The notes under the pieces were generated by a model. It searched no databases. It was not told where the DNA came from and saw nothing but the letters and a program-made list of their open reading frames with translations. The position numbers and the translations under genes were made by a program. Of a stretch of DNA of 64,000 nucleotides, positions 1 to 64,000 are shown one piece after another. Location of the stretch: NCBI GenBank assembly GCA_963729605.1, contig CAVSNY010000007.1, forward strand, positions 320,001-384,000, written 5' to 3'. Source of the stretch: an uncultured Gammaproteobacteria bacterium. Lineage in GTDB: Bacteria; Pseudomonadota; Gammaproteobacteria; DRLM01. Numbering within the stretch: position 1 is the stretch's first letter; each line of letters begins with the position of its first letter.

Positions 1-592
1 ACCAAAGTCGCGCCGTTAATTCCCTCATATCCCTTTTACGAACCGGTTAAATCGATTTTGTTGGAAGGCGCCGGCCTCTTTGAATTTCCTGTGCAATGGC
101 TGGCCCTGTTCGGAATCGGTGTCTTCACATTATTTCTATCACACCGCTTGATGAAAAAACGCTGGCTGATGTAACGGCGGTCGTTGAAAGCCGCTGTGCT
201 GTATCCATCGGGCGCGATGCCCAATTTCAGTACATGGCTTAAGTTATACGGCTGGCTTTTCCAAAATGAAAGGTTATGCTTTTCTATAGCAAGTCGTTGA
301 TCATCCGCTGCGATGCAGTGTTTGGCCCGCAGTGCCGTCTCGGTGATTCAAGGTGTAGGTTCTTTAGCCGGACGACATGCGGCGCCGGCCTCTCACGGAA
401 TTCAAAGTTCCGCCCTAGCCCATTCTGGTGAGTTGTCTGCCCGCAAATCTCTTGGATATCTGATCCGGTTGATCGTTCCGGCCCTGTCGAATCAAGTCGG
501 CCCTAATGCTAGCCCGTCTTCATCCTCGGTTGACACTCACCGGTCATCGGCACCCCGCTTGCAGATATTTGCATTAATAGAAGGACCGCGAC

Positions 593-2695
593 ATGAATCC
601 ACAAGCCCGTAAGCGGCTGCGCATCGCCGCTTGGTCGTTGGGCATCCTCGCGGTGCTGGCCATCGGCATCGTGCTGTGCGAATGGGTCGGCTGGCCTTTT
701 CTGAAGAACCCTTTGCAGAACAGCCTCGCGCAGCGGCTGCAACGGCCGGTCGAGTTCGGTGATGAATTCAGACTCAAGTTATTCGGTTCGATACGGCTCG
801 ACGCCAGCGCCTTGCGCATCGGCCCGCCGGCCGATCTTGCCGCGGATTCGCCGTTGGGCGGTGATCTGGTCAACGCGCGTAACGCCCACCTGGAGATTCC
901 GTATTCCACGGTCTGGCAGATCATTCGAAAACAGGATCGGCAACGGCCGCCACGGATCACGTCGTTGCGTTTTGACGAGATCGACGCGGCGCTCAAACGC
1001 ACGGCCGACGGCCGCGCGAATTGGGTATTCACGACACCCGCGCCGGAGGAGGCCAAACAGCCCGCATCGTTGCCGATCGTCGACGAACTGGTGGTCGAGC
1101 GCGGACGTCTGGTGTTCGATGATGCCATTCTCAAGATTGCGCTCGACGCCAAGGTCAGCACCCATGAAGGCGCGCGGGCGGGCGAGATGAATAAACAGCG
1201 TGGCCTGCTCGTCGAAGGCCGGGGCCAACGCGAAGAACAGCCCTTCGATTTCCGCGTTACGTCATCCGGCGTGTTGCCGCTGGCGGCGCGCGATGCCTCC
1301 AGCGTGGTGCCCATCACCATCCGCCTCAACAGCGGCGAGTCGAAGTTCGGTTTCGACGGCGCAGGCGCCGACCTGTTCAGCCTTCAAGCTATCGATGGCG
1401 AGGCGACGCTCGCCGGCCAATCGCTCGCCAAGGTGGGCGACGCGCTCGGTCTCACCCTGCCCACCACCGAGGCCTTCACGCTCAAGGGACGTTTGAGAAA
1501 ATCGGGTCAGGTCTGGACCCTCGAACAAGCCGACCTCGCCGTGGGCGACAGCCGGCTGGGCGGCGAATTCACGGTGGACCGCCGTCCCGCGGTGCCGCTG
1601 CTGACCGGTCAACTCACCGGCTCGCGGTTGGTGCTGGCGGATTTGCTGCCGGCCTTCGGGGCGGCGAGGCCGGGTACCGGTAATCCCAAGCCGCCGCCGG
1701 GGCAGGTGGTGCCCGAAAAAGAATTCGACATTCCCGCGCTGCACGCGATGAACGCGGACGTGAAAGTGCGCTTGCAGCGCGCCGAACTCGGCGATCTGTT
1801 TCGCCAGCCGTTGGCGCCGTTGGAAGGCGACCTCTCGCTCGATGCCGGCGTGCTGACATTGACCAATGTGCTCGCGCGCGCGGCCGGCGGCGAAGTTAAG
1901 GGAAAGCTGGGTCTGGACGGAACGCAGGAAAATCCGCTGTGGACGGTGGACCTGCGCTGGGCCGGCATCGAACTCGACCAGTGGCTGAGGCCGCGCAACG
2001 CGATGTCGCAATCGGATAAACCTTCCGGCGAGAAGCCGGGTTATATCTCGGGCAAGCTCGGCGGTCACGCGCAGCTCGAAGCGCGCGGCAAATCGACACA
2101 GCGGATGATTGGGTCGACCGACGGAACGGTCCAAGCGTGGGTGCGCGATGGAACGATTTCCCATCTGGTGATCGAGGCGGTCGGCATCGACATCGCTCAG
2201 GGTCTCGGCTTGCTGCTGGTCGGCGATGACGCGCTGCCGATGCACTGCGCGGTGGTGAAGGCCGATGCGAAGAACGGCACTTTTACACCGGAAGTCGCCC
2301 TCGTCGATACCCGTGATTCGACGGTGTTCATAGAGGGCAGCGTCTCTCTCGCCGACGAACGTTACGCGCTCAAGATGACTTCGAAACCGAAGGATATTTC
2401 GCCCGCAACTTTGCGTACGCCGGTGCGGATGGAAGGCAGTTTCGCAAAACCGGAACTCACGCTCGAGAAAAAACCGATCGCCGGCCGGGTGCTCGCCGCC
2501 GTGGCGCTCGCGGCGATTCATCCGCTGGCCGCGCTGATCCCGTTTTTCGATGTGGGAGACAAGGACGCGGTGGACGGCTGCCGAAATGCCTTGCAGCGGT
2601 TGCGCGATGCCGACGGACCCGCGACGGCGCGCGTCGAGCAGGCGCCCAAGCCCGCGGCCCGCCAAGAGACCGCACCCGCGCCGCCCGGCGAATAG
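593..2695 (+). CDS. AsmA family protein (YhjG-like)
   Basis: 700-aa ORF with N-terminal TM anchor, DGRANW motif and AsmA-type C-terminus (VDTRDSTVFIEGSVSL...LRTPVRMEGSFAKP). Confidence 0.85.
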   Translation: MNPQARKRLRIAAWSLGILAVLAIGIVLCEWVGWPFLKNPLQNSLAQRLQRPVEFGDEFRLKLFGSIRLDASALRIGPPADLAADSPLGGDLVNARNAHLEIPYSTVWQIIRKQDRQRPPRITSLRFDEIDAALKRTADGRANWVFTTPAPEEAKQPASLPIVDELVVERGRLVFDDAILKIALDAKVSTHEGARAGEMNKQRGLLVEGRGQREEQPFDFRVTSSGVLPLAARDASSVVPITIRLNSGESKFGFDGAGADLFSLQAIDGEATLAGQSLAKVGDALGLTLPTTEAFTLKGRLRKSGQVWTLEQADLAVGDSRLGGEFTVDRRPAVPLLTGQLTGSRLVLADLLPAFGAARPGTGNPKPPPGQVVPEKEFDIPALHAMNADVKVRLQRAELGDLFRQPLAPLEGDLSLDAGVLTLTNVLARAAGGEVKGKLGLDGTQENPLWTVDLRWAGIELDQWLRPRNAMSQSDKPSGEKPGYISGKLGGHAQLEARGKSTQRMIGSTDGTVQAWVRDGTISHLVIEAVGIDIAQGLGLLLVGDDALPMHCAVVKADAKNGTFTPEVALVDTRDSTVFIEGSVSLADERYALKMTSKPKDISPATLRTPVRMEGSFAKPELTLEKKPIAGRVLAAVALAAIHPLAALIPFFDVGDKDAVDGCRNALQRLRDADGPATARVEQAPKPAARQETAPAPPGE

Positions 2696-2837
2696 GTTCG
2701 ATGGATTGGAGCCGCACTTTGCTGTAGCGAGCGCCACGCTACGCACATGATGAGGTGGTTAAACCGGTCAAGACCGCTTGGAAAAATCGCCCGCCGTTGT
2801 CCGTGACAAGACGCGCAATCCCGGTTTTCGCGGACGG

Positions 2838-2978
2838 TTATTTCAATGGCGAACCGTGTTGATCACGCGATTTGCGGCGGTTGCGGCGGATCACTATGAA
2901 CACCGAGACGAGTGCGACGGCGAGGGTGAGCACGGCGACCACTTCGACGATGATGAAGATTGTGGGTATGGAGGACAT
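2838..2978 (-). CDS. small single-pass membrane protein
   Basis: 46 aa MSSIPTIFIIVEVVAVLTLAVALVSVFIVIRRNRRK: hydrophobic stretch then basic stop-transfer; AAGGA upstream. Confidence 0.45.
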   Translation of the reverse strand: MSSIPTIFIIVEVVAVLTLAVALVSVFIVIRRNRRKSRDQHGSPLK

Positions 2979-3154
2979 GGATTTCCTTGGTTGGCTTTCC
3001 TCGGCAGCAAGAGCTGAAAATATATCAATCTTATTAGTGGCGCCGCGCGCATCGACTGAAGCGGGTCGCAAATCGTGTGCGCGATCGCGCCCCTGCCTGC
3101 TTGGGTCGTATGAAACGCATGTCCACCGCTCCAATGATCGTAAGTGATATTGCT

Positions 3155-3379
3155 TTATTCCAGGCTCCACTTGATCTGGAACTCGATCTCCTCTTCGCTG
3201 CTGGACCTTTCGTGCTCGACAGTAAATTCGGCGCGGACCGGAACATGGATACGCTCCCCGGCAATTTGGATTTCAAAGCGCTCGCCATGTTCGATGGCAT
3301 CCGCCAAGCGGCGGAGCTTGGCCACGAACTCGGCTTTTGAATAAGCTTTTTCCACATCTCGCTTGCTGTTTGAAGGCAT
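3155..3379 (-). CDS. amphi-Trp domain-containing protein
   Basis: RDVEKAYSKAEFVAKLRRLADAIE...EEEIEFQIKW; start placed at ATG 3379 behind GGAGAGG. Confidence 0.85.
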   Translation of the reverse strand: MPSNSKRDVEKAYSKAEFVAKLRRLADAIEHGERFEIQIAGERIHVPVRAEFTVEHERSSSEEEIEFQIKWSLE

Positions 3380-3804
3380 CTTTTTACCTCTCCTAGAAAT
3401 TGTGGTCTCACGGTTTCTCGATAGTCGCCATGCCGCCGTCATTGCGTAAATTGCACAGGCGCCGGGGACTAGATTTTCGCATCATACTGCAAATCCATCC
3501 CCATTTGCCGCCGGTCGATTGTTCACCGCGCGTCCTCGTCGCCAAGTTGGTCCATCGGCGCCGCATTGAAAGTTGTACTGAGCACAACCTGGTTCAGGCA
3601 CCATTAAATCCCTTCTTTAAACGGGGAAAGGCTGGATTGAGATTAAGGGTCATCGTGATGCGAAAGGTTTGGCGCTTCTTCAGCGTCGCAACGGAATGAC
3701 CGGCGCGGCCGGCATGGCAAGCCGGCGATCCATGATCTATGCTTTTTTAAGGCTGATAGATTTACCGCATAACTCCCCCAGCAAAACTGTCTTGGAGAAA
3801 TCGC

Positions 3805-4329
3805 TTGCCTCCGGAAATGATTTTGCCGGCCCTGCTGGTTTTCCAAGGCGTCGTCGGCGGTGTCGATACGCTGGTTAATCACGAAATCATCGAGCGCTTG
3901 CCGCACCGCGTCGAAGCGCGCAACGAGATCGGCCTGCACTGGATACGCGAAACCATTTACGCGTGTTTGTTCGGCGGTTTGGCTTGGTTCGAATTTCATG
4001 GCGCCGCGGCGGTGTTCATCGTCGCGTTGCTGATCGGCGAAATCATCGTCACCGTATGCGACGAATACATAGAAAATCAGATCCGCGTCCTACCGCAGAA
4101 CGAACGGGTGCTGCACGTATTGCTCACTCTCAATTTAGGGCTGGTGATCGCCGTGCTGGTGCCGACCCTGATCGGTTGGGGCAGCTTGCCCACCGGATTG
4201 GCGCCGGTCGAATACGGATTGCTTTCCTGGATACTCAGCGGGTTCGCCTTGCTGGGCGTAGGCTGGGCAATACGCGATTTTATCGCCTGGCGAAAATTGC
4301 GGCGCTTGAGCGGCGCGAGCGCTGCGTGA
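3805..4329 (+). CDS. membrane protein resembling the N-terminal domain fused to some TIGR01777 epimerases
   Basis: 174 aa, several TM helices, GGVDTLVNHEIIERL and LPQNERVLH motifs. Confidence 0.6.
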   Translation: MPPEMILPALLVFQGVVGGVDTLVNHEIIERLPHRVEARNEIGLHWIRETIYACLFGGLAWFEFHGAAAVFIVALLIGEIIVTVCDEYIENQIRVLPQNERVLHVLLTLNLGLVIAVLVPTLIGWGSLPTGLAPVEYGLLSWILSGFALLGVGWAIRDFIAWRKLRRLSGASAA

Positions 4330-4483
4330 TGAAGTCAATACAAGAGACTGTCCAATTAAACGCAATACCTCTGCGATTCGGCAAGGGCTTTCGCGGTGCT
4401 TTAGGCAAGACTAGAGTGTAATGCGGGAGAGTCTATAGATACGCTTGTTTCCTCACTCAATCACTATTCCCAATTCAGAGCAG

Positions 4484-4555
4484 GTAGGATGCGGTGAGCA
4501 TCGCGATCCGCATCAATCGTGAACGGTGCGGTTCATTTCATTCACCGCATCCTAC
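4484..4555. repeat. GTAG-family REP pair (REPIN-like)
   Basis: GTAGGATGCGGTGA ... TCACCGCATCCTAC terminal inverted repeat with internal palindromes. Confidence 0.8.
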
Positions 4556-4562
4556 TTTTTCT

Positions 4563-5540
4563 TTACGACCAATGATGCAGAGCAACAGATTTCGGTTGTG
4601 CAAAGCGAAAGCTTCTTGAAATGCCGTCCCCTTCGAATCGCGACGTAGCGCTACCAAACACAACTTCTTCTGTCGTTGACCAGCCGTAAAGTATGGAACC
4701 ATACAAACCGGAATTGAGGCTATGTTTGGATTGCTCGTCTGTCTTGAGCCTGATTGTTGCTCTCGAAAATGGGTGGCTTTCCCCAAATGTGTAGATTGGT
4801 AGACGCGCCGCGGCTCGAACCGCATTGGCAAAGCATTCCGATTTCGTGCTCGCCTCAACTTCGGAAGAGGCGGCCATTCTCTCTATAAATTGAGCGAGAT
4901 CTCTTGAGCAATTTAGCAGAAGCAGAATTGCTTCCCAAACAAGGGTTGTTATAGAGAAAGTATCGTTCTGGGCATGGAACGTTCTGCTTGGGCAGACCAC
5001 TCCAGACTCGACTCCTTCAATAAAGTAACCGTGTAAGCACCCTTCCTTACCGGCTTTCGAATACTCCAAAGAGAACATTCGTATCCGAGCCTGCTGATGC
5101 TTTAGGTTATTTGCCGCAGCCGACAGAAAGCGCTTGTGCTCTTTAAGACGCTTGTCGAGTTGCCGATAGTATGGGCTCTTGTCCCGCAGTTGCTTCGACT
5201 TAAAGAATCCGGACGCAATTGCATATATGTCATCAACGTGCTCGGCCGCCGCGTATAGCGATAACTCGATATAGTCAATCACCTCCTCCATTAGCGCATT
5301 TTCTTTCTTCAGTAGATCAATTTTAGAAGAGGCCAAAAAGTAGGATTCCAACCTGCTGCACAAGCGAAATAGCTTATTGCATAGGCGCGACGTCGAAACG
5401 TTGTAAATTCCTATAGGCAGGCGAAGGTTGCTTGTTGTATGAAAACAGCGCTCGACATTTACTTTCAACAAGACAAGGTGCGCTTGAAGGCTGGATGGCG
5501 CTTCTTTCGTAAGATCGACTTCGTAGATTTCCTTGCTCAC
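4563..5540 (-). CDS. hypothetical cassette-type protein, possibly HEPN-like
   Basis: 325-aa AT-rich ORF, helical N-terminal half, ANNLKH motif; GTG start just downstream of GTTAGGG. Confidence 0.7.
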   Translation of the reverse strand: MSKEIYEVDLTKEAPSSLQAHLVLLKVNVERCFHTTSNLRLPIGIYNVSTSRLCNKLFRLCSRLESYFLASSKIDLLKKENALMEEVIDYIELSLYAAAEHVDDIYAIASGFFKSKQLRDKSPYYRQLDKRLKEHKRFLSAAANNLKHQQARIRMFSLEYSKAGKEGCLHGYFIEGVESGVVCPSRTFHAQNDTFSITTLVWEAILLLLNCSRDLAQFIERMAASSEVEASTKSECFANAVRAAARLPIYTFGESHPFSRATIRLKTDEQSKHSLNSGLYGSILYGWSTTEEVVFGSATSRFEGDGISRSFRFAQPKSVALHHWS

Positions 5541-5562
5541 GATTGAATCTTTTCCGAGCCCG

Positions 5563-5590
5563 CCCTAACTTAAAGTAGACATCCTAATTG
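5563..5590 (-). other. attI-like site (copy 4)
   Basis: minus strand AATTAGGATGTCTACTTTAA-GTTAGGG; 16/18 identical to GGGTGTCTACTTTGAGTT at the attI position near 62600. Confidence 0.65.
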
Positions 5591-5612
5591 AAATGGCTAA
5601 TAAGTAAAAATT

Positions 5613-5770
5613 GGGGTAGATTCATTTTATTATTTAGCCAATTACAAACTACTACGCATTTGACATAGCTTTTTGTGGCTTGCCGGGTGCGCACTTTTCA
5701 ATCCGCCTTCTTACTATTTCTTCCACCTTGTCTACGAAAGATGCTATCCAAAGGGATAAATAAATCTGTC
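5613..5770. mobile_element. non-autonomous element with GGGACAGATTTATTT-type inverted ends and a RAYT transposase C-terminal remnant
   Basis: ends ggggtagattcattt / aaataaatctgtc; minus strand translates FVDKVEEIVRRRIEKCAPGKPQK*; near-duplicate at 6845-6996. Confidence 0.65.
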
Positions 5771-5783
5771 TTGGTTTTCGAGG

Positions 5784-6707
5784 TCAAATAAGTTCCTCAT
5801 TGGGCTCCTTTGGTAAGCGGGCTAAATTTGCATTCAATGCATCTGCGTCGATTTGCGGCGCTGCGCCCGGCGCGTATTTCTGAGGCATTGCTGCAAACAT
5901 ATGAGGCGTTACGATACCAAGAAAAGCCTGCAAGTCTAGCCCATTGGATATAGCCGGAATAATCGGCGCGTCGCTATCGGCTGTTGTGCCGGTATAATAT
6001 CTTTGCCCGCCACCACCCTTATGGACCCCTGATTTTTTATGTCGCCAGGCGACGATACAGCGTGGACCAACGGAGTTGTTTGTGAGGCCGAGATGAACCT
6101 TGTAATTAAGAGTGGCAAGATAATCAGTAACTGCGGTTGCTGGGATTTTTAGATTGTCGTGCGCGCGGACTACGTGAAGTAATTCGCGAATCCACTTCTT
6201 GTCTTGCACTAAATAAGCTAAACCAGAGCCCCCGATGCTTAATCGTGGGGTTCGAGGTGATTGATTTGTCGTCGTGCCCACGATGTGACGTATGTAGCGA
6301 AAATTGTAAGTCTTTCGATTGGGCGCAAAAGCAATATCGATAGAGTAGAAACGTGGCTCATCGTTCATGAATGCTGGGATAAAGACGCTATGAGCAGGCT
6401 GGTTGGGTCCCACCATTCGCGATAGGTGCCGGGGAAACTGCTTTTGAAGAGCTGAGGCAAGCACGCCTAACGACTTCTCAAGCGGCAGCTTTCTACCTCG
6501 TAGTACCGCACTCATCCAGTCTGCGGGCTCGGTTCCTTTGGTAGTCGCGCCAAGCCCAGCATAGCCAAGAATGGCGACCCCATCGATTGTCTCTAGGAAC
6601 ATTAGCTTGCAAGCGTCGTCTTTGGGTGGACGACCAGGGTGGGATAGACGTCTATCGGCCAGCAGCCAGATCGTTTCTGGGCCATTAATCGTGAGTATGA
6701 GGGTCAC
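5784..6707 (-). CDS. Ntn-hydrolase / proteasome-beta-like hypothetical protein (cassette gene)
   Basis: 307 aa beginning M-T-LILT...ADRRLS...K...GYAG, later IGGSG; pattern of HslV/proteasome beta subunits. Confidence 0.6.
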   Translation of the reverse strand: MTLILTINGPETIWLLADRRLSHPGRPPKDDACKLMFLETIDGVAILGYAGLGATTKGTEPADWMSAVLRGRKLPLEKSLGVLASALQKQFPRHLSRMVGPNQPAHSVFIPAFMNDEPRFYSIDIAFAPNRKTYNFRYIRHIVGTTTNQSPRTPRLSIGGSGLAYLVQDKKWIRELLHVVRAHDNLKIPATAVTDYLATLNYKVHLGLTNNSVGPRCIVAWRHKKSGVHKGGGGQRYYTGTTADSDAPIIPAISNGLDLQAFLGIVTPHMFAAMPQKYAPGAAPQIDADALNANLARLPKEPNEELI

Positions 6708-6768
6708 TTCTAATCCCCGTATTTGAGCTGCATGCTTATTTTGAATTAATACTATTGCTATGTGTGCT

Positions 6769-6835
6769 GCCTAACGTGTATTAGACACCCTAATTTTTGC
6801 GTCTTTCTTTGCGCCAGGCTGGTGTGTAATTCTGT
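6769..6835 (-). other. attI-like site (copy 3)
   Basis: minus strand GAATTACACACCAGCCTGGCGCAAAGAAAGACGCAAAAATTAGGGTGTCTAATACAC-GTTAGGC. Confidence 0.7.
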
Positions 6836-6844
6836 ATAAAAATT

Positions 6845-6996
6845 GGGACAGATTTATTTTATTCTCTCGTCAATCACAAACTACTACGCATTTGGCGCAG
6901 CCTTTTGCGGACTGCCGGGGGCGCGCTCAATCCGTCTTCCTACTATTTCTTCTACTTGTCTACGAAAAGATCCTCTCCAAAGGGATAAATAAATCT
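6845..6996. mobile_element. second copy of the GGGACAGATTTATTT-bounded RAYT-remnant element
   Basis: gggacagatttattt ... aaataaatct; minus strand EIVGRRIERAPGSPQKAAPNA* (frameshifted relative to the first copy). Confidence 0.65.
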
Positions 6997-7016
6997 ATGG
7001 TTTTGCAGAACCATGC

Positions 7017-7046
7017 GGCGGAACGCCCTTTGGGCTTCCGCCCTAC
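7017..7046 (-). repeat. GTAG-family REP
   Basis: GTAGGGCGGAAGCCCAAAGGGCGTTCCGCC; near-identical copy at 63868-63896. Confidence 0.75.
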
Positions 7047-7048
7047 GA

Positions 7049-7082
7049 GCTTGCGGCACGTCGGCTGCATGGAAGGTTGAGC
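7049..7082 (-). other. left half of an attC site (truncated)
   Basis: minus strand GCTCAAC (RYYYAAC) CTTCCATGCAGCCGACGTGCCGCAAGC, then interrupted by the REP. Confidence 0.6.
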
Positions 7083-7110
7083 CGCTTGAAAAGATGCGCC
7101 CGCAAGCGGG

Positions 7111-7320
7111 TCATTTGCCGCCTGTCTTAAGAGGCGGGGTGCCCTCTTTGAAAATTCCTCGCAGCTGGTTGCGAAACTCGGGGCTGTCATCGTGCCCGTG
7201 CACGGCCATGGCGTGTTGCACGGCAGCCTCCAGGAGCTCTTCTTCGCTGTCGGCCGATATGGCGATCGTGCAATTCATTTCGCTTGGAAATTCACGGCAG
7301 TCTATGTATTTGCGAGCCAC
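7111..7320 (-). CDS. DUF1059 domain-containing protein (small putative metal-binding protein)
   Basis: ARKYIDCREFPSEMNCTIAISADSEEELLEAAVQHAMAVHGH; GTG start after GGAGG. Confidence 0.85.
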   Translation of the reverse strand: MARKYIDCREFPSEMNCTIAISADSEEELLEAAVQHAMAVHGHDDSPEFRNQLRGIFKEGTPPLKTGGK

Positions 7321-7398
7321 GATGACCTCCTTCAAACTGTGAATGAGTGCCGTTGGTTTGTGGGTTAGTTGCTGGGTTGCACCCAAGTCCACCGTAGC

Positions 7399-7476
7399 GC
7401 CTAAGTGTATTGGACCACCTAATTGGCGTCTTCTTTACGCCAGTGTGGTGCGTAATTCCAGCATCGTCAATATGGG
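7399..7476 (-). other. attI-like site (copy 2, core G missing)
   Basis: minus strand ...CTGGCGTAAAGAAGACGCCAATTAGGTGGTCCAATACAC-TTAGGC; about 70 bp nearly identical to 8331-8402. Confidence 0.6.
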
Positions 7477-7478
7477 AT

Positions 7479-7516
7479 AAATAAATCTGTCCCGATTTTG
7501 CCCTCAAGCGTTATGC
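7479..7516 (-). other. attC stub (GCATAAC GCTTGAG) fused to a GGGACAGATTTATTT end
   Basis: minus strand GCATAACGCTTGAGGGCAAAATCGGGACAGATTTATTT shortly after the stop of 7532..8308; GCATAAC is complementary (6/7) to the GTTATAC at that gene's start. Confidence 0.6.
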
Positions 7517-7531
7517 CGCTGGAAGGTAAGG

Positions 7532-8308
7532 CTAAAAGGGAATATCTTCATCGATGGTCTTGGGCGTTGGCTTCCTAAGCACAAACAGCGATTCGTTGTT
7601 CTCAACCCAACTCCACCCCGCGTCCGTAAGCCGCGCTGTGCTGTAGACGTGGTCTCGGTGTTCGTCCCATTCTTCTTTGACCTCAATGAGTTTCTTAGAC
7701 GCAAGGCGGCGGAAGGCGAGCGAAAATCCGATTGCTGTCAGCCCGGAGCGTTCTGAGTCTTCCTTGAGCGAGTAAACGGTCGCGGCGGCGCCAGGAAGTG
7801 CTGTGTCACCTGCAAGTATTGCGAGTACCATCAACTCAGTCTGGGTTAGACCTTGAGTCGGAGCTATCTGTTCAGACTCGGTGATCTGGCGCAGGGCCTC
7901 CGTCTTGTTCAGGAGGGCCTTTATACGCTCAGTCAAAGCCGCCTTCAGATTCTCGAAGTCGCTCGATGACTCAGGCTTGTAGTTGATAACCGTTCGGTGC
8001 TGAATGTGGAATGGATACCTCCCGGAGGTTCGTTCGTTGGAACATACCATCACTACCGGACGGCCCGATGCAAAAGCAAACCCCAGTTCGTACCAGACGT
8101 TCGGGTTATCGGTTGTGATGTCGGCAAGGCAGACTGCTGCGTTGCGGATACCTTGCTCAATGGCGTCGATCGGTACCTCTACCCCGGGATCGCGATCGAC
8201 CCGGTAAGCCTCAAGACCGGCCTCTTTAATAGAGGGGACATAGATGTCATCGAAGCGCTTGTCGAACTTCCCCGCGTCAAAGGGCTGGATCACGAAGCAA
8301 TTGGGCAT
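7532..8308 (-). CDS. nucleoside 2-deoxyribosyltransferase-like (TIR-like Rossmannoid) protein with probable C-terminal winged helix
   Basis: CFVIQPF...YRVD...ADITTDNPNVWYELGFAFASGRP...PFHIQHR; C-terminal LASKKLIE...ARLTDAGWSW. Confidence 0.8.
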   Translation of the reverse strand: MPNCFVIQPFDAGKFDKRFDDIYVPSIKEAGLEAYRVDRDPGVEVPIDAIEQGIRNAAVCLADITTDNPNVWYELGFAFASGRPVVMVCSNERTSGRYPFHIQHRTVINYKPESSSDFENLKAALTERIKALLNKTEALRQITESEQIAPTQGLTQTELMVLAILAGDTALPGAAATVYSLKEDSERSGLTAIGFSLAFRRLASKKLIEVKEEWDEHRDHVYSTARLTDAGWSWVENNESLFVLRKPTPKTIDEDIPF

Positions 8309-8323
8309 ACGAGTCTCACAAAG

Positions 8324-8402
8324 GTATAACGTGTATTAAACACCCTAATTGGCGTCTTCTTTACGCCAGTGTGGTGTGTAATTCCAGCATCGTCAATATG
8401 GG
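8324..8402 (-). other. attI-like site (copy 1)
   Basis: minus strand TTGACGATGCTGGAATTACACACCACACTGGCGTAAAGAAGACGCCAATTAGGGTGTTTAATACAC-GTTATAC, 15 bp before the ATG. Confidence 0.7.
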
Positions 8403-8523
8403 ACAAGGGTCGATAAGGAATTGCTAGTTTTATACGGCCCAATGAAAAAGTGTCACCACCTCGTTGCGCGGACCGTCCAAGTATCTTGATACCTCATACG
8501 CTTGCGGCGGGATGATTTATCAA

Positions 8524-8913
8524 TCATCCACCGCCAAAAATCACCCCGCTCAAATCCACGTCGCGGAGGTCGGCCATTTTGATGCCGGCTTCGTCGATGT
8601 GCGCGCCGGTGAGGTTGGCGCCGGCGAGTTTGGCGCCCAGCCATTTCGCGCCGCGTAAACGCGCGCCGCTCAAGTCGGCGCCGCTGAAGTTGGCGGCGTT
8701 CAAGTCGGCGCGTTCGAGATTGGCGCCTCGCAGGTTGGCCAGCCGCGCATCGGCGTCGCGCAGATTGGCGCCGCTGAGGTTGACGCCGCTGAGGTCGAGC
8801 TCGACCAGATTGGCGTCGAGGAATTCGACGCCGGACAGGTCGGCGCCATGCAGGCTGGTGCCGGCGTAACTCAGGAGCAGGATGAAGCCGCGGCGGTCGT
8901 AGATTTCGATCAT
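8524..8913 (-). CDS. pentapeptide repeat protein
   Basis: tandem A(D/N)LxG pentapeptides. Confidence 0.9.
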   Translation of the reverse strand: MIEIYDRRGFILLLSYAGTSLHGADLSGVEFLDANLVELDLSGVNLSGANLRDADARLANLRGANLERADLNAANFSGADLSGARLRGAKWLGAKLAGANLTGAHIDEAGIKMADLRDVDLSGVIFGGG

Positions 8914-8947
8914 GATGGTGATGGATTCTCTGAGGGGTGGGATGATT

Positions 8948-9823
8948 CTAAGCGTATTCGCCGATGAAGTTGAGATCGGTGTGGCCGCATTTGCGGCCGG
9001 CCAGACGGCAGGCGGTTTCCAGTGCCTCGGCGAGCGTCAGACGGCGGACGAGGGCGTCGATGATGCCGGCGTTGAAGGTGTCGCCCGCGCCCAGGGTGTC
9101 GACGACCCGCGGCGGTGGAAAGGCCGGGCTGTGGATTAATTGGCCCCCGCGACTGAGGGCCCAGGCGCCGGCCGCGCCCCAGGCCAGGACCAGGTCGGCC
9201 TGCGGCGCGCGGCGGTGCATGTCGTGTAGAAACCGCGCGGGTTCTCCGCCGGCTTGGGCTTGCACGTAGGCGCGGGAGAACAAGAGGAGGGTGGCCAGCG
9301 GGAAGAGTTGTTCGATGCCGGGACGCGGTTTTTCGATCTCCACCGAGCGCGGGGTTTGCGGGCGGGTGACGCGGGCCAGTTCGAGCATGCGGGCGGTGTC
9401 GGCGATGTTGCGGCCTTCGAAATGCAGCCAATCGAAGCCGGCGAGATCGACGGTTTGAAAATCTTCGTAGCGGTATTCCGGCAAATCGCGGTAGTGCACG
9501 ATGGTGCGCGAGCCGTTTTGTTGATTCAGCGTGATGTAGGAGGTGGGGACTTTGCCGTGGGCGAGGCGTCGCACCGGGCCGAGGTCGATGCCGAAGCCGT
9601 TCAAGTCGTCGGTGATGCGCGTGGCGTCGGACTCGTCGGCCAGCACGCCGCCCCAGGCACAGTCATGGCCGAGCTGGCTGAGCACCACCAGGCTGTTGGT
9701 GCAGTTGCCGCCGCGGCGCACGCGCTGCGCCAGGGCGCGCACCTCGGTGTCCTCCGGCGGGTAGGCGGCGACGGTGTTGATGATGTCGAGAGTGGCGATG
9801 CCGACGCCGAGGATGTGGGCCAT
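8948..9823 (-). CDS. PfkB family carbohydrate kinase (ketohexokinase-like)
   Basis: RRGGNCTNS, WLHFEGRN and DTLGAGDTFN motifs. Confidence 0.9.
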   Translation of the reverse strand: MAHILGVGIATLDIINTVAAYPPEDTEVRALAQRVRRGGNCTNSLVVLSQLGHDCAWGGVLADESDATRITDDLNGFGIDLGPVRRLAHGKVPTSYITLNQQNGSRTIVHYRDLPEYRYEDFQTVDLAGFDWLHFEGRNIADTARMLELARVTRPQTPRSVEIEKPRPGIEQLFPLATLLLFSRAYVQAQAGGEPARFLHDMHRRAPQADLVLAWGAAGAWALSRGGQLIHSPAFPPPRVVDTLGAGDTFNAGIIDALVRRLTLAEALETACRLAGRKCGHTDLNFIGEYA

Positions 9824-9826
9824 GGC

Positions 9827-10138
9827 TCAGTCGGGTTTCTTGGGCCTGTCCCGGCGCATGACGGCCAGGGGCATGACCGTGATATTGATGACGTTGAGGA
9901 TGATCCAGACCACGGCCATGTAAAAAAAATGTATCTTGTTGCCGGTGAAGTGGTACATCCCGAAAAACCAGATCACGTTCCAGGTGTGGAAGAAATACAG
10001 GATGGCGAGCGGGATGGGGTAGGCGCAGAGTTTGGCGCCGCAGTCGGAACAGTAGATGTTTTGCCACAGACCGGTCAGGAATTTCTCCTTTACTGAAATG
10101 GTCATCTCATTGCAGCGCGGGCATTGATAAGTTGACAT
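9827..10138 (-). CDS. hypothetical zinc-ribbon membrane protein
   Basis: CPRC...CSDC followed by hydrophobic helices; abuts the kinase gene. Confidence 0.7.
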   Translation of the reverse strand: MSTYQCPRCNEMTISVKEKFLTGLWQNIYCSDCGAKLCAYPIPLAILYFFHTWNVIWFFGMYHFTGNKIHFFYMAVVWIILNVINITVMPLAVMRRDRPKKPD

Positions 10139-10260
10139 GGCGCGGGCCGGTCTCCGGGTAAAGTGCTAAAGACTAGCATACTGCGTTTCCGGCGTGGGGT
10201 GGCGCGGATAAACCTGTTAAAATGCCGCTCTACTTTCATAGTCGCGAGATGTAGCAAGCC

Positions 10261-10803
10261 ATGTTGCGCGTTCAACGCTGTTTATGGGTCGTACTGTTCA
10301 GTCTGGTGCTGGCGGCCTGCGATAAAAATACCCCTTTGATGGAGAAAGTGATAGCCGACGACCGGTCCGGGGCGGCCGTGCTGCTGGACGGCGGCGCGGC
10401 GGTGGATGAGCGCAATAATTACGGCTGGACCGCCTTGAGCCACGCCGCGCGGATGGGCCACACCGAATTGGCGGCGCTGTTGCTGGACCGCGGCGCGGAC
10501 GTGAATGCCAAGGACGATTCGGGCTGGACGCCCTTGATGCGGGCCGCCATGAAGGGGCATGCGTCTACCGTGGAGTTGTTGCTCGAACGCGGCGCGGTGG
10601 CCGATCAAGCCGACCGCAATGACTGGGCCGCGTTGCATTGGGCCACCTCGGGCGGCCACCGTGAGGTGGTGGTGGCATTGATGAAGCACGGCGCGAATAT
10701 CACGGCTCGCACCAAGGACGGCTGGACGCCGATGATGCTGGCCAGCAAAGAGAACTGGGAAGACATAGCGCAGCTGTTGCATCAGGCCGGCGCTAGAAAA
10801 TAG
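10261..10803 (+). CDS. ankyrin repeat lipoprotein
   Basis: LAAC lipobox; GWTAL/GWTPL ankyrin repeats. Confidence 0.9.
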   Translation: MLRVQRCLWVVLFSLVLAACDKNTPLMEKVIADDRSGAAVLLDGGAAVDERNNYGWTALSHAARMGHTELAALLLDRGADVNAKDDSGWTPLMRAAMKGHASTVELLLERGAVADQADRNDWAALHWATSGGHREVVVALMKHGANITARTKDGWTPMMLASKENWEDIAQLLHQAGARK

Positions 10804-10824
10804 CCGAAGACTAGGGAGTGAGAC

Positions 10825-11238
10825 ATGTCGATAAGTAAATTGATACAGGTGTTCATGCTGGCCCTGCTGGTGACGGCCTGCGGTGGAGGCGATAAGGGCG
10901 GGGTACCGGCGCCGATCGGCGATCAGGCGACCTTGGAGAAGCTGGCCGCCAGTTACGAGGCCATCGTCGAGAAGATGCCGGGCAATCCCTGGATGTTGCC
11001 GCCCAAGGATCGCAAGCGTTTCGTGGAGCAGGTATTCTCCGACAGCGGGTATCACTACGGCACGACCTTGCGCCAATTGGCGCAGGGCGGCTGGGAGACG
11101 CAGGATCAAAATTCCAAGGATTTGGTCGAGCTGGTGCTGATGCCGACCGCGAACCTGGGTCCGGATCAGACCATCGATGGGGTTTATAGCGAGGAGGAGT
11201 TGGCGGCGGTCCGCAAGCTCCAGGCGATATTGCGATAG
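10825..11238 (+). CDS. hypothetical lipoprotein
   Basis: VTAC lipobox, good RBS, operonic position. Confidence 0.75.
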
Positions 11239-11248
11239 GTGCGCCGCC

Positions 11249-11944
11249 ATGCCGCCGCTGATCCTGCGCCACGCCCACCCCTGGAACGTCAGCCCCGCCG
11301 AGGCCGTCGCCTTGCAGCAGCGTTTGCGCAACGAGGTGATCACCCACGATGAGCTGGGCAAGGTGCGGCGGGTGGCGGGGGTGGATGTGGGGTTCGAGGA
11401 ACAGGGACGGATTACCCGCGCCGCGGTGGTGGTGTTGTCTTTCCCTGACCTGGTGATGCGGGAACAGATCATCGCCCGCCGGCCCACCGAGTTTCCCTAC
11501 GTGCCGGGCCTGTTGTCGTTCCGCGAGGTGCCGGCGGCGCTGGAGGCCTTGGCGCAATTGGCGGAGTTGCCCGACCTGGTGTTGTGCGACGGCCACGGCA
11601 TCGCCCATCCCCGCCGGTTGGGCATCGCCTCCCATCTCGGGGTGTTGAGCGGATTACCGACCATCGGGGTGGCCAAGAGCCGCTTGGTGGGCGTGCACCC
11701 TCCGCTGGCGGAGGAAAAGGGCGCGGCGGTCGAATTGTATGATCGCCGTGAACTGGTGGGCAAGGTGCTGCGCACCCGCGGCCATGTGCGGCCGCTGTAT
11801 ATTTCATCCGGTCACCGGGTGAGTCTGGATACCGCCCTGGATTATGTGATGCGCTGCGTCACCCGTTATCGTCTACCTGAACCCACCCGTCAGGCCGACA
11901 AGCTGGCCTCGGCGGTGAGCCGCGCCAGACCCCGTGGCGCCTGA
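11249..11944 (+). CDS. nfi: endonuclease V
   Basis: [42 protein letters not shown]. Confidence 0.95.
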
Positions 11945-12253
11945 CGCGGTGATTTTCGAGGCGGGTTCGCGCCGTGCGCGGGCGCTGCGTGCGAACTTAA
12001 AATGGCGTGTCGTGAATCAACAATGGAAATCTCCCTCCTCAAAAGAGGATGAGCGTGATGAAGCAGTTTGATTTTTTCATCGCGGGGCAAATCGTCCAGG
12101 CATGGCGAAGCCCTGCACCGGGATGGCGCAAGGTGCTTAGACCGGACAGGCGCCGGTGATGTGTCGTTCCATGCCGCATGGAAGTAAGACATGAATTGCC
12201 GCCGTCATCCCGGTTCGACGGCCGCTGCATACGGGCATTAACAGAGTGATGTC

Positions 12254-13198
12254 ATGAAGTATTTTCTCGTTCGCGGCTGGATTTTCGGAGCGTTGGCGAG
12301 CCTCGGCGCGGCGGCGGCCTGGGCCGCGCCGGTTACCGAAGGCATGGTGCGGATTCCCGCCGGACCGTTTTTGATGGGCACCTCGCGCGACGATTCCCGC
12401 CAGCAGATACAGGAGTTCGGCGCGATCAAGCCTTGGTATGTCGACGAAAGGCCGCAGCGAAAAATTACTCTGCCGGCCTTTTGGATAGATCGATATGAAG
12501 TCACCAACGCGGAGTACCGCGAGTTTGTCCGGCAAACCAATTATTGGGTGCCGCCGTCGTGGCGCGACAACGGTTATTTATTGAATCCGGACCTCTTGCG
12601 GATGGCCGATCTGCCGACCCTGCGCCGGCTCGCCAGCGATACTTTTAAAATCGACGCCAACACCGAATTGATGGATAGCGAGGCGCTGTTGCGGGCCATT
12701 GCGCTGGCGCAAGCTAAGTTCGATTCCTTGCCGGTGACGATGGTGGATTGGGGCAACGCCAACGATTATTGCCGTTGGCGGGGCAAGCGTTTGCCCGCCG
12801 AGGCGGAGTGGGAAAAGGCGGCGCGCGGCGACGACGGCCGCGAATACCCCTGGGGTGATCAATGGGATTCGACGCGTTTGAACGCCAGCGGCGGCGATCG
12901 CTGGGACACCGGCACCGCGCCGGTGGGTTCCTATCCCAAGGGTGTTTCGCCCTATGGGGTATTCGATATGGCGGGCAACGTAATGGAGTGGGTGCAGGAT
13001 TGGTATGGACCCTATCCCGGCAATAAATATCAAACGTCCGCCTACGGCAAAAAATACAAGGTGGTGCGCGGCGGCGGCTGGGGCGGGATGGGACATTACA
13101 CGCTCGCCCAGTTTTATCGCAGCGCCTACCGACTTTACATGCAGCCGGGATCGCTGTTCGTCGATGTGGGTTTCCGCTGCGCCAAGGACGACGGCTGA
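12254..13198 (+). CDS. formylglycine-generating enzyme (FGE/SUMF1) family exported protein
   Basis: signal peptide, EVTNAEY, RLPAEAEWEKAARG, DMAGNVMEW, GFRCA. Confidence 0.9.
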   Translation: MKYFLVRGWIFGALASLGAAAAWAAPVTEGMVRIPAGPFLMGTSRDDSRQQIQEFGAIKPWYVDERPQRKITLPAFWIDRYEVTNAEYREFVRQTNYWVPPSWRDNGYLLNPDLLRMADLPTLRRLASDTFKIDANTELMDSEALLRAIALAQAKFDSLPVTMVDWGNANDYCRWRGKRLPAEAEWEKAARGDDGREYPWGDQWDSTRLNASGGDRWDTGTAPVGSYPKGVSPYGVFDMAGNVMEWVQDWYGPYPGNKYQTSAYGKKYKVVRGGGWGGMGHYTLAQFYRSAYRLYMQPGSLFVDVGFRCAKDDG

Positions 13199-13342
13199 CG
13201 CTGAGGGGAATGTCGCGCGCGGGGTCTTGGCTCATGACGGGCGCGGCGACCGCCGCGTCGCCGAGCCTGTAAATATCCAATCACGCTTGAAACTCGGCGC
13301 GCCCGTATTGTGGTGCGCGCCAGCGCATTTTCAGCGGGCGGG

Positions 13343-14188
13343 TTAATCGTTCGCAGGGCGCGGCCAGCCGTGCAGATGGGCTTCGTCGCGGGCCTTGAGG
13401 CGATCGTCCCGCAGAGTCAACGCACGGCTGATTCGGTCGCGCAGAATCACCGCGTTATAGGGTTTGACCACGAAATCGTCGGCGCCCAAATTCTTGCAGC
13501 GTTCCAGGTTGACGTTGTCGCCCAAGGCCGAGACCATGATCACCGGCACATCGCGCCAGACTGGGCGGGCGCGAACGGCCTGCAACAACTCGCAGCCGTC
13601 CATGTTCGGCATCATGATGTCCAGCAAGATCAAATCGACGACGCGTTGTTCGAGCAGGGCGAGCGCCTCGCCGCCGCTGGCGGCGACCAGCGGCGTATGG
13701 CCGAGTTTCCTGACCCGCCGCGTCAACAAATCGCGATTGAATGCGTCGTCCTCCACGATCAAGATGCCGCGTGGCGGGTGCTCGGCCTCATCGATCTGCC
13801 GGCTTAATTTCAACTCGAAGAGACAGCGCCACATGCGGGCCTTGAGCAGAGGGAATTCGCAAGGTTTGACGATGTAATCGTAAGCCCCGAGGGTTTGGCA
13901 GCGATCGGCGCTGGATTTGTCATCGACGGCGCTGAACATGATGACCGCGGTGTCGTGCAGCCGCGAATCGTTTTTTATTTTAAGCAATACCTGATAACCA
14001 TCCATCCCCGGCATCATGATGTCGAGCAGGATCAAATCGTAGCGTTCCACTTCCAGCATGTTTAACGCTTGATGGCCGTCGGCGGCGTATTCGACGGTAT
14101 AACCTTCGCGCAGCAGCCGGCGGCTGAGGATGTCGCGATTGGATTCTTCATCGTCAACGATCAAGATGGATGTGTTGGTATGGCCCAT
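13343..14188 (-). CDS. response regulator with two tandem receiver domains
   Basis: two ILIV(D/E)D...LLDIMMP...KP modules, no output domain. Confidence 0.9.
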   Translation of the reverse strand: MGHTNTSILIVDDEESNRDILSRRLLREGYTVEYAADGHQALNMLEVERYDLILLDIMMPGMDGYQVLLKIKNDSRLHDTAVIMFSAVDDKSSADRCQTLGAYDYIVKPCEFPLLKARMWRCLFELKLSRQIDEAEHPPRGILIVEDDAFNRDLLTRRVRKLGHTPLVAASGGEALALLEQRVVDLILLDIMMPNMDGCELLQAVRARPVWRDVPVIMVSALGDNVNLERCKNLGADDFVVKPYNAVILRDRISRALTLRDDRLKARDEAHLHGWPRPAND

Positions 14189-14369
14189 ACTATTTCTTAA
14201 TCAGGATTTCGGTCGGCATGGCGGCGGTCGTTGCTTGTATAGCGGCGGGGATCATGAAGAATTGATCGGCGGCCGACATAAATACTCAAGTAGGGTTTTT
14301 GACTTTTTTGCTCCGGATTGACGCGGCTCGTGCCCCGGGTCAGCGTAGTTTCTTTAGAAACGGGGGTTT

Positions 14370-15170
14370 ATGAATAAGGACATCTTTTCCGGCAAGACTT
14401 CGTTGAGGGTGCGGGCCTTGTTTTTGGGCGGACGGCTCGACCTCAAGGGTTTGGAATCGAGCCGCTTATTGCCGGCCTTGCCCCTGCTCATCAACGTGGG
14501 AGACCAAGGTTGCGCGGTGTTGTTCCGTTACGGCGCGGTGGTGGTGTTTAATCTCACGCCCATGGAAGAGCTGTCTTTTCTCACCCATCTTCAATCCTTG
14601 TTGCGCGATCCTTTCGACACGCCCGACAGTGAAATGGCGGAGTTGCTCATCAATCCGGCCACCGATGAACAAGTGGAGAACAGTGTCATCTCCGTCAAGG
14701 ATGCCCGCCTGGAACGTTTGCAGGTGGTGGCGGATATCCTGGCCAAGTCGGTGGTGTTGGATCATTACGAAAAACGGGTGGCCGGCGTGTTCGATCGCAT
14801 CGAACCGCTGGCGGAGCGCCTGCAACGCAAGGGGCGCACCGAATACCGCGATAGCGAGTTGTTGCGCCACATCGGCGGCACCTTGCTCATACAGCACACC
14901 ACCGTGGGCCGCGTCGAGGTGGATGAAAAACCGGAGACGCTGTGGGAGCGGCCGGATCTGGAACGGGTTTACGTGCGTCTCGAAGACGAGTACGAACTCA
15001 AGGAGCGTCATCTCGCGCTGGAACGCAAGCTGGAGTTGATCTCGCGCACCGCCGAGACCTTGCTCAATTTGCTGCAACACCGCCGCAGTCTGCGCGTCGA
15101 GTGGTATATCGTGATCCTGATCCTGTTCGATATCGTGCTCAATCTCTTCGATAAGTTTTTATTCCGCTAA
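14370..15170 (+). CDS. RMD1/YagE (DUF155) family protein
   Basis: VLFRYGAVVVF, LAKSVVLDHYE, EWYIVILI. Confidence 0.9.
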   Translation: MNKDIFSGKTSLRVRALFLGGRLDLKGLESSRLLPALPLLINVGDQGCAVLFRYGAVVVFNLTPMEELSFLTHLQSLLRDPFDTPDSEMAELLINPATDEQVENSVISVKDARLERLQVVADILAKSVVLDHYEKRVAGVFDRIEPLAERLQRKGRTEYRDSELLRHIGGTLLIQHTTVGRVEVDEKPETLWERPDLERVYVRLEDEYELKERHLALERKLELISRTAETLLNLLQHRRSLRVEWYIVILILFDIVLNLFDKFLFR

Positions 15171-15505
15171 ACCGCCGCCGGGTATGCCCGGTTGAATTTG
15201 GCGGCGAGGATGAAATCGTTTTCGTGCAGGCCTTTTATCTTGTGGGTGTAGAGCGTCACGGTGCAGTAGCCCCAGCCGAAACCGATGTCGGGGTGATGGC
15301 CTTCGCTTTCCGCGATCCGCCCCAGCGCATTGACGAAGGCCAGCGCCTCGGCGAAATTCTTGAAGGGGTAAGTGCGTTGAATCCGGGTGGCGTCGTTCGT
15401 CAAGAGCCAGCCGGGGGTGTCGCGCAGCAGCGTCTCCGCCTGGGTGCGGTCCAGCGGGGCGATGCCGCCTTGGCAGGGCGTGCATTTTTTGTCCGATAAT
15501 GACAT
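15167..15505 (-). CDS. phhB: pterin-4-alpha-carbinolamine dehydratase
   Basis: CTPCQGG, EGHHPD, THKIKGLHENDFILAAK. Confidence 0.9.
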   Translation of the reverse strand: MSLSDKKCTPCQGGIAPLDRTQAETLLRDTPGWLLTNDATRIQRTYPFKNFAEALAFVNALGRIAESEGHHPDIGFGWGYCTVTLYTHKIKGLHENDFILAAKFNRAYPAAV

Positions 15506-15706
15506 GGCTGATTCTCCGGCGAAAATATAACAAAGGATGCCGCGCAAGCCCGCGGTACGGTGCGGTAGAGTATGCCAGGCCGCGGAGGGCGACGGCGCGC
15601 TTCATGGGCTACACTTGAAATAGTAGATGATTTTCCGGCGGCCGCCGCGGGCTGTGTTGTTCGTCCCGGCGCCGCGCCCTCGCCGTTCCGGGAACAGGAG
15701 GATTTT

Positions 15707-16300
15707 ATGCCTCAAGCTTACGCGTCTCTCACCCCGACTCGTTTATCGCCCCGCGTGACCTGCGCCAGGCCGGCGCTGCCGTCCAAACAGGTGACCGCCG
15801 ACAGTCCCGCCGTGGAGGTCATGACCGATTTGCAACGGGTGACGGCCGTCACCATCACGCCCGGCGCCAGCATCGATCTCGCCAATCAACGCATGATCGC
15901 CGGTGGCGTGCGGCTGCTGCTGGTGTTGGACGAAGAGAAAAACGTCATCGGTTTGATCACCGCCAGCGACATACTCGGCGAGAAACCGCTGCAACATCTG
16001 CGCAAGCGGGGCGGCACCTTCAACGATGTGCTGGTGCATGACATCATGACTCCGCAGGACCAGCTCGAGGTGTTGTTGCTGTACGACGTGCTCAATGCGC
16101 GGGTCGGCGATATCGTCGCCACCCTCACCCGCTTCGGCCGCCAGCACGCCTTGGTGGTGGAGCAGGATGGCCGCGACGGTGTGCAAAAACTGCGCGGTAT
16201 TTTTTCCGCCACGCAAATCGGCCGGCAACTGGGCACGGACGTGGTGACCACCGAGATCGCCACCACCTTCGCCGCGCTGGAGGCGGCATTGGGACCGTGA
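15707..16300 (+). CDS. CBS domain-containing protein
   Basis: VMTD...GVRLLLV...GLITASD...DIMTP...GIFSATQI; AGGAGG RBS. Confidence 0.85.
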   Translation: MPQAYASLTPTRLSPRVTCARPALPSKQVTADSPAVEVMTDLQRVTAVTITPGASIDLANQRMIAGGVRLLLVLDEEKNVIGLITASDILGEKPLQHLRKRGGTFNDVLVHDIMTPQDQLEVLLLYDVLNARVGDIVATLTRFGRQHALVVEQDGRDGVQKLRGIFSATQIGRQLGTDVVTTEIATTFAALEAALGP

Positions 16301-16384
16301 TTCGCGCGGCGTATTGACGGAACCGACGAGTGATCGAGAAAACCGGCGGGGCTGCCCGGCCCCGCCGGATAAGCATGGAATTAA

Positions 16385-16534
16385 GTAAGCTCTGAATAAT
16401 TCCATCCTGGAATTTTCAGCGCGCGGGAAAGTGAAAATGTGATTTTCGCTCCCCTTCATTTTCAATGGCTGACGCCATCGAAAATGGCGGCACATCCGTG
16501 TGTCGCGGGAACCTCTGAATAAATCAGAGGTTCC
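16385..16534. mobile_element. MITE (IS5-like ends), copy 1
   Basis: TTAA-GTAAGCTCTGAAT...TCAGAGGTTCC-TTAA; homologous to 27764-27910 and 50163-50240. Confidence 0.8.
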
Positions 16535-16783
16535 TTAACTGAAAGAGTGCCGCCGCAAGATGGTGTAGAGCTGATCCTTCAGTAGGGCGCGGCGCCGTTT
16601 CAGTGTGCCGAAATAGTCGTCGGATACCGGCTGGCTTTGTTGTTCCAGACCGTAAATTTTCTTGTCCGTTTCGTCGTATTCGGCGAGTAATTGCATGAAG
16701 TGCGTGTCGTTATGTTTGAGGCGGGAAATTTCCGCGTTGAATTCGGGAAATTCCTGTTCGATATCGTGACGGATGCCGTACAT
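16535..16783 (-). CDS. YdcH/DUF465 family protein
   Basis: HDIEQEFPE...THF...LKRRRALLKDQLY. Confidence 0.9.
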   Translation of the reverse strand: MYGIRHDIEQEFPEFNAEISRLKHNDTHFMQLLAEYDETDKKIYGLEQQSQPVSDDYFGTLKRRRALLKDQLYTILRRHSFS

Positions 16784-17197
16784 GTAAGTCCTCCCGTTCT
16801 TGTTGAGGATTGAGGGCCCAACGGGATGGCTGGAGTCCGTGATAAAAATGTCATTACCGGGATCGCAGCCAAGGACGTTTAGCCTGGCACGGGCGCCGCC
16901 GGCAAGTCAACCATCCCCCGCGCCGTGATATTTATCGCCTGAATTTTTAGAGGCCAAAACAAAAATCGTGATTTTAATTTTTCTCCAGTTTCCAATTACT
17001 TTCATGCTTGAAACGGTATGCGTCGCCAAGTGGAATAAAAAAATTTGGGATAAATAAATATCGCGGTTTGTAGGGAATGCAAGCTCGCTTTTATCAGTGA
17101 GCGATTGGGTCAAGCCCCGCCCTCTATTTTCTCGCGGGCTCGGGCCAAGCATGGCGGGCAATCATGAGTTTGGTTTTGACGCGATGCTGCTCACGGA

Positions 17198-17953
17198 TCA
17201 ATCGGCGCGTACATCGCGGAGCCGGTACCAGCCCAGCCCGACGAATTCGTGGAGGGCCAGCCGCGTAATGTATAAGGCGCGGGCGCTGGGCAGCCAGGCC
17301 TGCGGTTTTTTCAAATCGATGGTGGCGAAGCCGGTGGGCGCCGGGGTGACGATGAGTCCAGTGCCCGCGAAGCTCCGCATCGCGCGGGGCATATGCCAGG
17401 CGTGGGTCACGAGATAGATGTGTTGTATGCCGCGTTCGCGCAGCAAGGCTGCGCTGTTCACCGCGTTCTCCCACGTGGTGTCGCTGTGTTCTTCCGTTAG
17501 CAACACGGGAGTTTGGAAATCATTCACCGCCGCCTCCTTCAGCAAGACGGCTTCCGCGGGGGTGCGTCGATCGGGCGATCCGCCCGACATGATCAGCGGC
17601 AAGGCGGTTTGGCGGTGCAGATGCACGCCGTAACGCAGGCGTTCCAAGGCGAGGGGCGACAGGGTGTCGCCGCCGTATTCCGGCGCATCGAGGTAGCGAC
17701 CGCCGCCGAGCACCACGATGGCCTGCGCCTCGCCTCGCGCCAAGTCGGCGGGGGCGAGGGCGGGATAGGTTTGCAGCAAGCCCATGAGCGCCGTGGCGGC
17801 CGCCGGCAGGCTGGACAGATAAAGCAGGATCAGCGCGCCGGCGATCAGCCGGGTGCCCGCGCGTGGCCGGCGGCGTATCAGCCACAGGCCCGCTGCGGCG
17901 ATGATCAAAATGACGCCGGGCGGAAACAGCAGGGCTTCGATGAGCGATTTCAT
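17198..17953 (-). CDS. YdcF/DUF218 family protein
   Basis: AIVVLGGG, SGG, TWENA, LVTHAWHMPRA. Confidence 0.9.
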   Translation of the reverse strand: MKSLIEALLFPPGVILIIAAAGLWLIRRRPRAGTRLIAGALILLYLSSLPAAATALMGLLQTYPALAPADLARGEAQAIVVLGGGRYLDAPEYGGDTLSPLALERLRYGVHLHRQTALPLIMSGGSPDRRTPAEAVLLKEAAVNDFQTPVLLTEEHSDTTWENAVNSAALLRERGIQHIYLVTHAWHMPRAMRSFAGTGLIVTPAPTGFATIDLKKPQAWLPSARALYITRLALHEFVGLGWYRLRDVRAD

Positions 17954-17995
17954 GACGCGCGCCGGAAGATCGCGGCCGGCGCCGCGGGGGAATAT

Positions 17996-18352
17996 TTAGC
18001 CGGTTTTCTCGAAGAAACGGTAATTCCACGGCTCGTTGCGCTGGTCCGCGGGGGTGGTTTGCAACTGGTCACGCCGGTCTTCCTGCACGCGCAATTGATT
18101 TTGCTCGGCGAATTGTAGAACGAAATCGAACATCTGGGGGTCTTGCCGTTGCAGATCTTTCGCTACCACCAGGCATTTGGCGCCGCCGATCACGCAGGGA
18201 TAGAGCGCGGGGGAATAACGCAGACGGCGGTCGCGGCCGTAATCCGCCCACAAGGTGGCGAGGCGTTCTATCCAATCGCCGGGGCGGAATTGTTTATTGC
18301 TGAGGGTGACGCCTTCGATGATGAGGCGGTCTTGGCGGTCCTCGCGGTGCAT
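17996..18352 (-). CDS. DUF3579 domain-containing protein
   Basis: IIEGVT...FRPGDWIERL...FDFVLQFAEQNQL. Confidence 0.85.
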   Translation of the reverse strand: MHREDRQDRLIIEGVTLSNKQFRPGDWIERLATLWADYGRDRRLRYSPALYPCVIGGAKCLVVAKDLQRQDPQMFDFVLQFAEQNQLRVQEDRRDQLQTTPADQRNEPWNYRFFEKTG

Positions 18353-18406
18353 GGCGGTGGTCCTGTGGTTGAAGGGTGTCGCGGTATCGGGTCGGGGTTG
18401 ACGGTC

Positions 18407-19657
18407 TCAACCCAGCGTATCGTCCCCGGGCAGGCCTTCTTGAATCCCCTCGGCGCGGAGGGCCTTGATGCGTTCGCGGCGTATGGTCTGGATCAACGCG
18501 TCGCCCTTGAGACCGGATGCCGCCAGCGCGCCGGCGTCCACCCGCATGGCGGCCTGACGCAGGCGGCGCAGCAGTGCGGCTTGCGGATAAGGCCGCTTTT
18601 CGAATCCCGGCCGGCCGGTGGAATCCGCCTCGCACGCCAATAAGAATAGCTCAAAGCGATCCGGACGGCGCAGGGCGTCCAGCGCCTGCAATAGGTCGAG
18701 GGCGGTGGCGGGACGCAGTTCGGCGGCGCGGTGGCAGACCCCGTGGTACTTGGCCACCAGCAAGGCCAGTTCGCGATACTCGTTGGGGATACGGAAACGC
18801 TGGCAGAGGGCCTCGATCAAGGCCAGGCCGCGCGCCTCGTGGGCGATGTGGCGCGGCCATTCCTCCGGCGGCGTGGTGCCTTTGCCGAGGTCGTGCAGCA
18901 GCGCGGCGAAGCGCACCCGGGTATCGTCGGAAAGCTCGGCGGCGCGGTCGAGCACCTGCATCACGTGGATGCCGGTGTCGATCTCCGGGTGATGCTGGCG
19001 CGGCTGCGGCACGCCGAACAGCTGGTCGAGTTCGGGAAACAGCCGCCGCAGGGCGCCGCAGGCGCGCAGCACCTCGAAGAACTGCGCGGGCCGTTGCTCG
19101 GCGAGGGCGCGGACCAGTTCGGCCCACACCCGCTCCGGCACCAGCGCGTCCACCTCGCCGGCCGCCACCATCCCGCGCATCAAGTCCAGGGTTTCGTCCG
19201 CGATCTCGAAACCCAGCGGCGCGAAGCGGGCGGCGAAACGCGCCACCCGCAGGATACGCACCGGGTCTTCGCTGAAGGCGGGCGAGACGTGGCGCAGCCT
19301 GCGTTGCGCGAGATCGGCCGCGCCGTTGAAGGGGTCGATGAGCGCGCCGTCGGCGGTGCGCGCCATGGCGTTGATGGTGAGGTCGCGGCGGCGCAGATCG
19401 TCTTCCAACGTCACGTCCGGCGCGGCGTGTACGGTGAAGCCTTTATAACCCGGCCCGGTCTTGCGCTCGGTGCGGGCCAGGGCGTATTCCTCCTGGGTTT
19501 TGGGATGGAGGAACACCGGGAAATCCTTGCCCACTTGGCGGTAACCCAGCGCCTCCATTTCCTGCGGCCTGGCGCCGACCACCACCCAGTCGCGGTCGCT
19601 GACCGGCAGGCCGAGCAGGTCGTCTCTTACCGAGCCGCCGACTTGAAAAATGTCCAC
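18407..19657 (-). CDS. cca: multifunctional CCA-adding enzyme with HD domain
   Basis: [39 protein letters not shown]. Confidence 0.95.
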
Positions 19658-19708
19658 CAGACTCCCCCCGCTGAGGCGGCGCGGCCGCCGGTGAATAAAT
19701 TGGTTTTG

Positions 19709-19784
19709 AACCGCCAAGGCATCAAGGACGCCAAGAAAAGTCGCTTGAAGAAAAAATCTTGGCGCTCTTGGCGTCTCGGCGGCT
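19709..19784. repeat. CGCCAAG-type inverted repeat element (REP-like)
   Basis: AACCGCCAAG..CAAG..CGCCAAG / CTTGGCG..CTTGGCG..GGCGGCT. Confidence 0.6.
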
Positions 19785-19824
19785 AAGACATTTTTCAGCG
19801 TTCATCATGCTGATGGATGCCGTA

Positions 19825-20784
19825 TCAATATTCGTGGCGCGCCTCCTGGCGGACGGCGTCGAAAAACGCATGTTGATTGCTCCGGCCGAGATAATAAGGT
19901 ACCACGGCCTCCACGGCGGCCGGCGTCAAGCCGAATACCGCCGGAAAAGGTCCGTCGCATACCGCGGCGACTTGCATGGAATCGTAATTGTCGCGGGTGA
20001 AAGGTTTGCCGGGCAGACGGCCCATCACCGCCGCCTGCAAGCGCGACACGGCGTCGGGTAGGCCGATCAGGGTTTTCTTCATGCCCAAGACCTCCGCGGC
20101 GTATTGCACCAATTGCCGCATCGTGTAGGCGTGCGGACCGCACAGATCGTAGCGCTGGCCGAAGGTGGCCTTATTGTCCAGCGCGGTGACGAAGGCGCGC
20201 GCCACGTCGCCGACGAACACCGGCGCGAACCGCGCGTCGGGGCAGGGCAAGGGCAGCGGGCCCGGCAGTTTCAAGAGCGCGGCGAATTTGTTGAAGAAGT
20301 GATCGTCGGGTCCGAAGATCACCGACGGGCGGAAACTGGTCACTTGAATTCCGCTGCCCGCGAGGCTGTGCGCGAGGTCTTCGCCTTCGCCCTTGCTGCG
20401 CAGATAGCGGCTGGCGCCCTGGCGCGCGTCGGCGTTGAGGGCGCTCATGTGCAACAGGTGGCCGACGCCTTTTTCCCGCATCGCCGCGCCGAGTTTGCGC
20501 GGCAAGTCGACATGGACTTGGCGGAATTGGTCGCGGCGCGCCTCGTTGAGCACGGCCACCAGGTTGATCGCGGTATCGCAGCCGGTCAGCGTCCCGGCCA
20601 GTTCGGCGGGATCGTGGACATTGGCCTCCACCACCTCGACCGTGGGCAGCACCAATAAATCGCGATGACGTTCGCGGTGGCGGGTCGGCACCCGCACCCG
20701 GTGACCGGCCGCCGCCAGTTGATTGGCCAGCTGGCGGCCGACGAAGCCGCTGCCGCCCAGAACGCAAATCATGTGTCGCTTCAT
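19825..20784 (-). CDS. complex I NDUFA9 family NAD(P)-binding protein
   Basis: GGSGFVG, YLRSKGEGE, FRPSVIFGPDD. Confidence 0.9.
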   Translation of the reverse strand: MKRHMICVLGGSGFVGRQLANQLAAAGHRVRVPTRHRERHRDLLVLPTVEVVEANVHDPAELAGTLTGCDTAINLVAVLNEARRDQFRQVHVDLPRKLGAAMREKGVGHLLHMSALNADARQGASRYLRSKGEGEDLAHSLAGSGIQVTSFRPSVIFGPDDHFFNKFAALLKLPGPLPLPCPDARFAPVFVGDVARAFVTALDNKATFGQRYDLCGPHAYTMRQLVQYAAEVLGMKKTLIGLPDAVSRLQAAVMGRLPGKPFTRDNYDSMQVAAVCDGPFPAVFGLTPAAVEAVVPYYLGRSNQHAFFDAVRQEARHEY

Positions 20785-20947
20785 GCTCGGGTTATCCTTA
20801 AAACTAAAATTAGCAATGGCCCGGGATTGTCGCGGCGGGCCGCGCCGAGGTCAAGCCATGCCGGAACGCCGCGGGCGCGATGGCGCTGCCCGGCCCCCGC
20901 CGCGGGCCGGGTTATACTTGCGGGACATTCGCCAGGAGGCCGCCGCC

Positions 20948-22312
20948 ATGCCCTACATCACCGCCAATCCCGCCAGCGGCGAAACGCTGCGGACGTTCCC
21001 CGAGTGGAAGGCCGCCGAATTGGAAACGGCCTTGAGTCAGGCGGCGGTCGCCGCGCCGCAATGGGCCGCCGCCCCGGTCGCCGAGCGTTGCCGCTTGCTG
21101 AGCCGCGCCGGCGAGATGCTCCGCGCCCGCCGCGACGAACTCGCCGCGCTCATCACCCTGGAAATGGGCAAACTCGCCCGGGAGGCCCGCGACGAAATCG
21201 AGAAATGCGCGTGGGTCTGCGATTATTACGCCGAACACGCCGCCGCCTTCGTCGCCGACGAAGTCATCGCCTCCGACGCCGGCCGCAGCCTCGTCGCGTA
21301 TCAACCGCTCGGTACGGTGCTGGCGGTGATGCCCTGGAATTTTCCGTTCTGGCAGGTGTTCCGCTTTGCCGCGCCCGCCTTGGCGGCGGGCAACACCGGC
21401 CTGCTCAAACACGCCTCCAACGTGCCACAGTGCGCGCTGGCCATCGAACGCGTATTCCGCGACGCGGGCTTCCCGCCCGGCGTTTTTCGCACCCTGATGA
21501 TTAATAACGCGCAGGTGGAAGGCGTGATCGCCGACCCGCGCGTACACGCCGTCACCCTCACCGGCAGCGAGGCGGCGGGGCGCAAGGTCGCGGCCGCCGC
21601 CGGCGCGCATCTCAAAAAGAGCGTGCTCGAACTGGGCGGGTCCGATCCCTTCATCGTGCTCGAAGACGCCGACCTCGACGGCGCCGTGCACGTCGCCGTG
21701 CAATCGCGTTTTCTCAACGCGGGACAAAGCTGCATCGCCGCCAAACGTTTCATCGTGGTGGCCGCCGTCGCGGAAGAATTCCTCACGCGATTTCAGATCG
21801 CGGTGGAAAAACTCGAGACCGGCGATCCCGCTCAAGCATCGACGACGCTGGCCCCCATGGCGCGCGCCGATTTGCGCGAGGAGTTGCATAAACAAGTCCA
21901 GGCCAGCATCGCCCGCGGGGCGCTGCCGGTGTGCGGCTGCCGGTCCTTGCCGGGCGACGGTTATTATTATGCCGCCTCCATACTCGATCGCGTGGTCTCC
22001 GGCATGCCCGCTTTTGATGAGGAACTGTTTGGCCCGGTCGCCGCCGTTATCCGCGCGCGTGATGAGGCCGAGGCGTTGCAAGTCGCCAATGCCAGCCGCT
22101 TCGGTTTAAGCGGCAGCATCTGGACTCGCGACCAAGCGCGCGGTGAAGCCCTCGCCCGCCAAGTGCAGGCCGGCGCCTGCTTCGTGAACGGCCTGGTGAA
22201 GAGCGATCCGCGTTTGCCGTTCGGCGGCGTGAAGGCGTCGGGTTATGGGCGCGAGCTTTCGTATCATGGCTTGCGGGAGTTCGTGAATGCGAAGACGGTG
22301 TGGGTGGGGTAG
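20948..22312 (+). CDS. NAD-dependent succinate-semialdehyde dehydrogenase (Sad/GabD1 type)
   Basis: VMPWNFP, LELGGSDP, GQSCIAAKR, EELFGPV, PFGGVKASG. Confidence 0.92.
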   Translation: MPYITANPASGETLRTFPEWKAAELETALSQAAVAAPQWAAAPVAERCRLLSRAGEMLRARRDELAALITLEMGKLAREARDEIEKCAWVCDYYAEHAAAFVADEVIASDAGRSLVAYQPLGTVLAVMPWNFPFWQVFRFAAPALAAGNTGLLKHASNVPQCALAIERVFRDAGFPPGVFRTLMINNAQVEGVIADPRVHAVTLTGSEAAGRKVAAAAGAHLKKSVLELGGSDPFIVLEDADLDGAVHVAVQSRFLNAGQSCIAAKRFIVVAAVAEEFLTRFQIAVEKLETGDPAQASTTLAPMARADLREELHKQVQASIARGALPVCGCRSLPGDGYYYAASILDRVVSGMPAFDEELFGPVAAVIRARDEAEALQVANASRFGLSGSIWTRDQARGEALARQVQAGACFVNGLVKSDPRLPFGGVKASGYGRELSYHGLREFVNAKTVWVG

Positions 22313-22355
22313 ATATTTTTCCTTGATCGGGAAGATGTGGTGTATGGGGTGAGAA

Positions 22356-22546
22356 ATGGGCGTAAACGATTTTCTGGATGATTTTTATTAGCGGCATCTG
22401 CCCCCGTTGCCGGCGTTGTTGGTTTTGCAATCCAATTGCGAAACGTTAAGAAACTCCGTTTGGAAAACGAAAAATTGAATAGGGCATCGAATCCCGTTGA
22501 AAGACGAAACCCAGTACCGCTCGGCATGCGCGCCTTTGCTGAGTGA
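22356..22546 (+). pseudogene. eroded fragment of an AT-rich membrane-anchored gene
   Basis: frameshift-joined reading TIFWMIFIS/ASAPVAGVVGFAIQLRNVKKLRLENEKL. Confidence 0.35.
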
Positions 22547-22946
22547 TTGAATGGCGAGTCGCCTTAGTGATCGTTCGCATGGGAATGGCGCCGACGGTGA
22601 CGCATGACGAATTTATTATCGGCTTGTGAAGCTGTGCGCTGATGCAAAGCAAAAGCGTGGCTACATGCGCCTGATCGCGCGTTTTTAATGATCGACGACG
22701 CGGCGATTTGCTTTATCAGTTTTGATGATTTGTATATTCACTATCCTGCTAGACCTTTCCTCTTGACCGATGATTTTGCTTGTCGAATTTCGACGGACTC
22801 GCGCACTGCAATGATTCATGATGCCGGCTTTTGCATTACGGCTGTGCGTTTTTGTGCATTAAAAATGCCTAAAAACACCGGCTATTTTTAATCTCCAGCC
22901 TGATATTGGTTTAGATTTCTATCGTTTATGGGGACTACGGTGGATT

Positions 22947-22962
22947 TGGCCCGCCAATTGCT
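22947..22962 (+). promoter_or_regulatory. sigma-54 (-24/-12) promoter
   Basis: TGGCCCGCCAATTGCT matches TGGCACG-N4-TTGC with correct spacing; AT-rich tract upstream. Confidence 0.6.
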
Positions 22963-23103
22963 CTAAACAGGCTGGAAAGGTGAGTTTCGGATGGTGTCGA
23001 AAAATTCATTATTTCTACACAGTCTCTTCACAAATACGGTTTATCGTTTCGCCGTGTAGAGGATGACCGGGTAAAGGTAACGAATTCCATAGGAGGTAGT
23101 GCC

Positions 23104-23376
23104 ATGAAGTATTTTGAATTGACGGAAAACATAAGTGATGTTGAACGGGTCTTCCGCGTGCTGTCGGGAGTAGTCTTGCTGGGCGTGACCCTGCTCGGCC
23201 CCATGTCGATTATGTACAGCACGATCTTCCCGATGTTGGGCGCCTATTTCATCCTGACCGCGATCATGAAATGGGATCCTGTCGGTTATATCATTCAAGT
23301 GATCTTGCGGCTGCTGAATCAGGTCGGTTCCGATGTTTCGGAGAGCGACTCCATTCATCGCGTCAAAACCATTTGA
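23104..23376 (+). CDS. DUF2892/YgaP-like membrane protein
   Basis: NISDVERVFRVLSG...TAIMKWDPVGY; AGGAGG RBS. Confidence 0.75.
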   Translation: MKYFELTENISDVERVFRVLSGVVLLGVTLLGPMSIMYSTIFPMLGAYFILTAIMKWDPVGYIIQVILRLLNQVGSDVSESDSIHRVKTI

Positions 23377-23448
23377 TAGCCGCCCTTTGCCGATGAGCCA
23401 ATAGCCACTGAACGAGATTTACCCACGATATTGACGATTCCCCAGTTT

Positions 23449-23543
23449 GTAGGAGCGGCACAGTCCATTCCCCACCCCCGTGTTTGGTACCCTCTCCCCC
23501 CTTCCCCTGCTAATGCACGGGGGAAAATAAGTGCCGCTCCTAC
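23449..23543. repeat. GTAG-type inverted repeat between convergent genes (possible terminator)
   Basis: GTAGGAGCGGCAC ... GTGCCGCTCCTAC followed by a T run. Confidence 0.6.
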
Positions 23544-23571
23544 TTTTTTTATTCTTTAACCCGTCGCGTAA

Positions 23572-24486
23572 TTACCGCTTTTTCTTCGCCCGCGGATGGG
23601 CATGATCGTAGACCTTGGCCAGGTGTTGAAAATCCAGGTGGGTGTAAATCTGCGTGGTGGCGATGTCGGCGTGGCCCAGCAATTCCTGCACGGCGCGCAG
23701 ATCGCCGCTGGATTCCAGCAGGTGACTGGCGCAGGAGTGACGCAATAAATGCGGATGCAGCGGCGTGTCCAGGCCTTGTTTCATTCCCCGGAAACGCAGG
23801 CGTTGCTGCACGGCGCGCGCGGTGATCCGGCGGCCGCGCCGGCTGATGAATAGCGCGTTTTCATCAGGGGCGGCGAGACTGTTTCGTGTGTGCAACCAGG
23901 CGTCGAGCGCGACGCGGGCGAGACGGCCGACCGGCACGATGCGGGTCTTGTCGCCTTTGCCGATGACGCGCACGGTGCCGTCATTGCGGTCGAGGTCGGT
24001 CAGATCGAGCCGCACGAGTTCGGCGAGGCGCAATCCCGAGGAATACAGCAGCTCCATCATGGCGTGATCGCGTTGCGCCAGGGCGGGTGATGATTCATCG
24101 GCGCCGGAACGGTCCATGAGGCGGCTGACTTGATCGGCGTCGAGCGCCTTGGGTAAGCGGCGCGGCGCCTTGGGCGCGCGCAGGCCGGCCGCGGGGTTGG
24201 CGGTCACCCGCTTTTCGCGCAGTAAATACCGGTAAAACGACCGCAGCGCGGAGAGCCGCCGTTGCAGGCTGCGGCCGCCGAGGCCGGCGCGGTGCTGGGC
24301 GGCGACGAAGGCGCGCAGGTGATGCGCGTCGACCCGCGCCCACGTTGCGACGCGTTGCTGGTCGAGGAAGCCGTGGACGGCGAGCAGATCGCGCCGGTAA
24401 TTGCCGAGGGTGTGCGGCGAGAGGCGGCGTTCGATCTCCAGATGATGGAGAAACTCGCCGATGCGGCGCGTCTCCGCGTCGTCCAT
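23572..24486 (-). CDS. xerC: tyrosine recombinase XerC
   Basis: SGLRLAEL, HPHLLRHSCASH, LGHADIATTQIYTH; dapF-DUF484-xerC synteny. Confidence 0.95.
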   Translation of the reverse strand: MDDAETRRIGEFLHHLEIERRLSPHTLGNYRRDLLAVHGFLDQQRVATWARVDAHHLRAFVAAQHRAGLGGRSLQRRLSALRSFYRYLLREKRVTANPAAGLRAPKAPRRLPKALDADQVSRLMDRSGADESSPALAQRDHAMMELLYSSGLRLAELVRLDLTDLDRNDGTVRVIGKGDKTRIVPVGRLARVALDAWLHTRNSLAAPDENALFISRRGRRITARAVQQRLRFRGMKQGLDTPLHPHLLRHSCASHLLESSGDLRAVQELLGHADIATTQIYTHLDFQHLAKVYDHAHPRAKKKR

Positions 24487-24490
24487 CGCC

Positions 24491-25231
24491 TTAACGCGGC
24501 AGGTGGCGGGCGATGGCGCGGCCGATCAGGTCGCCGAGATAACTCAAAAACAGCGTGCCCATGCCGGCGTGATAACGCTTGCCGTCGCGGCTGCCGATGC
24601 CGAGCAGGCCGTAGCGCGCCGGCGTGTCGCCGCCGGGGGCGCCGAGGGCCAGCACCACCGCCGAACCGATCTGGCCGGCCGGGTCTTGTTCCTGATCTTC
24701 GAACAAGGCGTTGAGCTGACCGCGGCGCAGATGCCCGCACAGCGGTTTGCCGGTGGCGAGCAGGCCGCCGAAGCTGGTATCGAGTTGTTCGGCCGGCAGG
24801 GACCGCAGGCGCAGCAATCCCGATTCGTCATATTCCGGCAGGCGCGGGGTTCTGCCGAACAGGCACAGCACCAGCGCGTCGGCGCGGAAGTCTTCGTGCA
24901 GGCTGTTGGCCAGCACCCGCAAGGTGGTGTTGAGGTCCTTGGCCTCGAGCAGGGCGAGGGTGAGCTGCTGCACCCGCTGATTGAGGCGGTCGTTGTCGCG
25001 CGCCACTTGCACCAGCGCCTGCAACTGGCGTTTGATGTCCTGATTTTGTTCGCGCAATACGATGACCTGGCGCTCGATGAGCGAGACCGCGCCGTGGGAT
25101 TGATGCGGGACGTGGATCTCCGCCAGCAGGCCGGTGTGGGTGTTGAAGAAGTCGGGATGGTCGCGCAGATACTCGACGACGCTGTGATCTTGCATGGTGT
25201 CGGTGCTGATGCCGTGTTGCCGTGTGCTCAT
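24491..25231 (-). CDS. DUF484 (YigA) family protein
   Basis: [23 protein letters not shown]; ATGA overlap with dapF. Confidence 0.92.
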
Positions 25232-26058
25232 AGTTCTATCCTGCCCTCGAAGACCCGTTCGGCGGGTCCGGTCATCCAAACGGGATTGTCGTCCCCGCCC
25301 CATTGTATGGTCAAGCCGCCGCCGGGCAAATCCACGCTGACGGTATCGTCCAACACGCCCCAGCGCCGGCCCACCGCCACCGCGGCGCAGGCGCCGGTGC
25401 CGCAGGCGAGGGTCTCGCCGGCGCCGCGTTCGTAGACCCGCAGGCGGATGTGCCGCGGCGACACCACTTCCATGAAACCCGCATTGACCCGTTTGGGGAA
25501 ACGCGGATGGTGTTCGATGAGCGGGCCGAGCTCGGCCACCGGCGCGTCGCGCACGCTGTCCACCTGCAGCACGGCGTGGGGGTTGCCCATGGAGACCGCG
25601 CCGACGCTGAGGCGCCGGCCCGCGATATCGAGGTCGTAACGCGCGGCGGCGGCCGCGGCGATGAACGGAATATCGACCGGGTTGAAACGCGGCGCGCCCA
25701 TGTCCACCGTGACGCGGCCGTCGGCCTCGAGGCGGGGGCGGATGATGCCGCCGGCGGTCTCCACCACGATTTCGTTTTTATCGGTGAGGCCGCGTTCGCG
25801 CACGTAGCGCACGAAGCAACGCGCGCCGTTGCCGCATTGTTCCACTTCGCCGCCGTCGGCGTTGAAGATGCGGTAATGGAAATCGGTGCCCGGCGTGCGC
25901 GGCGCCTGCACCAGCAGGACTTGATCGCAGCCCACGCCGAAGTGGCGGTCGGCGAGGTGTTGTATCTGTTGGGAGGTCAGGCGCAGCGGGTGGGCCGTGG
26001 CGTCGACCACCACGAAGTCGTTGCCGAGGCCCTGCATTTTTGTGAAGTCGATGATCAT
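25228..26058 (-). CDS. dapF: diaminopimelate epimerase
   Basis: [31 protein letters not shown]. Confidence 0.97.
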
Positions 26059-26155
26059 GCTCGCCGTGATTAGGCTCCCCGTCGCTGGGTGTATTTATAA
26101 TTCATCGGAAGTCTAGCAGGGCCGCGGCGGGCGCACCAGACGCCGAGGGTATGCC

Positions 26156-27067
26156 TTATTCGGGCGGGGCCGGAACGCGCACCACCGTGCCGGCCTGCGA
26201 TTGCGGTTGCAGGGTGACGTGGTCGATGCCGAAACGTTCGTCGATCATTTGTTGCAAGCGCGCGAGGGTGCCGTCCCAATTTTTCAGGTCGGGGATGTTG
26301 ACGTGGGCGGAAAGCACCACCCGTCCGGAAGCGAGGGTCCAGATGTGCAGGTCATGCACCGAGCTGACGCCTTCGACGGCGGCCATGGCCTGCCCCACCT
26401 CGCGCAGGTTGAGATAAGACGGCACGCCTTCCATGATGATGTGCAATACCTCGCGCAGCAGGCGCGCCGCGGAGTACAGGATCAAGACGCAGATGAATAA
26501 TGAAAGCAGTGGATCGATGGGCAACCAGCCGGTGTAATAAATCACCACGCCGGAGATCAGCGCGGCGACCGAGGCCAAGGTGTCGCCCAGTACGTGCAGC
26601 AAGGCGGCGCGGCTGTTGAGGGTGCGTTCACCGCGGCTCAGCATCCACGCCACCACCAGATTGACGAGCAGGCCGACGAAAGCGATGGCCATTACCGCGC
26701 CGCCCGCCACCGGCACCGGTTGCCGCAGCCGGCTGATGGCGGCGCCGATGATGAGCGCGACCACCGCCACCATGAATACGCCGTTGATCAGCGCCGCCAC
26801 CACCTCGGCGCGGCCGAGGCCGTAGGAATGGCGCAGCGACGGCGGCCGTTTGGCGATATGCGCCGCCAAGGCCGCCAAACCCAGGGCGGTGGCGTCGGAC
26901 ACCATGTGGCCCGCGTCGCCCAGTAGCGCCAGCGACTGCGCCCACCAACCGCCCAGCGCTTCGATCAGGGCAAAGCCGAGGATGAGCGCCACGCCCCAGA
27001 GCAGATTGTTGCCGCCGGGATGGGCGTGTGCGTGATGTTCGTGGTGATGATGCGCATGATCGTGCAT
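26156..27067 (-). CDS. cation diffusion facilitator (ZitB/CzcD-like)
   Basis: His-rich N-terminus, DAGHMVSD, LHVLGD, HDLHIW. Confidence 0.92.
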   Translation of the reverse strand: MHDHAHHHHEHHAHAHPGGNNLLWGVALILGFALIEALGGWWAQSLALLGDAGHMVSDATALGLAALAAHIAKRPPSLRHSYGLGRAEVVAALINGVFMVAVVALIIGAAISRLRQPVPVAGGAVMAIAFVGLLVNLVVAWMLSRGERTLNSRAALLHVLGDTLASVAALISGVVIYYTGWLPIDPLLSLFICVLILYSAARLLREVLHIIMEGVPSYLNLREVGQAMAAVEGVSSVHDLHIWTLASGRVVLSAHVNIPDLKNWDGTLARLQQMIDERFGIDHVTLQPQSQAGTVVRVPAPPE

Positions 27068-27209
27068 GGATGAATCTTATGGAGAGTTGCGCCCACCCAC
27101 AAGGGCGGCGGCGATTGCAATCGCCGGGGGCGGGCGCATAATCGAAACAAGGCGCGATGTTTTTTCAATACGGCGCATTTCGCGGGCGAGACCGCAAGGA
27201 GTAGGGGCC

Positions 27210-27605
27210 ATGACCGAATTAAGCTCAGCTCAAACCCATCAATTCAAACAGCAACTGGAGAGGCGGCAGGCGCGTTTGCGCGAGGATATCCACGCCGAAT
27301 TGCTCGCCGCCGATGGGCAGTCTTACAGCGAACTCGCCGGGCGAGTGCAGGACAGCGGCGAGGCGGCGGTGGCCGATTTGCTGGCCGATCTCAATATCGC
27401 GCGCATCGATCGCCAGGTGCAGGAGCTGGGGCGGATCGAACGGGCGCTGCTGCGTATCAAGACCGGCCGGTACGCGGTGTGCGGCGATTGCGGCGGTGAA
27501 ATCGATTTCGAGCGGTTGAGCCGTTATCCGGAGGCCGAGCGTTGCATAACCTGCCAGGCGCAGCGCGAACGGGTCTTCGCCCACCAGGGCACGCCCAGCT
27601 TGTAG
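27210..27605 (+). CDS. TraR/DksA C4 zinc-finger protein
   Basis: coiled coil then CGDC...RL...CITCQ. Confidence 0.88.
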   Translation: MTELSSAQTHQFKQQLERRQARLREDIHAELLAADGQSYSELAGRVQDSGEAAVADLLADLNIARIDRQVQELGRIERALLRIKTGRYAVCGDCGGEIDFERLSRYPEAERCITCQAQRERVFAHQGTPSL

Positions 27606-27763
27606 TCGGAACGCCGTTTCGGCGGTGCGGGCGGTACGCTGCAATCACGCATGTCTTGCGGCGCAACCTGGATCTACGCCGCGCGAATTCAAACCTGGCG
27701 TGGTCCACGCAAATACGTCGGCCCGCGGATTTCGTCGAGATCGGACGCATTCCTTGAACTTAA

Positions 27764-27910
27764 GGAAGCTCTGAATGATTCCATCCTGGAATTTTCAGAG
27801 CGCGGGAAGCGAATCTAATTTTCGCTTCCCGTCATTTTCAGTGGTGTCAGCCATTGAAAATGACGGTACATCCCTGTGCCGCGGGAACCGCTGAATAAAT
27901 CAGAGCTTCC
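27764..27910. mobile_element. MITE (IS5-like ends), copy 2
   Basis: TTAA-GGAAGCTCTGA...TCAGAGCTTCC-TTAA: perfect 11-bp TIR and TTAA flanks. Confidence 0.85.
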
Positions 27911-28011
27911 TTAAGGAATTATTCGGCGCGGATTTATTTTAGAGGGCGGTCAGGTGCGTGACATTGTCGCTAATATCGCCGGCCCGGCGTTTGAGGTAGG
28001 GTTATCGGCCC

Positions 28012-28497
28012 ATGAATAAACAGATCAACACCGGCATGAGTTTCGGCTTGACCTCCGGTGTCATCACCACCTTGGGCCTCATGGTGGGTTTGCATGCGGG
28101 CACCCATTCGCCCTTGGCGGTGATCGGCGGGGTGGTGACGGTGGCCGTCGCCGACGCCTTGTCGGACGCCCTGGGCATTCACATTGCCGAGGAGTCGCGC
28201 GGCGATCAAACCACCGGCCAGATCTGGCAAGCGACCTTCGCCACCTTTCTCGCCAAGTTTTTCATGGCGCTCAGTTTCGTCATTCCTCTGTTGTTGTTCG
28301 ACCTCACCCTGGCGGTGGTCATCAGCGTGGGCTGGGGCATGGCGGTGTTGGCGGTGCTGAGTTACCGCATGGCGCGGGCGCAGGGCGCCGCGCCGTGGAA
28401 GGTGATGGGCGAACATCTGTTGATCGCCGCGCTGGTGGTGGCGGCGACGCAACTGGTGGGTGTTTGGGTGGCGGCGACGTTTCAGGACGGCGATTGA
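28012..28497 (+). CDS. VIT1/CCC1-like membrane protein
   Basis: FGLTSGVITTLG, ADALSDALGIHIAEES. Confidence 0.8.
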   Translation: MNKQINTGMSFGLTSGVITTLGLMVGLHAGTHSPLAVIGGVVTVAVADALSDALGIHIAEESRGDQTTGQIWQATFATFLAKFFMALSFVIPLLLFDLTLAVVISVGWGMAVLAVLSYRMARAQGAAPWKVMGEHLLIAALVVAATQLVGVWVAATFQDGD

Positions 28498-28661
28498 TGT
28501 CGCAGCTCATCCCGGGGTGCGGTGAGCATCGCCGTCGGCAAAGCGCCATTGAGCCGGCACCCCGTTACGGGATGCCGGCGTGTCCGCGTGCTGGTGTTTT
28601 GCCGCCCGTGGGGACGGCGGCGTGGAATCCCATTCCTTGGGAGAAATAAGACGCGGCGAGT

Positions 28662-29210
28662 TCAGAATGCCGGTTTTTCCGGGGCGGCCTTGTAACGTGC
28701 GACCGACGCGGTGATTTCCGCTTTGGCTTCGTCCGCAGCGGCCCAGCCTTCGACCTTGACCCATTTGCCGGCTTCGAGGTCTTTGTAGTGTTCGAAGAAG
28801 TGGGCGATCTGCGCCAGCAGCGAGGGCGGCAGGTCGTCGAGGCTTTTGCAGTTTCTGTAAAGCGTGGTGAGTTTATCCACCGGTACGGCGATCAACTTGG
28901 CGTCTATGCCCGCTTCGTCGCTCATCTTCAACATGCCGAGCGGGCGGCAACGGATCACCGAGCCGCTGATCAGCGGGATGGGGGTGACGACCAGTACGTC
29001 CACCGGATCGCCGTCTTCCGACAGCGTGTGGGGCACGTAGCCGTAGTTGCATGGATAGAACATGGCCGTGCTCATGAAACGGTCCACGAACATCGCCCCC
29101 GAATCCTTGTCGACTTCGTATTTGACCGGGTCGCTGTGGGCGGGAATTTCGATAATCACGTTGATGTCATGGGGGACATCACGGCCAGAGCTGACTCTGT
29201 CCAGGCTCAT
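28662..29210 (-). CDS. ppa: soluble inorganic pyrophosphatase (family I)
   Basis: [24 protein letters not shown]. Confidence 0.96.
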
Positions 29211-29386
29211 AGTGTTTACTCCTTGAATCGTCAAAAATTAAGGTCGGCGATTATACCATTGCCGCCGCCGTGACCGCTGGCCCATTTGCTAGCCCCCGAT
29301 ATTTTTCCTATGCTCGAAGTCTATCCCCACTCACTTTAGGCCGGGGCGGTGAGCAGCAAAGACGGCCGCGCTAGAAAGGGAAGACC

Positions 29387-31393
<2,007 letters not shown>

Positions 31394-31480
31394 ACCGCTG
31401 CGAAAGTCCGCGGGTATGGCGCGCGCTAAATCCCCCCCGGGTATTCGCCACACCCCTAGCTCGAGATCATGCGCAGGTTC

Positions 31481-33445
31481 TTAGAGCGGATCGCGGCCGA
31501 AGACCCGTTTCAACACCGCCATGAATAATCTGCCCGGCGCGGCCTGGCGGGTGCCGTTGTCGTAGACGCCGGTATAGACCTTGCGGATCAGGGCGTCGCG
31601 GCGGGGACCGGGGTCGACGAAGCGCATGCCCATTTCCAGCGGATCGATGGTGCGGCTGAGCTCGCAGGCCAGCGGACCCACCCCCGGCACGTCGAGTTGC
31701 AGTTTTTGTTCGGCGATGGCGCGGGTCAGGCGCACCCGCGCGCCGCTCACCGACAGATCGCGGATGGTGCACGGCAGACAGGAATCGTCGGTGGTGAGGC
31801 GCGAGGCCTCGTTGATCTCGAAGCGTTCCTCCTTGCGCCGGCGCGGCAGGTCGATGCAGACCAGGGCGGTGATCAGCATCAAGATCATGTTGTAGATGCT
31901 CCAGAAGATATTGAGGCCCTGTTGATCGAAGTCGTCGATCACCGCGTATGCCGGCGAAAGATTGATGGCGATGCCGGCGATGTTCAGCAGCAACAGGCCG
32001 ATGAAATAACGCATGACCGACCATTGCACGACGGCGTGATTGCGTTCGCCGCCTTTGGCCGTGACCTTGAAACGCTGGCCGAAGGGCCGCAGCAGCCCCT
32101 GGGCGATCGAGCCGAGGATGGTGAACAGCATGATCAGCCGGGTGACGTCGGTGATGGCGAGGGTGAAGGTCCGGTTCGAAACCCACAACGAGGCCATGAT
32201 CATGGTGACGAAGGCCGGCGCGAAATAGTGGATCAGATCCCGCGCGTCGGCGGTGATGGCGTACACGCCGAAGTACAGATACAGCAGCGGCGCCACCAGG
32301 GTGGCCAGCGTCCAGGGAAAGGTCACCATCCAGCTCATCGCCAGCCAGAGAAAACTTACGCGTTCGAGCAAGCTCAGGCCGGGCGACCACAACGGACAGT
32401 TTTTCATCCGCAATATCTGCATGGTGCCGAGACACCAGCGCGAGCGTTGCGTCAGGTATTCCTTCAAACCTTCCGGCGCGAGGCCGATGCTCAAGGGTTC
32501 GTTGAGATAACGGGTGATGTAGCCGCGCTGCATCAGCACGTAGCTGAGCAGCATGTCCTCGGTGACGCTGTCGGTGGGAAAGCCGCCGATCAAATCCAGA
32601 TGGCTGCGCCGGGTTACGCTCGAGGTGCCGCAACAGAACGCGACGTCCCAGGCGTCGCGCGACGGCTGGACGATATCGAAGAAATAACGCTGTTCATCCA
32701 CCCAGTGGCGCTGCGCGGCGAGATTGGACTGGATGGGGTCGGCGTTGAAGAAATGCTGGGGGGTCTGCACGATGCCGATGCGCGGATCGTCGAAAAAACC
32801 GACGGTGCGCCACAGAAAATTGCGGCGCGGCACGAAGTCGGCGTCGAGGACCATGATCAGCTCGCCGCGGGTTTGCGCCGCGCTCACCGCCAGGCCGTGA
32901 TTGAGATTGCCGGCCTTGGCGTGAAGATTGTCGGGCCGGGTGACGTAGCGCGCGCCCTTGGCGGCGCAGAAGTCGCGCAGCCAGGCGCGTTTGCCGTCGT
33001 CGAGCACCCACACCGCGTAGCGCGGATAGTCCATCGCCAGGGCGCCGACGATGGTGCGTTCGACCACGTCGAAACCTTCGTTATAAGTGGCGATGAACAC
33101 GTCGACGAAGGGCGGCTCGGCGCGGGCGCGCAGGCGCGTCTCGCGGCCGTCCGCCTCGGCCGAGCGCTGCACGATGCGCGACTGGATGAAAAAACCGATG
33201 ACCAAGCCCAGCAACGAGGCCGATTCCAGCAGATAAAAAGCCCATTGCCACAATACCTGCGCCGACAGGGCGAGGTCCGGCAGCGTCGCGAAGGTGCGCC
33301 AAAAGAGATAACGCAGGATCAGCAGCGCCGCACCGCCCAAGACCAGCAGGCGCGCCCAGTTGCGCTCGCGCGGCAGGAACGGCAGCCAGGCGAGCAGCAG
33401 GGCGGCCAGCAACAGGGAAGGCAGCAGATGGGCGTAGGCGTTCAC
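31481..33445 (-). CDS. GT2 beta-glucan synthase (BgsA/CrdS/BcsA-like) with C-terminal PilZ-like domain
   Basis: DDG, HAKAGN, DAD, QTPQ, FCCGT, TED, QRSRW; RxxxR (RKEER) and DLSVSG. Confidence 0.88.
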   Translation of the reverse strand: MNAYAHLLPSLLLAALLLAWLPFLPRERNWARLLVLGGAALLILRYLFWRTFATLPDLALSAQVLWQWAFYLLESASLLGLVIGFFIQSRIVQRSAEADGRETRLRARAEPPFVDVFIATYNEGFDVVERTIVGALAMDYPRYAVWVLDDGKRAWLRDFCAAKGARYVTRPDNLHAKAGNLNHGLAVSAAQTRGELIMVLDADFVPRRNFLWRTVGFFDDPRIGIVQTPQHFFNADPIQSNLAAQRHWVDEQRYFFDIVQPSRDAWDVAFCCGTSSVTRRSHLDLIGGFPTDSVTEDMLLSYVLMQRGYITRYLNEPLSIGLAPEGLKEYLTQRSRWCLGTMQILRMKNCPLWSPGLSLLERVSFLWLAMSWMVTFPWTLATLVAPLLYLYFGVYAITADARDLIHYFAPAFVTMIMASLWVSNRTFTLAITDVTRLIMLFTILGSIAQGLLRPFGQRFKVTAKGGERNHAVVQWSVMRYFIGLLLLNIAGIAINLSPAYAVIDDFDQQGLNIFWSIYNMILMLITALVCIDLPRRRKEERFEINEASRLTTDDSCLPCTIRDLSVSGARVRLTRAIAEQKLQLDVPGVGPLACELSRTIDPLEMGMRFVDPGPRRDALIRKVYTGVYDNGTRQAAPGRLFMAVLKRVFGRDPL

Positions 33446-34745
33446 GGCGAGGGGGCGGTGTCGGCGGGATCGTCCGATTTGTGGAAGCTGACCTTGGCGC
33501 GGCGTCCCACGTGATTGAAAATTTCCGATTCGTCGGCGAATCCGGCCTTATCCAAATTGACCACCACCAGGAATTCGCGGGGTTTGATCGGCGGCGCGGC
33601 CACCGCGAGCACGGAGTCGTCGAGCTTGGCCTCGTTGCCTTGCACGCGTTCGACGGTGCCGTGCAGGGATTTGGGCGAGGCGATCAGATCGACCACCGCG
33701 TCGTCGCCCACCGCGATATCGTCGAAGTGGCGTTCATCCAGGCTGACCATCAGGAACAGGCGCGAGGTATCGAGAATTTGCAGCAGCGGCGCGCCCGCCG
33801 TGACGTATTCGCCGTGGGTGGCCAACTGCAACCAGACTTGGCCGGCGGCGGGGGCGGCCAGTTCGGCCAAATTGAGCCGTTCCAGCCGCTGCTGTTCGAC
33901 GGCCGCCTGCGCTCGGTTTCTTGCAGACGGATCCGCGAGTCGCGCAACTCGCTGCGCAGCGCCTGGCCGCGCAGCAGGATTTCATCGCCGCGCTGCTGGG
34001 TGTAGGGCACGTTGTTGTAGCCGTCGCCGAAATAGATGCCTTGCGCGGCGCTGTGCTTCTCGACCTTGACCCGCTCCACCGCGCGCTCCGCTTCGCGGAG
34101 ATCCGCCAAGGCGACGATCTCCGCGCGTTGCGCCGCCTCCAGCGCGGCGAGGGTCGATAATTGTTTGCTGTATAGCGTTTGCTGCCGTTGCAAGGTCGCG
34201 GCCGCCTCCTCGGCGACGGCCCGCCGCGCGATCAGCCGCGCGTTGGCCTCCGCCAGCAGCGCGGTGTAACGTTCGCCGATCGCGTCGCGGTATTCGCCGG
34301 AGCTGGTTTTGAGGCGCTGCCCGATCCGCTGCAATTCGATGAGTTCCTGTTCGAGGGCGGCGATCTTCTCCAGCAAGGTCGCCTGCTGGGCGCGCAGCGC
34401 CGAGAGCTGGGCGTCGTCGACGCGGTGGTTGCCCAGGCGGACGAGGATTTCATTTTTCGCGACGCGCCGGCCGGCGTTGGCGGCGATGGACAACACGTCG
34501 CCTTCGATGGGCGCGCGCAGGGTGATGACATGGGCGTTGACGACGGCGTTGCTGCTGATGGGGAAGAGCATGTCCGGGATGAAGACCCAGCCCGCGATCA
34601 GGAGTATCAGCGAGCCGAGGGTGATGCGAATCAATCGCGCGCCGCCCCGCTTTTTTGGGGCGCCGGCCGGCGGCGTGTTGGACGGCATGTCCTCGTCGGC
34701 GGCCGTACCTAGGGGGAGCTCTTTAATATTTGATTTGCTCGCCAT
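33442..34745 (-). pseudogene. HlyD-like membrane fusion protein (BgsB-like), split by a 1-bp frameshift near 33910
   Basis: ORF 33750..34745 (NAVVNA..LRAPIEG) switches frame to QAAVEQQRLERLNLAELAAPAAGQVW of ORF 33442..33870. Confidence 0.75.
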
Positions 34746-35010
34746 GAACGGGTACTCCAGTGAGTGATCAACCGGAAATCCGTTCCGGCATTTATTGTTC
34801 TATGCACCAGAATTTATATTGCTACCATTTTATCCAAGCAGGTTACAAGTGGGTAAATGCGCGGCGCACGGCGAGTCTGGCCGCCGCGCGGCCATCCCCG
34901 CCGAGCGCGCTCCCGCCCCCAACGGGTCCGATGCCGGTCATAAAGTTTTATTTGTCATTGGCTTGGTGTTATCCTCACGGCTGACCTAGCGAGATTTATT
35001 TGTCGTGGAT

Positions 35011-35826
35011 ATGCTGCTTTACCTCAAGGCCGCGCTGCTCGGCCTGCTGGAGGGGGCCACCGAGTTCCTGCCGGTTTCCAGCACCGGTCACCTCATCATC
35101 GCCGCCGACCTGTTGAATTTCACCGGCGAACGGGCCAAGACCTTCAACATCTTCATCCAGCTCGGCGCCATCCTCGCCATCGTCTGGCATTACCGCGCCA
35201 AGGTGCTGAGCGTCGCGCGCGGCGTGGGCCATGATCCGGCGGCGCGGCGTTTCGTCGCCAATCTCTTCATCGCCTTTCTGCCGGCGGCGGTGCTGGGGCT
35301 GTTGCTGCATTCGACCATCAAGGCCTATCTGTTCAATCCGGTGTCGGTGGCCGCGGCGTTGGTGCTCGGCGGTTTCGTCATTTTGTGGATCGAATCGCGC
35401 AACCGCGCGCCGCGCATCGAACATGTCGACGATATGCGCTGGCAAGACGCGCTTAAAGTAGGCGTGGCGCAGAGTTTCGCGCTGTTTCCCGGCGTGTCGC
35501 GCGCCGGTGCCACCATCATGGGCGGTTTGTTGAGCGGCCTGTCGCGGCAGGCGGCGACCGAATTTTCATTTTTTCTCGCCATCCCCACCATGTTCGCGGC
35601 GACGCTCTACGATCTCTACAAGAGCCGGGATTTGATCCATGGCGAAGAGGTGGGCTTGCTGCTGACCGGTCTGGTCTGCGCCTTCATCAGCGCGCTGGTG
35701 GTGGTGAAGGCATTTCTGGCCTTTATCGCCCGCCATGATTTTAAAATCTTCGCCTGGTACCGCATCGTCTTCGGCGGCATCGTCTTGGTCTTGGGGCTGA
35801 CCGGCGTGGTGCAATTCAACTCGTAA
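35011..35826 (+). CDS. uppP: undecaprenyl-diphosphate phosphatase
   Basis: EGATEFLPVSSTGH, PGVSRAGATI. Confidence 0.95.
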   Translation: MLLYLKAALLGLLEGATEFLPVSSTGHLIIAADLLNFTGERAKTFNIFIQLGAILAIVWHYRAKVLSVARGVGHDPAARRFVANLFIAFLPAAVLGLLLHSTIKAYLFNPVSVAAALVLGGFVILWIESRNRAPRIEHVDDMRWQDALKVGVAQSFALFPGVSRAGATIMGGLLSGLSRQAATEFSFFLAIPTMFAATLYDLYKSRDLIHGEEVGLLLTGLVCAFISALVVVKAFLAFIARHDFKIFAWYRIVFGGIVLVLGLTGVVQFNS

Positions 35827-36074
35827 TGCCCCGCCCGTTGCCGTCGGCGCGGCAATGACCACCCTGTGCATGGCGCGGTATCTTCGGGTATCCGGCCAAG
35901 AATGGACTATCATGAAACGAGGGCGTTTGCCCTCGCGTGAAATCGTGAAGTGACGTTGTTCGCTGCGGGACGCCCCGCGCCTTTGCCGCGTTTTATTCCG
36001 CATCACCGGGCGCCGCCGAGTTCCCATCCCCCTGTAAATTTCTTGCAATGGCTTATGTCGACAGGAGAAATCCC

Positions 36075-36677
36075 ATGGCAAAAATTCTCGTTCTTTATTA
36101 CAGCATGTACGGCCACGTCGAAACCATGGCGAACGCGGTGGCCGACGGCGCGCGCGGCGTCGCCGGCACCGAGGTCACGATCAAGCGCGTGCCCGATCTG
36201 GTGCCGGAAGACGCGGCGCGCAAGGCCGGCGCGAAGCTGGATCAGGCCGCGCCCGTCGCCACGGTGGATGAGCTGGCGAATTACGACGCCATCCTCTTCG
36301 GTACGCCGACCCGCTTCGGCAATATGTGCGCGCAGATGCGTAATTTTCTCGACCAGACCGGCAAGTTGTGGCTGAACGGCGGCTTGATCGGCAAAGTGGG
36401 CAGCGTGTTCACCTCCACCGCGACTCAGCACGGCGGCCAGGAAACCACCATCACCTCGTTTCACACCACGCTGTTGCATCACGGCATGCTCATCGTCGGC
36501 GTGCCTTATTCCTGCCCGGAATTGATGAATATGGACGAGATCAGCGGCGGCACGCCCTACGGCGCCTCGACCCTGGCCGGCGGCGACGGCAGCCGCCGGC
36601 CGTCGGAGAATGAATTGAAGATCGCGCGTTTTCAGGGAGACCACGTCGCCAAGATCGCCAAGCGGCAGGCAATGTAG
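36075..36677 (+). CDS. wrbA: NAD(P)H:quinone oxidoreductase WrbA
   Basis: YYSMYGH, GTPTRFG, QHGGQE, GGTPYGA. Confidence 0.96.
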
Positions 36678-36838
36678 AGGTGGATTGCGGCGTTCGCGAT
36701 GGGCGTCTCCCCTGACGAGCGGTGAAGTGCATTGATACGCGCATGTCCATCGCACGCCTTGTTTGCGGTTTTTCGCCAGTGCCGTGTTCAGCGGGTGCGG
36801 GTATTTCGCAGATGATTAAACGGCACGTCATCTCTCGC

Positions 36839-37573
36839 TCAGCCCGGCGCGCGCGTGCGCCCGCCCTTCGCCGGCGCGGCGTGGCCGCGCACCGGCAATA
36901 AATCGCTCAACTCCTTTTCCGTCAGGTTGCGCCAATGGCCGACCTTCAGCCCGCCGAGTTTGATGTGCATGATCCGCACCCGTTGCAGGCGCCGGACGTC
37001 ATAACCGAACACCTCGCACATGCGGCGGATTTGCCGGTTCAAACCCTGGGTGAGGATGATGCGAAAACTGAATTTGTCGATGCGGCTGACCTTGCAGGGT
37101 TTGGTGCGGGTGCCGAGGATGTCGACCCCGCCGGCCAGGCCGCCGAGCAGGGTGTCGGTCAGCGGTTTATCGACGGTGACCAGGTATTCCTTCTCGTGGT
37201 TGTGTTCGGAACGCAACACGCCGTTGACGATGTCGCCGTCGTTGGTCAACAGGATCAAGCCTTCGGATTCCTTGTCCAGCCGGCCGATGGGAAAGATCCG
37301 TTCGGGGTGATCAATGAAATCGATGATGTTGCCGGCGATATGCCGTTCGGTGGTGCAGGTGATGCCGACCGGTTTGTTGAGGCAGATGTACACGGGGCGT
37401 TTCTTGCGCGGGCCGATCACGCGCTTATCGACGCGCACCTCGTCGCCCTCGTTCACTTGGCTGCCGAGTTCGGCCCGCTGGCCGTTGAGGGTGACCCGTC
37501 CCTGGGTGATCCACTGATCCGCCTCGCGGCGGGAACACATCCCGGTTTCGCTGATGAATTTATTCAGTCTCAT
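36839..37573 (-). CDS. rluF: 23S rRNA pseudouridine synthase RluF-like
   Basis: S4 domain, [19 protein letters not shown]. Confidence 0.85.
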
Positions 37574-37921
37574 GTTTGGATACGGCAAGGGCGGTGGGCC
37601 GGAGGGTTGCTGAGCCCTATCATAATCGCCCGCGCGAATTTGCGGGAGCGGAACCCGTGGCGCGATACCTCACGCGGCGGCTTGCCCGCGCCGGGGCCGG
37701 CATGGGTCGCGCGCCTGCTTCAACTCGCCGTCCCTTTGCGCGGAAGGCGTCGCCGTCGCGGGGATAAGGCCGCGCAGCGGACCAGGACCTTCTTCACCGC
37801 CCGGGGTGTGGCCGCGGTGGCGCGCCGCCTGGCCGTTCAGCAGGCCGCGCAAATAGACCCGCGCCGACGGCCAGTCGAAGGAGGAGGCGCGGAAGCGCGC
37901 ATGGCGACATGCCCGCCGCGT

Positions 37922-39190
37922 TTATTTCGTGACGTCGAAGTTCGTGTTCACCTTTTTCGCCACCGTTAGGTTTTTCAGCCGCACGTAATAGGGCAGGCCG
38001 TTTTTAAACGGCGGATAGTCTTCGCCGGCGATCAGCGGTTGCAGATAGCGGCGGCAGGCGGCGGTGATGTGGAAGCCGTCGCGGCTGATGAAGTTGCGCG
38101 GCATTTTCTTTTCGACGTTGGCGACCTTGGCCAGCGGCGCGACCCCGATGGTCCAGCGATAAGGCCGGTCGGATTCGCGGACGATGGTGGGCATCACCGC
38201 GTTATGGCCTTGCAGCGCCAGTTCCACCGCGGCCTTGCCCACCGCGTAGGCCTGTTCGACGTCGGTCCTGGACGCGAGGTGGCGGGCCGAGCGTTGCAGA
38301 TAGTCCGCCACCGCCCAGTGATATTTGTAACCCAGCCGGTCCTTGATCAACTGGGCGAGGCGCGGCGCCACCCCGCCCAACTGGGCGTGGCCGAAGGCGT
38401 CGCGCGCGCCGCTTTCGGAGAGGAAGGCGCCGTCCGGGGTCTTGATGCCCTCGGACACGGCGATGACGCAGTGGCCGTATTGTTGGACGGCCTTGCCGGC
38501 CCGCGCCAGAAAGGCCGCTTCGTCGAAGGCGATCTCGGGGAACAGGATGATGTGCGGCGCGTCGCCGGTTTCTTCGCAGGCCAGGCCCGTGGCGGCGGCG
38601 ATCCAGCCGGCATGGCGGCCCATCACCTCCAGTATGAAAATCTTGCTGGAGGTCTCGGCCATGGAGGCGACGTCGTAGGCGGCCTCGCGGATGGAGGTGG
38701 CGACGTATTTGGCCACCGAACCGAAGCCGGGACAGGTGTCGGTGAGGGGCAGGTCGTTGTCGATGGTCTTGGGGATGCCGATGCAGGTAATCGGGTAGCC
38801 CATTTTCGCGCCGAGCTGCGATATCTTGTGGGCGGTGTCTTGAGAGTCGTTGCCGCCGTTGTAAAAGAAATAGCCGATGTCGTGGGCGCGGAATACCTCG
38901 ATCAGCCGCTCATAGGCCGGCCGGCTCTCTTCCAGTCCTTTTAATTTATACCGCGCCGAGCCGAAGGCGCCGCCGGGGGTGTGGCGCAGGGCGCGGATGG
39001 CGGCGGCGGACTCCTTGCCGGTGTCGATCAGCTCTTCGCGCAGGGCGCCGAGGATGCCGTTGCGTCCCGCGTAGACTTTGCCGATGCGGTCGCGGTGGCG
39101 GCGGGCGGTCTCGATCAGGCCGCAGGCGGTGGCGTTGATCACCGCCGTCACGCCGCCGGATTGGGCATAAAAGGCATTCCGTTTCGCCAT
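37922..39190 (-). CDS. pfp: phosphofructokinase, predicted PPi-dependent
   Basis: QSGG, GGNDS (Asp at the phosphoryl-donor position), PKTIDND, MGR. Confidence 0.88.
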   Translation of the reverse strand: MAKRNAFYAQSGGVTAVINATACGLIETARRHRDRIGKVYAGRNGILGALREELIDTGKESAAAIRALRHTPGGAFGSARYKLKGLEESRPAYERLIEVFRAHDIGYFFYNGGNDSQDTAHKISQLGAKMGYPITCIGIPKTIDNDLPLTDTCPGFGSVAKYVATSIREAAYDVASMAETSSKIFILEVMGRHAGWIAAATGLACEETGDAPHIILFPEIAFDEAAFLARAGKAVQQYGHCVIAVSEGIKTPDGAFLSESGARDAFGHAQLGGVAPRLAQLIKDRLGYKYHWAVADYLQRSARHLASRTDVEQAYAVGKAAVELALQGHNAVMPTIVRESDRPYRWTIGVAPLAKVANVEKKMPRNFISRDGFHITAACRRYLQPLIAGEDYPPFKNGLPYYVRLKNLTVAKKVNTNFDVTK

Positions 39191-39427
39191 GGGTTCTCCT
39201 CGCGTGCGTGGCAGACCGGACGTGCAATACATCCGCGTCGATGAATTGATCTTACACGGTCCTCTTTCCGTTGACTCGGTCGCGTGACTCAGAGTAGGTT
39301 AAGCGGGCCACGGCCAGGAGGGGTCGCGGCACGGCGTCGTGGGCAGTGCCGCCGCAGAAAAAAAACCGATATCACGGCCTCAAAAGCCTAACCCACATCA
39401 TTCACCGCTTTGCGCGAGGACACCGCC

Positions 39428-40678
39428 ATGAGAATTGTTTTGTTGGGAGCGCCCGGTTCCGGAAAAGGTACCCAGGGCAAGTTGCTGTCGTCTAAACACC
39501 GTATCCCGCAAATATCGACGGGCGACCTGTTGCGGGCGGCGGTGTCCGCGGGCACGGCCCTGGGCCGGCAGGCCAAGGCGGCGATGGACGCGGGGCAACT
39601 GGTTTCCGACGAAATCGTCCTGGGCATCATCGGTGAACGCCTCGGCGAGCGCGACGCCGCCAAAGGCTTCATCCTCGACGGCTTCCCCCGCAACATCGCG
39701 CAAGCCGAGGCCCTGGACACGATGCTGATCGAGCGCGGCACGCCTTTGCAGGCGGCGGTGCTCATCAACGTGGAAGTCGAAGCGCTCATCGAACGGCTCA
39801 CCGGCCGGCGCACCTGCGAATCCTGCGGGCAGATGTACAACGTCTACACCTCGCCGCCCCGCCTCGACGACCGTTGCGACAAATGCGGCGGCGACCTCCG
39901 CCACCGCGCCGACGACAACGAAGAGACCATCAGCAACCGCCTGCGGGTCTACGACCAGCAGACCTCGCCGTTGATCGCCTACTACCGCGCGCAGGACAAG
40001 CTCAAGACGGTGAAGGGCGAGGGCGACATCGCCGAGATCTTCGCCGAGATCGAAAAATTGCTGCGCAAATTGCCGTCCGGGGCGCCGGCGGCGGTCCGCG
40101 CCGCCGACACGGCGTCGGCCGAGGAAAAACCGTCGATGGAAGATCTGCGCAAAAAGGTCATGGCCGCCGCGGCCAAGACCACCGCTAAGGAGCAATCGAC
40201 TGCGCCAAAACCGGCGCCGGTTAAAAAACCCGCCGCCCAGCCGGCCGCCGTGAAGGAAGAGGCCGAGCCGGCGGTGACCAAACCGGCGGTAACCAAAAAG
40301 CCCGCCGTGAAGAAGGCCGTGGTCAAAAAGGCCGCGGCCAAGAAGAAGTCCGTGGCCAAGAAGCCCGCAAGCAAGAAAAAGGCGGCGGTGAAGAAGGGCG
40401 GGACGAAGAAGGCCGTCATCAAGCGCAAGGCCGCGCCCAAAAAGGCCGCGGCGAAGAAGACGCCGGTGAAGAAGGCGGCGGTCAAAAAGAAACCCGCCGT
40501 GAAAAAGGCCGTAGGCAAGAAAAAAGCCACGGGCAAGAAAAAGGCGGCGGTGAAAAAGGCGCCGGCCAAGAAGGGCCCGCCTAAGAAGGCGCCGGCCAAG
40601 AAGAAGGTCGTGGCCAAAAAGGCGCCGGCCAAGAAAGGCGCGGCGAAAAAGGCCGCCGCCAAAAAGAAGCGCCGCTGA
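39428..40678 (+). CDS. adk: adenylate kinase with Zn-lid and a long Lys/Ala/Pro-rich histone-H1-like C-terminal extension
   Basis: GAPGSGKGT, STGDLLR, LDGFPR, CESC..CDKC; about 200 extra residues of linker and KKAA/KKPA repeats in the same frame. Confidence 0.92.
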   Translation: MRIVLLGAPGSGKGTQGKLLSSKHRIPQISTGDLLRAAVSAGTALGRQAKAAMDAGQLVSDEIVLGIIGERLGERDAAKGFILDGFPRNIAQAEALDTMLIERGTPLQAAVLINVEVEALIERLTGRRTCESCGQMYNVYTSPPRLDDRCDKCGGDLRHRADDNEETISNRLRVYDQQTSPLIAYYRAQDKLKTVKGEGDIAEIFAEIEKLLRKLPSGAPAAVRAADTASAEEKPSMEDLRKKVMAAAAKTTAKEQSTAPKPAPVKKPAAQPAAVKEEAEPAVTKPAVTKKPAVKKAVVKKAAAKKKSVAKKPASKKKAAVKKGGTKKAVIKRKAAPKKAAAKKTPVKKAAVKKKPAVKKAVGKKKATGKKKAAVKKAPAKKGPPKKAPAKKKVVAKKAPAKKGAAKKAAAKKKRR

Positions 40679-40740
40679 ACGCAGAGGCGTGAATTAATTC
40701 ACCGCCGACTCATTAACCATCCACATAGGCATGATCAAAG

Positions 40741-40768
40741 CGTCCCCTCTCCGTCGGGAGAGGGGACG
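40741..40768. repeat. CCCTCTCC/GGAGAGGG hairpin (REP-like)
   Basis: CGTCCCCTCTCC-GTCG-GGAGAGGGGACG; related hairpin at 57980-58004. Confidence 0.6.
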
Positions 40769-40886
40769 TCGATCCAATATAATGACCCCCAATCTCTCGC
40801 CGGCCGCGCCCTCGCCATGCGCCCCGCGAAGGGGAGCGGGGTGTGTAGTTTATCGCCGGGTTAATCGCCGCGGTCATAGGAGCTGA

Positions 40887-41909
<1,023 letters not shown>

Positions 41910-42144
41910 GCGCCTTTTTGTAAGCAGCCTTTCCACGGAGTGATGGGCGTCGCCTGGTGTCGCGCGGCGCGCATCCGTTCGTCGTCGGCCCCGTTCAACG
42001 GGCGCGCCGCCGCTGGCTTGGACAGGGTCGGCATGGTGGACAAATCAGGCAGGCGTGGACGGCGTCCAATCCGGGCGAAGGTCCACGTGCGCGCGGCGGC
42101 CGGCATCAATCACCGCGCGATCGAGGGTTAGAGGTGGTGTTGCC

Positions 42145-43389
42145 ATGAAGCGCGTATCGAAAAAAATTCTCCTCCCCGCGCTGTTTTTAGCGGTGGGCGG
42201 CGGCGGTGCGGCGCTGCTGGTCGCCACCAAGCCCAAGCCCCCGGCCCTTAAGGTCGAAGAGCAGGCCTGGGTGGTGGCGGTGCAGAAGGTTCAAAGGCAA
42301 GCGGTGGCGCCCTCACTGACGTTATTCGGACGGGTCGAGTCGCCCCGCGCCGCGCAACTGGTCGCGGCGATCGACGCCGATGTGCGGGCCGTGCCGGCCC
42401 GCGAGGGGCTGGCGGTCAAGGCCGGCCAGTTGCTGGTGCAGCTCGACGACCGCGAGGCGCGCTTGACCGTGGACCGGCGCGCCGCCGAGGCGCTGGATAT
42501 CGAGGCGCAAATCGCCGCCGAACGCCAGCAGCACGAAAGCGACGTGGCCGCGCTCGCCCACGAACAGGAGTTATTGCAGTTGGCGGAGCAGGCCTTGGCG
42601 CGCGCCAATCAAGTAAAGGCCAAGCAACTGATTTCCCAAGCGGCGGTGGACGAGGCGCGCCAAGCGGTGGCCCGGCAGAGCGTCAGCGCCGTGACCCGCC
42701 GGTTGGCGGTGGACAGCCACCCCGCCCGTCTCGCGCAACTGGAGGCGCGGCTCGCCAGGGCGCGGGCGGACCTCGCTTCGGCGCGCCTCGATCTGGAACA
42801 CACCCGCATCGTCGCACCCTTCGCCGGCCGGCTCGCCAAGGTGCAGGTGGCGCCGGGCGGCCGGGTCACGATGGGGACGGCGCTACTGGAAATCTACGAT
42901 ACCGCCGCCTTGGAGATCCGCGCCCAGATTCCCGCGCCGCAGGTGGCGGCGCTGCGGCGGATGTTGACCAAGAGCGGTCAAGTGCGCGGCAGCGCCGAGG
43001 TGGACGGCGAGGCCGTGGCGGTGACCCTCGACCGGCTCGCCGGCCAGGTCGACGCCGACAGCGGCGGGGTCGATGGCCTGTTTCATGTGACGCGCGGCGC
43101 CGCCGTGCTCGCCCTCGGCCGCTTCGTCGATCTGGTGATCGACCTGCCGCCGGCCGCCGACGTGGTGGTATTGCCCTACGCCAGTCTCTACGGTTTGAAC
43201 CGGCTCTATGTCATCCGCGACGGCCGCATGGCCGGCGTCGAGGTGGAGGTGGTGGGCGAGCGCCGCGCCGACGGCGGCCGCCAGGTGCTGGTGCGCAGCC
43301 CCGCCTTGCATGAGGGCGCCGAGGTCATCGTCACCCATCTCCCCAACGCCATCGAAGGCCTGCGGGTCAAGGCGGCCCAGGGCTCATGA
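42145..43389 (+). CDS. RND efflux periplasmic adaptor (MFP)
   Basis: N-terminal TM, lipoyl/hairpin motifs (IVAPFAG); overlaps the permease start. Confidence 0.88.
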   Translation: MKRVSKKILLPALFLAVGGGGAALLVATKPKPPALKVEEQAWVVAVQKVQRQAVAPSLTLFGRVESPRAAQLVAAIDADVRAVPAREGLAVKAGQLLVQLDDREARLTVDRRAAEALDIEAQIAAERQQHESDVAALAHEQELLQLAEQALARANQVKAKQLISQAAVDEARQAVARQSVSAVTRRLAVDSHPARLAQLEARLARARADLASARLDLEHTRIVAPFAGRLAKVQVAPGGRVTMGTALLEIYDTAALEIRAQIPAPQVAALRRMLTKSGQVRGSAEVDGEAVAVTLDRLAGQVDADSGGVDGLFHVTRGAAVLALGRFVDLVIDLPPAADVVVLPYASLYGLNRLYVIRDGRMAGVEVEVVGERRADGGRQVLVRSPALHEGAEVIVTHLPNAIEGLRVKAAQGS

Positions 43390-46300
43390 ACGAGGTGCGC
43401 CCTCGTGGCTTGATCGGGCTGTTCACGCAACACCGGGTGGCGGCCAATCTGCTGATGATTTTGATGATCATGGCCGGCGTGTGGGGCTTGGCCAAACTCA
43501 ATACCCAATTCTTTCCCAGCTTCACCCTCGACGTCATCAGCGTGCGGGTCATCTGGAGCGGTGCCGCCGCGGAAGATGTCGAGACCGGCATCACCATTCC
43601 CATGGAACAGGCGCTGCGGACCCTCGACGATCTGCACGAGATGACCTCCACCTCCGCCGACGGGGTCGCCGCGATCACCCTGGAATTCAAGGAAGGCGCC
43701 GACATGGACCGCGCCTTGGAAAAGGTCAAGGAAGCGGTGGATGTGCTGCGCAATCTGCCGCAAGACGCCGAGACCCCCGAGATCAGCCGGATGGTGCATT
43801 ACGAACCGGTGGCGCGCCTGCTGGTCAGCGGCCCCGGCGACCCGGCGGAGTTGCGTCATCTGGTGCGCGGCTTCGAGTCGCAATTGCTCGGGCGCGGTAT
43901 CGCCAAGATCGACATCACCGGCCTGCCCAAGGAGGAGATCGCGATTGAGGTGCCGGCCGCGCGGCTGGCGGAGTTGGGTCTCACCCTCGACCAAGTGGCG
44001 GCGCGGGTGGCCGGGCGCAGCGTGGACCTGCCGGCCGGCACCATCGGGCGCGACGACGCGGCGCGCCAGTTGCGCAGCCTGGATCAGCGCCGCGACGAGC
44101 GGGGCTTCGCCCAGCTGCCTTTGGTGGCGGATAACCAGGGGCGCCTGCTCACCGTGGGCGACGTGGCGAATATCCAGCGCCGGCCGCAGGATGATCAAGT
44201 CAGCGTGTGGCATGCGGGCCGCCCGGCGGTGGAGATGCTGCTCTACCGCACCGAACACGGCGATTCGCTGAAGTCGGCCCGGATATTTGAGCGGTGGCTG
44301 GCCGACACCCGGCCCCGTTTGCCGCCGGGGGTGCAGCTGATTCCTTATGACCAGGCCTGGCAGCTCATCGACGAGCGCATCAGTTTATTGTTGACCAACG
44401 GTGGCGGCGGCCTGGTGCTGGTGACGATCATTTTGTTTTTATTCCTCAACGGCCGGGTGGCGTTTTGGGTGGCGGTCGGTATCCCGGTTTCTTTTTTGGC
44501 CACGCTGGCGGTGATGTACGTGGCGGGCGGCAGCATCAATATGATCAGCCTGTTCGCCCTGATCATGGCGCTGGGCATCATCGTCGACGACGCCATCGTG
44601 GTGGGCGAGGACGCCCTCACCCATCATCAGCGCGGCGAATCGGCGCTGGCCGCCGCCGAGGGCGGGGCGCGGCGGATGCTGATCCCGGTGCTGGCTTCGT
44701 CGCTCACCACGGTGGCGGCGTTTTTACCTTTGATGCTGGTCGGCGGGCCGATCGGCAAGATCATGTTCGCGATTCCTTTCGTGATCATTTGCGTCATCCT
44801 GGTTTCGCTGCTGGAAAGCTTTTTAGTGCTGCCGGCCCATTTGCGCGGCGCCTTGGAAAAACGGCATCGCGCATCCAGTCCCTTGCGGCAGCGTTTGGAT
44901 GAGGGATTCGCGCGCTTCCGCGAGCGGCGGTTCCGGCCCGCCGTTATTTGGGTATTGGAAAACCGCGCCGCGAGTTTGGCGGCGGTAATGGGTTTGATGA
45001 TCCTTTGCATCGGTTTACTGGCCGGCGGCCGGGTGGGGTTTCATTTCTTCCCGGCGCCGGAGGGGACGGTGATCAACGCCAACGTGGCCTTCGCCGCCGG
45101 CACGCCCAAGCAACAGGTGGAAGACTTTCTCGCGCATTTGGAGGCGAGTCTGGCGGAGACCGACCGCGCCCTGGGCGGCGGGCTGGTGCGACACCATGTA
45201 GTGTATCGCGGACTCAGCACGGCGGCGGGCGGCGGCGCGGCGCGCACTGGAGAACGGTTTGGTTTGATCATGGTGGAGCTGGTCTCGCCCGATCACCGCA
45301 CGGTGCGCAATAAAGAATTCAGCGCCGCCTGGCGGGCGCGAGTGCAGACGCCGGCGGGTCTGGAGAATTTCACCATCTCCGAACGCCAGTCCGGCCCGCC
45401 CGGCCGCGACGTTGATGTGCGGCTGACCGGCGACCAGGCCGCGCGGGTGAAGGCGGCGGCGGTGGAGTTGACGGAGGCGCTCAAGGGCATTCCCGGCGTG
45501 GGCGCGGTGGAAGACGATATGGCCTACGGTCAGGAACAATTGATTTATCGCCTCAATCCGCGCGGCCAGGCCTTGGGTTTGGATATCGAGGCGGTGGGCC
45601 GTCAGTTGCGCGCGGCCTTCGATGGCCGTCTGGTGCAAGTGTTTCAGGAAGGCGCCGACGAGGTCGAGGTGCGGGTGGTATTGCCCGACGCGGAACGCAA
45701 TCGGCTCGCCACCCTGAACAGCCTGACCCTGGTCCTGCCCAACGGCGGGCGGGTGCCGCTCAATTCGGTGGTGACCTTAAGCGCGCGGCAGGGCTTCGAG
45801 GCGCTGCGCCACGATCAGGGCAAGCTGGCGGCCCATGTCACCGCCGAGGTGGACACCACTCAGAACAGCAGCGACCGCATCCTGGCCTCGCTCGAAGACG
45901 AGGTGCTGCCGGGACTGCGCGCCAAATACGGAGTGGAGACTTCGTTTTCGGGGCGCGCCGCCGATCAGGCCGAGACCTTCGGTGATATGCGGCTGGGTCT
46001 GGTGTTCGGCCTCGGCCTGATCTATCTGATCCTGGCCTGGGTGTTCGCGTCTTATGGCTGGCCGCTGGTGGTGATGACCGCCATCCCCTTCGGCTTGATC
46101 GGCGCGCTGGTCGGGCACTGGTTGATGAATATCGACCTTACCCTGCTGTCGCTGTTCGGGCTGTTCGGCCTGTCGGGGATCGTGGTTAACGACTCGATCA
46201 TTCTGGTCACGTTCTACAAAGAACTGCGCGCGCAAGGCATGGCGGTGAAAGAGGCCATCATCGAGGCCGCTTGCCAGCGGCTGCGCGCGGTGTTGCTGAC

Positions 46301-46505
46301 CTCGCTTACCACCATCGGCGGCTTGGCGCCGCTGTTGTTCGAGACTTCGCTGCAAGCGCAGTTTTTGATTCCCATGGCCGCCACGATTTGCTTCGGCCTG
46401 ATGTTCTCAACGGTGCTGGTGCTGCTGGTGATTCCGGCGCTGCTGTCGCTGCACGAAGGGCTGGCGCTGCGATTGGGGCGGCGTAGCGCGCCGGCCGCCG
46501 TTTAG
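43386..46505 (+). CDS. RND efflux permease (AcrB/AcrD/AcrF family)
   Basis: 1039 aa, GIIVDDAIVVGE, GIVVNDSI, RLRAVLLTSLTT. Confidence 0.94.
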   Translation: MNEVRPRGLIGLFTQHRVAANLLMILMIMAGVWGLAKLNTQFFPSFTLDVISVRVIWSGAAAEDVETGITIPMEQALRTLDDLHEMTSTSADGVAAITLEFKEGADMDRALEKVKEAVDVLRNLPQDAETPEISRMVHYEPVARLLVSGPGDPAELRHLVRGFESQLLGRGIAKIDITGLPKEEIAIEVPAARLAELGLTLDQVAARVAGRSVDLPAGTIGRDDAARQLRSLDQRRDERGFAQLPLVADNQGRLLTVGDVANIQRRPQDDQVSVWHAGRPAVEMLLYRTEHGDSLKSARIFERWLADTRPRLPPGVQLIPYDQAWQLIDERISLLLTNGGGGLVLVTIILFLFLNGRVAFWVAVGIPVSFLATLAVMYVAGGSINMISLFALIMALGIIVDDAIVVGEDALTHHQRGESALAAAEGGARRMLIPVLASSLTTVAAFLPLMLVGGPIGKIMFAIPFVIICVILVSLLESFLVLPAHLRGALEKRHRASSPLRQRLDEGFARFRERRFRPAVIWVLENRAASLAAVMGLMILCIGLLAGGRVGFHFFPAPEGTVINANVAFAAGTPKQQVEDFLAHLEASLAETDRALGGGLVRHHVVYRGLSTAAGGGAARTGERFGLIMVELVSPDHRTVRNKEFSAAWRARVQTPAGLENFTISERQSGPPGRDVDVRLTGDQAARVKAAAVELTEALKGIPGVGAVEDDMAYGQEQLIYRLNPRGQALGLDIEAVGRQLRAAFDGRLVQVFQEGADEVEVRVVLPDAERNRLATLNSLTLVLPNGGRVPLNSVVTLSARQGFEALRHDQGKLAAHVTAEVDTTQNSSDRILASLEDEVLPGLRAKYGVETSFSGRAADQAETFGDMRLGLVFGLGLIYLILAWVFASYGWPLVVMTAIPFGLIGALVGHWLMNIDLTLLSLFGLFGLSGIVVNDSIILVTFYKELRAQGMAVKEAIIEAACQRLRAVLLTSLTTIGGLAPLLFETSLQAQFLIPMAATICFGLMFSTVLVLLVIPALLSLHEGLALRLGRRSAPAAV

Positions 46506-46525
46506 AGCCTATCTCAATAGGCTCT
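46504..46525. terminator. hairpin between convergent stop codons
   Basis: AGAGCCTAT-CTCA-ATAGGCTCT touching both stop codons. Confidence 0.5.
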
Positions 46526-47112
46526 TAACCGCCGATACGGCCTTCGGCGCCGCTCATCAGGCGATGGATGTTGCCGCGGTGGCGCCACAGCAACAGCACA
46601 CTCATGGCGCCGGTCATGATCACTAGAAAATAGGCGCTGTGAATGTACCAGGCCACGAAGGGCGCCAGGCAGGCGGCGCTGACCGCGGCCAGCGAGGAGA
46701 TGCGCAGCACCTTGGCCACCAGCAGCCAGACGATCAGCACCGCCACCGCCACCGGCCAGGCCGCGCCCAATAACACGCCGAAGGCGGTGGCCACCCCCTT
46801 GCCGCCGTGAAAACCGAAATACAGAGGATAGAGATGGCCGAGGAAGGCGGCCATGCCCACCGCCGCCAGCACGTTGTCGTCCACTTGCAAGGCGCGGGCG
46901 GCGAGCACGGGGATGAGTCCTTTGGCCGCATCGCCAATCAAGACGACGGCCGCGACCTTTTTGCCGGCGATGCGCAGCACATTGGTGGCGCCGGGGTTGC
47001 GCGAGCCCTGGGTGCGGGGGTCGGGCAGGCCGAGTAATTTGCAGGTGATGATGGCGGTGGACAGCGAGCCCATTAAATAGGCGCCGAGGGTGAGCAGGAA
47101 GGCGGTGGTCAT
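46525..47112 (-). CDS. plsY: glycerol-3-phosphate acyltransferase
   Basis: GSRNPGATN, FHGGKGVAT, RHRGNI. Confidence 0.95.
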   Translation of the reverse strand: MTTAFLLTLGAYLMGSLSTAIITCKLLGLPDPRTQGSRNPGATNVLRIAGKKVAAVVLIGDAAKGLIPVLAARALQVDDNVLAAVGMAAFLGHLYPLYFGFHGGKGVATAFGVLLGAAWPVAVAVLIVWLLVAKVLRISSLAAVSAACLAPFVAWYIHSAYFLVIMTGAMSVLLLWRHRGNIHRLMSGAEGRIGG

Positions 47113-47213
47113 GGTGGGAAATGTCGGACTCGTTGATGGAGGTAGCGGTGCGGCCGCGCTTTTATCGGCGCGCCAATCCAATTATAGTGAGGGTTTTCCA
47201 AACCCTTGCAGCG

Positions 47214-47570
47214 ATGGACATTATATATCTACACGATCTTAGGATCGACACCGTGATCGGCGTCTTCGATTGGGAGCGCCGGGTCAAGCAGACCGTGATC
47301 CTCGATCTGGACATGGGCGGCGATATCCGCCGCGCCGCCGCCTCCGACGATCTCGCCGACACCTTGAATTACAAGGCGGTCGCCAAGCGGGTGATCGATT
47401 TCGTCGAACACAGTGAATATCAGCTGGTGGAGACCCTCGCGGAGCGGGTCGCCGAATTGATTCTGAGCGAGTTCGGCGTGCTCTGGGTGCGGCTGCGGCT
47501 CAACAAGCAAGGCGCGGTGCGCGGCGCGCGCGACGTGGGCGTGGTGATCGAGCGCGGGGTGCGGCGCTGA
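47214..47570 (+). CDS. folB: dihydroneopterin aldolase
   Basis: IGVFDWER, LNY, LVETLAE, GVVIER. Confidence 0.95.
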   Translation: MDIIYLHDLRIDTVIGVFDWERRVKQTVILDLDMGGDIRRAAASDDLADTLNYKAVAKRVIDFVEHSEYQLVETLAERVAELILSEFGVLWVRLRLNKQGAVRGARDVGVVIERGVRR

Positions 47571-47571
47571 T

Positions 47572-48075
47572 ATGGCACGGGTTTATGTGAGTATCGGCAG
47601 CAATATCGATCGCGACCATTACATCCGCGCCGGGGTGGCGGCCTTGCGCGAGCACTATGGAATGGTGTTTTTGTCGCGGATCTACGAAAGCGAAGCGGTC
47701 GGTTTCACGGGCGATCCTTTTTACAATTTAGTGGCGGGCTTCGACACCGAACAGCCGGTGCGGGTGGTGGCGGCCTCGCTGCGCGACATCGAACGGCAAC
47801 ACGCCCGCGACCGCCGCGCGCCGCGCTTCAGTCCGCGCACCTTGGATATCGATTTGCTGCTCTACGACGACGCGGTGGTGAACGACGGCGCCCTGCAACT
47901 GCCGCGCGACGAGATCACCCGCTACGCCTTCGTGCTGGGACCGCTGGCGGAGATCGCCGGCGCCGAGCGTCATCCGCTGATCGGACGAAGTTACGCGGAA
48001 CTGTGGCGGGACTTCGCCGATAAAGAGGCGCAGCCGATGTGGCCGGTGGAGCTTGAGGCGATGTTGAAAAAATAA
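47572..48075 (+). CDS. folK: 2-amino-4-hydroxy-6-hydroxymethyldihydropteridine diphosphokinase
   Basis: IGSNI, PRTLDIDLL. Confidence 0.93.
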   Translation: MARVYVSIGSNIDRDHYIRAGVAALREHYGMVFLSRIYESEAVGFTGDPFYNLVAGFDTEQPVRVVAASLRDIERQHARDRRAPRFSPRTLDIDLLLYDDAVVNDGALQLPRDEITRYAFVLGPLAEIAGAERHPLIGRSYAELWRDFADKEAQPMWPVELEAMLKK

Positions 48076-48151
48076 TTGGCCGCCAAGTTTTTTCTTCCAA
48101 GAATTTGTTGGCGTATTTGGCGGCTCACGTTCGTTCAATCAAAAACCGTGG

Positions 48152-48901
48152 CTAATTGCTCAGCGAACGTCCGCCGTCCACGGTCAACACTTGGCCGGTC
48201 ATGTACTCCGCCTCCGCGATGAGAAAGCGCACCGCGCCGGCGATGTCGCGCGGCTCGCCTTGCCGCTTGAGGGCGATGCGTTTGAGGATGTGTTCGCGGG
48301 TCGCCTCGCCGGCGTGTTCCGGCCAGAGGATGGCGCCGGGGGCCACCGCGTTGACCCGCACCGCGGGCGCCAGTTCGCGGGCCAGGCTTTTGGTGAGCAT
48401 CACCAGGCCGGCCTTGGCGATGCAATAGACCGGATAACCCTTGAGCGGCCGGTCGGCGTGGATGTCGGCGATGTTGACGATGCAGCCTTGCCGCGCCGCC
48501 AGCAAGGGCGCGGCGGCCTGCGATAAAAACAACGGCGCCTTGAGATTGGTGCCGAGCAAATCGTCCCACTGCCGTTCGTTGATGGCGCCCAGCGGAGTGG
48601 GATAAAAACTCGAGGCGTTGTTGATCAATACGTCGAGCCGGCCCCAGCGGGCGTGGCTTTGCCCGATCAATGCGGGCAAGGCGGCGGTGTCGAGGAGGTC
48701 GCCCGCGATGATCGCCGCGGAATCGGGCCGTTGCCGGAGCAGTTCATCGCGCAAGGCGGCGGCGTCCTCCGCCGAACTGCGGTAATGAATCATCACCCGC
48801 ATGCCGTGACCATGCAGGTGGCGGGCGATCACCGCGCCCACCCGCTGCGCGGCGCCGGTGATGAGCGCCACTTTGTCGGCGAGTGTATGATGCGTGTCCA
48901 T
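48152..48901 (-). CDS. pteridine reductase (FolM-like SDR)
   Basis: TGAAQRVG, NNASSF, YCIAK. Confidence 0.9.
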   Translation of the reverse strand: MDTHHTLADKVALITGAAQRVGAVIARHLHGHGMRVMIHYRSSAEDAAALRDELLRQRPDSAAIIAGDLLDTAALPALIGQSHARWGRLDVLINNASSFYPTPLGAINERQWDDLLGTNLKAPLFLSQAAAPLLAARQGCIVNIADIHADRPLKGYPVYCIAKAGLVMLTKSLARELAPAVRVNAVAPGAILWPEHAGEATREHILKRIALKRQGEPRDIAGAVRFLIAEAEYMTGQVLTVDGGRSLSN

Positions 48902-48962
48902 GGCGGCTCCCGGTGAGTGGCCGTTCACTGTAGCGCAAAGCCAAGCAAAACGAAATTCAGTC

Positions 48963-50153
48963 ATGAGCGAGCAATCGAATAAACCACCGCTGGACCTGCC
49001 GCCGCCCGGCGCGGAGGCCGAGGCCCATAGCGCGCGTTTGCGCGCACTCATCGTGGCGGAGATCGCCGCGGCGGGCGGCGCGATTTCCTTCGCGCGCTTC
49101 ATGGAGTTGGCCTTGTACGCGCCGGGCCTGGGGTATTACAGCGCCGGCGCGCAGAAGTTCGGCGCGGCGGGAGATTTCATCACCGCGCCCGAACTGTCGC
49201 CGTTGTTCGCCCGTTGCGTGGCGCGGCAGTGCGCGCAAGTGTTGCGCGGGCTGGGACAGGGCGATGTCTTGGAAGTGGGCGCGGGCTCCGGCGCGCTGGC
49301 CGCGGATATCTTGGCGGCCTTGGCGGAGCTGGACAGTCTGCCCGAACATTACTTCATACTCGAACTCAGCGCGGATTTGCGCGAGCGTCAGCAGCGCCTG
49401 CTGCGCGAGCGGGCGCCGCAGTGGTGGTCGCGGGTGGTGTGGCTGGAGCGTTTACCCGCCGCGCCGTTTCGCGGGGTGGTGCTCGCCAATGAATTGTTGG
49501 ATGCCCTGCCCGTACATCTATTCACCATTACCGAGGCGGGGCCGGAGGAGTTGTTGGTCGGCGAGACCGGCGGGACATTGCAATGGCGGACCGCGCCGCT
49601 GTCCGACCCGCGCTTGCGGGCGCGCATTGACGCGATACGACAGGAAGGTGAAGAGGGTTTGCCCGTGGGCTACACCTCCGAGATCAATCTCGCCGCCGAG
49701 GCCTGGCTGCGCAGCATGGCGGACGTGATGGAGATGGGCGCGATCTTGCTCATCGATTACGGCTTCCCGCGCCGCGAGTATTATCACCCGCAGCGCACGG
49801 GCGGGACGCTGATGTGTCACTACCGCCATCGCGCCCATGGCGATCCTCTGATCTTGCCGGGTTTGCAGGACATCACCGCCCACCTGGATTTCACCGCGCT
49901 GGCCGAGGCGGCGCTGGAGGTGGATTTGACGGTGGCGGGTTACACCACGCAAGGCGCGTTTTTATTGGCCACCGGCATCACCGAACAACTGGCCGCCGCC
50001 GAGGCGGAGGAACAGTTGCGGCGCGCGCAAGAAGTGAAGAAACTCACCCTGCCTCACGAAATGGGCGAATTGTTTAAAGTGATGGCGCTCACCCGCGGCA
50101 TTGATGAACCGCTGCTCGGTTTTGCGTGGCGGGATCTGCGGGAAAAATTATAA
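48963..50153 (+). CDS. SAM-dependent methyltransferase (MidA/NDUFAF7 family)
   Basis: GYY, GDFITAPE, EVGAGSG, NELLDA, IDYG, DITAHLDF. Confidence 0.92.
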   Translation: MSEQSNKPPLDLPPPGAEAEAHSARLRALIVAEIAAAGGAISFARFMELALYAPGLGYYSAGAQKFGAAGDFITAPELSPLFARCVARQCAQVLRGLGQGDVLEVGAGSGALAADILAALAELDSLPEHYFILELSADLRERQQRLLRERAPQWWSRVVWLERLPAAPFRGVVLANELLDALPVHLFTITEAGPEELLVGETGGTLQWRTAPLSDPRLRARIDAIRQEGEEGLPVGYTSEINLAAEAWLRSMADVMEMGAILLIDYGFPRREYYHPQRTGGTLMCHYRHRAHGDPLILPGLQDITAHLDFTALAEAALEVDLTVAGYTTQGAFLLATGITEQLAAAEAEEQLRRAQEVKKLTLPHEMGELFKVMALTRGIDEPLLGFAWRDLREKL

Positions 50154-50162
50154 AGGGAACAA

Positions 50163-50240
50163 GGAAGCGCCGAATAATTCCATCCTGGAATTCATTTCAA
50201 TGGCCAGCCGCCAGGCACCGCTGAATAAAGCAGAGGTGCC
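50163..50240. mobile_element. MITE copy 3 (internally deleted, degenerate)
   Basis: GGAAGCGCCGAATAATTCCATCCTGGAATT ... CTGAATAAAGCAGAGGTGCC. Confidence 0.65.
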
Positions 50241-50247
50241 TAAACAC

Positions 50248-51453
50248 TCAGGCGGCGTTGCCGCGTATCTCCAGGGCGGGTTTCACTTCAAGGAATTTGA
50301 CGATGTCTTCGTGGCGGGCCATGGCGTCCTGGTAACCCAGCGCGATCAATTCGCGGCAATAATCCTGCTCGAATAAAAGATAACTCAGCAGATTGGAACC
50401 GTTGGCGCTGAGGGCGCCGATCCGTTCGAGCATGAAGCGGATGGTGCGCGGCAACCGTTTGGCGTGACGGGCCGCGATATTTTCCAGTTCCTCGCTGGGG
50501 GCGATCACGAAGGCGTCGATATGGCGCAAGGCCACCCCGCCCTCGGAACGTTCGCTGGGTGGAATCAGGCTGATGGTGCGATTGATCCGGCGCAGGCGTT
50601 CCAAATCCGCTTCCAGGGTGTCGAGAAATATGCTGCTCAACACGTGGCCGGCGATGCGCGCCACCGAAGGATATTCTTCGGTGTTGACCCGCTCCGCCGT
50701 TTCGTAGGGTTGATTGCGCGCGCCGACGATGAACAGGCGGTCGGCGCCCATGTGCAGCGAGGGGCTGATCGGAGCGATCTGGCGCATGGAGCCGTCACCG
50801 AAATATTCGCGATGAATCATGATGGCTTGAAAGACCAACGGAATGGCGGACGAGGCCATCAGGTGTTCGATGCCGATTTGCGCGGGACAACCGATGCGGC
50901 GGACGCGCCGCCACGGGGTGATGTCATGCCGGCCCTGATAGAACGTCACCGATTGCCCCGAGGTGTAGCCGGAGCAGGTGATGCCCAGTGCGTGCAAATG
51001 GCCCGCGTCCACCGCGTGCTGGATGTGTTTGAAGGCGAGCTTGGCGCTCAGCAGTTCGGACAAGGGGGTGCGGTCGAGCAGGGCGTGAGGATTGTGTTTG
51101 CCGAGGCCGCCGAACACCATCGCCGCCAGCCATTGCGCACTGGTGGCGAGCACGCCCAAGGCGTCGGTGCGGAAGACCTGATGCGCGCGAAAATTCTCCC
51201 ATACATTCACCAAACGATGGACGCCCAGGTGAAAGTCGGCGGCATGGATGGCGAGGGTGGCGCCGTTGATGGCGCCGGCCGAGGTGCCGCTGATCACCGG
51301 AAATGGATTGGAGACGCGGCGCGGCAATACAGTGGAGATGGCCTTGAGGACGCCGACTTGATAGGCGGCCCGTGCGCCGCCGCCCGCCAATAATAGACCG
51401 GTCTTGTTGGATGGCGCTGGATGTTGTGCCGGATTCGCCATGGCCGTGTTCAC
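50248..51453 (-). CDS. patatin-like phospholipase
   Basis: GGGARA, GTSAG, DGS; start codon uncertain. Confidence 0.9.
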   Translation of the reverse strand: MNTAMANPAQHPAPSNKTGLLLAGGGARAAYQVGVLKAISTVLPRRVSNPFPVISGTSAGAINGATLAIHAADFHLGVHRLVNVWENFRAHQVFRTDALGVLATSAQWLAAMVFGGLGKHNPHALLDRTPLSELLSAKLAFKHIQHAVDAGHLHALGITCSGYTSGQSVTFYQGRHDITPWRRVRRIGCPAQIGIEHLMASSAIPLVFQAIMIHREYFGDGSMRQIAPISPSLHMGADRLFIVGARNQPYETAERVNTEEYPSVARIAGHVLSSIFLDTLEADLERLRRINRTISLIPPSERSEGGVALRHIDAFVIAPSEELENIAARHAKRLPRTIRFMLERIGALSANGSNLLSYLLFEQDYCRELIALGYQDAMARHEDIVKFLEVKPALEIRGNAA

Positions 51454-51589
51454 TCTGTTGCCGTATGCAGGGGCCGAATCAACCGCCGCTTTTAATTATC
51501 ATGTCGGCACGCGGTGGAGTTTTATGACCCCGCGCCGGAGGATTCCGATAGTATGCACCGCATGGAGGAGCAGGGGATGTTTAAGGCGC

Positions 51590-51997
51590 TTATTTATTCC
51601 AGCACCGGCGTTGCGCGTCGGTGGTGACGACCGGGCCGTTGGCGGTGATGCTGAGCGCGCCGCAGGGATCGCCCGCCTGCGGACCGCCGGACTTCGGCGT
51701 GGCGGTGGCGGTGAAGGCGTTGGCGGCGGCGGCCGTAATGGCCAGGGTGTAATACCCTTCCGAGGAATCGCTGCCGCTCCAACCCAAGTTGCTCAGACTG
51801 TTGGTGTAGGAGGTGTTGTTGGCCCGCCATCTTTCCTGGAGGGTTTGAATTTGCAGCAGACTGGTCATGGCATCGGCGCGGCGGCTTTTCCTCATCGAGT
51901 CCTGATAGGCCGGGATGGCGATGGCGCCGAGGATGGCGATGATGGACACCACGATCATCAGCTCTATCAAGGTGAAACCGCGTGCCTTTTTACTCAT
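51590..51997 (-). CDS. type IV pilin, PilE-like
   Basis: G|FTLIEL prepilin site, SRRADA, C-terminal Cys pair. Confidence 0.9.
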   Translation of the reverse strand: MSKKARGFTLIELMIVVSIIAILGAIAIPAYQDSMRKSRRADAMTSLLQIQTLQERWRANNTSYTNSLSNLGWSGSDSSEGYYTLAITAAAANAFTATATPKSGGPQAGDPCGALSITANGPVVTTDAQRRCWNK

Positions 51998-52228
51998 GTT
52001 GGTCATGTGGGGCCTTGCCTGCCGATGGGGTGAAATACGTCCATTAAGCGACGCCGCCATGCCTGACGGGTCTGTCAAAACTATCGGCGGAGGGGCTGAT
52101 AGCTTTAACTTGAAACTGGCGACCACTTCACGGTTTTGACGGTTTTGTAAGATGAGACGCGCATAACGCTGCGTGATCGACGCTGGTTTGAGGCTGGCCG
52201 GCTCACGCTCTAGGCTGTGAGGTGTTTC

Positions 52229-52262
52229 AAAAACGCAAAGGCAGCCGAAGCCGCCTTTGCGT
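52229..52262 (-). terminator. rho-independent terminator of the nrdJ operon
   Basis: ACGCAAAGGC...GCCTTTGCGT stem with a T run on the minus strand. Confidence 0.7.
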
Positions 52263-52292
52263 ATGGAGTTTTGAGGACACGCCGGATTCAGC

Positions 52293-52994
52293 TCAGCCGC
52301 ATTTGGAATCGCCGCAATTGAGACAGGTCAGGCAGCCGTCCATGATGATGGCGGCCTTGGTGTGGCATTTGCCGCACAATTGCGCGGCGTCGGGAAAACC
52401 GCTGTTATGGCTGGCACCCTCGGCATGGGCCTTGTCGTATTGGGCGCGTTTTTCCGCGATGAGTTTTTTCTGGTGTTCGTCGGGACCGTCGTTCTTGATC
52501 AGGCCGATCATGCGCAGGTGATTCTCGATGGCGTCGCCGATCTCCGCCACCAGCGACGGCATGTATTTGCCGCCTTTTTTGAAATAGCCGCCGCGCGGGT
52601 CGAACACCGCCTTGAGCTCTTCCACCAGGAAGGTGACGTCGCCGCCCTTGCGGAATACCGCCGAAATGATGCGGGTGAGCGCGACGATCCACTGGAAATG
52701 GTCCATGTTCTTCGAGTTGATGAAGATCTCGAAGGGGCGGCGCAGTTCGTGGGGCGTGCCGGCGTTGAGCACCACGTCGTTGATCGTGACGTAGAGGGCG
52801 TGTTCCGACAGCGGCGTCTTCACCTTGTAGGTGGAGCCGACCAGCATGTCGGGCCGCTCGATCTTCTCATGCATGTGAATGACGTTGGAATCATCCTCAT
52901 CGCGCGCCGTGTTTTGCACGGCGGCGGCCGGCGTGGTTTCGTCGGCCGAGACTACGCTGTATTTGACGATTTTTTTCTCGATCTTGATGCTCAT
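52293..52994 (-). CDS. nrdJb: NrdJb / TSCPD domain subunit of class II ribonucleotide reductase
   Basis: RPFEIFINSK, C-terminal CGKC...CLTCLNCGDSKC. Confidence 0.9.
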   Translation of the reverse strand: MSIKIEKKIVKYSVVSADETTPAAAVQNTARDEDDSNVIHMHEKIERPDMLVGSTYKVKTPLSEHALYVTINDVVLNAGTPHELRRPFEIFINSKNMDHFQWIVALTRIISAVFRKGGDVTFLVEELKAVFDPRGGYFKKGGKYMPSLVAEIGDAIENHLRMIGLIKNDGPDEHQKKLIAEKRAQYDKAHAEGASHNSGFPDAAQLCGKCHTKAAIIMDGCLTCLNCGDSKCG

Positions 52995-53078
52995 GTCGGG
53001 CTCCTTGCAGGGGCGTCCTGTCGGTCGGCGCTGCGCGCCGGGTCGGTGGGTGCGCTGCGCTCACCCACCCCGCAGTAG

Positions 53079-55232
53079 TTAAAATTTTCCGTAATACCCT
53101 TCCTTCAAGGCATCGTAGAGATTGGCGGCGCTGTGAATCTCGCCGTCGTATTCGATCTCCTGATTGCCCTTGGCCTCGATCACCGTGCCGTCCTCCAAGG
53201 TGAATTTATACGTGGTGTTGGCGAGATCGCTTTCCTTCACCAGCACGCCTTGGAAGGCCTCGGGGTTGAAGCGGAAGGTGGTGCAGCCTTTCAGGCCTTG
53301 TTCATAGGCGTACAGATAAATATTCTTGAATTTCTCGTACGGATAATCGGTGGGCACGTTGGCGGTTTTCGAGATGGAGGAGTCCACCCATTTTTGCGCC
53401 GCGGCCTGGATGTCCACATGTTCTTTCGGATTGATGTCCTCGGCGGTGATGAAGTAGTCGGGGAGCAGTTCTTCTTCTTTCTCCGAAAACGGCACGGCCT
53501 TGGGATTGATCAATTCCCGGTAGGCGAGCAGTTCGAAGGAGAACACGTCGATCTTCTCTTTGCTCTTTTTGCCTTCGCGGATCACGTTGCGGAAATAGTG
53601 ATGGGCGAAGCTGGGCTCGATGCCGTTGCTGGCGTTGTTGGCCAGCGACAGCGAAATAGTACCGGTGGGCGCGATGGAGGTGTGGTGGGTGAAGCGCGCG
53701 CCGACCTCGGCGAGTTTTTCCACCAGCTCCGGCGCGACGCCGGCCACCCGCTGCATATACCGGCTGTATTTGGCGTGCAGCACTTTGCCTTTGATGGCGT
53801 CGCCGACCTGCCAGCCGTCGCGCGCCATTTCGGGCCGCTTGCGCAGCAGCTCTTCGTTGACGATGAAGTCTTCGTCCATGATCGGCGCCGGGCCCTTTTC
53901 CTGGGCGAGCTGCAAGGCGGTTTGCCAGCCTTCCACCGCCATTTCGCGGGTGACCCGCTCGGTGAATTCCACCGACTCGGACGAGCCGTATTTCATGCGC
54001 AGCATGGTGAGGGTGGAGCCCAGGCCGAGGTAGCCCATGCCGTGCCGGCGCTTGCGCAGGATTTCCTGGCGCTGCCCCGCGAGGGGCAGGCCGTTGATCT
54101 CCACCACGTTGTCCAGCATGCGGGTGAAGATCGCCACCACCTTGCGGTATTCCTCCCAATCGAAACGGGCGCGCTCGGTGAAGGGGTCGCGCACGAAGGT
54201 GGTGAGGTTGACCGAACCCAGCAGGCATGAGCCGTAGGGCGGCAGCGGCTGTTCGCCGCAGGGATTGGTGGCGCGGATGTTTTCGCAGAACCAGTTGTTG
54301 TTCATCTCATTGACCTTGTCGATGAGGATGAAGCCCGGCTCGGCGAAATCGTAGGTGGAGGACATGATGACGTCCCACAGCCGTTTGGCGCGGATGGTCT
54401 TGTAGACCTTGCAGGCCACCAGTCCGGCGGCGTCGCTGATATAGCCCTCTTGGATCGGCCACTCGCGCCACACCACCTTGGCGGGATCGTCGAGGTCGAG
54501 GCGGTCCGCCTCCGCCTCTTTGCGGCTGATGGGGAAGGCCAGTTTCCAGTCGCCGTCCTGCTTCACCGCTTCCATGAAATCCTCGGTGATGAGCAGCGAG
54601 AGATTGAACTGGCGCAGCCGGCCGTTTTCCCGTTTGGCGCGGACGAAATCCGCCACGTCCGGATGGCCGACGTCGAAGGTGCCCATCTGCGCGCCGCGGC
54701 GGCCGCCGGCGCTGGAGACGGTGAAACACATCTTGTCGTAGATATCCATGAACGACAGCGGACCGGACGTGTAGGCGCCGGCGCCGGACACGTAGGCGCC
54801 CTTGGGGCGCAGGGTGGAAAATTCGTAGCCGATGCCGCAGCCGGCCTTGAGGGTGAGACCCGCCTCGTGGACCTTTTGCAGGATGTCGTCCATGGAGTCG
54901 CGGATCGCGCCGGAGACGGTGCAATTGATGGTCGAGGTGGCGGGCTTGTAGGCCAGCGCGCCGGCGTTGGAGGTGATGCGGCCGGCGGGGATGGCGCCAT
55001 GGCGCAAGGCCCACAGAAATTCGTCGTAATGCTGCTCGCGTTTTTCGGGCGTGGCCTCCACGTCCGACAAGGCGCGCGCGACCCGCTGATAAGTGTCGTC
55101 CATGGTGTGATCGACCACGGTACCGTCTTTGGCCTTCAGGCGGTATTTTTTGTCCCAGATGTCCTGGGAGGCGGGTTGATACGGGATGTCAGAAACGTTG
55201 ACCGAAACGGCTTTCAAATGCGCGGTCTTCAT
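53079..55232 (-). CDS. nrdJa: adenosylcobalamin-dependent (class II) ribonucleotide reductase, large subunit
   Basis: INCTV, ATNPCGEQ, IAPTGTIS, SNGIEP, SISKT. Confidence 0.94.
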   Translation of the reverse strand: MKTAHLKAVSVNVSDIPYQPASQDIWDKKYRLKAKDGTVVDHTMDDTYQRVARALSDVEATPEKREQHYDEFLWALRHGAIPAGRITSNAGALAYKPATSTINCTVSGAIRDSMDDILQKVHEAGLTLKAGCGIGYEFSTLRPKGAYVSGAGAYTSGPLSFMDIYDKMCFTVSSAGGRRGAQMGTFDVGHPDVADFVRAKRENGRLRQFNLSLLITEDFMEAVKQDGDWKLAFPISRKEAEADRLDLDDPAKVVWREWPIQEGYISDAAGLVACKVYKTIRAKRLWDVIMSSTYDFAEPGFILIDKVNEMNNNWFCENIRATNPCGEQPLPPYGSCLLGSVNLTTFVRDPFTERARFDWEEYRKVVAIFTRMLDNVVEINGLPLAGQRQEILRKRRHGMGYLGLGSTLTMLRMKYGSSESVEFTERVTREMAVEGWQTALQLAQEKGPAPIMDEDFIVNEELLRKRPEMARDGWQVGDAIKGKVLHAKYSRYMQRVAGVAPELVEKLAEVGARFTHHTSIAPTGTISLSLANNASNGIEPSFAHHYFRNVIREGKKSKEKIDVFSFELLAYRELINPKAVPFSEKEEELLPDYFITAEDINPKEHVDIQAAAQKWVDSSISKTANVPTDYPYEKFKNIYLYAYEQGLKGCTTFRFNPEAFQGVLVKESDLANTTYKFTLEDGTVIEAKGNQEIEYDGEIHSAANLYDALKEGYYGKF

Positions 55233-55323
55233 AGGGTGCGTCCCCCTCCATAGCTACGAGCGTGATTGTCCTTCAAGGCCCACTAATTATAGGCTTTCCC
55301 CGAGTATCTGGGATCTGGACGAA

Positions 55324-55513
55324 ACACAAGATATGGGGGTGATGGCAAAGAGTAGGCTGAGTGGCGAAAGCTGTCAAATCATTTTAACGAAACGGCCATA
55401 ATATTTTTAAATATTAAAAAACAATATGTTGAGATTATCCTGGGCCGATGTGAATACGGACTGTTTCAATGGGCTTAAAGAATAAGCAAAATCGCGGCCA
55501 CAATATGTTGTGT
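55324..55513. promoter_or_regulatory. NrdR boxes upstream of nrdJ
   Basis: ACACAAGATATGGGGG (55324), AAACAATATGTTGAGA (55419), CCACAATATGTTGTGT (55498) resemble acaCwAtATaTwGtgt. Confidence 0.75.
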
Positions 55514-55698
55514 CACCCCACCTAGGGTCAATCCGGCATGGAAGGGCAGCGCCGGCTCGCCGGAGGCCGTGATTGCGGCGGTGTCCCGGACATTGAACCA
55601 CTCGATTGGGGAAGGCCTCTAACAGCCCGTAAAAATAGGCATATAACGGCCGGTTATCCCCATCGACAATGAACATTTGGAAAAAGGACGCGCGTTTG

Positions 55699-57075
55699 AT
55701 GAGCATCAAATCTGGTTTGCGATTTGTCTTTGTGACCCTGCTTGGCTTGGCTCTGAGCCAGCCCTTGTCGGCCGCCCTGCCGGCCAGTGATAGCCAGGGC
55801 CAACCCCTGCCCAGTTTGGCGCCGATGTTGGACCAGGTGTTGCCCGCGGTGGTGAACATCTCCACCCGCGGCCGGGTCCGGGTCGCCGACAATCCGCTGC
55901 TGCAAGACCCGTTTTTCCGCCGTTTCTTCGGCGTGCCGGACCGGCCCCGCGAACGGCCCACCCAAAGCCTGGGCTCCGGGGTGATCGTGGATGCCAAAAA
56001 CGGGTATGTGCTGACCAATAATCACGTCATCGACAAGGCCGACGAGATCACCGTCATTTTGAAAGACGGCCGCAGCGTCACCGCCACCTTGGTGGGCAAA
56101 GACCCGGAGGCCGACGTCGCGGTGATACAAATCCCCGCGGAAAATCTGGTGGCGGTGACGCTGACCGATTCGGACCGGGTGCGGGTCGGGGATTTCGTGG
56201 TGGCGATCGGCAATCCCTTCGGCTTGGGGCAGACCGTCACCTCGGGCATCGTCAGCGCCAAGGGGCGCAGCGGCTTGCGCATCGAGGGATATGAAGACTT
56301 CATTCAAACCGACGCCTCGATCAATCCCGGCAATTCCGGCGGCGCGCTGGTCAATCTGCGCGGCGAACTGGTGGGCGTGAACACCGCCATCCTGGCGCCG
56401 GGCGGCGGCAACATCGGCATCGGTTTCGCCATCCCCGCCAACATGGCGCGCAAGATCATGGACCAGCTGGTCACCCACGGCGAGGTGCGGCGCGGCCGGG
56501 TCGGTCTCTCGGTGCAGGACCTGACCCCCGATCTCGCCAAGGCCTTCGGCATCAAGGAGACCCGCGGCGCGGTGATCGCCAAGACCTTCAAGGATTCCCC
56601 CGCTGAAAAGGCCGGTTTAAAGACCGGCGACGTGGTGATCTCCATCAACGGCAAGCCGGTGAGTTCTTCGGCGGAGCTGCGCAATGTCTTCGGTTTATTG
56701 CAGATAGGTGAGGTCGCGGTGGTGGACGTGATCCGTGACGGCCGGCCGCGCACCTTCCGGGTCACCATCGCCGAACCGGTGCGGGCGTCGCTGGAAGGCA
56801 GGCGGGTCAGCCCCGTTTTGCAAGGCGCGACCTTCAGCGCCATCGAGGAAGGCAGCCCCGCTTACGGCCGCATCGAGGGCGTGCTGGTAACGAAGATCGA
56901 ATCGGATTCGCCGGCGTGGCGGGCGGGCTTGCGCAGGGACGACGTGATCGTGTCCGTCAACCGTCAGCCGGTGCCGCATTTGGAGGCCTTGCAACAGGCC
57001 GTTAAAACCGCTCAGCGCGGCCTGTTGATCAACCTGCGCCGCGGTGACGAGGCCTTGTTTATTTTGATTCAGTGA
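55699..57075 (+). CDS. degQ: HtrA/DegQ periplasmic serine protease
   Basis: signal peptide, TNNHV, GNSGGAL, two PDZ domains. Confidence 0.92.
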   Translation: MSIKSGLRFVFVTLLGLALSQPLSAALPASDSQGQPLPSLAPMLDQVLPAVVNISTRGRVRVADNPLLQDPFFRRFFGVPDRPRERPTQSLGSGVIVDAKNGYVLTNNHVIDKADEITVILKDGRSVTATLVGKDPEADVAVIQIPAENLVAVTLTDSDRVRVGDFVVAIGNPFGLGQTVTSGIVSAKGRSGLRIEGYEDFIQTDASINPGNSGGALVNLRGELVGVNTAILAPGGGNIGIGFAIPANMARKIMDQLVTHGEVRRGRVGLSVQDLTPDLAKAFGIKETRGAVIAKTFKDSPAEKAGLKTGDVVISINGKPVSSSAELRNVFGLLQIGEVAVVDVIRDGRPRTFRVTIAEPVRASLEGRRVSPVLQGATFSAIEEGSPAYGRIEGVLVTKIESDSPAWRAGLRRDDVIVSVNRQPVPHLEALQQAVKTAQRGLLINLRRGDEALFILIQ

Positions 57076-57122
57076 ACAGCGGCGCGGTGTCGGTTGCGCC
57101 GGGTATCCCGTCACGCGCACAA

Positions 57123-57148
57123 GCGGGCCGCAACGCCCGCTTTTTTTT
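57123..57148 (+). terminator. rho-independent terminator of degQ
   Basis: GCGGGC-CGCAAC-GCCCGC followed by T8. Confidence 0.8.
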
Positions 57149-57241
57149 GCGTGTGGATAAGGGCGGTGTCATCGCCGACGGATTTGCCGCTACGCGACGG
57201 CGTGCCCTGCGCCAATGTGCGATGAATGCGAACACGCCGCT

Positions 57242-57907
57242 TCACGGCGTAACGGCTGCGTCGGCAGCCATGGTGATTCGCGTGTGGTCGGGCATCGTGG
57301 TTTGATGAACGCTCGGCAATGGTATGGATTTATTTGTCAGCTCGGCATCGACGGCTTCGTCCGATACGAAATCCGGCGCGGCTGAAGCGGTCGTCTCCGG
57401 CAAGGTGGTACGGGCCGCTTCCCAGGCCATGGTGGTGCTTGGGGTTTCATCCTCGGCACGCGCGCGTGAGCCCATCAGTTGCACCAATACCAAGGCCGCT
57501 TGCTCCGCCACCGCCGGTTCATAATCCGCGGTCATTGCTTCCAGGCGGGCGTTGAATCGATCCTGGCTGGAAAAAAACTCCGGTCGTTGCGCGATCCGAT
57601 CCAACGCGCCGCCGCGCTCTTGCGGATCGGCGCTGAACAGCGCGATATACACGGCGTCGGGATCGAAATCCACTTCCGCGGCCGGCGGTATCGACGGCGT
57701 CGCATCCGGTGCGGGCGTGATGGCCGGCGATGGACTTATGACAATCCGTGCGTCGCCATGCTCGTCCGGCGCTCGTTGCGCCGGGTGAAGTCCGCCGTCG
57801 AGGTCGCGCGCCGTGACGGCGGGGCCGGTGTGATTCCACGGCTGAATTATCGCGATGAGCAATAAAAATCCGGCGCCCGTTACCCAAGCCAGTGGTCGAT
57901 AGTTCAC
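57242..57907 (-). CDS. hypothetical membrane-anchored protein (HEAT-like segment, possibly truncated)
   Basis: N-terminal TM, Pro-rich linker, SADPQERGGAL..AVAEQAALVL; AGGAG RBS. Confidence 0.5.
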   Translation of the reverse strand: MNYRPLAWVTGAGFLLLIAIIQPWNHTGPAVTARDLDGGLHPAQRAPDEHGDARIVISPSPAITPAPDATPSIPPAAEVDFDPDAVYIALFSADPQERGGALDRIAQRPEFFSSQDRFNARLEAMTADYEPAVAEQAALVLVQLMGSRARAEDETPSTTMAWEAARTTLPETTASAAPDFVSDEAVDAELTNKSIPLPSVHQTTMPDHTRITMAADAAVTP

Positions 57908-57979
57908 ATCGGGACTCCTTTTAACTCAAGGCACGATGGCCCCGTTTCACGAAGTAACCCTCGGTCCGGTTGATCAATA

Positions 57980-58004
57980 GCCCTCTCCCGTCACGGGAGA
58001 GGGC
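57980..58004. repeat. CCCTCTCCC/GGGAGAGGG hairpin (REP-like or terminator)
   Basis: GCCCTCTCCCG-TCA-CGGGAGAGGGC. Confidence 0.6.
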
Positions 58005-58144
58005 GAATTACCCAAGTTTGTATCATGACCCTGTGTCTTGTGTTTCATCGGTGACATGAAAGCGCGTCCATCGTATCGAATCACCGATCTAAAAACCCAG
58101 CGGCACTCCTAATAGTGGCGCTGCGCGTCGCGAAACGCGGCTGG

Positions 58145-58591
58145 CTACTTACGGAAAAGCTCGGTGCGCATGTAGTCATAACGAGTGTCGCCCGCGGCGA
58201 ATTTGGTGCGGGTCTCCACCTCCAGAAAATTTCCTCCATCATATTCATAGGCGCGCTTCGCCGTCACCGCCATGGTCGAAAAACCAAAGTTATATTGTCC
58301 GCTAAGCCCGTAGGCAACTGAAGAAGACACCGCCTTGCTGAACGGTGACGCAACGACCGCGCCATGGTCGCAAGGCGTCGGGCTGCACGCGCCGTAGGTG
58401 TGAATCTTGAAACCGCTGGCGTCGTTGGTGATGGCGATCTTTACGATGCCGCCGGTGGTGGGATTGACGTTGGTCCAGGTCCCGGTCAGATTGGTGACGC
58501 CGGTGGGCGGCTGGGCCAATGACGGCTGTGCGGCCAACCCCAGCAAGCCAAGTCCGATGACGCCGAATATGCTGTACTTGATGCTCTTCAT
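58145..58591 (-). CDS. secreted beta-rich hypothetical protein
   Basis: signal peptide, GTWTNV...GACSPTPCDHG; GAGGAG RBS. Confidence 0.8.
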   Translation of the reverse strand: MKSIKYSIFGVIGLGLLGLAAQPSLAQPPTGVTNLTGTWTNVNPTTGGIVKIAITNDASGFKIHTYGACSPTPCDHGAVVASPFSKAVSSSVAYGLSGQYNFGFSTMAVTAKRAYEYDGGNFLEVETRTKFAAGDTRYDYMRTELFRK

Positions 58592-59424
58592 GACACTGTC
58601 TCCTCGTTTATGAAGGTGAATACCGGTTGCCGCGTCGCATGGCGGCCCGACAACGGCGCGGTGTGGACATAAACTAACGGTCGGTGAACGGGGAGACAGT
58701 GAAATTGGATGATGCGCGAATGTGAAATAATGCCGTGACAGCGGGCAGGCGAATATGGATCAACGAAGCTCGGCGGTTATTTTTCCTCGCGATCGATGCG
58801 GCTCATTGCATTTACCGCATCCCGCCGGGGCTTTATCCGCTGATTAACGCGTTTCCCTCTTCATGCGAACGCCTCCATTTTCAATTAGTGCGGCGATTCT
58901 GATGCCACGACCGAATGTATTTGTCTATCTCTTCGAGTGTTCGAGCGGCATTCGTTTTTTTTCAAACTTTCCACTGAACCATAGGAATTGCTATCGATGC
59001 CCGAAGAGCGGTGCCGATATGACATATGTCCAATGCTCGTTTTCATGTTTTTTTAGCCGCATTGTGATCCGATCTGTATCGGGTACCCTGGCCGGGATCG
59101 TTCTTTACCCGATGCGGCCTGTAAGCCAAAAGGTGCCGAGCTTGTGGTCTCTATGGATGGGATGGCGGATCGGGAGTAAATGCGCGGTGAATGGCTCGAC
59201 GAATACGGGTGGCTTTTCCGAAGGGAGACGTTTATTCTTCCCATGCCCGGGTCGAGGCCCGGGTTGTTCTATGCTCTCCCAGTGCGTCGCCAATAATTGA
59301 TGATTTAATCCCTGGTCAAAGAGCGGCGCTCGGTAGTGGTTTGATCGCGGCCGCCATTGCCGATGCCGCTGGCGGCCGTTTATAATCCCAGTCGCTTTAT
59401 TCACTCTGAAACAGAAGTTGAAAT

Positions 59425-59949
59425 ATGGAAAAGAAATATCAAAACAACACGGTCAAGCTATTGGCGAGTATCGTATTCGCCAGCCGCTGGCTGCAAGCCC
59501 CCCTCTATTTGGGCTTGATCATCGCGCAAGGGGTGTACGTCTACCTCTTCGTGAAAGAATTAATACACTTGGTGCAACACGCGCACACCTTCGGCGAAGT
59601 CGAGATTATGCTGGTGGTGCTGGGGCTGATCGACGTCGTCATGATCGCGAATCTGTTATTGATGGTGATCGTAGGCGGCTACGAAACCTTCGTGTCGCGT
59701 CTGTATCTGGAGAATCACGCCGATCAGCCCGAGTGGCTGGCGCATGTCAATGCCGGCACCATGAAGGTTAAACTCTCCATGGCCTTGATCGGTATTTCAT
59801 CCGTTCACCTTTTGAAAACTTTTATTGAAGCGCCGAACCTGACCCAGCAGACCATGATGTGGCAGGTGATCATTCATATGGCCTTCGTGCTGTCGGCGAT
59901 GGCGATGGCGTACACCAATCGCTTGATGGAACCCGCTAAGAGTCACTAA
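59425..59949 (+). CDS. TIGR00645/YqhA (UPF0114) family membrane protein
   Basis: FASRWLQAPLY, GGYETFVSRL, IGISSVHLL. Confidence 0.9.
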   Translation: MEKKYQNNTVKLLASIVFASRWLQAPLYLGLIIAQGVYVYLFVKELIHLVQHAHTFGEVEIMLVVLGLIDVVMIANLLLMVIVGGYETFVSRLYLENHADQPEWLAHVNAGTMKVKLSMALIGISSVHLLKTFIEAPNLTQQTMMWQVIIHMAFVLSAMAMAYTNRLMEPAKSH

Positions 59950-60001
59950 AACTTCGGCAGCCTGTCTAAACGGGGATAGCCGCGATCGGTATCCCCCGCT
60001 A

Positions 60002-60676
60002 TCAGGCTCGCGCCATCTCGCTGGCCGTTTCTCTCTCCAATAGCTTCACCTCGCCCCGTCCCTCCAGCCATTCCAGCAGTGGCCGCCACTGTTCCACGTC
60101 GTGCGCGGCCTGGCCGCCGGGCAATTCAAAAATTCCCAGGCCCTGTTGTACGGCGCGGATGTAGTTCTGGGTTTCACGGAAGGTGGCGACGAAGGGAATC
60201 TCGAGGCTTTTGAGAAAGCGTTCGAGGTCCTGGTAAATGAGATTTTGTTCGCGCACGCGGTTGGCCACCACGGCCAGTCGGCCTTCGTGACGCAAGGCGT
60301 GACAGGTGAGCAGCAGTTCGCGGATGAAGTGGGTGGCGGCGCGGATGTCGATGGGCGAGGGCAGCACCGGCACGACCACGGCCTCGGCGTGGCGCACCAG
60401 ATGACTCAGCTCGCGGCCCGCCACCCGCGCGGGGGCGTCGATGAGAAAATAGTCGGGGCGCTGGGTGGCGCGCACCGGTTCGCGCCAGGCCTTGACGCCT
60501 TCGATGGGTGGCCGGTCGGCGGGACGCGCCGCCAGCCAGTCGATGCTGCTGCCTTGCGGGTCGAAGTCGGCGATCAGCACCGACTTGCCCCGCGAGGCGT
60601 AATAACCCGCCAGATTGGTGGTGAGGGTGGTTTTGCCGCAGCCGCCTTTGGCGTTGAGCAGCACGATGGACCGCAT
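60002..60676 (-). CDS. orphan ParA family ATPase
   Basis: KGGCGKTT, DFDPQGS. Confidence 0.88.
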   Translation of the reverse strand: MRSIVLLNAKGGCGKTTLTTNLAGYYASRGKSVLIADFDPQGSSIDWLAARPADRPPIEGVKAWREPVRATQRPDYFLIDAPARVAGRELSHLVRHAEAVVVPVLPSPIDIRAATHFIRELLLTCHALRHEGRLAVVANRVREQNLIYQDLERFLKSLEIPFVATFRETQNYIRAVQQGLGIFELPGGQAAHDVEQWRPLLEWLEGRGEVKLLERETASEMARA

Positions 60677-60800
60677 GGAAACTCCTTCAACGTATGGATG
60701 CGGGGATTATATTCTTCGGCCGGGAAATTATCCCCTTCCCGGTCGCGCCATCACGCGGAACGAGGGCGAGCGGGGGCGAATGCGCGCAACGGCTGGCCCC

Positions 60801-62267
60801 TCAATTCAGTCCCAACTCATCCCACATGGCATCGACGCGCCGTTTGACGTCGTCGCTCATCTGGATCGGCCGACCCCATTCGCGCGTGGTTTCGCCGGGC
60901 CATTTATTCGTAGCGTCGAAGCCAACCTTGCCGCCGAGGCCCGACACCGGCGAGGCGAAGTCGAGATAGTCGATGGGCGTGTTCTCCACGATCAGCGTGT
61001 CGCGCGCCGGGTCCATGCGGGTGGTCATGGCCCAGATCACATCCTTCCAGTCGCGCACGTTGACGTCGTCGTCGGTGACGATCACGAACTTGGTGTACAT
61101 GAACTGCCGCAAAAAACTCCACACGCCGAACATCACCCGCTTGGCGTGGCCGGGATATTGTTTCTTCATGCTCACGCAGGCCATGCGATACGAACAGCCC
61201 TCGGGCGGCAGATAGAAATCGGTGATCTCGGGAAACTGCTTTTGCAAAATCGGCACGAACACCTCGTTGAGCGCGACGCCGAGCACCGCCGGTTCGTCGG
61301 GCGGCCGGCCGGTGTAGGTGCTGTGATAGATGGGCTTGTCGCGATGGGTGATGCGCTCGACCGTGAACACCGGAAAGGTCTCGACCTCGTTGTAATAACC
61401 GGTGTGATCGCCGAACGGACCTTCCGGCGCGGTCTCGCCCGGATAAATGAAACCTTCGAGCACGATCTCGGCGCTGGCCGGCACTTGCAGGTCGTGGCTT
61501 TTACATTTGACCAATTCGGTTTTTGAGCCGCGCAACAAACCGGCGAAGGCATATTCCGACAAGGAATCCGGCACCGGCGTCACCGCCGCGAGGATGGTCG
61601 CGGGATCGGCGCCGAGCGCGACCGCCACCGGAAAGGGCTGCCCCGGATGCGCCGCGCACCAGTCGCGAAAATCCAGCGCGCCGCCGCGATGGGCCAGCCA
61701 GCGCATGATGAGTTTGTTGCGGCCGATCACCTGCTGGCGGTAGATGCCCATGTTCTGCCGGTCTTTGTGCGGCCCCTTGGTGACCACCAGCGCCCACGTG
61801 ATGAGCGGACCGGCGTCCTCGGGCCAGCAGGTTTGAATCGGAATTTTCGCGAGATCGACGTCGTCCTTCTCGATCACGTTCTCCTGACACGCCGCGCGGC
61901 CCACCACCTTGGGCGCCATATTGAGCACCTGCTTCAACACCGGCCACTTCTCGATGGCGTCGCGAAAACCCTTGGGCGGTTCCGGCTCCTTCAGATAGGC
62001 GAGCAGCTTGCCGACATCGCGCAAGGCCGACACCGAATCCTGTCCCATGCCCAGCGCCACGCGGCGCGGCGTGCCGAACAGATTGCCGAGCACCGGCATG
62101 CGGTGACCGGTGGCTTTTTCAAACAAAAGCGCCGGACCTTCGCGCCGCAAGGTGCGGTCGCAAATTTCCGTCATTTCCAGCGCGGGATTCACCTCGACGG
62201 AAACACGTTTGAGTTCGCCGAGGCGTTCGAGTTGTTGAATGAAGTCGCGGAGGTCGTGGTATTTCAT
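60801..62267 (-). CDS. ubiD: 4-hydroxy-3-polyprenylbenzoate decarboxylase
   Basis: [30 protein letters not shown]. Confidence 0.96.
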
Positions 62268-62301
62268 GGCGGCAATGATAGCAGGGCGGCGGTTAGCAAG
62301 C

Positions 62302-62391
62302 GTAGTCCGAGTTGAGCGGGAGCGAACCCCGGGATTCGCGGCATCCTCACCCCAACCCCGTGTTTCGCAAACGGCGCTCAATCCAGGCTGC
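62302..62391. repeat. GTAG-family REP pair (REPIN-like)
   Basis: GTAGTCCGAGTTGAGCG ... CGCTCAATCCAGGCTGC imperfect inverted repeat. Confidence 0.7.
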
Positions 62392-62393
62392 TT

Positions 62394-62462
62394 GCTGTAA
62401 TGCTTGACCCGGATTTTCTCCCGCACCTGATCCAACAGCTTTGGCTTGACAGCGTTCTGCAT
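62394..62462 (-). pseudogene. intI: integron integrase N-terminal remnant (23 codons)
   Basis: [23 protein letters not shown] is the characteristic IntI N-terminus; divergent from attI and cassettes. Confidence 0.8.
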
Positions 62463-62547
62463 GGAAGTGCACCCTCTTCAAAAAGAGTTGGGGCAATCCG
62501 CGCCCCGGCTCGTTTGACAGGTAATGACTTACAAAAAACGAAAGGAT

Positions 62548-62606
62548 TAGACGCCAAATATGGCGCAATTTAAAGTACCAGATTGGGTGTCTACTTTGAG
62601 TTCGGC
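62548..62606 (+). other. attI site
   Basis: AGACGCCAAATATGGCGC...TTGGGTGTCTACTTTGA-GTTCGGC between the intI start and the first cassette ORF. Confidence 0.7.
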
Positions 62607-62621
62607 CTTTAGGAGAAAACA

Positions 62622-63107
62622 ATGGATGAGCGTTGGATAACTTTACTTGAATACTGGCAAAATCATGAATTCGGCCATTCATTAACATTCCCTTTTATTA
62701 TAGGGGCGCTCCGACACCCAGTTGGTTCAAAGAACATTTCTGATATGTCGGCTCACGATGAGCTTAGAAAGCTAATTGACGCTATGAGATCTCATGTTGC
62801 TGATGGATATTACTACAACATTTATAGGTGTCCTGAACTTGGGCAGCTTGTTGTAAGAAAGGTCGTTAACTCAAGCCCGCCACATACTGCCATTGCCATA
62901 AAGCCAAAAGATTCTTCTGCAAATCCATCTCTCTTTGTATCTGATGGTTTGGAAAAAGGGTGCGCTTCTCCTTTTGATTCAATAGTAGAGCTTATTTGGA
63001 ATGAAGTAGGCTCTGCTATTGAAAATGGAAATTTTTCGTGTCACGGGAAAACATTCGGCGAGTTTAGCGAATATGACCTAAGGTTTATCAATAAGGGACT
63101 GGCCTAA
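62622..63107 (+). CDS. integron cassette 1, hypothetical protein
   Basis: AT-rich 161-aa ORF, AGGAG RBS, stop codon inside the attC R'' box. Confidence 0.8.
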   Translation: MDERWITLLEYWQNHEFGHSLTFPFIIGALRHPVGSKNISDMSAHDELRKLIDAMRSHVADGYYYNIYRCPELGQLVVRKVVNSSPPHTAIAIKPKDSSANPSLFVSDGLEKGCASPFDSIVELIWNEVGSAIENGNFSCHGKTFGEFSEYDLRFINKGLA

Positions 63108-63193
63108 AACGGCACTCGTTCGGACGCAAACTACGCTGCGCTGCGCTGCGCTGCGCTGCGCTTCGTTTGCGCCGCGCAGCTTGGTCTTTAGAG
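63102..63193 (+). other. attC site (non-canonical core, microsatellite loop)
   Basis: GCCTAAA-ACGGCACTCGTTCGGACGCAAAC...GTTTGCGCCGCGCAGCTTGGTC-TTTAGAG imperfect palindrome. Confidence 0.75.
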
Positions 63194-63226
63194 CGTACGA
63201 GCCTCAATTGACAGGAGAGGAAACCG

Positions 63227-63871
63227 ATGGGTCTGTTTGGAAATATCACAAGTGCTTACAAGAAAAGCGAGGCGGCCGTTGTAGTTCAAAACCTTCTGGA
63301 ACATCAGGCACGCGTTGGTTTGCTCGATCTCGATCCAAAGGCTCTGGCTAATCGTCTAGTCAGCGTCCTCTGGGACCAGAAACCGGATCTCTTCGATGGA
63401 AAATTTGGGCAACGACCGCACAAGATCTCGGTAGCCGCCGCCGCACTTGCAGACGGAATTGGAAGGTTTGAGGCTCAAGACACCAATCGCGAAGCCCTGA
63501 TCCTCGCGCTGAGCAATGTGCTATCAGAAATCGAGACAAACGGGCGCCTTTATCCCTTTAACGGTATCGACGAAATATTGCTCGAGGCCGCTGGTGCAAT
63601 TTTTGTGGCAATGACGGAGGAACTCCGCGGACGATCTGGTAACACCACGCCGCCGTCGGCATACGCTACATTCGAAGATTGGTATGCCGAATTCAAGATT
63701 GGCGCTGGAAAAGCCAACCCTGCTCTGCGGGAAGCAGATGGTTCGAGCTTAATAGACTTCATGGATCACGAGCCGTTGCGGCGCGCATTTCGCGATCGCG
63801 TCGAACCGCGCTCCCTCGGCACGGAATTCGCGAAGTCTTTCGACATTCGCAAATTCGGCAAGCAAACGTAG
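63227..63871 (+). CDS. integron cassette 2, hypothetical protein
   Basis: 214-aa ORF directly after attC with GGAGAGG RBS. Confidence 0.8.
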   Translation: MGLFGNITSAYKKSEAAVVVQNLLEHQARVGLLDLDPKALANRLVSVLWDQKPDLFDGKFGQRPHKISVAAAALADGIGRFEAQDTNREALILALSNVLSEIETNGRLYPFNGIDEILLEAAGAIFVAMTEELRGRSGNTTPPSAYATFEDWYAEFKIGAGKANPALREADGSSLIDFMDHEPLRRAFRDRVEPRSLGTEFAKSFDIRKFGKQT

Positions 63872-63896
63872 GGCGGAAGCCCAACGGGCGTTCCGC
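63868..63896 (+). repeat. GTAG-family REP
   Basis: GTAGGGCGGAAGCCCAACGGGCGTTCCGC; same family as 7017-7046. Confidence 0.75.
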
Positions 63897-64000
63897 AGGA
63901 TGTTTGCCGCGGCTCAACACCCCCGCTCACCACCGATCATGTCCGCCGAAACATATCCGCCCCAATTAGCCGGATAAACGCCGCGTCTCACCCAGTAAGC

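Follow-up and report, generated by a model that had tools for sequence, protein, structure and literature searches.

Four attI copies, each joined to a different gene, in a probably frozen and repeat-invaded integron array

How do four unrelated genes come to be preceded, within 4 kb, by the same short motif, and is that motif a recombination site? The question arises from the window analysed here, a 64-kb (64,000-nucleotide) stretch of DNA from an uncultured gammaproteobacterium, and its interest lies in the fact that four attI copies in a decayed integron, each with a different captured gene, stand outside both the standard integron model and the detection software. The motif, AATTAGGDKGTYYA-N5/6-GTTA, has three exact minus-strand matches in the window (8327-8350, 6772-6795 and 5566-5589) and none in 100 shuffles, and a fourth copy at 7401-7424 reads ...ACAC-TTAGG, without the crossover G. 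The four-gene pattern reported in a preliminary description is thereby reproduced, as are its finer points: the near-identity of 7405-7476 and 8331-8402 (a direct repeat of 76 nt, 7405-7480 versus 8331-8406, 92% identical), the GGCG(T/C)...ACGC palindrome of three copies (present in A, B and C below, missing from D), and the identity of copy D, cited there as 5563, to 62585-62602 at 16/18 positions. A looser 20-mer with up to three mismatches matched copies A, C and D and 62583-62602, four matches against 0.10 expected. At no more than one mismatch, there were 12 matches in the source genome (reversed control, 0) and 0–1 in each of 60 relatives; with those found by BLAST, its attI-like copies number 14 or more. 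The features, from the start of the array, are as follows:

8327..8487, minus strand: attI copy A, flavour 1, a full platform remnant, homologous to the attI beside the intact intI of genome G001 (locus L014)
7532..8308, minus strand: gene 1, 258 aa, its cassette beginning at 8329 (TTATACC)
7500..7517, minus strand: 5' attC stub of cassette 1, from comparison with attCs of G004, G045 and G001
7474..7499, minus strand: 5' end of element X, 26 nt, AAAATCGGGACAGATTTATTTATCCC, fused straight to attI copy B
7401..7476, minus strand: attI copy B, flavour 1, from about -72, 92% identical to A
7111..7320, minus strand: gene 2, a DUF1059 protein of 69 aa from the GTG at 7320 (Pfam PF06348, E 4.6e-11, 43.2 bits)
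7047..7082, minus strand: 5' half of the cassette 2 attC (GCTCAAC-CTTCC-ATGCAGCCGAC...), broken by a REP unit
7005..7046, minus strand: single REP unit, GTAG then palindrome GGCGGAAGCCC/GGGCGTTCCGCC (genome search, at least 12 copies)
6838..7003, minus strand: element X, MITE-like, full copy with terminal inverted repeats AAAAYYRRGACAGATTTATTTAT (repeat comparison, genome BLAST)
6772..6832, minus strand: attI copy C, flavour 1, from about -55 (repeat comparison, motif match)
5784..6707, minus strand: gene 3, 307 aa, with a homologue in G025
5606..5778, minus strand: second full copy of X, starting 5 nt past the gene 3 stop
5566..5604, minus strand: attI copy D, flavour 2, strongly truncated (about -40, internal deletion), from alignment
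4563..5540, minus strand: gene 4, 325 aa, an open reading frame
4477..4562, no strand assigned: REPIN of a second family (GTAGGATGCGGTGA ... TCACCGCATCCTAC) at the array end
62394..62602, no strand assigned: second integron remnant, an intI stub and attI followed by two cassettes (alignment to IntI)

Judged by its homologues, the motif is a real attI, as had been proposed. In G001, which belongs to the same genus, a flavour-1-like site is placed about 70 nt away from where the intact intI begins, and a flavour-2-like site adjoins the intact intI of G045 (L025). The comparison covered 20 intact-intI loci; in intact integrons, 70–160 nt of the array's attI sequence stand between intI and the first cassette. 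Of the 28 motif-bearing loci met with in 185,579 scanned species genomes, 12 have a divergent IntI-like ORF 0.1–1.6 kb away. The homology ends at G|TT (or a mutated G/T) in 14/14 copies aligned or inspected, past which each continues into unrelated sequence starting TT(A/G)(G/T). The second remnant offers an attI by position in the window itself: its core (62583-62602, plus strand, crossover G 62600) accompanies an intI stub (about 23 codons, minus strand, 62462 onwards), already suspected as an integrase remnant, which matches an intact IntI from the same genus over its residues 22-39, at 67% identity in 18 aa (E 4.5e-11 in a single comparison).

The four copies are not equivalent. Copy A is a full attI region whose integrase is gone: the crossover G of its core, ..AATTAGGGTGTTTAATACAC-G|TT, is 8330, the GGCGT..ACGCC hairpin is present, Pc-like hexamers occur at 8396-8391 (TTGACG) and 8373-8368 (CACACT), and 8433-8487 is a fragment in common with the 3' end of an addB-like gene and its junction (C7:1213 kb). 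Copy B keeps TTGACG-N17-CACACT and the hairpin and has lost the crossover G (ACAC|TTAGG), with cassette 2 running from 7404. Copy C, 87% identical to A over 61 nt, is without the -35 hexamer and joins cassette 3 at 6774 (TTAGGC; crossover G 6775). In copy D, the distal TATTAGCCATTTC is fused to the proximal AATTAGGATGTCTACTTTAAG|TT (crossover G 5569, cassette 4 from 5568), as if the stretch between both AATTAGG repeats of a full flavour-2 site had been deleted. The proposed repeating unit of attI, upstream region and first cassette thus describes A only; B, C and D are truncated and fused to MITE or REP sequence, which points to repeat-associated rearrangement rather than to a designed module.

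What follows each G|TT is a former integron cassette. The genes are promoterless, AT-rich, small and unrelated, and lie next to core genes. At its N-terminus, the gene 1 protein has a predicted domain that resembles TIR or nucleoside deoxyribosyltransferase (PADLOC TIR effector model, E 3.6e-8; Pfam PF05014, 26.2 bits, under the family cut-off), and its 72% identical homologue in G402 is likewise followed by GCCATAAC-ATTTC-ATTCAAG. Genes 3 and 4 had no family match in Pfam, PADLOC and further family searches; the G025 homologue of gene 3 (58% identical) lies between attC-like repeats of about 86 nt ending ..AAAGCGGACGTTCAAA. The cassette origin suspected earlier is thus backed by cassette-type homologues of genes 1 and 3. 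The attC stubs noticed behind two genes are there as well: in stub 1 (GCATAAC, 7516-7510), GGCATAAC is 7/8 complementary to the start of cassette 1, GTTATACC, and the L''-like GCTTGAGGGC precedes the X end that terminates it, while GCTCAAC of stub 2 (7082-7076) is 5/7 complementary to the cassette 2 start, GTTAGGC. The 5 nt between the gene 3 stop and X hold no such stub, and a hairpin scan that overlooked at least one real attC elsewhere found no complete attC in the array, in keeping with its description as attC-less.

It is integrase-less too, as had been stated: no intact intI occurs in the array or in the genome as assembled (94.5% complete, 7 contigs), though one may lie on the missing part. 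TIGR02249 scores reach 76 bits at best, the cut-off being 265, stubs lie at C7:412215-412467, and among the seven Phage_integrase-family (PF00589) matches listed, two are the loci of the 76- and 67-bit TIGR02249 matches. The array is therefore inert at present unless an outside integrase acts on it.

The gaps between genes and attI copies are filled by X and REP elements, which the preliminary description overlooked. X is about 170 nt at full length; no target duplication is visible at 6838..7003, in which it resembles IS110/IS1111 or IS200/IS605-type elements, and a sister copy folds no better than shuffles (z 0.11). The genome has one Y1_Tnp gene, beside a mini X-like hairpin at C7:53-753. 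The REP family of 7005-7046 forms inverted doublets of about 120 nt (REPINs) elsewhere in the genome; the second-family REPIN at 4477..4562 is not an attC, and it has copies on contigs C2, C3, C6 and C7. X or a REPIN lies directly upstream in 7/7 internal attI copies (B, C, D, F, G, H and c406) and, among eight array-initial ones, in 0/7 with one (K) ambiguous. Both elements also occur within real attCs of G003 and G001.

These observations are best accommodated, with a probability of roughly 0.55, by a frozen, repeat-invaded array whose attI segments owe their duplication to non-canonical recombination. The locus would be what is left of a sedentary chromosomal integron, in the lineage of which attI became split from intI and multiplied. 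The internal copies B, C and D were probably not products of canonical integrase reactions, since neither attI x attC nor attC x attC exchange is able to duplicate what lies upstream of the crossover; recombination or transposition linked to X and REP/REPIN is the likelier means by which segments bearing attI were copied into the array or moved there. That the flavour-2 copies carry 8–25 codons of intI (KLLDQVRAKIRLKH) indicates that whole pieces of the platform were copied, not sites alone. An integrase acting in trans, intact in sister species, may then have used the extra sites: at solo attI sites of the atpC locus (G000, the source genome, G001 and G003) and the addB-like locus (G000 and G001), the same left junction is followed by different first cassettes, which implies capture in trans. 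The idea that the copies are independent capture sites is accordingly borne out at these two other loci of the genus, where orthologous sites do carry different genes past the GTT, and not at the internal copies here. With intI now gone, the array would be frozen and decaying; the truncated attCs and the lost crossover G of copy B speak for decay.

A possible though doubtful alternative is that attI-bounded modules form an active second cassette grammar, with an integrase in trans moving blocks by attI x attI or attI x attC exchange and each copy a live capture site. Its attI x attI step is an established reaction of IntI1, going by an eLife 2020 article (PMC7790495). Metagenome contigs of three studies (side 244 in X1, side 200 in X3, side 26 in X2) join 6795 to 8357 and so lack modules 1-2, a strain-level indel of exactly these modules with its joint within the A/C attI repeat, and as 87% identity over 61 nt makes a poor RecA substrate, this fits integrase-mediated attI x attI better than passive decay. 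The order full A, block, truncated C, gene 3 is that expected from a circle with a truncated attI entering a chromosomal attI; each copy is fused to a different gene at G|TT, and the solo sites of the genus have swapped their first cassettes. Two further points tell against the frozen array: at the F locus, 13 nt separate X from the end of a complete attC (ACATAAC...GTTGAGG), so that the attI-bearing segment starts almost at an integrase crossover, and the intact X 3' end meets the region upstream of attI at four junction positions that all differ, with one orientation throughout, which is not easily explained by one ancestral insertion and copying. However, the attI copies have unlike left ends, which fall at MITE/REP junctions rather than crossovers, copy B lacks the crossover G and D most of the site, and the intI codons of flavour-2 copies are needless for a site-specific reaction. 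Nor does the assembled genome encode an intI, the near-identity of A and C around G|TT keeps the contig joint from being placed at that point, and slippage deletion between direct repeats yields the same product.

Very improbable is an ordinary CALIN in which the motif is the 3' (L'-R') end of an odd attC family. GTCTAAT-ACAC-GTTAGGC, with its inverted CTAA/TTAG, does look like L'-spacer-R'; copies A and B span 72–76 nt, which is within the size range of attCs, and A folds into a modest imperfect hairpin. Yet this same sequence separates intI from the first cassette in intact integrons, it has no R''/L'' partner upstream, and classical attC stubs are separately present behind genes 1 and 2; five sites show no folding advantage over shuffles (z -0.21 to -1.95), whereas the real attCs seen in relatives reach -0.21 to -0.28 kcal/mol per nt and have R''-R' closure. 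There is equally little to recommend a promoter or 5'-leader cassette that spread for expression and plays no part in recombination here. The hexamers kept in A and B, and the TTGACG-N17-CATACT (9/12) facing the cassettes at the G001 site, would suit it, but C and D are without hexamers, a promoter scan of 4300-8600 gave 0 sites against 4.0 expected in shuffles, and the homology ends at the recombination crossover, never at a transcription or translation landmark. The several independent expression sites claimed earlier are at most putative, the Pc-like hexamers being confined to A and B and under the scan threshold. An assembly artefact or chimeric bin with mis-joined contigs is the least credible reading: 7180-7470, around the copy B junctions, has almost no independent cover in four metagenome runs and contig C47 of the closest relative, G003, breaks within attI A, but the copies, at 81–92% identity, are too diverged to collapse or mis-join, independent contigs bridge gene 4-D-X (X1 record 1), X-gene 3-attI (X1 record 5) and gene 1-attI A (X6 record 28), and the attI-plus-gene layout recurs at four other loci of the genome.

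Among known systems, the canonical platform of intI, Pc and one attI shares with the array the site homology, the G|TT crossover, a predicted Pc-like promoter facing the cassettes and, in flavour 2, upstream accessory repeats (AATTAGG twice) that recall the direct repeats of attI1. It differs in having one attI per integrase instead of at least 14 in one genome, most of them without intI or with just those few codons, and four in tandem here. Rearrangements associated with MITEs or IS elements are known from MITE-flanked class 1 integrons and from IS1111-attC elements, which target attC sites; here too, attCs contain a short non-autonomous element that has terminal inverted repeats and flanks attI-gene units in direct orientation (X-attI C-gene 3-X), although X, instead of enclosing a whole integron, is joined to stubs of attI or intI. 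The array also resembles a CALIN or degraded sedentary chromosomal integron in its cassette genes and in its lost or stub-only intI, and according to Cury et al. 2016 (PMC4889954) an integrase whose gene lies at another place could in principle act on such cassettes in trans. A CALIN, by contrast, has at least two attCs by definition; with no complete attC found and attI as the repeated site, such an array would go unreported. As in attG insertion, described by Loot et al. (bioRxiv 10.1101/2022.09.11.507474), cassettes stand at chromosomal places away from an integrase; unlike loose consensus sites, the landing sites here are 40–160-nt homologues of bona fide attI, at the same loci across species.

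The motif that precedes each of the four minus-strand genes between 4484 and 8405 recurs non-randomly in the window, as the preliminary description had proposed: three exact matches (8327-8350, 6772-6795 and 5566-5589, minus strand) stand against none in 100 shuffles, and the fourth copy (7401-7424), which lacks the G, was recovered as a 76-nt repeat 92% identical to 8331-8406. Copies A to D, as they are called here, are joined to genes 1 to 4, respectively. Copy D is identical at 16 of 18 positions to the site at 62583-62602, which lies ~120 nt from an integrase (intI) stub aligning with residues 22-39 of an intact IntI from the same genus. The window corresponds to C7:320001-384000 of the source genome (G000). 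Integron integrases were sought in 60 relatives of G000, with 20 genomes above the family cut-off, and 20 intact intI genes had their upstream DNA read. That the motif occupies the attI position of intact integrons is borne out by two of these 20 loci, in the same-genus relative G001 and in G045, and by 12 of the 28 loci recovered in other genomes by a scan for the core through one genome for each of 185,579 species, these 12 having a divergent IntI-like ORF 0.1-1.6 kb off. In G001, copies A, B and C (attI sequence flavour 1) find their homologue in the stretch from intI to the first cassette, which has a hairpin, AATTAGGGTGTC and then GTT; against copy A, the homology runs over ~90 nt and ends at the G|TT crossover point. 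In G045, the sequence adjacent to intI is of the type seen in copy D and at C7:412060 (flavour 2), and a visibly related core is also present at the intact-intI loci read in G012, G027 and G042. In every aligned copy homology ends at G|TT and gives way to unrelated sequence beginning TT(A/G)..; this point is the integrase crossover, as placed in the consensus of the integron crossover box. By these sequence comparisons, the repeated motif is an attI site. Folds of five such sites (z -0.21 to -1.95) lacked R''-R' closure, and the imperfect palindrome that marks an attC was not found in them.

The source genome is unusually rich in such sites: a 20-mer search allowing at most one mismatch gave 12 matches in G000 (none in the reversed control) and 0-1 in each of the 60 relatives, and with BLAST matches added there are at least 14 copies, several of them retaining intI codons (8-25 in the flavour-2 copies).

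attI copies in G000
Flavour 1: A, B, C, E (C7:1213014), J (C7:1031904)
Flavour 2: attI2 (412063), c406, F (1211842), G and H (C5), I (C2), K (C4), D (truncated)
Further copies: attI of the 62.6-kb intI stub; a third flavour behind the atp operon (C7:60134)

An intact intI is absent from the G000 assembly (7 contigs, 94.5% complete), where no TIGR02249 match exceeds 76 bits (cut-off 265) and the gene survives only in stubs; two of the seven Phage_integrase-family (PF00589) hits in the genome coincide with the best of these sub-threshold loci. No IntI ORF was found within 4300-8600 either. The array is thus integrase-less, as first described; it has an attI at its head in copy A and lacks the adjacent integrase of a complete integron.

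The anatomy of the array, read along the minus strand, is one of genes and attI copies separated by remnants of attC sites and by two kinds of repeats, namely a MITE-like element, here called X, and REP/REPIN palindromes.

Features of the array and its repeats
8327..8487, minus strand: copy A, full attI region with Pc-like TTGACG-N17-CACACT, hairpin and core
7532-8308, minus strand: gene 1, TIR-like
7401..7476, minus strand: copy B
6772..6832, minus strand: copy C
5566..5604, minus strand: copy D
5606-5778; 6838-7003; 7474-7499: X in the window
C7:409349, 409843, 1033306, 1063765, 1212064; C5:232671: X elsewhere in G000
7005-7046, 63861-63908; 4477-4562; 63946-64000: REP/REPIN in the window

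Copy A abuts a fragment also found at C7:1213 kb, in the junction that follows an addB-like gene. An MKKCHH.. reading upstream of it was considered as an intI start and set aside, this sequence being shared with the 3' end and junction of the addB-like gene. Gene 1 is followed by GGCATAAC-GCTTGAGGGC, which is complementary at 7 of 8 positions to the start of its own cassette and similar to the R''-L'' part of the relatives' attCs; this attC stub is cut by 26 nt of one X end, itself fused to copy B. Gene 2 (DUF1059) retains ~35 nt of an attC 5' half, and both stubs were confirmed where they had been reported. The gene 2 stub gives way to a single REP unit and a complete X, behind which copy C begins at -55; 5 nt separate gene 3 from another complete X, with copy D, ~40 nt long, next in line; and gene 4 is bounded by a REPIN of another family. 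A promoter scan of 4300-8600 returned no sites, and nothing in 4000-9000 matched Rfam at E up to 1. The stretch 4397-4424, at the array's far end, was rejected as a fifth, very degenerate attI fragment, since its 71% match over 28 nt to the flavour-1 -50 region is too weak; it might be a fully decayed fifth copy or chance.

The four genes look derived from cassettes, as proposed. No DNA homologues of genes 1-4 were found in the near relatives G001-G003, in which the repeats alone match. Homologues that appear cassette-borne were found for gene 1 (72% identical, in G402 of another family, followed by an R''-L''-like GCCATAAC-ATTTC-ATTCAAG) and for gene 3 (58% identical, in G025, flanked by ~86-nt attC-like repeats). 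The N-terminal domain of gene 1 is TIR-like (PADLOC TIR effector model, E 3.6e-8), and the gene may be an anti-phage defence cassette.

The description of the array as attC-less stands as suggestive. Only 5' stubs are seen, and a scan of limited sensitivity for AAC..GTT-closed hairpins gave no intergenic hits in the array (324000-328600, minus strand); the same scan found seven classical attCs in G004, two in G045 and two 47-48-nt sites beside the 62.6-kb attI, but overlooked a real attC at C7:~59.2 kb, and hence its result is no more than suggestive of an array without a complete attC. A covariance model (R1) built from nine attCs of the relatives had just three consensus pairs and was not used. 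Three candidates within the array were discarded: GTAGGGCGGAAGCCC..GGGCGTTCCGCC (7005-7046), taken as a short canonical attC, proved on alignment of 12 genome copies to be a GTAG-palindrome REP in ~120-nt inverted doublets; the palindrome at 4477-4562 belongs to a second REPIN family; and X, taken as a long attC, forms no hairpin (z 0.11). The array resembles a degraded sedentary integron or a CALIN, for which a minimum of two attC sites and no nearby intI are required; intI is indeed not nearby, but the array falls below the two sites, because two truncated 5' halves are not counted as such. In the integron remnant at 62.6 kb, the first cassette ends in a 47-nt hairpin resembling an attC (63125-63171; CGCAAAC...GTTTGCG), with a stem made up of a (GCTGC)n pentanucleotide run.

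Element X, ~170 nt long, is present in ~8 copies of 135-175 nt in G000, with further copies in G003, and has the sequence properties of a MITE, being non-coding with terminal inverted repeats of ~23 nt; target-site duplications, which a MITE should also have, were not found at 10 X copies, nor was a full-length element with the ends of X. It occurs within a REPIN, within attC sites and against intI stubs, in constant orientation relative to attI. The REP sequences show GTAG with a palindrome, which we take to be the hallmark of REPs, and inverted doublets; the sole Y1_Tnp hit (31 bits against a cut-off of 23), a candidate for the RAYT-type Y1 transposase expected alongside such doublets, has a putative link to them. 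Directly after that gene (C7:53-415) lies a mini X of two ends only (C7:701-753), and the pairing of the gene with this X-like hairpin as the partner of X is only a lead. At least three REP/REPIN families, GTAGGGCGGAAGCCC.., GTAGGATGCGGTGA.. and GTAGGGCGCAATAACC.., are found in cassette arrays, and in G001 one REPIN sits within a working-looking attC (L062 4398-4515).

Comparison across species bears out, at two loci, the claim that different genes follow orthologous attI sites. Behind the atp operon terminator (the atpC locus), G000, G001 and G003 have the same attI and left junction followed by three different post-crossover sequences. At the addB-like locus, attI and junction are common to G000 and G001 and the first cassette differs; the cassettes in G001 carry matching attCs, with the R'' GGCTAAC complementary to the start TTAGCC, and two intact intI genes lie elsewhere in that genome. 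These exchanges imply that solo attI sites would capture cassettes in trans. Copies B-D have no orthologous contigs, and these repeats break up the assemblies of the relatives. Other genomes, too, contain solo copies whose upstream DNA is free of intI for 1.7 kb or more (e.g., L079, L082, L088, L090, L092, L095, L104), and of the two copies in one Accumulibacter MAG, L078 has intI and L090 does not. Three MAGs each hold two copies of this attI type, on separate contigs, with no integrase gene near at least one of the pair: L078 and L090 (Accumulibacter), L088 and L092 (gammaproteobacterial), and L079 and L082 (Methylococcales). G050 and G317 are unpublished, and no conclusion depends on either.

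How the attI platform came to be multiplied can be approached from its boundaries. In the canonical reactions of the established model, attI x attC and attC x attC, it is the DNA right of the crossover that is exchanged; neither reaction can duplicate the left part of attI or the intI codons, and so the platform was probably copied by some other process. X or a REPIN lies directly upstream of all seven internal attI copies and is absent in seven of eight array-initial copies (K being ambiguous), and both repeats also occur inside attCs. We therefore favour, with a probability of roughly 0.55, a duplication of the platform via the X/REPIN repeats: these would have settled within attC sites and the 5' end of intI, and ectopic recombination or transposition-linked rearrangement between them would then have yielded the order gene - attC stub - repeat - (intI stub) - attI - gene.

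Tentative, and on balance doubtful, is the alternative that attI is itself a dispersible element, with one integrase serving many landing pads in trans and attI-bounded blocks moved by attI x attI exchange. This would amount to a second, double-stranded cassette grammar, whose arrays without attC would be invisible to attC-based detectors; its scope would be this genus, perhaps wider given the solo copies in Accumulibacter and Methylococcales MAGs. Three observations speak for it: an attI-bounded indel between poorly identical repeats; at locus F, a complete attC 13 nt ahead of X; and four distinct X junctions, all in the same orientation.

Integrons are usually modelled as a single integrase with a single attI and a row of cassettes bounded by attC, and surveys detect them by intI and attC. 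G000 departs from this: no integrase accompanies its attI copies, which number at least 14 and include four in tandem with one captured gene apiece; in addition, solo attI sites at fixed chromosomal loci have cassettes swapped between sister species, and a strain-level indel is bounded by attI copies. In the literature searched, with subscription journals and supplements outside its scope, no description of tandem, solo, orphan or multiple attI sites was found. IntegronFinder detects attI by exact match to class 1-3 sites only (PMC4889954), and arrays of this build escape current tools. If attI multiplies and is served in trans, a genome would have more places of cassette capture and expression than have been counted. 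On the more conservative reading, the array documents a route of integron decay, likewise not found described, with MITE and REP elements entering attC and intI and giving rise to extra copies of the platform.

The strain-level indel emerges from Logan contigs of three studies (runs X1, groundwater; X2, soil; X3, wetland; the run names are unrelated to element X), in which gene 3 through 6795 is joined to 8357 and then to the pentapeptide gene, omitting 1561 nt that comprise gene 1, copy B, DUF1059, the REP and X. Given this joint, the X1-X3 strains have the arrangement attI - gene 3 - X - D - gene 4. The absence of X1-X3 contig cover over 7180-8330 was weighed solely alongside the bridging joint; gene 1 and attI A are covered independently by a contig of run X6, and the region around copy B has no independent cover. 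The metagenome contigs are ~99.5% identical to G000 in the shared cassette part and ~94% in the flank, which suggests that the cassette block has passed recently from one diverged lineage to another. In run X1, the values are ~99.5% over 4300-6795 (genes 3-4) and ~94% over the adjacent core gene (8357-8600). A block rearrangement separates G000 from G001, where the order is intact intI, lysA, methyltransferase gene, corA and then the pentapeptide gene of the window (G001:C50, L045). In G000, lysA, the methyltransferase gene and corA stand beside the intI stub at 412 kb (C7:412.2-418.3 kb), 84 kb away, and the breakpoint, at 8484-8487, falls on the boundary of the attI A unit.

Follow-up and report, generated by a model that had tools for sequence, protein, structure and literature searches.

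Short inverted repeats in an integrase-less, integron-like array are probably deletion derivatives of TIRtron elements

Introduction

What are two nearly identical, transposase-like repeats doing in an array of integron-like gene modules, on the side where an integrase gene (intI) would be? The question is raised by a 64,000-nucleotide stretch of contig CAVSNY010000007.1 (assembly GCA_963729605.1; here termed the window, with its positions marked w where needed) from an uncultured gammaproteobacterium. A first-pass annotation of these letters had described two near-duplicates with inverted ends and the C-terminal remnant of a REP-associated tyrosine transposase (RAYT), and had proposed that such an enzyme excises or copies attI-gene modules and concatenates them.

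Transposase genes lying between terminal inverted repeats (TIRs) have been described previously as the TIRYT family, and the elements they form as TIRtrons (Di Nocera, De Gregorio and Rocco, 2013; PMC3733652). TIRYT corresponds to subclass 2.1 of the TnpA-Y1 proteins (Quentin et al., 2018; PMC6006769) and to the group 1 RAYTs of Bertels; Quentin et al. noted that the equation of subclass 2.1 with TIRYTs needs further analyses to confirm it. Subclass 2.1 is the second largest of the Y1 transposase-like proteins and was found in 14.9% of strains (PMC6006769).

Results

Repeat search, blastn and copy alignment placed two minus-strand copies of one unit in the window, copy 1 at 5606..5779 and copy 2 at 6838..7003, confirming the near-duplication that had been reported and giving the unit a size of ~170 bp. 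By repeat search, positions 5605-5695 and 6837-6927 were 81% identical over 91 nt, 5698-5726 and 6927-6955 were 90% identical, and 5737-5767 and 6966-6996 were 94% identical, while blastn of the two copies gave 83% over 151 nt. The inverted ends described earlier are also present, but in each copy one end is good and the other decayed. The 3' TIR of copy 2 (6838-6862) is intact and includes an exact GGGACAGATTTATTT at 6845-6859, whereas in its 5' TIR (6978-7003) GGGAC is replaced (AAAACCATAGATTTATTT) and the end reads AAATAAATCT followed by ATGG. Copy 1 opens with a decayed 5' TIR (5755-5779), followed by the deletion junction and the final ~29 codons of a TIRYT gene; an untranslated 3' stretch then leads to the likewise decayed 3' TIR (5606-5630). 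The end motif in these two TIRs has two mismatches (5758-5772) and three mismatches (5613-5627), respectively. The actual inverted repeat is longer than the motif first described, measuring ~22 nt (AAAAATTGGGACAGATTTATTT / AAATAAATCTGTCCCGATTTT).

A third end noticed at 7479-7493 proved to be an exact match to the motif. Repeat and motif searches showed it to be a solo 5' TIR with ATCCC (7479..7499, minus strand), fused directly to an attI-like site; the arms 7479-7499 and 6839-6859 are 95% complementary and enclose a 661-bp composite. The GGGACA at 8400, which had been taken for the stub of another end, could not be upheld as such: the letters are present, but they belong to a native 110-nt repeat, whose paralogs at C7:1213008 and C7:1031848 read GGCGCA and GGATCA in the same columns (8400-8405). 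At ≤3 mismatches the end motif occurred six times in the window (0.92 expected), a count reached by none of 100 shuffles, and at ≤2 mismatches it was matched 22 times in the organism's own genome compared with once for a reversed control pattern. The matches at w27925 and w57321 appear to be chance.

The published TIR consensus of TIRYTs, GGGGWSAS (PMC3733652), is matched at seven of eight positions by the window TIRs (TGGGACAG, CGGGACAG) and at all eight by GGGGACAG in relatives. At 152-175 bp, with ~22-nt TIRs, no transposase gene and only a broken 29-codon relic of one, the units are MITEs in their make-up, and we refer to them as mini-TIRtrons. No direct repeat, i.e., no target-site duplication, flanked any copy; as is known from IS200/IS605, none is expected of Y1 elements. 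The TIR lacks a GTAG head, the 166-nt unit folded no better than shuffled sequences (z -0.75), and an Rfam scan of 2500-9500 at E ≤ 1 returned no matches.

The minus strand of each copy encodes the relic, FVDKVEEIVRRRIEKCAPGKPQKAMSNA in copy 1 (5655-5738; by translation, HMM and nucleotide identity) and EEIVGRRIERAPGSPQKAAPNA in copy 2 (6887-6952; by translation and nucleotide identity), the latter being frame-shifted against its upstream FVDK part. The minus-strand peptides reported earlier therefore exist, with the correction that the copy 1 stop lies five residues beyond the one given. Overall, the interiors of the units were 78-80% identical at the nucleotide level to the 3' end of the TIRYT gene at locus L159 (copy 1 remnant, 78% over 41 nt; copy 2 remnant, 79% over 53 nt). 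An HMM built from eight full-length relatives and run on 84,645 six-frame ORFs ranked two remnants second and sixth, both on model positions 205-229, with copy 1 scoring weakly (E 0.26). An intact 43-aa remnant at another locus (L021:1489-1617) had its one hit, among 17 candidates, in the 237-aa protein P0001; the match is 88% identical, lies at the C-terminus of P0001 and has E 5.4e-4 against 5.8e9 sequences.

P0001 scored 54.8 bits on PF01797 and carries NHVH, WE and YIELNP, which are the motifs of subclass 2.1 (PMC6006769, Table 1); the nearest full-length relatives, P0001, L106, L108 and L043, all have these motifs. Homology thus bears out the claim that the internal peptide is the C-terminal remnant of a transposase of the RAYT superfamily (Y1/HUH, PF01797). 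The narrower identification as a RAYT stands for the superfamily but not for the branch, the parent being a TIR-flanked TIRYT (subclass 2.1) and not a classical REP-associated RAYT. Parent proteins reached 63.6-78.4 bits on the NCBIfam model REP_Tyr_transpos (NF047646), below its 80-bit cut-off, and 18.9-25 bits on NF033573 (IS200/IS605), for which the cut-off is 55 bits. Subclass 2.1 is described with an HTH-like C-terminal extension resembling Bac_DnaA_C, HTH_23 or HTH_28 (PMC6006769); a Pfam search at E ≤ 10 found no HTH family in four full-length relatives. A complete subclass 2.1 protein is about 238 aa long; with no more than the final ~29 codons left, the window copies are derivatives and not autonomous members.

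As had been supposed, the end motif belongs to this enzyme family as its cognate flank. Counting TIRs at ≤3 mismatches and 600-1300 nt apart, we found the pair at 70 of 78 P0001-like loci. As a control, relatives of the RAYT gene that resides in the genome (see below) showed any TIR match at only 2 of 80 loci, in both cases inside the gene. The complete element at L106 spans 756 bp and consists of a TIR, a 231-aa Y1_Tnp gene and a second TIR, which contains the stop codon. The outer letters of the TIR co-vary between lineages (e.g., AAAAG/CTTTT, AAACC/GGTTT and AAATA/TATTT), which fits a stem pairing of the two ends. The same TIR was found across phyla by an 18-mer scan of genome contigs; 41 of 129 motif instances in that scan were excluded as coding hits without an A-rich flank, many of them in frames reading RDRFILS. 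A literature search for the TIR string in either orientation gave no match; the supplementary TIR lists of PMC3733652 and PMC6006769 may already contain it.

The genome holds about 11 element loci, comprising seven full or internally deleted copies and four partial ones, and a second genome (G002) holds two further copies. Alignment of nine copies (seven own, two from G002) showed one common deletion junction and different flanks in every case; the copies diverge by 12-23%, some with internal deletions. Near-matches at C2:361912, C7:444662, C6:335833 and C7:557933 look like chance in GC-rich sequence. No full-length TIRYT gene was found in the assembly by a PF01797 search or by tblastn with the 231-aa protein, the sole PF01797 gene being that of a 186-aa RAYT. 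As the assembly is 94.5% complete and in seven contigs, a TIRYT gene could sit in its unassembled part; the contig ends carry neither a TIR nor a type I repeat (described below).

The flanks of the copies have no target motif or duplication in common. A search for an empty counterpart of the copy at C7:1033306 found none: at this junction the ortholog in genome G001 has retained a solo TIR, and in G002 and G003 similarity begins only further in. Consequently, we infer where exactly the element ends and that its target is not duplicated. Joined 35+35-nt flanks of eight copies gave no sign of insertion into hairpin loops, since none of the eight ranked in the lowest 5% when set against 1500 random genome sites, a rough comparison with GC-rich controls.

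The two copies and the solo TIR lie among four co-oriented, cassette-like genes on the minus strand, each preceded by a 60-110-nt repeat that ends in GTTAGGC, CTTAGGC, GTTATAC or GTTAGGG. In integrons, attI and attC sites end in GTTRRRY beside promoterless genes that share one orientation. Gene 1 (7532..8308; 258 aa) has a weak Nuc_deoxyrib_tr match below cut-off, gene 2 (7111..7392, the ORF as listed, with the start probably further in) encodes a DUF1059 protein, and genes 3 (5784..6707; 307 aa) and 4 (4563..5540; 325 aa) belong to no Pfam family. The repeats resemble the stretch between an intI fragment and its first gene and are here called attI-like sites; the genome has 15 in total. Repeat comparison on the minus strand showed site a (8323..8440, variant B) together with native upstream sequence and no element, the upstream part being conserved in G001. 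The upstream part of site b (7401..7459, variant B) is cut by the solo TIR, that of site c (6769..6832, variant B; terminus GTTAGGC at 6768-6774) by copy 2, and that of site d (5563..5612; E 0.0013) by copy 1. Site d derives by deletion from the platform proximal to intI (variant A). A GTAG-headed, REP- or attC-like palindrome (type I; 7005..7084, minus strand) lies between the DUF1059 gene and copy 2; it has 12 copies in the genome and occurs in all three other genomes of the genus and in two more of the family.

No intact intI is present in the genome (0 matches over the 265-bit cut-off of TIGR02249); the only intI fragments lie outside the window at C7:412215-412467 and contain a stop. Folded as single-stranded DNA, the attI-like sites gave z values of -2.1, -1.5, -0.6 and -0.25. 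Between 4400 and 8600 there were 0 promoter-like sites compared with 4.5 expected.

An end motif had been reported just upstream of every attI-like site, which is correct for sites b, c and d (three of the four in the window) but not for site a. The association extends to the genome, where 5 of the 11 loci lie within 170 nt of an attI-like site, on its intI side and all in one orientation, shared by the solo TIR; by simple arithmetic, the 15 x 170 nt of upstream space amounts to ~7e-4 of the genome. Two further loci abut type I palindromes. The junctions between element and platform differ, falling before GGAATTAC, ATATTGACG, TTATTAGCC and GGCCGAGCT as well as 50 nt upstream of the start of intI, so the units were not simply copied as one block. 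Solo TIRs lie exactly at rearrangement breakpoints, at w7479, at C5:230005 and in the G001 ortholog.

The association was not seen in the other genomes checked. Neither of the two copies in G002 lies beside an attI-like core, and the loci joining TIR or TIRYT with integron parts that were to be looked for in relatives did not appear: in 0 of 9 other genomes with a TIR or TIRYT, checked for intI by hand, did one lie beside intI or on its cassette side. Four of these genomes have no intI, three have it at a distance or on another contig, one could not be placed, and in G016 TIR dimers lie on that side of intI which faces away from the cassettes. Several further TIR flanks in metagenome contigs are not attI-like. 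A link between integrons and RAYTs was absent from titles and abstracts among the literature matches listed.

Metagenome contigs revealed a single structural polymorphism between strains. In four runs of three studies, w6795 is joined to w8357, a skip of 1561 nt (6796..8356) that removes genes 1 and 2, site b, the solo TIR, the type I palindrome and copy 2. Parts of 7119-8295 were uncovered in the four runs, which we counted only together with contig joints. The joint lies inside the attI-like repeats c and a, and the eight letters between its two sides restore an a-type hairpin; no joint was seen at the TIR ends 6838 or 7499. The position of this joint therefore indicates that modules are gained and lost via the attI-like repeats and not via the TIRs. 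Because contigs show presence and not absence, a rarer TIR-bounded rearrangement could be missed. Copy 1 was retained in all four populations. Apparent joints classed as 'goes back', 5742->6838 and 5739->7011 were rejected as rearrangements; they represent other copies of the MITE that fit both window copies. A search of 12 genomes of the family for another copy of the 661-bp composite (w6839-7499) found none.

Discussion

We conclude, with a probability of about 0.8, that a TIRtron gave rise by deletion to the two repeats and the solo end, which are non-autonomous, MITE-like units spread in trans and carried as passengers in the turnover of attI-like modules. The parent would be an element of ~750-800 bp with one TIRYT gene between ~22-nt TIRs, in which a single internal deletion would have spared only the final ~29 codons of the gene. 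A TIRYT acting in trans, no longer present in this assembly, presumably copied the shortened unit of ~170 bp to about 11 places, and the copies are now decaying. By analogy with its enzyme family, the Y1 enzyme would bind both ends, probably stem-paired in single-stranded DNA, and would cut and rejoin them via a 5'-phosphotyrosine link; no biochemistry of a TIRYT was found in our literature search. Copies appear to have landed inside degenerate, integrase-less integron platforms, on the side where intI would be, and their ends seem to mark points of platform truncation. Tandem modules of attI-like site plus gene would be gained and lost by recombination between attI-like repeats, with the MITEs riding along. 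Points against this account include the source of the strong match to P0001, a paralog that lies beyond the window (the window's own remnants score weakly, 0.26), and the tight, one-orientation placement beside attI-like sites at different junctions, which a pure passenger model does not explain. The family itself is already known, while its local affinity for integron platforms is unexplained.

That placement could reflect a true target preference, with the element inserting in one orientation at the intI-proximal side of attI-like sites and at GTAG/attC-like palindromes, as IS1111-attC and group IIC-attC elements do, knocking out intI and promoting adjacent deletions from its ends so as to produce the nested truncations seen. 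In its favor are the 5 of 11 loci upstream of an attI-like site (≤170 nt; 15 such sites in the genome), the common orientation of these five and the solo TIR, the different platform junctions, the two further loci at type I palindromes and the solo TIRs at rearrangement breakpoints. However, the flanks share no target motif or duplication, the joined flanks are not unusually hairpin-forming, G002 (0 of 2 copies) and the nine other genomes (0 of 9) do not repeat the pattern, several flanks in metagenome contigs are not attI-like, and cassette arrays may simply tolerate insertions; we regard a target preference as rather unlikely. A bolder version, in which TIRYT-derived elements are orientation-specific parasites of integron platforms that destroy intI, drive nested deletions and leave TIR-attI-gene modules to be shuffled via attI-like recombination, is speculative and in our view quite improbable. 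If true, it would link an HUH element and an integron mechanistically, both acting on folded or single-stranded recombination sites, and would account for 15 attI-like sites without an intact intI.

The proposal of the first-pass annotation, that a RAYT-type enzyme recognizing the TIR excises or copies TIR-bounded attI-gene modules and concatenates them, so that HUH activity replaces capture by an integrase, is favored by the 661-bp stretch w6839-7499, which holds a MITE interior, the type I palindrome, the DUF1059 gene and site b, and by the fact that modules 2 to 4 of the array each start with a TIR or MITE; class 1 MITE-integron-MITE units mobilized in trans are a known precedent (PMC3575428). 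Against it stand the assembly, which has no TIRYT gene, and the polymorphic joint, which lies in attI-like repeats and not in TIRs. Moreover, the composite has neither a second copy in 12 genomes nor a flanking duplication, the TIRs of the other modules face outward and not inward, and a TIR is missing altogether from the first module (site a), making this proposal very unlikely. There is likewise scant reason to believe that the repeats are REPIN-like elements serviced by the resident, single-copy 186-aa RAYT (C7:5-565), even though that protein is a bona fide RAYT (203 bits on NF047646), a 57-bp TIR dimer (C7:699-755) lies 134 nt downstream of its gene, and some TIR-flanked genes occur in subclass 2.2 (PMC6006769). 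Its relatives have a TIR-like match in 2 of 80 cases, both within the gene, versus 70 of 78 in the TIRYT clade; its C-terminus is unrelated to the remnant, its identity to TIRYT is 22.7% over 119 residues, and the palindrome immediately downstream of it is of the GTAG type and occurs once in the genome. Finally, the units might have been co-opted as cassette parts, for example as promoters, as hairpins that terminate or insulate, or as the half that a foldable recombination site next to the attI-like sequence lacks. Their constant position and orientation between the 3' end of one gene and the next attI-like site, and the retention of copy 1 in all four metagenome populations, would suit such a role, but the lack of promoter-like sites (0 versus 4.5 expected in 4400-8600), a folding z of -0.75 for the 166-nt unit, the lack of an Rfam match, the 12-23% difference and internal deletions among copies, and a site a that works without a unit all render it highly implausible.

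The units share with TIRYT/TIRtron elements a parent protein of ~230-238 aa, marked by the motifs NH(V/I)H, WE and Y(I/V)ELNP, and long TIRs with GGGGWSAS (GGGGACAG in relatives, T/CGGGACAG in the window). Lone TIRs, TIR dimers and TIR clusters are a further common feature. They differ in that the window contains no gene but a 170-bp internal-deletion derivative keeping 29 codons, and neither a gene-relic MITE nor an integron link is mentioned in the parts of PMC3733652 and PMC6006769 that were covered. The identity of subclass 2.1 with TIRYT, which according to Quentin et al. needs confirmation, is addressed here by one clade with the same TIR pair at 70 of 78 loci. REPIN/RAYT systems (Bertels and Rainey, 2011) also combine an inverted flank pair with a short spacer into a non-autonomous unit, presumably mobilized by a Y1 enzyme in trans; here, however, the arms have no GTAG head or self-folding REP hairpin, the cognate enzyme is absent from the genome, copy number is low, and the TIR is common across phyla. 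REP families are mostly lineage-specific. IS200/IS605 elements (IS608, ISDra2) share the Y1/HUH catalytic core and, as seen here, lack a target duplication; their core measures about 150 aa, and they have subterminal hairpins where the present units have true inverted repeats, and Y---Q where the TIRYT enzyme has YIELNP (Y---NP).

Small, transposase-less elements with inverted repeats also edge integron parts in class 1 MITE-integron-MITE units (Integron Mobilization Unit), where the required enzyme is likewise missing from the host (PMC3575428). Those MITEs flank a whole integron, duplicate their target and are moved by a transposase in trans (PMC3575428), whereas here a Y1-type relic lies inside the platform in place of intI, duplications are absent and nothing points to mobility of the unit. 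The IS1111-attC group and group IIC-attC introns are mobile elements described as homing in one orientation to integron recombination sites. The former has a DEDD transposase with a guide RNA and the latter is a retrohoming intron. Their target specificity has been demonstrated, while ours is a local statistical association.

The 170-bp derivative bears on whether TIRYTs move anything. Its spread, with both ends kept, to about 11 sites that differ in their flanks is direct genomic evidence that the TIR pair is the unit on which the enzyme acts in trans, and the 70 of 78 linkage defines a substrate, AAAAG-GGGACAGATTTATTT. The same derivative is evidence that internal deletion between the flanks of a gene can yield REP/REPIN-like repeat families. 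The local link of the elements to integrase-less attI-like modules, and the gain or loss of two modules between strains through those sites, bear on how such arrays persist and rearrange in the absence of the enzyme.

A low-GC array with two miniature elements

The window (C7:320001-384000 in genome coordinates) carries a low-GC stretch at ~4,560-8,440 (45-55% GC vs. ~61% for the genome) with four genes, all co-oriented on the minus strand: gene 1 (7532-8308), gene 2 (a DUF1059 gene within 7111-7392), gene 3 (5784-6707), and gene 4 (4563-5540). Each is preceded, on that strand, by a 60-110-nt repeat, and these four repeats, named sites a, b, c, and d, end in GTTATAC, CTTAGGC, GTTAGGC, and GTTAGGG. 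Bordering the array is a pentapeptide-repeat protein gene (w8524-8913; w denotes window positions), with site a directly after it; this gene accounts for repeat family D1, which has a 15-nt period.

Two near-duplicates, designated MITE copy 1 (w5606-5779) and copy 2 (w6838-7003), share 81-94% identity in three blocks and 83% across 151 nt (blastn). Inverted ends were present, as the first-pass annotation had described, but these terminal inverted repeats (TIRs) measured ~22 nt, longer than it had given (AAAAATTGGGACAGATTTATTT vs. AAATAAATCTGTCCCGATTTT). One end is decayed in each full window copy, and the best inverted pair joins 6839-6859 to a solo TIR at 7479-7499 (95% complementarity). The end motif is far above chance: six matches occurred in the window vs. 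0.92 expected, a count reached by 0 of 100 shuffles, and 22 genome-wide vs. one for a reversed control pattern. A GGGACA "stub" at 8400, previously counted as a further end, is no element end, since two long-form repeat paralogues have GGCGCA and GGATCA in these columns. The original observation was thus partly confirmed, every part of it standing except the stub.

Across the genome, blastn and a family-wide search recovered seven full or internally deleted copies (contig positions C7:325606, 326838, 409349, 409808, 1033306, 1063766, and 1212064), partial or solo ends at C7:327479, C7:1210540, and C5:232671, and a 57-bp end dimer at C7:699-755. Outside it, the congeneric G002 contains two copies, and G008 gave a weak match. 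An end-to-end alignment of nine copies shows one common internal junction and a mean column identity of 77%, and the flanks differ among all copies; therefore, the unit arose once and was then copied. Neither a target motif nor a duplication was found in the copy flanks, and the hairpin-forming tendency of joined flanks was not unusual. In G001, the site orthologous to the C7:1033306 insertion (L320, from G001:C12; its first 140 nt in query orientation) retains only the final ~20 nt of the TIR, next to unrelated upstream sequence. The breakpoint is inside the TIR, and since G001 keeps this end, the insertion is older than the divergence of the two genomes.

A transposase relic and its cognate ends

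Minus-strand translations read FVDKVEEIV(G/R)RRIEK.APG.PQK...* in most copies, with several frames broken. When the intact 43-aa relic, from copy C7:1063766, was compared with 17 candidates, one protein matched at E ≤ 1, namely P0001, a 237-aa PF01797 protein (88% identity, E 5.4e-4 against 5.8e9 sequences) aligned at its C-terminus (...GSFVDKVEEIVGRRIEKRAPGRPPK...). With a profile HMM of eight full-length proteins, two relics ranked 2nd and 6th of 84,645 six-frame ORFs, both at model positions 205-229 (E 0.0072 and 0.26, the latter being window copy 1). Over 41-53 nt, the nucleotide sequence of the MITE interiors is also 78-80% identical to the transposase gene at locus L159, at its 3' end. 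Together these bear out the earlier reading of the peptide as a transposase C-terminal relic of the RAYT superfamily. Genome searches found no full-length parent gene, the only PF01797 gene being a resident RAYT (C7:5-565; 203 bits on NF047646). This single bona fide RAYT of the genome (186 aa) begins at the contig start (L009, C7:1-1915) and is followed 3' by a unique GTAG palindrome, and then by the 57-bp TIRYT-type TIR dimer and two tandem GTCCCGTTTTCTC units (692-790).

Among 78 loci encoding proteins 62-76% identical to P0001, 70 had GGGACAGATTTATTT upstream and AAATAAATCTGTCCC downstream (≤3 mismatches, spacing 600-1300 nt). In contrast, relatives of the resident 186-aa RAYT had any such match at 2 of 80 loci, both inside the gene. 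Judged by sequence, the TIR-like ends belong to the P0001-type clade, in agreement with the proposal that the end motif is cognate to the relic's enzyme family. An exact 18-mer TIR scan of genome_contigs returned at least 121 stretches, including complete elements; short TIR dimers (33-155 nt) were numerous among the matches listed. One complete element, in a Planctomycetota MAG (L106), consists of TIR, 231-aa Y1_Tnp gene (52.4 bits), and TIR in 756 bp, with the stop codon of the gene within the TIR. The exact TIR 15-mer is abundant in the gammaproteobacterial genomes G016 (56) and G014 (38), mostly as closely spaced inverted pairs, which is a REP-like proliferation of a TIRYT end. The outer TIR letters co-vary from lineage to lineage, a pattern that fits, but does not prove, a model in which the two ends pair with each other as single-stranded DNA.

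At many TIRYT loci, L208, L190, L228, L161, and L159 among them, two to six tandem copies of the TIR or its outer ~13 nt lie upstream, 24-40 nt apart. Downstream there is as a rule one TIR, an asymmetry that could be the trace of one-ended events that recurred. A Pseudomonas cedrina contig (L050/L051) carries three TIR units in direct orientation at 608-667-nt spacing, two being ~83-nt dimers and one having its partner 828 nt off. In their layout these units are reminiscent of a cassette array, and the genome has no intI above the cut-off.

According to PMC6006769, TnpA-Y1 subclass 2.1 has a median length of 238 aa, NHVH, WE, and YIELNP motifs, a C-terminal HTH-like extension, and no REPs nearby; the subclass is provisionally equated there, subject to more analysis, with what PMC3733652 calls "TIRYT." The latter paper describes "TIRtrons," tyrosine-transposase genes between long TIRs, many with GGGGWSAS, accompanied by moderately abundant solo, dimeric, and clustered TIR families. 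P0001 has the same NHVH, WE, and YIELNP motifs, and where TIRtrons have GGGGWSAS, relatives show GGGGACAG and the window TIRs T/CGGGACAG. Since the P0001 clade scores just below the cut-off of the NCBIfam REP-associated transposase model (63.6 and 78.4 bits; cut-off 80), "RAYT" is right at the superfamily level and TIRYT, the Y1 tyrosine transposase of TIRtrons, is the precise name. Unlike TIRtrons, the window copies lack the transposase gene and are non-autonomous derivatives. They add to an already described kind of element; no mention of a gene-relic MITE of the TIRYT family was found in the sections covered from PMC6006769 and PMC3733652.

Integron parts and element placement

No intact intI was detected in the genome with TIGR02249. 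Fragments at C7:412215-412467, separated by a stop, cover residues 1-45 and 94-135 of the model, and the sequence from there to the first downstream gene has the 3' end ...GACGCCTTATAAGGCGTTAATTAGGATGTCTACTTTAAGTTAGGC. A profile combining this sequence with a duplicate of it (C7:406104) and with five of the repeats found 15 genome sites (E ≤ 0.0013) in two variants. Variant A, with an adjoining intI frame start, occurs at C7:412056, 406104, 1211837, and 325563, C5:232503 and 230005, C4:27190, and C2:532; variant B occurs at C7:328323, 327401, and 326769 (window a, b, and c), 1213008, 1031848, and 60137, and C3:81520. Going by sequence likeness, "attI-like" is a reasonable but unproven label for them. 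As several variant A sites keep the first intI codons, the integron platform itself was multiplied and truncated. At the distal end of the cassette array beside the intI fragments, outside the window, a palindromic site ending in GTTAGAC (C7:402200-402510) is presumably similar to the classical aadA-cassette attC.

A GTAG-headed 40-nt palindrome, type I (GCTCGTAGGGCGGAAGCCCAAAGGGCGTTCCGCCGCATGG), has 12 genome copies (w7005-7084 and w63867-63905 among them), five of which form inverted doublets (~130 nt); it is nested with the MITE at C7:1210506 and C5:230005. It was common to all three other genomes of the genus and two more of the family, with up to 13 matches in G003, and represents a family of either REP/REPIN or attC type.

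Five of 11 element loci (w5606, w6838, w7479, C7:1212064, and C5:232671) lie ≤170 nt from an attI-like site on its intI side. The relic reads toward the site in all five, and the platform junctions differ. The remark that the element "sits where intI should be" was therefore apt. Since 15 × 170 nt is ~7e-4 of the genome, the association is not chance, with the qualification that kinship among element copies inflates any formal test of it. Two further loci, C7:1063766 (on both sides) and C7:1210540, adjoin the type I palindrome, as does w6838. Solo TIRs fall exactly at breakpoints at w7479, C5:230005, and the C7:1033306 ortholog in G001, hinting at either recombinogenic ends or an element preference for these regions.

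What built the array

The first-pass annotation had proposed that a RAYT excises or copies attI-gene modules and concatenates them. In Logan contigs from four metagenome runs (three studies), w6795 is joined directly to w8357, skipping a 1561-nt segment (w6796-8356; two gene modules); the array is therefore polymorphic in nature. Genes 1 and 2 are absent from these relatives, together with site b, the solo TIR, the type I palindrome, and MITE copy 2; gene 3 and MITE copy 1 are both present. The joint falls within attI-like repeats c and a, the eight letters between restoring an a-type hairpin, and no joints at TIR ends were found in the contigs of the four runs. The difference is either an insertion in the source genome or a deletion in the relatives, by either site-specific or homologous recombination. 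The TIR-bounded 661-bp composite (w6839-7499) had a single occurrence among 12 genomes of the family and no flanking duplication.

In none of nine other TIR- or TIRYT-bearing genomes checked was an element found next to intI or on the side of intI where cassettes lie. Four (G012, G013, G015, and G019) had no match over the intI cut-off; the nearest TIRs were >170 kb from intI in G014 and >2 Mb in G017, and G018 and G020 had TIRs and intI on different contigs. In G018, a TIR-rich 6-kb island encodes several TIRYTs, and it bears no attC-like signature. One contig of G016 carries one intI together with three TIR dimers, which lie 6.8-15.8 kb past the 3' end of the gene, on the side away from the cassettes. 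G021, covered by the intI search only, had no intI over the cut-off and so says nothing on adjacency. With joints in attI-like repeats, a single-copy composite, and 0 of 9 genomes linked, HUH-driven concatenation is not supported as the mechanism; the relic's identity, its cognate ends, and the placement stand, leaving the interpretation partly supported.

We consider it probable, at roughly 80%, that the 170-bp units are decaying miniature TIRtrons which a TIRYT once moved in trans, and which would now ride as passengers in attI-like modules; these modules have no integrase and would recombine by way of their own repeats. Their one-orientation, variable-junction placement by attI-like sites is unaccounted for under this explanation. 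The elements provide a clean substrate prediction for TIRYTs, an unstudied enzyme family, and their local affinity for integron platforms is a second point of interest.
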